From Thermoplasmata archaeon (GTDB taxonomy: Archaea; Thermoplasmatota; SW-10-69-26; JACQPN01; JAJPHT01): a DNA stretch of 18,039 bases. The notes beneath the pieces are model-generated. The model was not told the DNA's origin and ran no database searches. It saw only the letters and a program-made list of their open reading frames with translations. Below, in pieces: positions 1-18,039 of the stretch; within the stretch, counting starts at the first letter, position 1; each line of letters begins with the position of its first letter. The translations under genes and the position numbers were made by a program. The stretch spans positions 1 through 18,039 of the forward strand of contig JAXDQU010000091.1 in the NCBI GenBank assembly GCA_034667685.1, given 5' to 3'.

Positions 1-61
1 AAGCGGGGCCGTCCCCGCTTCCCCAGCTTCCCTCGCTTCCCCAACTTCCCCAGCTTCCCTC
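1..61. repeat. Truncated hairpin element: five tandem 9-bp units (GCTTCCCCA/GCTTCCCTC) preceded by the remnant of an inverted arm
   Basis: Units at 17-25, 26-34, 35-43, 44-52 and 53-61. AAGCGGGG (1-8) is the reverse complement of CCCCGCTT (13-20), so the window starts just left of the hairpin loop. Confidence 0.8.
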
Positions 62-1547
62 AGCCCTCACCGAGCGCGATCTCCTTCTCGATCGCCCCAG
101 GCTCGTCGGGCGGCTCGCCCACGAGGACGATGCCTTTGCGCAGCTTCGACTTGCGTGCGCCGTACAGCGCGTAGATCATGAGGCCGAGGCCCATCCAGCC
201 CACGAAGCCCAGCAGGGTGAGCGTGCCCAGGAACCAGCCGAGCCCGAGGCACATGAGGATGCCCACGATGGGGAGCCACGGCGAGCCGGGCATGCGGAAG
301 GGGCGGGGCAGGTCGGGCGCGTCGCGGCGCAGCACGAGGAGAGCGCCCAGCACGAGGGCGAAGGCGAAGAGCGTGCCCACGTTGGTGAGCTGCACGAGGA
401 ACGTGAGCGGCAGGAGCGCCGCGCCGATGGCGACGAAGAGGCCGCCCACCAGCGTGATGCGCGTGGGCGTGCGGAAACGCGGGCTCACGCGCGTGAACCA
501 CGTGGGGATCATGCCGTCGCGCGCCAGCGTGTAGAAGATGCGGCTCGTGCCCAGCTGGAAGACGAGGAGGACGCTCACGGTGGCGAGGATGCCGCCCACG
601 GCCATGACGAGGCCGAGGTTCTCCATGCCCAGGGTGCGCAGCGCGAGCACGAGGGGGTCGCGCACGTTGAGGTCGCTGTACTTGATGATGCCCGTGAGGC
701 CGATGCCCAGCAGGATGTAGATGACCGTGCAGACGGCCAGCGAGAGGAGGATGCCGCGCGGCAGGTCGCGCTGCGGGTTCCTCGTCTCCTCGGCGGCGGT
801 GCTCACGGCGTCGAAGCCCAGGAAGCTGAAGAAGAGGAGCGCGGCGCCCGCGAAGATGCCGTTGAGGCCGAAGGGGGCGAAGGGCTGGAGGTTCTTCGCG
901 TCCACGTGGGGCAGCGCGACCACGAGGAAAAGCACGAGGACGGCGAGCTTCAGCACGACGAGCACCGCGTTGGCGCGCGCGCTCTCCTTCACGGGGCGCA
1001 GGAGGAGCAGCGTGACGAGCATCACGATGAGGAACGCGGGCAGGTCGAACACGCCGCCGGGCGCGGCGCCGGGCGCGGCGCGCAACGCGGCGGGAATGCT
1101 CACGCCGAGGCCGTCGAGGAGGCTCGCGAAGTTGCCGCTGAAGCCGTTGGCGACGGCCATGTTGCCGATGGCGTACTCCAGCACGAGGGCCCAGCCCAGG
1201 ACCCACGCGACCAATTCGCCGAACGTCGCGTAGGCATACGTGTACGCGCTCCCGCCCAGGGGAAGCATGGCGGAAAGCTCCGCGTACGCGAGCCCCGCGA
1301 CGGCGCAGACGATGGCCGCGACGATGAACGAGACGACGACGGCGGGCCCGGCCGCGGTGGCGGTGGCGGCGCCGATGACGGTGAAGATGCCCGCGCCGAT
1401 GACGGCGCCGATGCCCAGCGCGGTGAGCTCCCAGACGCCCAGCGTCTTGGAAAGCTGGGATTGCTCGGCCTGGCGGCGCATGGCGGCGGGCGGCTTGCGG
1501 GCGAGGTAGCGCTCGCGCGCCAGCGTCCAGAAAGGCTTGTCAGGCAA
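60..1547 (-). CDS. APC-superfamily amino acid permease (cationic amino acid transporter-like)
   Basis: 495 aa, about 12 hydrophobic segments, TM1 motif GAVIGAGIF, GSAY motif, TM6 FLGFDAVSTAAEE, C-terminal RPFRMP. The TTG start is uncertain. Confidence 0.93.
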   Translation of the reverse strand: MPDKPFWTLARERYLARKPPAAMRRQAEQSQLSKTLGVWELTALGIGAVIGAGIFTVIGAATATAAGPAVVVSFIVAAIVCAVAGLAYAELSAMLPLGGSAYTYAYATFGELVAWVLGWALVLEYAIGNMAVANGFSGNFASLLDGLGVSIPAALRAAPGAAPGGVFDLPAFLIVMLVTLLLLRPVKESARANAVLVVLKLAVLVLFLVVALPHVDAKNLQPFAPFGLNGIFAGAALLFFSFLGFDAVSTAAEETRNPQRDLPRGILLSLAVCTVIYILLGIGLTGIIKYSDLNVRDPLVLALRTLGMENLGLVMAVGGILATVSVLLVFQLGTSRIFYTLARDGMIPTWFTRVSPRFRTPTRITLVGGLFVAIGAALLPLTFLVQLTNVGTLFAFALVLGALLVLRRDAPDLPRPFRMPGSPWLPIVGILMCLGLGWFLGTLTLLGFVGWMGLGLMIYALYGARKSKLRKGIVLVGEPPDEPGAIEKEIALGEG

Positions 1548-1571
1548 CGCGGCGGCGATGCCGGCGCGGGC

Positions 1572-1910
1572 TCAAGAAGTCTCGGTGTCCCGCTTGCGAC
1601 CCATGCGCTCGGCCTGGAGGTTGACCTCGCGGGAGCCGACGATCTCCGTCCCCTCCATGCGGTACTCCGTGGCCTTGAGGGCATCCGCGGGGACCTTGAC
1701 GTAGCTGATGAGCGCGGTGACGCCGCCGGGCAGGAGCTTCGGGGCCTCGCGCGCGATGACCTCGGCGTTGTGGGAGAGCGGGACGGTCAGCGTGGAGGAC
1801 TCCAGGCTGATGGTGTCGGTGATCTTGACGATGGCCTCGGTCTGGGCGAGGGACTCCTCCGCCGCGCGGAAGAGGCGCTCGCGGCCCTGCGAGTTCTCCA
1901 CGATCAGCAT
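1572..1910 (-). CDS. Hypothetical protein, 112 aa (MLIVENSQGRERLF...RKRDTETS)
   Basis: C-terminal part of the 1572..3398 ORF, starting at ATG 1910. Strong G/C third-position bias and normal globular composition. It fills the gap before the permease. No family recognised. Confidence 0.7.
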   Translation of the reverse strand: MLIVENSQGRERLFRAAEESLAQTEAIVKITDTISLESSTLTVPLSHNAEVIAREAPKLLPGGVTALISYVKVPADALKATEYRMEGTEIVGSREVNLQAERMGRKRDTETS

Positions 1911-2052
1911 CGTCTTCAAGGAAGCACCTGGCGCTGTCCGCTGATGTTGCAAAGCGGTCCGTGACCGAGATAAGCATTCCTGTTTGGGCACAGTGACCAG
2001 CGATCCCGCTTTGCGCCGCGGCAAGCTCCTCCGAATCCATGCTCGCTTTCGT

Positions 2053-2127
2053 GGCGCTCCCTTCCCGACACCGCGAATCCCGGGATCCGTGGATGCCTCG
2101 GATGCTCGGTGCTGGGAATGGAGCGCC
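2053..2127. repeat. Imperfect ~75-nt intergenic hairpin with degenerate ~8-bp GAATCC/GGATGC units inside
   Basis: GGCGCTCCCTTCCCGACACCG (2053-2073) matches the reverse complement of 2107-2127 at 18/21. It lies between divergent genes. Confidence 0.65.
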
Positions 2128-2210
2128 GGCAAACGGACATCGGATGGGCACTTGCCCCTGCCCGCGCAGCGAGGCCGAAATCCCTTAAGGGCGCGCGATG
2201 ATGCTCCGGC

Positions 2211-3494
<1,284 letters not shown>

Positions 3495-3497
3495 ACG

Positions 3498-3902
3498 CTA
3501 CGCGAGCGGCCGGCGCTCCAGCCCGTCGACGGCATCGAAGTCCGCGTCGTCCGAGACGACGGTGAAGATGCCGGCGCCCATCGCCGTGGCCGCGTGGATC
3601 GCGTCGCGCGGCGAGAGCTTGCGGTGCGCGCGCATGAGGTCGAGCGCGGCGCGGACCTCGGCGTCGCGGACCGGCAGGATGCGCAGGCGCGGCAGGCCCA
3701 GGACGAGCTCGGCGTGCCGCAGCGCGACGTCGCGCCCCGCGTTCTTCCCCACGACCCAGAGGACCTCGTCGAGGGTGAGCGAGGACGTGGCCGCGTGCTC
3801 CTTGCCGGCTTCGAGGCGCGCGAGGAGCGCCGCGGCCGCGTCGGACTTGGGGCCCGTGTGGAGGACGGGATAGATCAGGACGTTGGCGTCGAGGTAGAGC
3901 AT
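3498..3902 (-). CDS. vapC: VapC-family PIN-domain toxin
   Basis: YLDANVLI, TLDEV, SPRDAIHAATA and VSDDADFD provide the acidic PIN active-site residues. 134 aa, 4 bp downstream of an AbrB-type gene. Confidence 0.93.
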   Translation of the reverse strand: MLYLDANVLIYPVLHTGPKSDAAAALLARLEAGKEHAATSSLTLDEVLWVVGKNAGRDVALRHAELVLGLPRLRILPVRDAEVRAALDLMRAHRKLSPRDAIHAATAMGAGIFTVVSDDADFDAVDGLERRPLA

Positions 3903-3906
3903 GCTC

Positions 3907-4152
3907 TCACTTCGCGCCGAAGCGGTCGCCGTACTCCGCGTCCCAGTCGATGCGCGCGGGCTCCTTCCGCTTGCGCGGGACGAGGCTGCGCATCTCGTCG
4001 ACGACGTGCCCGCGGAACGCCTTCTCGATGATGACCTTGCCGTCCTCCACGTGGAAGGCGAGCGTGTCGCCCGGCGCGATGCCCGCGGCGTCCCGCACGG
4101 ACTTCGGGATGACGGCCTGACCCTTCTCTCCCACCCGCGCGGTCTCGGTCAT
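3907..4152 (-). CDS. AbrB/MazE/SpoVT-family antitoxin (VapB-like)
   Basis: ARVGEKGQAVIPKSVRDAAGIAPGDTLAFHVEDGKVII is a typical swapped-hairpin AbrB domain. 81 aa, directly upstream of the PIN toxin. Confidence 0.92.
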   Translation of the reverse strand: MTETARVGEKGQAVIPKSVRDAAGIAPGDTLAFHVEDGKVIIEKAFRGHVVDEMRSLVPRKRKEPARIDWDAEYGDRFGAK

Positions 4153-4184
4153 ACCAAGTGGTATGAATTCTACCTGCTCATAAA
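4149..4184 (-). promoter_or_regulatory. TA operon promoter/operator: palindromes over the start codon plus a TATA-like box
   Basis: TCATACCA-AG-TGGTATGA (4149-4166) has perfect 8-bp arms and overlaps the antitoxin ATG. GGTA-N7-TACC at 4160-4174. TTTTAT on the minus strand at 4179-4184. Confidence 0.7.
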
Positions 4185-4185
4185 A

Positions 4186-5037
4186 CTATGGCATGACTTC
4201 GACCCCGTACACGCGCTTCGGGTTCTCGGCGTGGACGATCCACGCCTGCTCCTCGGTCATGAGCCCCTTCGCGATCAGGTCGGCTGTGCGTCGCGGCACG
4301 GTCTTGGGCCCGAGCACCGCGCCCGGGTAACGCGGGTCGCACATGAAGTCCGTCTCCATGAGGAAACGCGTGCCCTGGCGGATCGCGTCCTCCGCGCTGC
4401 CCTTGCCGATGAGCACGCTGGGCCAGAGGCCGCGGTTGAGCGCCGGGTCGAGGATCGGCGCGCTGTAGTGCTTCACCGCGCGCTCGGCCGGCAGGCCCGC
4501 GGCGGCCAGGTGCGCAGCGAGGTCGGCGAAGCTTTCCGGCGTGGTCGTCTCGGCGTGGATCTGCACGGGGCAGCCGGCGTCCGCCGCGAGGGCGAAGGCG
4601 TGCTCCATGAGCGCGTTGGCGCGCGCCATGATCTCATCCGGGACCGGGCGCCAGTGGGGGCGGCCCACCTCGGCCATCGCGACGGCCTTGCCCGCGCGCA
4701 CGAGCTTGGCGGCCGCCTCCTGCGCGCCGCGGTGGATCGCCTCGGCCTCGTCCATCGGCACGCCCGCCGTGAGCAGGCTCGTGAACTCGGCCGGGTGCGG
4801 GCTGATGGCGACGTGGACCTTCAGGCCCAGCGCGCGCGCCTTGTCGGCCATGTCGAGCGTGATGCCGAACTGGCGCTCGTGGTCGGCGACGCTGCGGTTG
4901 ATGCCCGCGCCCTCGTGGTAGGGCTTGTGGACGAGCATGACGTGCGTGCCGCCCGCGTTCAGGAAGTCCTTCACCGACTGCTCCCACGGGCCCGCCGGAT
5001 CGAGGTGGAAATGGTCGTCCCACACGGGATATCGCAT
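4186..5037 (-). CDS. TatD-related metal-dependent hydrolase (archaeal MJ0761/COG1831-like)
   Basis: DDHFHLD (HxH), SPHPAE, AEVGRPHW, VQIHAE, VKHYS, FLMETDF and RYPGAVLGPKTVPRRT. TIM-barrel amidohydrolase pattern, 283 aa. Confidence 0.88.
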   Translation of the reverse strand: MRYPVWDDHFHLDPAGPWEQSVKDFLNAGGTHVMLVHKPYHEGAGINRSVADHERQFGITLDMADKARALGLKVHVAISPHPAEFTSLLTAGVPMDEAEAIHRGAQEAAAKLVRAGKAVAMAEVGRPHWRPVPDEIMARANALMEHAFALAADAGCPVQIHAETTTPESFADLAAHLAAAGLPAERAVKHYSAPILDPALNRGLWPSVLIGKGSAEDAIRQGTRFLMETDFMCDPRYPGAVLGPKTVPRRTADLIAKGLMTEEQAWIVHAENPKRVYGVEVMP

Positions 5038-5358
5038 TCACGGCCTCCCGATGCCCTTGCCGTGCTCGTGGCCCGGCGCGCGCTCGCCGCCGTCGCGCAC
5101 GAGCTTCGCTTGCAGCAGGAGCCGCGAGCGCCACTGCTTCCAGTCGGCCTCGGTGGTGAGCGCGAGATAGCTTTCCACGAGCGCGGGCGCAAGCAGGCCC
5201 TCGGAGCTCTGGCGCACGAGGGCGCGGAAGGCGTCGAGGTCCGGCGCGGCGCGCAGCGCCTCGATCAGGTCGGGCTCGCTCCTCGCGCGCTCGCCGAGCT
5301 TCGTCCCGACGGCGGTGACGAGGCCGTACGCCTTCTTCGCGTCCTGCGGGAGCGACAT
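5038..5358 (-). CDS. Hypothetical helical protein, 106 aa
   Basis: Its TGA directly abuts the TatD ATG (TGAATG) and it starts 4 bp after the upstream gene. Good codon bias. Confidence 0.75.
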   Translation of the reverse strand: MSLPQDAKKAYGLVTAVGTKLGERARSEPDLIEALRAAPDLDAFRALVRQSSEGLLAPALVESYLALTTEADWKQWRSRLLLQAKLVRDGGERAPGHEHGKGIGRP

Positions 5359-5362
5359 CGCG

Positions 5363-5686
5363 TCACCCGATCGGGGGCGGCGGCCCCTTGCGCTTCTCCG
5401 CCTTGCTCGCCTTCACCTGCTGCGCGATGACGCCGCGCTTCCCCTTCGGCGGGGGCGGGGGGGCCGCGGTCTTCTTCTGCGGGAGCAGGCCGAAGAGCAG
5501 CATGCACGCGGCCACGAGCCAGACGAGGTACGCGAGCGGCTCGTTGGGATACCGGTAGACCCACCAGCCCAGGAGCGCGACGAGCCCCGCCGCGACGGCC
5601 CAGAAGAGGATCTCCAGCCAGCGCCCGTAGGGGGGCGTGTGGAACGCCTCGATGAGGCGGCTGAACGGCCCGGGGCGCGGCGGCAT
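5363..5686 (-). CDS. Small membrane protein (2 TM helices, Lys/Pro-rich cytoplasmic tail), 107 aa
   Basis: Likely start at ATG 5686 (MPPRPGPF...). Hydrophobic segments ILFWAVAAGLVALLGWWVY and LAYLVWLVAACMLLFGLL. Confidence 0.75.
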   Translation of the reverse strand: MPPRPGPFSRLIEAFHTPPYGRWLEILFWAVAAGLVALLGWWVYRYPNEPLAYLVWLVAACMLLFGLLPQKKTAAPPPPPKGKRGVIAQQVKASKAEKRKGPPPPIG

Positions 5687-5749
5687 CAGGCTCCGGAATT
5701 CGTGGTCCCGCTTGGCGTTTGCGCCCCTCTCCCGGCAGCGGGCTCGTGG

Positions 5750-5810
5750 CGCCAAGCTTCACGTCTCCGCTTCGCCGGCGTGTTGGCGTGTCCGCGTGTT
5801 GGCGGCAGCG
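5750..5810. repeat. GGCGTGTT-family 8-bp tandem units with a degenerate inverted left arm
   Basis: GGCGTGTT GGCGTGTC CGCGTGTT GGCG at 5777-5804. CGCCAA at 5750-5755 pairs with TTGGCG at 5799-5804. 5778-5810 matches 9770-9803 at 30/34. Confidence 0.7.
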
Positions 5811-5903
5811 CCGGGCCGCCACGGCGCGGATGAACCATCACGGGAAAAGTCGGACTCGACGCCGCGCACAGGCTTCATGCTCCCGCGCCCGCGTGCCCCG
5901 CGC

Positions 5904-7817
5904 GTGCGCCGCGTCCTCGCCCTCTTCCTCCTGACCTGCCTCCTTGCGGGCTGCGTGTCGTTGCCCGGCGCCACGACCCAGGCCCCCGCCAATGCCGCGC
6001 CCGCGCTCGTCGCCGAGGGCGCCACGCTGCGCGCGGTGGGCGACGGCGTCTTCGCGACGTGGGGCGGCAACGTGACGTTCGGCTCCTCCTCGGCGCCCGC
6101 CTCGCTGCCCGTCGACCCGACCGCGACGCCGGCCGGAAGCGTCACGAAGCCGTTCACGTGGCCCGCGGGCGCGACGATCCTCGAAGGCTGGCTCAACTGG
6201 ACCGACGGCAAGGCGGTGCTCGCGCTGCGCGTCAACAACGAGAGCGGGCGCACGTGGTGCGGCGCCCCCTTCCCGAGCAACGTGAGCGACGCGCGCTGCT
6301 TCGCGACGTTCTACCGCCAGCCCTTCGGCGACCCGTCGAAGTGGAAGGCCGTCGTCTCGCCCAACTCCTACGACGGCGCGGCGCCCGGCCCGATCCCCTT
6401 CACGCTGACGCTGCTCTTCCGGAACGCGACGCTCCCGATCCTCGACTCGCCCGCGCCCGCGGGGGCCGACGCGCCGCTCGTCTTCGCGCCCACGACGCTC
6501 GTCTCGAAGGACAAGCACACCGGCGAGCCCTCGCTCGCGCTGACGCCCAAGGGCACGGTGTACGTCGCGGCGCCCACCGGCGCGCAGGAGTCGCTCTTCC
6601 GCTCGACCGACGGAGGCAAGACGTTCGGCCTCGTGAAGATCCACGACAACCCGACCCGCGACCCCACGAGCGAGTTCGCCACCGGCGGAGGAGACTCCGA
6701 CGTCGCGGTCGTCGGCGAGAACGATCTCTACTTCGCGGACCAGCAGGGCGGCAGCGCCGAGACGGTGAGCAGCTCGCACGACGGGGGCGCGACGTGGTTC
6801 ACGCAGCCCGCCGCGGCCGGCCCGCCCTCGACGGGCGGCATCCCGCGCCCCGCGCCGCTCCCCGTGGGTCTCCCGGGCGCGCCGGTCTTCAGCGCGGACC
6901 GCCAGTGGCTCGTGGCCGACGGGAGCATGGACGTCTGGCTCGCGTTCAACTCGCAGGACGGCGCGACGGTGGTCCACTCGCTCGACGGCGGCCGCACGTG
7001 GCCCCAGCGCGGCACCATGGGCGGCGACGACTGCTCGCGCGGCAACCTCGTGCGCAGCGTCGCGAGCCCCACCGGCGTCCCTGTCGCGGGCGGCGGCTGG
7101 CTCTACTTCGCGGGCTGCAACGAGAAGGGCCCGCTGCTGGGCGTCAGCACCGACGGCGGCCTCACGTGGACCACGCACCAGGTCGCGCAGCGCGACGGCC
7201 AGACCAGCACGGGCTTCCTCTTCGTCACGCACATCTTCGTCATCGCCACCACCGACGCCGCCGGCAACGTGTACGTCGTGTGGTGCGACGAGGCCGACGC
7301 GCCCGGCGACCACGCCGCGCCAGCCGACGGCCCGCACGGCGTCAACGTCTGGTTCGCCAGCAGCACCGACCACGGCGCGACGTGGAGCAAGCCCCTGAAG
7401 GTCAACCAGGCGCCGGGCACGTACGTCCTCCCGTGGGTCACCGCGGGCAAGGCGGGCCACGTCGCCGTCGCCTTCTACGGCACCAAGGCCGGGCCGAACC
7501 CCGAGCGCATCGTGGGCGACTGGTACCCCCTCGTGGCGACGACGGACGACGCCACCGCCCCGACGCCCACGTGGCGCTGGAGCACGATGGGCGACATGAT
7601 CCAGTACGGCCCCGTCTGCATGCGCGGCTCCGCCTGCGGCAACGCGCGCAACCTCCTGGACTTCTTCCAGATCCAGGCCGACAAGGATGGCATGATCCAC
7701 GCGACGTTCATCGACGGCCGGAACGGGGGCAACGCGCGCAACGCCGACATCCTCTACACCAGCCAGGTCGGCGGGCCCGGCCTCGGGGGACCCAGCGTCG
7801 ACAAGAATGGGGGATAG
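5904..7817 (+). CDS. Secreted lipoprotein with BNR/Asp-box repeats (sialidase-like beta-propeller), paralog 1
   Basis: Signal peptide with lipobox-like LLAGC (GTG 5904 or ATG 5877 start). Asp-boxes STDGGKTF, SHDGGATW, SLDGGRTW, STDGGLTW and STDHGATW. Confidence 0.85.
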   Translation: MRRVLALFLLTCLLAGCVSLPGATTQAPANAAPALVAEGATLRAVGDGVFATWGGNVTFGSSSAPASLPVDPTATPAGSVTKPFTWPAGATILEGWLNWTDGKAVLALRVNNESGRTWCGAPFPSNVSDARCFATFYRQPFGDPSKWKAVVSPNSYDGAAPGPIPFTLTLLFRNATLPILDSPAPAGADAPLVFAPTTLVSKDKHTGEPSLALTPKGTVYVAAPTGAQESLFRSTDGGKTFGLVKIHDNPTRDPTSEFATGGGDSDVAVVGENDLYFADQQGGSAETVSSSHDGGATWFTQPAAAGPPSTGGIPRPAPLPVGLPGAPVFSADRQWLVADGSMDVWLAFNSQDGATVVHSLDGGRTWPQRGTMGGDDCSRGNLVRSVASPTGVPVAGGGWLYFAGCNEKGPLLGVSTDGGLTWTTHQVAQRDGQTSTGFLFVTHIFVIATTDAAGNVYVVWCDEADAPGDHAAPADGPHGVNVWFASSTDHGATWSKPLKVNQAPGTYVLPWVTAGKAGHVAVAFYGTKAGPNPERIVGDWYPLVATTDDATAPTPTWRWSTMGDMIQYGPVCMRGSACGNARNLLDFFQIQADKDGMIHATFIDGRNGGNARNADILYTSQVGGPGLGGPSVDKNGG

Positions 7818-7860
7818 CGGCGCAACAACGTTGATCCGGTCCGTCCGGCTCGGACCCGTC

Positions 7861-9684
7861 ATGCGCGCGCTCCTGGGGCTCCTGGCCCTCTCGCTCGTTC
7901 TTGCCGGCTGCATCGGCCAGCCCACGCTCCAGACGGCCTCGGTCGGCCCCGCGCTCCACGCGCCCCCGGCCCTGACCTCGGAGGGGGCGAAGGTCGCGGT
8001 CTCGGGCGACCAGACGCTCCTGACGTGGACCGGCCAGCTCACGCCGAACAACGCGCCCGTCTCCACGCCGCTCGTCGCGAGCGCGCAGGACTCGCTCTCC
8101 TACAAGGTCCACCTGCCCGCCGAGGCGCACCTGCTCCACGGCTGGATCAACTGGACCGACACGTCCGCGGCGCTGTTCTTCTTCCTGGACGACAAGGACG
8201 GCCCGATCTGCGGCGCCGCCTCGCCCGAGGGCACCACCAGCGAGTGCTTCGCCACGCTCTACGGCGCGCAGGCCGCGGCGCGCGACGCCACGCTCACCGT
8301 GAGCCTCTCGGGCGGCAACGCGCCCGTCGCGTTCACGCTGACGCTCCTCGCGAGCAGCCTGGACCTGCCGATGCTGGGCAGCCCCGCCCCGTTCGGCCCC
8401 ACGGCGCCCAGCGTGTTCGCGCCGCCGGTGGTGGTCGACCCGCAGCGCCACACCGCCGAGCCCTCGATCGCGGTGACGCCCAAGGGCGTCGTCTACGTGG
8501 CCGCGCCCGTCGACGCGCAGAGCGCGCTCTGGCGCAGCACGGACGGCCAGAAGTTCGCGTTCGTCCCGATCCACGGGCAGCCCACCGACCCGCTCAGCCA
8601 GGACCCGATCGGCGGAGGCGACGCGGACGTCGCGGTCTCCGGGGAGAACGACGTCTACTTCGCGGACCAGGGCCTGGGCGAGGCCGTCTCCGCGAGCCAC
8701 GACGGGGGCAAGACGTTCTTCACGCAGCCCCTCGGCTCCGGCGTGCCGCTCACCGACCGCCAGTGGCTCGTCCTCGACGGCGGCATGAACGCCTGGCTCG
8801 CCTTCAACGGGCCCAACGGCGCCACGGTCAGCCAGACGCGCGACGGCGGCCACGCCTGGGTCGCGCTGGGCAGCATGAAGGAGGACTCCTGCTTCCGCGG
8901 CAACCTCGCCCGCGCGCCCGACGGCACGCTCTACTTCGCCGGCTGCGACGCCAACGGACCCGGCGTGGGCGTGAGCACGGACGGCGGCCTCTCGTTCACC
9001 TGGCACGCGGTCGCCAAGCGCGACGGCAAGACCAACACGAGCTTCCTTTTCCCCGCCCACATCTTCGTCGTCGCCACCACCGACGAGAAGGGCAACGCGT
9101 ACGTCGCCTGGAGCGACGAGGCGCAGAACCCCGACGATACGAAGGCGCCCGAGGGGCCGCACGGCCTCAACGTCTGGATGGCGAGCAGCAAGGACCAGGG
9201 CAAGACGTGGAGCAAGCCGCAGAAGGTCAACCAGGCCCCCGGCACCTACGTCCTTCCCTGGATCACCGCCGGCAAGGAAGGCCAGGTCGCGGTGTCGTTC
9301 TACGGCACCAAGTTCGTCGGCCACCCCGAGCGCGTGATCGGCGAGTGGTATCCGCTGGTGGCGATCACGCACGACGCCCTGGACGCCAACGCCACGTGGC
9401 AGGAAAGCGCCGCGAGCCCCGACCTCAACCAGTACGGCCCCGTCTGCATGCGCGGGAGCGGCTGCGGCAACGCGCGCAACCTGCTCGACTTCTTCCAGAT
9501 CCAGGCCGACAAGGACGGCCTGCTCCACATGGCGTACGTCGACGGCACCGGCGGAGGCAGCTACGTCAAGTCCACCATCATGTACGCCGGCCAGGTCGGC
9601 GGCGTCGGGATCGGCGGGCCCAGCGTCGACAAGAACGGCGGGCCGAAGGCGCAGCCGATCCTCCGGCTGCCGGCCACGCCCTAG
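7861..9684 (+). CDS. Secreted lipoprotein with BNR/Asp-box repeats (sialidase-like beta-propeller), paralog 2
   Basis: MRALLGLLALSLVLAGC signal/lipobox from ATG 7861. Asp-boxes STDGQKF, SHDGGKTF, TRDGGHAW, STDGGLSF and SKDQGKTW. Colinear with paralog 1. Confidence 0.87.
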   Translation: MRALLGLLALSLVLAGCIGQPTLQTASVGPALHAPPALTSEGAKVAVSGDQTLLTWTGQLTPNNAPVSTPLVASAQDSLSYKVHLPAEAHLLHGWINWTDTSAALFFFLDDKDGPICGAASPEGTTSECFATLYGAQAAARDATLTVSLSGGNAPVAFTLTLLASSLDLPMLGSPAPFGPTAPSVFAPPVVVDPQRHTAEPSIAVTPKGVVYVAAPVDAQSALWRSTDGQKFAFVPIHGQPTDPLSQDPIGGGDADVAVSGENDVYFADQGLGEAVSASHDGGKTFFTQPLGSGVPLTDRQWLVLDGGMNAWLAFNGPNGATVSQTRDGGHAWVALGSMKEDSCFRGNLARAPDGTLYFAGCDANGPGVGVSTDGGLSFTWHAVAKRDGKTNTSFLFPAHIFVVATTDEKGNAYVAWSDEAQNPDDTKAPEGPHGLNVWMASSKDQGKTWSKPQKVNQAPGTYVLPWITAGKEGQVAVSFYGTKFVGHPERVIGEWYPLVAITHDALDANATWQESAASPDLNQYGPVCMRGSGCGNARNLLDFFQIQADKDGLLHMAYVDGTGGGSYVKSTIMYAGQVGGVGIGGPSVDKNGGPKAQPILRLPATP

Positions 9685-9730
9685 AACGTGCCTTCTCGGT
9701 TGCTGCGAGGCTTCCTTTCGCCTCCCTTGG

Positions 9731-9807
9731 GCTTCGCTTGCCGCGATCACGCCAAGACGCCAACACGCGGCGTGTTGGCGTGTTGGCGTGTGGGCGGCAA
9801 GCGAAGC
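9731..9807. repeat. 77-nt near-perfect hairpin with GGCGTGTT-family 8-bp units (possible bidirectional terminator/REP-like element)
   Basis: Perfect 14-bp outer arms GCTTCGCTTGCCGC (9731-9744 / 9794-9807). Inner 21-bp arms (9748-9768 / 9770-9790) with one mismatch. It lies between convergent genes. Confidence 0.9.
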
Positions 9808-9823
9808 GCGGCCAGGCGGGAAC

Positions 9824-10573
9824 TCACTTGCAGTTCGAGATCGCCTGCTGCGACGCCTCGTGCCGCACCGTGCAGCCGTGCGCGCTGCCCGCGGCGGCCA
9901 CGAAGAAGGTCGTCGCCTTGCCGTCGTCGAAGGCGCGCGCGACCGCAAGGCCGTCGCCATCGAGGTCCGCGGCCGCGGTCCCGTTCGCGACGCGCGTCGT
10001 GCCCTTCAGCTTGTCGCGGCCGAACGTGACGGCCAGCGCGGGGTTCGAGCACGGCGCGGGCCAGCACGAGCCGCTCAGCGCGACGTCCGGCGCGCCATCG
10101 CCGTCGAGGTCGCCCGCGGCGGTGCCGTTGTACGCCAGGTTCGGGCCCGCCGCGTCCACGGTCCAGTGGGGCGTGACGTTGTACGCGGCGCCCGCCGGGC
10201 CCTGCCCGGTGTCGCCCACGATCGCGCAGCCGTCGACCGCGCAGTGGAACGTGCCGTTCGCGCTGCGGTCGAGCCCGCCCGGGATCGGCGCCTCGGAGGC
10301 CTGCCCGTGCGTCGTCGAGTTGGCCTGCCGCGCCTGCCCGTCCCACGAGTCCTCGTGGGTGACGCCGCCCTGCGTGTAGTTCCACGCGACGGCGCACGCG
10401 GTCGGGTTCGCGGGGCCGCAGGTCGTCGCGGCCCAGGCGTCCGCGCGCCCGTCGCCGTCCACGTCGCACCCGTAGACGGTGCCCTTGCGGCCGGGCTGCG
10501 CGCCGCAGGAAGGCGCGGCCGCCGCGAGAGGAATGCAGAGGAGCAGGGCAAGGGCGATCGGGAGCAGGCGCAT
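9824..10573 (-). CDS. Secreted Cys-rich protein with DxDGDG (FG-GAP/calcium-blade-like) motifs, 249 aa
   Basis: Signal peptide MRLLPIALALLLCIPLAAA from ATG 10573. Motifs DVDGDGRAD, DLDGDGAPD and DLDGDG. 10 Cys in the mature part. Confidence 0.75.
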   Translation of the reverse strand: MRLLPIALALLLCIPLAAAAPSCGAQPGRKGTVYGCDVDGDGRADAWAATTCGPANPTACAVAWNYTQGGVTHEDSWDGQARQANSTTHGQASEAPIPGGLDRSANGTFHCAVDGCAIVGDTGQGPAGAAYNVTPHWTVDAAGPNLAYNGTAAGDLDGDGAPDVALSGSCWPAPCSNPALAVTFGRDKLKGTTRVANGTAAADLDGDGLAVARAFDDGKATTFFVAAAGSAHGCTVRHEASQQAISNCK

Positions 10574-10620
10574 GCGCGGGGCAGCACGGAGGACCACATG
10601 GTCGTTCTCCGGAGGCCGTG

Positions 10621-10741
10621 TTCGAACCCGTCCCCGCTTCCGATTCCGATTCCTCTTCCGATTCCGCTTCCGACTTCCGACCCGGGAATCGGAAGTCGGA
10701 AGCGGAATCGGAAGAGGAGTTGGAATCGGGGACGGGTCGAA
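10621..10741. repeat. 121-nt hairpin made of TTCCGA/TTCCGC 6-7-bp units
   Basis: Perfect 30-bp arms at 10651-10680 and 10689-10718 with an 8-nt loop. Outer arms TTCGAACCCGTCCCC / GGGGACGGGTCGAA. It lies between divergent genes. Confidence 0.92.
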
Positions 10742-10742
10742 C

Positions 10743-10750
10743 CTTAATAC
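10743..10750 (+). promoter_or_regulatory. TATA-like box of rfcS
   Basis: CTTAATAC lies ~26-33 nt upstream of ATG 10776, the spacing expected for a leaderless archaeal transcript. Confidence 0.6.
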
Positions 10751-10775
10751 CCAAAGTGGTCCCTGCCCGCGCCCT

Positions 10776-11741
10776 ATGGAAGAGATCTGGGTCGAGAAGT
10801 ACCGGCCCCAGAAGCTGGGCGACATCATCGGCCAGGAGGAGATCACGAAGCGCCTCCAGGCCTACGTCGCGCAGCGCAACATGCCCCACCTCCTCTTCGC
10901 GGGCCCGCCCGGCACGGGCAAGACCACGAGCGCCGTCGCCCTGGCGAAGGAGCTGTACGGCGAGACGTGGCGCGACAACTTCGCGGAGCTGAACGCCTCC
11001 GACGAGCGCGGCATCGGCGTCGTGCGCGGCCGCATCAAGGACTTCGCGCGCACCGCGAGCCACTCGCAGGACATCCCGTTCAAGATCATCTTCCTCGACG
11101 AGGCGGACTCGCTGACCAACGACGCGCAGTCGGCGCTGCGCCGCACGATGGAGAAGTACGCGGGCAACTGCCGCTTCGTGCTCTCGTGCAACTACAGCAG
11201 CAAGATCATGGACCCGATCCAGTCGCGCTGCGCGCTGTTCCGCTTTCGGCCCTATGGCAAGCCCGACATGACGAAGCTCGTGCGCAAGGTCGCGCGCGAG
11301 GAGAAGATCGACGTCACGCCCGACGGGCTCGAGGCGCTGCTCTACGTCGCCGCGGGCGACATGCGCCGCGTCGTCAACACCATGCAGGTCGCCAGCGCCG
11401 GCAACAAGCACGTCACGGCGGAGAGCGTCTTCACCACGACCGCCACCGCCAAGCCCGAGGACGTCAAGCAGATGCTCGAGATGGCGCTCACCGGCAACTT
11501 CGCCGCGGCGCGCGACAAGCTCGACGAGCTGCTCATCGGCTACGGCCTCAGCGGCGAGGACATCATCCGCCAGATCCACCGCACCGTGTTCGACCTGACG
11601 GTCCCCGACAAGATCAAGGTCGACCTCGTCGAGCGCGTGGGTGAGGCCGACTTCCGCCTCGTCGAAGGCGCCAACGAGCGCATCCAGATCGAGGCGCTGC
11701 TGGCGCGATTTGCGTTGACGGGCGGGTCGCTCAAGATCTGA
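10776..11741 (+). CDS. rfcS: Replication factor C small subunit (clamp loader)
   Basis: MEEIWVEKYRP, Walker A GPPGTGKT, ELNASDERG, Walker B IIFLDEAD, SRC arginine finger, GDMR. 321 aa, no intein. Confidence 0.97.
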   Translation: MEEIWVEKYRPQKLGDIIGQEEITKRLQAYVAQRNMPHLLFAGPPGTGKTTSAVALAKELYGETWRDNFAELNASDERGIGVVRGRIKDFARTASHSQDIPFKIIFLDEADSLTNDAQSALRRTMEKYAGNCRFVLSCNYSSKIMDPIQSRCALFRFRPYGKPDMTKLVRKVAREEKIDVTPDGLEALLYVAAGDMRRVVNTMQVASAGNKHVTAESVFTTTATAKPEDVKQMLEMALTGNFAAARDKLDELLIGYGLSGEDIIRQIHRTVFDLTVPDKIKVDLVERVGEADFRLVEGANERIQIEALLARFALTGGSLKI

Positions 11742-11753
11742 AATCCTTGCCGG

Positions 11754-11837
11754 CCGCAGGAACACGAAGCCACGAAGTCACGAAGAGCACGAAGCTGAAC
11801 GTCTTCGTGCTCTTCGTGGCTTCGTGCTCTTCGTGTT
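11754..11837. repeat. CACGAAG-family hairpin (4+4 inverted units of 8-9 bp), copy 1
   Basis: Four CACGAAG units (11761-11794), an 8-nt spacer, then four CTTCGTG units (11803-11837). It lies between convergent rfcS and the methyltransferase. Confidence 0.92.
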
Positions 11838-11858
11838 GGCATGGGCCCGCGGACAAGA

Positions 11859-12620
11859 TCAGGCTCTGACGGCCACGAACCTCAGCCGCCAGTAGTCGGC
11901 CACCCAGCGCTCCCCGTCCCACAGCTTCGGACGGAGCCGCGCCGTGATATCATCCATGACGGCGACGCGGCGCGCCTCGGGCACGACCTCGAAGAGGTGC
12001 ATGCCGAACTGGAGGACCCAGCTGCGCAGGCCCGCCTCGCCCCCTTCGAGCGGCGTGGGGCGCGCGAAGAGCCGCGCCTCGCGCATGGAGAGGCCGTGCG
12101 ACTCCAGCAGCGTGGCGTACTGGGCGATGCTCGGGAAGTAGAGGTGGTCCTCGATGCGCGGCGCGTCGATGCCCGCCGACAGGATGGCCGCGCGCACGCC
12201 GCCCAGGAGCGTGGCGAGGTTGCCCTGCCCGCCCATCTCCGCGACGAAGCGGCCGCCGGGCTTGAGGGCGCGCGCCACGCACGCCGCGACGTCGCCGGGC
12301 GGCTGCATCCAGTGGAGCGCCGCGTTGCTGAACACCGCGTCCACCGGCGCGTCGAGGCGGAAGTCGCGCCCGTCGGCGACGCGCAGGTCGAGCCGCGGGT
12401 GCTCGGCCTTCGCCTTGGCGATCATGCTGGGCGAGGCGTCGAGGCCGATCACGTCCGCGCCGGCCTGCGCGATCTTCGCGGTGAGGTGCGCGGTGCCGCA
12501 GCCGAGGTCCAGGATGCGCTCGCCCTTCTGCGGCGATAGCAATTCGACGACGCCTTCGGCGCGCTGGTAGACCCAGGCGTGCTTCTGGTCGTAGGTCTGG
12601 GCGTTCCAGTCGCGGGGCAT
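11859..12620 (-). CDS. Class I SAM-dependent methyltransferase (trans-aconitate methyltransferase-like)
   Basis: Start MPRDWNAQTY at ATG 12620. Motif I ILDLGCGT, IGLDAS, DAVFSNAALHW, LKPGG, C-terminal ADYWRLRFVA. 253 aa. Confidence 0.92.
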   Translation of the reverse strand: MPRDWNAQTYDQKHAWVYQRAEGVVELLSPQKGERILDLGCGTAHLTAKIAQAGADVIGLDASPSMIAKAKAEHPRLDLRVADGRDFRLDAPVDAVFSNAALHWMQPPGDVAACVARALKPGGRFVAEMGGQGNLATLLGGVRAAILSAGIDAPRIEDHLYFPSIAQYATLLESHGLSMREARLFARPTPLEGGEAGLRSWVLQFGMHLFEVVPEARRVAVMDDITARLRPKLWDGERWVADYWRLRFVAVRA

Positions 12621-12663
12621 GCGGGCGCACCCTCTCTCGCCCCTTTGTCGCTTTCGCGCCGCG

Positions 12664-12755
12664 CCCGCCCGAACACGAAGAGCACGAGGCCACGAAGAGC
12701 ACGAAGTCCGCGACTTCGTGTCTTCGTGCCTTGGTGCTCTTCGTGTTCCCGCGGG
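12664..12755. repeat. CACGAAG-family hairpin (4+4 inverted units), copy 2
   Basis: Four CACGA(A/G)G units (12672-12706), spacer TCCGCGA, then four CTT(C/G)GTG units (12714-12747). It lies upstream of the methyltransferase. Confidence 0.92.
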
Positions 12756-12767
12756 CCTCACGATGGG

Positions 12768-13037
12768 TCACACCAGCGCCCCAAACACCGCGCCGCCGAT
12801 CGCGAGCCCGAGCCCCACGAAGAGCGCGCGCTCGGGCAGCCGCAGCAGCACCGCGAGCAGGAACGCCAACGGCGCGGCGAGAAGGAGCGCGTGCGTGGCG
12901 GCGGCGAGGCTCCCGCTGTGGTGGTGCGCCGCCGGGTCGACGGCGCTCAGGGCGTTGAGGCCCATGCCGCAGAGGGCGCCGAGCACGGCGAACGCCGCGG
13001 GCCAGCCGACCGCAGCCCGCGGGGGCTCCCGGCTCAT
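12768..13037 (-). CDS. Small membrane protein (about 3 TM, HHH loop), 89 aa
   Basis: MSREPPRAAVGWPAAFAVLGALCG... Its ATG overlaps the moaA stop (ATGA, 13034-13037). Very hydrophobic. Confidence 0.7.
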   Translation of the reverse strand: MSREPPRAAVGWPAAFAVLGALCGMGLNALSAVDPAAHHHSGSLAAATHALLLAAPLAFLLAVLLRLPERALFVGLGLAIGGAVFGALV

Positions 13038-14032
13038 CGTGTCGCGGGCCTCCGCAGGCTCGCGTAGAGGTGCTGCGGGTCGCGCGCGCTGCGGGGCGGC
13101 GCGTCGTGCGCGTAGTACGGGGCGCGGCGGGCCACGACGCGGCGGAAGGCGTCTCGCACGCCCTCGTCGTCCAGGCCGCGCGTGGGCACGTCGTCGTCGA
13201 GCACGTTGAGGCACCCCTTCAGGTGGCCTTCGTGCGTGACGCGCAGGCGGTGGCAGTTCGCGCAGAAGTCCGCGTTTCCGACGGGATCCACGAGCTCGAC
13301 GGTGGCGCCGTTCTCCAGGTGGTAGACGGCGCGGTGGTGCATGCTGCGGCGCTCCACGAAGGCCGCGCGCTGCGCGAGCCAGGCGCGCACCTTGTCGAGG
13401 TCGACGCGGCGCGGGAGCATGTCGGTGCGGATCTCCGGCATGACCTCGATGAGCTGGAGGTGCAGGCCTTCGCGCGAGGCGACGAAGTCGACCAGCTCGG
13501 GCAGCTCGCCCAGCGTCTCGTCGAGGAGCACGGTGTTGATCTTCACCGGCGCGAGCCCCGCCGCGAGCGCGGCCTCGAGGCCGGCGAGCACGGGCTCCAG
13601 CGTGCCCCGGCGCACCGCGCGGAAGTGGCGCGCGTCGAGCGTGTCGATGCTGATGTTGAGGCGCGTGAGGCCCGCGTCGGCGAGCGCCTGCGCGCGGGGC
13701 GCGAGAAGGCTGCCGTTGGTCGTGAGCGAGACCTCCATGAACGTGGAGGCGCCGCGCACGATCTCCTCCAGGTCGCGGCGGAGCAGAGGCTCGCCGCCCG
13801 TGAGCTTGACGCGCGTGACGTCGAACTCGCGCGCGATGCGCAGGAGCCGCACGATCTCGGCCGCGCCCATCTCGCCCGCGTGGGGCGCGGCGGGCCCGCG
13901 CGTGTCGCCGAGGCCCTCGTTGTGGCAGTAGACGCACGCGAAGTTGCAGCGGTCCGTGAGGCTGACGCGCAGGTCGCTCACGTGCCGGTCGAACCGGTCG
14001 ACCAGCATCCGGTCCGTGCGGGGCGGGTCCAC
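13034..14032 (-). CDS. moaA: GTP 3',8-cyclase MoaA (radical SAM, archaeal type)
   Basis: LVDRFDR, LRVSLTDRCNFACVYCHNEG (CxxxCxxC), KLTGGEPLLR, TTNG, second cluster FCANCHRLR...GCL. Start is GTG 14032 or ATG 14008. Confidence 0.95.
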   Translation of the reverse strand: MDPPRTDRMLVDRFDRHVSDLRVSLTDRCNFACVYCHNEGLGDTRGPAAPHAGEMGAAEIVRLLRIAREFDVTRVKLTGGEPLLRRDLEEIVRGASTFMEVSLTTNGSLLAPRAQALADAGLTRLNISIDTLDARHFRAVRRGTLEPVLAGLEAALAAGLAPVKINTVLLDETLGELPELVDFVASREGLHLQLIEVMPEIRTDMLPRRVDLDKVRAWLAQRAAFVERRSMHHRAVYHLENGATVELVDPVGNADFCANCHRLRVTHEGHLKGCLNVLDDDVPTRGLDDEGVRDAFRRVVARRAPYYAHDAPPRSARDPQHLYASLRRPATR

Positions 14033-14069
14033 GGCGCGCCCAGCCGCCGCGGGGCTCTTAGCGGTTGGC

Positions 14070-14210
14070 TCAGGGGCCGCCGACGGGGTACTTCTCCATC
14101 ACGCGCGACTCGGACTCCGTCTCGCTCATGTCGTGCTCCTGGACGTTGTGCTGGATCAGGTCGTCGCGGGTCTCGAAGCCCTCTCCGCAGAAACACTCGA
14201 AGTCGGTCAT
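14070..14210 (-). CDS. 46-aa C2H2-like zinc-finger microprotein (not in the ORF track)
   Basis: Hand translation: MTDFECFCGEGFETRDDLIQHNVQEHDMSETESESRVMEKYPVGGP*. Pattern F-x-C-x-C-x3-F-x5-L-x2-H-x4-H. Nearly all codons end in G/C. Confidence 0.8.
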   Translation of the reverse strand: MTDFECFCGEGFETRDDLIQHNVQEHDMSETESESRVMEKYPVGGP

Positions 14211-14270
14211 GACCCGCAGGCCTGGCGCGCTCGCGGATAGGCCTTCTGGCGGATGGGTCGACGCGCGCGC

Positions 14271-14543
14271 TCAGCGGCCCTTGCGGCTGTGCGTCAGGTT
14301 GTACTCGCGGAAGAGCGCCTCGCCCAGGACGGTCTCGGCCTCGCTGGCGTGGCGGTGGCGGAAGAGGCGCACGACGTCCTCCTCGGGAAGGTGCGGGCAC
14401 TCGTTCAGGATGAGCGTGTAGATGTCCGAGGCCCAGTCGGACCCCTGGATGGTCTTCAGGCCCTCGCGGTACTGGCGCTCAAGCACGTTGGTGGCGATGT
14501 CCTTGGCGCGGTCCACCGGCGGGCGGGGATCCAGGAGGGCCAT
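14271..14543 (-). CDS. Hypothetical protein, 90 aa
   Basis: MALLDPRPPVDRAKDIATNVLERQY... from ATG 14543. Good codon bias and a T-rich box (CTTTTT, minus strand ~14569-14574) at the expected distance. Confidence 0.72.
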   Translation of the reverse strand: MALLDPRPPVDRAKDIATNVLERQYREGLKTIQGSDWASDIYTLILNECPHLPEEDVVRLFRHRHASEAETVLGEALFREYNLTHSRKGR

Positions 14544-14642
14544 GCCCCGCGCTACGGTCGTGGCATGCAAAAAGATTCGCGAACCGCGGTCATGCAGCCG
14601 ACCACGCGGGCGCCCCGGACACGGTGACGCCGAATCACCTAA

Positions 14643-14663
14643 TTACGATACGTAACCTTGAAG
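14643..14663 (+). promoter_or_regulatory. Candidate HxlR operator (TTACG-ATA-CGTAA) adjacent to a TATA-like box
   Basis: Perfect AT-rich palindrome at 14643-14655, followed by CTTGAAG ~26-32 nt upstream of the regulator ATG. Confidence 0.6.
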
Positions 14664-14688
14664 CCGGGATCGGCCGTGGTCATTTCCG

Positions 14689-15105
14689 ATGGCTCCCCCC
14701 CGCCCCCTCGCGGTCGCCACCCGCCCCAAGGTGGACCTCTGCCCCGTCACGGAGACGGCCAAGATCATCGGCAAGAAGTGGTACCTCATCATCCTCCACG
14801 AGCTGACCCGCACGCCGATGGGCTTCAACGAGCTCAAGCGCGCGGTTCGTGGCATCAGCGCCAAGGTCCTCAGCGAGAACCTGGGCGAGCTGGAGGCGCG
14901 CGGCCTCGTCACGCGCACCGTCTACTCCGAGAGCCCCATCCGCGTCGAGTACGGCCTCACCGACAAGGGGCGCGAGCTGGACGGCATCTTCCTCTCCATG
15001 CGCGTCTGGGGCGAGAAGTGGGCCATCTGCCTCGACGACGCGGGCATGCCGACGCCCGCGATGGGCGTCTCGCGCGCGCCCGAGGCCGTCGTCCGGACCC
15101 CCTGA
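14689..15105 (+). CDS. HxlR/DUF24 (MarR-type winged helix) transcriptional regulator
   Basis: CPVTETAKIIGKKWYLIILHEL, FNELKR, ISAKVLSENLGELE, PIRVEYGLTDKG. N-terminal CP motif. Confidence 0.93.
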   Translation: MAPPRPLAVATRPKVDLCPVTETAKIIGKKWYLIILHELTRTPMGFNELKRAVRGISAKVLSENLGELEARGLVTRTVYSESPIRVEYGLTDKGRELDGIFLSMRVWGEKWAICLDDAGMPTPAMGVSRAPEAVVRTP

Positions 15106-15145
15106 GGGTCAGAGGTCTTTTTCCCTGCGGCGTCGAGCCGGGCCC

Positions 15146-15298
15146 ATGCCCGACGAGGAGCTGCCCGAGCTGACGAAGCTGCGCGCCTACGACCGCCAGG
15201 AGCACATCCGGCGCGCCATGGACGCCGGCATGACCCGCGAGCAGGCGGAGCGCCACGCGGACGAGGACTTAAGGGAGCGCGCCGACTCGCGGGCCTGA
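15146..15298 (+). CDS. Small charged hypothetical protein, 50 aa
   Basis: MPDEELPELTKLRAYDRQEHIRRAMDAGMTREQAERHADEDLRERADSRA. TGATG overlap with the next gene, good codon bias, T-rich box ~27 nt upstream. Confidence 0.65.
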   Translation: MPDEELPELTKLRAYDRQEHIRRAMDAGMTREQAERHADEDLRERADSRA

Positions 15299-15915
15299 TG
15301 GCCTTCCAGTGCCCGCCCGACTGCGGATGGTGCTGCACGCACCTGACGCGCCAGGTGCCGCGCGAGGAAGCCCGCGCCACGGGCGCCTTCCGCGCCGCCC
15401 TGCGCGAGATGGGCGTCTACCATTGCCGCGACGCGGTCACGACCGGGCTTTCGCTCTCGAACGCGGAGGCCGACGCGCTGCGCCGACGCGCCGCCGAGCG
15501 CCGGATGCGCCTGCCGCTCCACCCGCGCACCTACCTCCTGGAGACGCGCCGCCGCCTCGCGGTGGTCCTCGACTGGCACCTCTCGCGCGAGGTCTGCCCC
15601 TTCTACGCCGACTACCAGTGCACGGTCTACGAGGACCGGCCGCTCGTCTGCCGCGCGTTCCCCGTCATGGTCGCGAGCCCGATGTCGCTCGCGCCCGCGT
15701 GCCCCAAGGTGCCCGCGCCCGCCAGCGCCATGCGCGTGGAGCTGCGCGCCCGCCGCGCCATCGACCGCGCGCACGCGAGCCTCGACGAGACGGCCATGCG
15801 CGCGCTGGCGGGCGGACGCTTCGCCGAGGGGCTCGCCCCGGCCGAGGCCGCGCGCCGCCTGCGGCGTTACCGCCCCGTGGCCGTGGAGGCGTTCGTCGGT
15901 GAGCAGCCCGCGTGA
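15298..15915 (+). CDS. YkgJ-family cysteine-cluster protein (CxxCxxCC, putative Zn/Fe-S)
   Basis: FQCPPDCGWCC, then CPFYADYQCTVYEDRPLVCRAFP and a later CP. Confidence 0.88.
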   Translation: MAFQCPPDCGWCCTHLTRQVPREEARATGAFRAALREMGVYHCRDAVTTGLSLSNAEADALRRRAAERRMRLPLHPRTYLLETRRRLAVVLDWHLSREVCPFYADYQCTVYEDRPLVCRAFPVMVASPMSLAPACPKVPAPASAMRVELRARRAIDRAHASLDETAMRALAGGRFAEGLAPAEAARRLRRYRPVAVEAFVGEQPA

Positions 15916-16150
15916 CACGCTCAACCAGCTCAAGTGGCGCGAGCACGCGCTGGCGCGCTGCGAGATCGAGTACGTGCACCGTGGCGCTCCTGGAGACACG
16001 CGCATCGTTTCGGGCGCCGACGTCCGCGAAGTCGGATCGTGGGCCTTCGTCCTGGGCGAGGGGGCGCGCGAGGCCACGATCCCGTACCATCGCGTGCTCC
16101 GGATCACAGTCGGCGGCGAGGTCGTGTGGGCGCGCGCTCCTGCCCGATGA
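15899..16150 (+). CDS. DUF504/UPF0248 (MJ1316-like) protein
   Basis: RDTLNQLKW, YVHRGAPGD, IPYHRVLRI and VVW fit the archaeal DUF504 signature. GTG start overlaps the YkgJ gene by 17 bp. Confidence 0.85.
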   Translation: MSSPRDTLNQLKWREHALARCEIEYVHRGAPGDTRIVSGADVREVGSWAFVLGEGAREATIPYHRVLRITVGGEVVWARAPAR

Positions 16151-16167
16151 CGATGCCGGCGCGGGGC

Positions 16168-16259
16168 CGCCTCCGGCGGGAAAAATCACGGAATCTCCGA
16201 ATCACCGAATCGGGCGGAGATCCCGTGATCCGGAGATTTCGTCCTTTCCGCCGGAGGCG
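16168..16259. repeat. 92-nt hairpin with AATC(A/T)C(C/G)G 8-bp units
   Basis: Perfect 12-bp outer arms CGCCTCCGGCGG (16168-16179 / 16248-16259). Inner AATCACGG AATCTCCG AATCACCG face GGAGATCC CGTGATCC GGAGATTT. Confidence 0.85.
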
Positions 16260-16330
16260 AGCGGAGCCAGCCAACGTCCGCGGAACCCTCCTCCCCAACC
16301 TTTGTGCATGCCCTCGAGCGTGCGCGCCCG

Positions 16331-18004
16331 ATGCAGCAGGTTGTGCAGGACGAGCTTCACGAGATCGCGAGCCTTCCGTGGCCCCCGATGCGGCACGTGC
16401 GCCGCGGCATGGCGCGCCTCGACGAGCGGGGCCAGCGCCTCGTGGCGGGGAGGCTCCGCGCCGCGCTCGCGCAGTTCGAGCCGGCGCCCGGCGTGAACCG
16501 CGCCGCGTTGCGCCGCTTCTTCAGCTTCCTCTCGCAGGTCGAGGTCATCGCCATCGAGGTGCCGCTGTCGGCTCTGCCAACGGCGGCTCCCGAGGTCGTG
16601 CCGCTGCTGGAGCGCCAGCTCGCCGACGAGGTGTTCCACAGCACGGTCTTCGCGGCGCTCGCGCAGAAGCTCGGCGGCCTCGACGCGCCGATCCCCGAGG
16701 CGGAGCGCGTGCTCGACGAGATCCGCCAGCAGGAGGACCCCAAGACCACGGCCGTGCTGCTCAACCTCATCGCCGAAGGCTGGATCGAGAACCTCTTCGA
16801 CCAGGCCGTCGGGTGGGGCGCCGCGGACGAGGTCTTCCGCATCGTGCTGGAGGACGAGAGCCGGCACGTCGAGGAGGCGCACGCGCACGCCGAGGGGCTT
16901 GACATCACGCGGGTCGGCGCCGCGGTGCGCGAGTTCGAGGAGCAGCTCTTCCGCCTCTCGCAGCACCCGCGCGTGATGCTCCCGATCCTCGCGCTCGCGG
17001 GCGAGCAGCGCTTCCGCCAGCTCGCGCAGTCGTTCCTCGACACGCACAAGGCCGCGCTCGCCGAAGTGGGCCTGGAGATGGCGCCCGCGGTGAAGGAGAT
17101 GGAGGCGATCTTCGCCGAGATCGACACGACGCAGACGCTTCCTCCCGCGCGCGAGATCCCCTTCGACTCGCAGTGGCGCCGCACCGCGCTGGAGATCTGG
17201 GACACGCCGCGCAGCCCCGCGATGAGCGGCTGGTTCGAGGCGCGCGTCGACCACGTCCCGAAGCACCTGCTCACCGCGGTCATGGTCGCGGCGGTCGGAC
17301 AGGTGTACGCCGAGTTCCCGCGCGTCAACCGCTACGTGCAGGGCGGCAAGCTCTGGCAGCCCGCGACGGTCAACGTCGGCGTGCGCGCCGGGCTGGGCGA
17401 CCAGGGCGAGGCGCTCACCACCATCGTCGTGCCGCAGGCCGACAAGCGCAGCGTGGAGGACATCCGCCGCATCGTGCGCGAAGGCGTCGCCAACATGAAC
17501 GCGCTGGGCGCCGCGATCGCGCGCCCGCAGCCCGACGCCGAGCAGGAGCCCCTGCGCCACGTGCTGCGCGATGAGGAATTGGCCGGCATGCTCCCGCCCG
17601 GCAGCGTCGCCGCGCCCGTCACCGTGAGCAACGCGGGCAAGGTCGGCCTGCACGCGGGCTTCGGCGCGATGCCCGGCGCGCTGGGCCAGAGCCTGGAGAT
17701 CATCATCGGCCGCGTCGAGAAGAAGCCGCAGTGGACCGGCTGGCGTTACCGCCCCGTCGACACGATCGTCGTGGGCTGCACGGCCGACCACCGCGTCGTC
17801 GACGGCGCGCACACCGGCGAAGCGATGCGCCGTCTCCGCGAGGCCCTCTCGCCCGAAGGCGTGCAGAAGATCCTCGACCGCCCCGACACGCTCACCCCCG
17901 AGGAGCTGTCCCAGGTGGCGAAGGCGCAGCAGCAGGGCGCGATGCTCATGGCGTGCAAGGCGCCGTGGTATCTCGGGTGGCTCTGCTGGCTGTTCAAGAA
18001 GTGA
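16331..18004 (+). CDS. Fusion protein: N-terminal ferritin-like diiron domain plus C-terminal 2-oxoacid dehydrogenase E2/CAT-like acyltransferase catalytic domain
   Basis: Two E...ExxH repeats (QVE...DEVFH; IAE...DESRH). C-terminal VTVSNAG and DHRVVDG (17786-17806). No lipoyl domain. ATG 16331 is preferred because of the T-rich box at ~16300-16305. Confidence 0.82.
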   Translation: MQQVVQDELHEIASLPWPPMRHVRRGMARLDERGQRLVAGRLRAALAQFEPAPGVNRAALRRFFSFLSQVEVIAIEVPLSALPTAAPEVVPLLERQLADEVFHSTVFAALAQKLGGLDAPIPEAERVLDEIRQQEDPKTTAVLLNLIAEGWIENLFDQAVGWGAADEVFRIVLEDESRHVEEAHAHAEGLDITRVGAAVREFEEQLFRLSQHPRVMLPILALAGEQRFRQLAQSFLDTHKAALAEVGLEMAPAVKEMEAIFAEIDTTQTLPPAREIPFDSQWRRTALEIWDTPRSPAMSGWFEARVDHVPKHLLTAVMVAAVGQVYAEFPRVNRYVQGGKLWQPATVNVGVRAGLGDQGEALTTIVVPQADKRSVEDIRRIVREGVANMNALGAAIARPQPDAEQEPLRHVLRDEELAGMLPPGSVAAPVTVSNAGKVGLHAGFGAMPGALGQSLEIIIGRVEKKPQWTGWRYRPVDTIVVGCTADHRVVDGAHTGEAMRRLREALSPEGVQKILDRPDTLTPEELSQVAKAQQQGAMLMACKAPWYLGWLCWLFKK

Positions 18005-18005
18005 C

Positions 18006-18039
18006 GGAAAGAGGAAGCGGAATCGGAAGCGCCGCTTCC
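18006..18039. repeat. Truncated TTCCGA/GGAATC-family hairpin at the window end
   Basis: GGAAGCGGAATCGGAAG (18013-18029) is identical to 10698-10714. GGAAGCG-C-CGCTTCC (18025-18039) shows the turn of the hairpin. Confidence 0.8.

Follow-up and report, generated by a model that had tools for sequence, protein, structure and literature searches.

A gene at the end of the window, by which we mean the whole 18,039-nucleotide stretch of Thermoplasmata archaeon DNA that was analyzed, encodes a two-domain and probably bifunctional enzyme in which oxidation at a diiron site would be coupled to acyl transfer, with a hydrophobic or envelope molecule as substrate. The protein has three parts, an N-terminal ferritin-like diiron domain, a C-terminal E2 catalytic core, and a conserved Trp-rich C-terminal tail (Table 1), and both active sites are conserved among homologs. 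An earlier note on this DNA had described the same fusion and read it as an oxidize-then-acylate enzyme; its observation is confirmed and its interpretation is supported in part. Both catalytic folds are textbook material, and a full-text literature search found no paper describing their fusion.

Table 1. Features of the gene and its product in the window; conservation counts refer to an alignment of 43 full-length homologs (archaeal clade) and superfamily counts to 91 sequences.
Feature	Positions	Strand	Remarks
Whole gene	16331..18004	+	557 codons plus stop, ATG at 16331 (ORF translation)
N-terminal extension, residues 1-49	16331..16477	+	Three helices (model, alignment)
Ferritin-like diiron-carboxylate domain, residues 50-258	16478..17104	+	Fold closest to aldehyde-deformylating oxygenase
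Ligand codon E71, helix 1	16541..16543	+	Invariant (43/43); E in 84/91 across the superfamily
E100-V-F-H103, first ExxH	16628..16639	+	Invariant; 86/91 and 88/91 across the superfamily
Ligand codon E149, helix 3	16775..16777	+	Invariant; 86/91 across the superfamily
E176-S-R-H179, second ExxH	16856..16867	+	Invariant; 88/91 and 89/91 across the superfamily
Inter-domain arm, residues 259-291	17105..17203	+	W282, R283, and W290 invariant
E2-type (2-oxoacid dehydrogenase) acyltransferase catalytic core, residues 292-517	17204..17881	+	PF00198, E 2.4e-13
S433-N434 of TVSNAG	17627..17632	+	Aligned with TITSLG of canonical E2
DHRVVDG, residues 486-492	17786..17806	+	Catalytic His and Asp of the E2/CAT-type HxxxDG motif
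C-terminal extension, residues 518-557	17882..18001	+	Last 16 residues form a Trp/Cys-rich tail
Trp/Cys-rich tail CKAPWYLGWLCWLFKK, residues 542-557	17954-18001	+	Probable interfacial membrane anchor

The model of the N-terminal domain (pLDDT 90.6) is a ferritin-like bundle, as the earlier note had supposed, and matches diiron proteins with Z scores of up to 20.0. All 49 of the Foldseek matches listed are diiron or dimanganese carboxylate proteins. Alignments made with VIA-align to 5ux2 and cyanobacterial aldehyde-deformylating oxygenase (ADO) entries, which include palmitate-bound ones, give Z scores of 18.6–20.0 and an rmsd of 3.1–3.4 Å over 203 residues; the range across ADO, MMOH, R2lox, and R2 is 14–20, and ADO (18.6), methane monooxygenase (16.3), and R2lox (15.3) rank above the Dps and bacterioferritin types (8–9). 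The heme-oxygenase-like diiron oxidase fold was set aside on its lower Z score of ~9–10 (CADD, TenA). The pattern previously read as a complete ligand set, E71-x28-E100xxH103 and E149-x26-E176xxH179, lies where it was claimed to lie (His codons start at 16637 and 16865), and all six residues, E71, E100, H103, E149, E176, and H179, are invariant in the 43 full-length homologs. The invariant residues Q96 and D99 precede the first ExxH and the invariant D175 precedes the second. Alignment of the whole modeled domain onto ADO suggests that the six ligands may cluster in space. Residues W17, G26, L30, V38, and R41 of the N-terminal extension are likewise invariant, and P18 and P19 are at least 90% conserved.

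The C-terminal half proves to be the lipoyl-less E2 catalytic core that had been proposed. PF00198 is the sole Pfam match of the protein; a scan for lipoyl (PF00364, E up to 1) and E3-binding domains found neither in it, in agreement with the absence claimed earlier. Foldseek matches this half to E2 cores at E 3e-10, and VIA-align superposes it on them with Z scores of 19–20 and an rmsd of 2.3–2.7 Å over ~184–185 residues. The catalytic motifs reported as intact are so, VSNAG at residues 432–436 and DHRVVDG at 486–492. D486, H487, R488, D491, and G492 are invariant in 43/43 full-length homologs, and S433 and N434 are at least 90% conserved. Across the 91-sequence superfamily alignment, D, H, and R of the DHR triplet are found in 85, 80, and 82 sequences, respectively; the serine at the S433 position is conserved in the archaeal clade only, which counts against a bifunctional reading. 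The two domains are equally constrained (mean pairwise identity of 0.60 for the N domain and 0.59 for the C domain), and the full-length model (pLDDT 81, pTM 0.81) suggests by its pTM that they pack together in a defined way.

The tail is nearly identical across homologs P0002–P0040 and is modeled with a pLDDT below 50. Its hydropathy is only moderate (15-residue Kyte–Doolittle values of ~1.0–1.5), which counts against a membrane-anchored enzyme. In a deep clade (P0042, P0043, and P0045), a true hydrophobic segment replaces it, with 19-residue Kyte–Doolittle values of 1.8–2.06. Given the conservation of the tail and this replacement, the membrane binding suggested in the earlier note is plausible, and the tail may well be a membrane anchor.

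The forward-strand reading frame is free of stops over all 557 residues, and its GC3 of 0.96 is typical for the real genes of the contig. An in-frame GTG upstream, at 16304, is a less likely alternative start; homolog starts match the ATG. The gene ends 35 b from the end of the contig, and two relatives, L002 and L015, carry one in-frame stop each, so that an artifact, in which an overlooked stop, a frameshift, or chimeric assembly has joined two genes, has to be considered. Selenocysteine or another recoding was rejected for these two stops, whose positions differ and are not occupied by Cys: one corresponds to Q of a near-identical protein, the other to the invariant W162. We regard the fusion as no assembly artifact because the six metal ligands and DHRxxDG are invariant in 43/43 full-length homologs. 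The same architecture is found in one frame in these 43 aligned homologs from many assemblies, 17 genome loci each give a single tblastn segment, the two-domain design recurs in two more clades, and confidence in the full-length model is good. Over 16100–18026 the window is identical to a 2352-b public contig, possibly from the source sample, which covers the entire ORF with zero differences. Two independent soil runs (X3 and X4) yielded only fragments that leave the domain junction unbridged, and the independent backing for the fusion is from homologs, not reads. The chance that the fusion is an artifact is negligible, and we consider that reading refuted for practical purposes.

The protein has 45 homologs, nearly all of which are 553–579 amino acids long and identical in architecture. 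Of 401 genomes sampled across the phylum, only 12 were found to have the gene; it is missing from all four same-genus genomes, in one of which the syntenic site lacks it. The family is not specific to archaea, and it also has members in Legionella and in phage tail modules. A profile of the N domain retrieves 130 representatives (at least 130 clusters at 50% identity), and PF00198 is detected in 50 of the 111 scanned, the long representatives carrying an E2-type C-terminal half. Two further clades share the two-domain design, one of ~600 amino acids, which includes Legionella pneumophila proteins, and one of ~450 amino acids from phage tail modules. The extension at residues 1–49 is found in the archaeal and 600-aa clades and not in the phage clade, whose matches begin at profile positions ~30–50. 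Of the 62 proteins in the 450-aa class, 60 have the D-H motif and 58 retain it together with all six ligands; in the 600-aa class, 12 of 19 proteins retain D-H and all six ligands. In one 600-aa subclade (P0064, P0079, P0114, and P0130), the catalytic His is lost in all four proteins and metal ligands in three; because this is a single lineage, we count the loss of both sites as one event. P0170, which has lost its ligands and kept D-H, counts against coupling of the two sites. Apparently stand-alone N domains also occur, for example, a 291-aa protein of Legionella oakridgensis, and the diiron domain may therefore work alone.

Members of the 450-aa clade are encoded in tail gene clusters of uncultured phages, adjoining J-like tail-fiber genes. 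A large protein from a single BLAST family is encoded next to the gene at 14 of 17 phage-class loci, and those of its members that were scanned against PHROGs match mostly tail or J-like tail-fiber families. Linked to the gene as well, in an order that varies between loci, are two small non-enzymatic proteins (11/17 and 8/17 loci), and the gene itself is a conserved, enzyme-looking one between the tail-fiber and lysis genes. This context of a tail fiber, a small β-rich protein, and a coiled-coil protein suggests no small-molecule pathway and counts against our preferred explanation. Neither the window protein nor P0116, P0067, or any of six phage-locus copies falls into a PHROGs family; a tblastn search with P0116 against 50,697 records of cultured phages gave no match; and a BFVD fold search with the full model returned weak ribonucleotide-reductase R2 rows only, with no two-domain viral match. 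A scan of IMG/VR with the archaeal alignment found one locus, which is of the phage class, and its archaeal-alignment patterns revealed no viral copy of the archaeal clade. The metagenome scan was made with 10 closer sequences.

All named homologs are annotated as pyruvate or 2-oxoacid dehydrogenase E2 ("2-oxo acid dehydrogenase subunit E2"), the mislabeling by automated pipelines that the earlier note had foreseen. On other contigs, the genome has two E1 alpha genes (C38 and C23) and encodes a canonical lipoylated E2; its lipoyl domains lie on C37 and C111. The window protein is 26% identical to this E2, of which, to judge from sequence comparison, it is a divergent paralog. An E2 as such is accordingly not unexpected in this archaeon, contrary to what had been claimed. 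No E1 or E3 gene is present in the window, as had been stated, and no linkage to either was found there or at 13 other loci. Given the canonical E2 and the two E1 alpha genes elsewhere, and the lack of a lipoyl or E3-binding domain, we conclude that the enzyme would not serve a 2-oxoacid dehydrogenase complex as its E2. The search of gene neighborhoods that the note had proposed revealed no conserved reductase, carrier protein, or acyl-CoA ligase neighbor; archaeal neighborhoods are mostly housekeeping and differ between clades, which also counts against our preferred explanation. The genome is rich in acyl-CoA metabolism (11 acyl-CoA dehydrogenase and 4 AMP-binding matches), which supports a supply of acyl-CoA. 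The upstream CxxCxxCC gene (15298–15915) was rejected as a redox partner because a same-genus genome that lacks the target has it, with the same neighbors, and no counterpart was found at the other loci. A neighboring 552-aa radical-SAM protein has no PDB sequence match and no NCBIfam name, and a palindromic repeat matches no Rfam family at gathering score.

We posit that an O2-activating diiron-carboxylate domain, of the aldehyde-deformylating-oxygenase, R2, or monooxygenase type, is joined by the conserved arm to an E2/CAT-type core, in which the His-Asp pair (with the Ser in the archaeal clade) would transfer acyl groups onto or off a thioester of the CoA type, and that the Trp-rich tail would hold the enzyme at the membrane on its cytoplasmic side. 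A hydrophobic acyl substrate, either acyl-CoA or an envelope or lipid-linked acceptor, would be oxidized at the diiron site in a reaction of the hydroxylation, desaturation, or deformylation type, and acylation or trans-acylation would take place at the E2-type site of the same polypeptide. We infer that the protein would contain metal, use O2 and acyl-CoA, couple its two sites, form trimers, and bind the membrane, and we likewise infer the class of its substrate; oxidation followed by acylation would be the resulting chemistry. Ether lipids make up archaeal membranes, which makes an acyl lipid a less than obvious substrate. A broader proposal, which we offer tentatively and consider rather doubtful, is that the protein is an archaeal, membrane-anchored member of an unrecognized superfamily of coupled diiron oxygenase/acyltransferases in Thermoplasmata's phylum (Thermoplasmatota), Legionella, and tailed phages, in which an O2-dependent acyl-transferring phage enzyme would remodel an envelope lipid or glycan or the tail fiber and the cellular versions would carry out the same envelope tailoring. 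If true, the reaction type would be without characterized precedent, and phages would have the gene as a conserved part of the late operon, beside that of the host-specificity tail fiber.

Other functions can be weighed against this coupled oxidation and acyl transfer. The diiron domain could be catalytic by itself, with the E2-type core serving as a trimerization or assembly scaffold, like the E3-binding protein of eukaryotic pyruvate dehydrogenase, and with a conserved DHRxxDG that has a structural role or binds a ligand without turning it over. Trimer formation is obligatory for E2 cores, which also build cages, and many such proteins are among the fold matches of the C-terminal half; the clade-restricted Ser, the stand-alone N domains, and the position of the phage gene among structural, threefold-symmetric tail proteins agree with such a role. 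We nevertheless think it unlikely, since the catalytic His (80/91) and Asp 486 (85/91) persist across clades that are less than 30% identical, whereas human E3BP has lost the His, and since the C domain is as constrained as the N domain. It is also fairly improbable that the substrate is a protein that is hydroxylated, acylated, or both, namely, the tail fiber in phages and an envelope protein in the archaeon. The tail-type neighbor and the two linked small proteins of the phage-class loci fit this idea, as does the membrane tether predicted from the archaeal tail; against it, the proteins nearest in structure to either domain have small molecules, or lipoyl or CoA arms, as their substrates, and the archaeal neighborhoods point to no target protein.

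A role in the 2-oxoacid dehydrogenase or lipoate system, in which the core would bind dihydrolipoamide or a free lipoyl protein in trans while the diiron domain reoxidized the dithiol with O2 or served the complex in some other way, would account for the Pfam family of the C-terminal half, for two E1 alpha genes where one canonical E2 was found, and for the E3-like flavoprotein encoded three genes upstream in relative L002. The missing lipoyl and E3-binding domains and E1/E3 linkage, the low identity to the canonical E2, the sparse distribution in the phylum and absence from the same-genus genomes, and the relatives in phage tail modules make it quite improbable. We give hardly any credence to iron storage or detoxification by a ferritin-like domain displayed on an E2-type cage, to which a weak sequence match to PDB chain 9viw_A, named bacterioferritin (E 3.8e-4), and the established ability of E2 cores to form cages might point. 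The fold ranks with substrate-oxidizing diiron enzymes and not with the Dps and bacterioferritin types, and the acyltransferase motif is conserved. In E2 cores, moreover, inter-trimer contacts are made at the position of the C-terminal extension, which in our model occupies that site.

Annotation as E2 leads metabolic reconstructions astray, in Thermoplasmatota as in Legionella. Coupling of the kind that the design suggests, with O2 activated beside an acyl-thioester tunnel, would be a new reaction, and the phage clade offers a tractable route to the role of the enzyme in infection.

Among known systems, cADO (4rc5, 4kvq, and 5ux2) most resembles the N-terminal domain: it shares the ferritin-like bundle of ~200 residues and the 2-His/4-carboxylate site (E, ExxH, E, ExxH), the structural match covers nearly the whole ADO chain, and PDB entry titles place a long alkyl chain in the cADO pocket; fatty acids co-purify with ADO and with R2lox. 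Identity in the structural alignments is only 16–19%, however, and the sequence lies outside the ADO family (no match of 43 members to the ADO Pfam family at E up to 5). The window protein adds the 49-residue N-terminal extension, the acyltransferase fusion, and the predicted membrane tail, and no acyl-ACP reductase partner is found in the window. By sequence, AurF/CmlI-type N-oxygenases (PF11583) and DUF455 (PF04305) are the only Pfam diiron families with a signal. PF11583 is detected in 6 of the 43 archaeal members (best E 4.3e-4) and not in the window protein, and the nearest stand-alone relatives carry an AurF or DUF455 signal; the AurF-type scores in relatives, 18.8–25.6 bits, fall below the PF11583 gathering cut-off of 29.6 bits, as all AurF and DUF455 matches fall below curated cut-offs. 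The fold match is weaker for AurF (Z 9.2) and CmlI (Z 10.0), and the window protein, unlike these enzymes, lacks an extra His before the second ExxH. The CylC/NocO diiron halogenases are, in the available part of PMC12101540, ferritin-like enzymes whose substrate is a fatty acyl thioester tethered to a carrier and which have the motifs QExxH and HxxDExxH; that part mentions no acyltransferase domain in them, and we rejected a CylC-type halogenase identity on this motif description, which differs from the motifs seen here.

The C-terminal half shares PF00198 with the solved E2 cores (3mae, 4n72/7b9k, 1eaa, and 3l60), and its TxSNxG and DHRxxDG motifs align with theirs and with those of the E2 of the genome itself. 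The window protein has the core fold and catalytic motifs of a complex E2; it differs in having no lipoyl domain, no peripheral-subunit-binding domain, and no E1/E3 linkage, and in having an insertion at about residues 395–420 and a C-terminal extension of 40 residues. A precedent for fusing such a core to a catalytic domain is actinobacterial OdhA, which, as far as the available part of its description goes, joins E1o to a lipoyl-less E2o core. Its partner is a ThDP-dependent E1 and it stays within the 2-oxoglutarate dehydrogenase reaction, whereas the partner here is a diiron oxygenase-type domain.

The gene at the end of the window (contig C91, a complete 18,039-base contig of a 3.48-Mb genome with 71% G+C and an estimated completeness of 99%) has a GC3 of 0.96, an extreme value that matches other real genes on the contig. 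The paired ExxH motifs, VSNAG, DHRVVDG and the C-terminal tail that the earlier note had listed are all found in its translation at the expected positions (table). A Pfam scan returned PF00198 (2-oxoacid dehydrogenase acyltransferase catalytic domain) alone, with an E-value of 2.4e-13, and an NCBIfam scan gave only E2 matches far below threshold; as claimed, neither detected a lipoyl or an E3-binding domain.

Features of the window and of compared loci (L-numbers, loci with a homologous gene or a compared region; residues are those of the 557-residue protein)
Feature	Position	Strand	Basis
Open frame +2; ATG at 16331 starts the 557-residue protein	16304-18004	+	
Diiron motif E71-x28-E100xxH103	His codon 16637	+	
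Diiron motif E149-x26-E176xxH179	His codon 16865	+	
VSNAG	residues 432-436	+	translation
DHRVVDG	residues 486-492	+	translation
Tail CKAPWYLGWLCWLFKK	residues 542-557	+	translation
Palindromic repeat, ~95 nt	16164-16260		
Contig end, perhaps within another repeat copy	18005-18039		
Genes syntenic with G108	15298-16150		
Syntenic locus L064 of G108	G108:C32:13000-21000		
PIN-domain toxin and MazE/AbrB-type antitoxin	3498-4152	-	
TatD-type nuclease gene	4186-5037		
726-aa and 625-aa genes	5637-9684	+	
RFC small-subunit gene	10479-11741		
In-frame stop, Gln position	L002:10451-10453		
In-frame stop, invariant Trp162 position	L015:10445-10447		
Radical-SAM neighbor	L004:11793-13451; L005:12921-14579; L007:8568-10223; L013:12501-14159; L008:13008-14666		

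The intergenic sequence directly upstream holds a palindromic repeat that folds into a single long hairpin (-61.3 kcal/mol, z -4.0). With both strands counted, it gives 70 matches over many contigs of this genome; a same-genus genome has more than 20, and no Rfam family is matched at threshold. The repeat resembles a MITE or a REP-like element, and the contig stops 35 bases past the stop codon of the gene. Elsewhere in the window, adjacent genes for a toxin (134 aa) and an antitoxin (81 aa) adjoin the nuclease gene, and two large genes with overlapping ends, encoding a protein with BNR/Asp-box repeats (726 aa) and one without a Pfam family (625 aa), are followed downstream by the RFC gene.

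Searching 5.8 billion proteins by word index identified 45 relatives, nearly all of 553-579 aa with a query coverage of 97-100%, and at each of 17 loci in species-representative genomes (14 labeled Thermoplasmatota or Thermoplasmatales, two "Halobacteriales" and one "Deltaproteobacteria") tblastn recovered the homolog in one piece and in a single frame. A public contig from a possible source sample covers 16100-18026 with zero differences; independent sequencing runs gave fragments of the region only. Given these relatives of the same design, the single-frame loci and the spanning contig, we conclude that the fusion is not the missed stop or assembly error against which the earlier note had cautioned, and that an artefact has next to no probability. 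Two loci each have one in-frame stop within the diiron domain, at neither a shared nor a Cys position, and these copies may be pseudogenes or sequencing errors.

In an alignment of 43 homologs, from which the partial sequences P0020, P0034 and P0046 were left out, the six proposed metal ligands are invariant, bearing out the ligand set of the earlier note, as are D486, H487, R488, D491 and G492 of the E2 motif and Q96, D99, E153, D175, R178 and E182; S433 and N434 are conserved in at least 90%. Pairwise identity averages 0.60 over residues 1-262 and 0.59 over residues 293-520, and both halves are under equal constraint.

Structural models built from this alignment have a mean pLDDT of 81.2 and a pTM of 0.81 for the full-length protein, with pLDDT below 50 only at residues 1-3, 449-452 and the tail (535-557), and 90.6 and 0.89 for residues 1-275. 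All listed Foldseek matches of the N-terminal domain in the PDB are diiron or dimanganese carboxylate proteins (PaaA-like, R2, R2lox and aldehyde-deformylating oxygenase, ADO), with weak E-values of 2.5e-3 and up. An exhaustive VIA-align ranking over 48,161 chains placed ADO-active ferritin-like proteins at Z 18.6 (rmsd 3.4 A over 203 residues), methane monooxygenase hydroxylase at 16.3, R2lox at 15.3, CmlI at 10.0, AurF at 9.2, TenA and CADD types at 9-10, and Dps and bacterioferritin types at 8-9. With the full model, residues 50-258 matched cyanobacterial ADOs (Z 19-20) and residues 292-517 matched E2 catalytic cores (Z 19-20, rmsd 2.3 A over 184 residues; Foldseek E 3e-10). Examined half by half, as the earlier note had proposed, the protein is thus predicted to combine a ferritin-like diiron domain, nearest to ADO, with an E2 core. 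Profile comparisons of the N-terminal half suggest the same in a faint but consistent manner: AurF (PF11583) matches 6 of the 43 members (best E 4.3e-4), ribonucleotide reductase R2 matches three, and the family profile matches a 306-aa PDB chain named bacterioferritin (E 3.8e-4).

Homologs P0002-P0040, full-length proteins that are only 50-80% identical overall, differ very little in their last ~17 residues (consensus SCK[AL]P[FW]WLGWLCWLFKK), whose hydropathy is moderate (15-residue Kyte-Doolittle ~1.0-1.5). In P0042, P0043 and P0045 of a deeper clade, the tail gives way to a segment of strong hydrophobicity (19-residue hydropathy 1.8-2.06); P0044 lacks this segment, and P0042-P0044 have a Cys-rich end. 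The C-terminus may therefore have a conserved role in tethering the protein to the membrane, at the interface in the clade of the window and by a transmembrane segment in the deep clade. Long C-terminal extensions occur in the deep archaeal-type clade (P0042-P0045; L004, L005, L008, L009, L011, L013 and L014), those of P0042-P0045 also with low-complexity sequence, and three family members match DUF5763.

The N-terminal domain profile matches 12 of 401 sampled genomes of the phylum, counting that of the window; the matches belong to three families, with 1/8 genomes of f1 (the window's own left out), 2/6 of f6 and 8/19 of f30, and none of four other same-genus genomes (completeness 86-94%). G108, a same-genus genome, shares the upstream HxlR, CxxCxxCC and MJ1316-domain genes in unchanged order at 82% nucleotide identity, with one extra 298-aa gene, and a convergent 426-aa gene occupies the place of the fusion gene. 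This distribution, together with the absence at a syntenic site, indicates that the gene is accessory, and the genus is polymorphic for its insertion or deletion. The neighborhoods of archaeal relatives are mostly housekeeping (GluRS, FolD, HAD hydrolase, Sec61-beta, H+-PPase, peptidases), differ between clades without conservation across them, and contain no linked reductase, carrier protein or acyl-CoA ligase in those examined; acyl-CoA metabolism is plentiful in the genome of the window (11 acyl-CoA dehydrogenase and four AMP-binding matches). In several deep-clade loci a 551-552-aa radical-SAM protein is encoded convergently downstream. One copy gives a weak B12-binding/radical-SAM signal; the protein has no NCBIfam name or PDB sequence match, and its linkage may simply be inherited synteny.

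A profile of the N-terminal domain, built from 15 sequences of the window and loci (L002 and L015 were omitted because each has an internal stop), matched 130 of 1.84 billion cluster representatives at E<=1e-3 and 97 at E<=1e-10. Pfam placed PF00198 in the C-terminal half of 50 of 111 scanned matches and a lipoyl domain in none. Among 91 aligned members of at least 400 aa, E71 is kept in 84, E100 in 86, H103 in 88, E149 in 86, E176 in 88, H179 in 89, D486 in 85, H487 in 80 and R488 in 82; the six ligands and D-H occur together in 58/62 members of a ~450-aa class and 12/19 of a ~600-aa class. An unrooted 69-row maximum-likelihood tree (quick search, SH-aLRT support only, long-branch joins flagged) recovers both classes as clades (support 100 each), with two archaeal-type groups between them (95 and 93). 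In one 600-aa subclade (P0064, P0079, P0114 and P0130; support 100) the catalytic His is lost in 4/4 and the metal ligands in 3/4, a hint of mutual dependence between the sites, as read from a single lineage with P0170 as a counter-example. The 600-aa class includes P0067, representing 117 sequences named from Legionella pneumophila as "2-oxo acid dehydrogenase subunit E2" or "putative CoA-dependent acyltransferase", and the ESM Atlas cluster nearest to the window protein (596 aa, 146 members, mostly Pseudomonadota) aligns with it over 537 residues with a TM of 0.73. A stand-alone 291-aa diiron domain in the complete genome of Legionella oakridgensis (P0069/P0192) could be a split, truncated or independent form of this clade.

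The 450-aa clade is viral. Its members were found at 12 loci by a metagenome scan and on 12 viral contigs by an IMG/VR scan, two of which equal two metagenome contigs in length and are probably the same records as these, and proteins from phage loci spread over the entire clade; no match was found among cultured phage records or BFVD models. Virion or tail genes are neighbors in 7/7 metagenome loci scanned against PHROGs (central tail fiber J, tape measure, tail fiber, tail-fiber assembly, internal virion protein) and in 7/9 IMG/VR loci, two of the nine (L045, L047) having an endolysin 1-3 genes downstream; L046 instead has nucleotide-metabolism and membrane-protein neighbors. BLAST clustering over 17 phage-class loci (within L033-L056) defined a conserved cassette composed of the diiron-E2 gene, an upstream gene for a large protein of one family (14/17; scanned members mostly tail/J-like fiber PHROGs) and, on either side, genes for a ~160-aa beta-rich protein (11/17) and a 110-220-aa coiled-coil protein (8/17). 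Both small proteins lack a Pfam or PHROG family, and their genes occur in variable order.

Two catalytic folds thus lie in one chain without a lipoyl arm, both active-site signatures are under long-term selection in three clades, and a hydrophobic C-terminus is conserved in the archaeal clade. We lean towards a bifunctional diiron oxidase/oxygenase and acyltransferase, in which the N-terminal domain would bind two Fe ions (or Mn/Fe) and activate O2, the C-terminal domain would form E2/CAT-type trimers and carry out acyl transfer between an acceptor and a CoA-type thioester, and both reactions would serve a common substrate stream at the membrane. Any particular substrate class is doubtful, and much less likely than the bifunctional reading; a hydrophobic, envelope-related substrate is favored because the nearest structural relatives of the N-terminal domain accommodate long alkyl chains, the archaeal protein ends in a probable membrane tail, and phage copies sit between host-recognition and lysis genes. 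An E2-type domain that is a scaffold only seems unlikely, and a protein-modifying enzyme seems rather improbable. Iron storage, despite the bacterioferritin-named match, is scarcely credible alongside the far higher ADO scores.

A full-text literature search, mostly at abstract level, returned nothing on the diiron-E2 architecture. Each domain belongs to a known kind; the novelty lies in the fusion itself, in its putatively membrane-anchored archaeal form and in the phage tail-module clade. Every name on the homologs is an automatic E2 label, including three of the 45 relatives named by NCBI (each [quoted passage not shown]), which is the mislabeling that the earlier note had predicted. The same genome encodes a canonical E2 with a lipoyl domain (contig C37), two E1 alpha genes (C38 and C23) and further lipoyl domains (C111), so that the earlier note's surprise at finding such a protein in an archaeon holds for the fusion and not for E2 as such. 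A lipoate- or complex-related role, to which the E2 fold and these genes might point, is very unlikely: given the separate canonical E2, with which the C-terminal half shares 26% identity over 179 residues, the protein is a divergent paralog of E2 cores rather than the E2 subunit of a complex, its TVSNAG and DHRVVDG aligning with TITSLG and DHRWIDG of the canonical enzyme.
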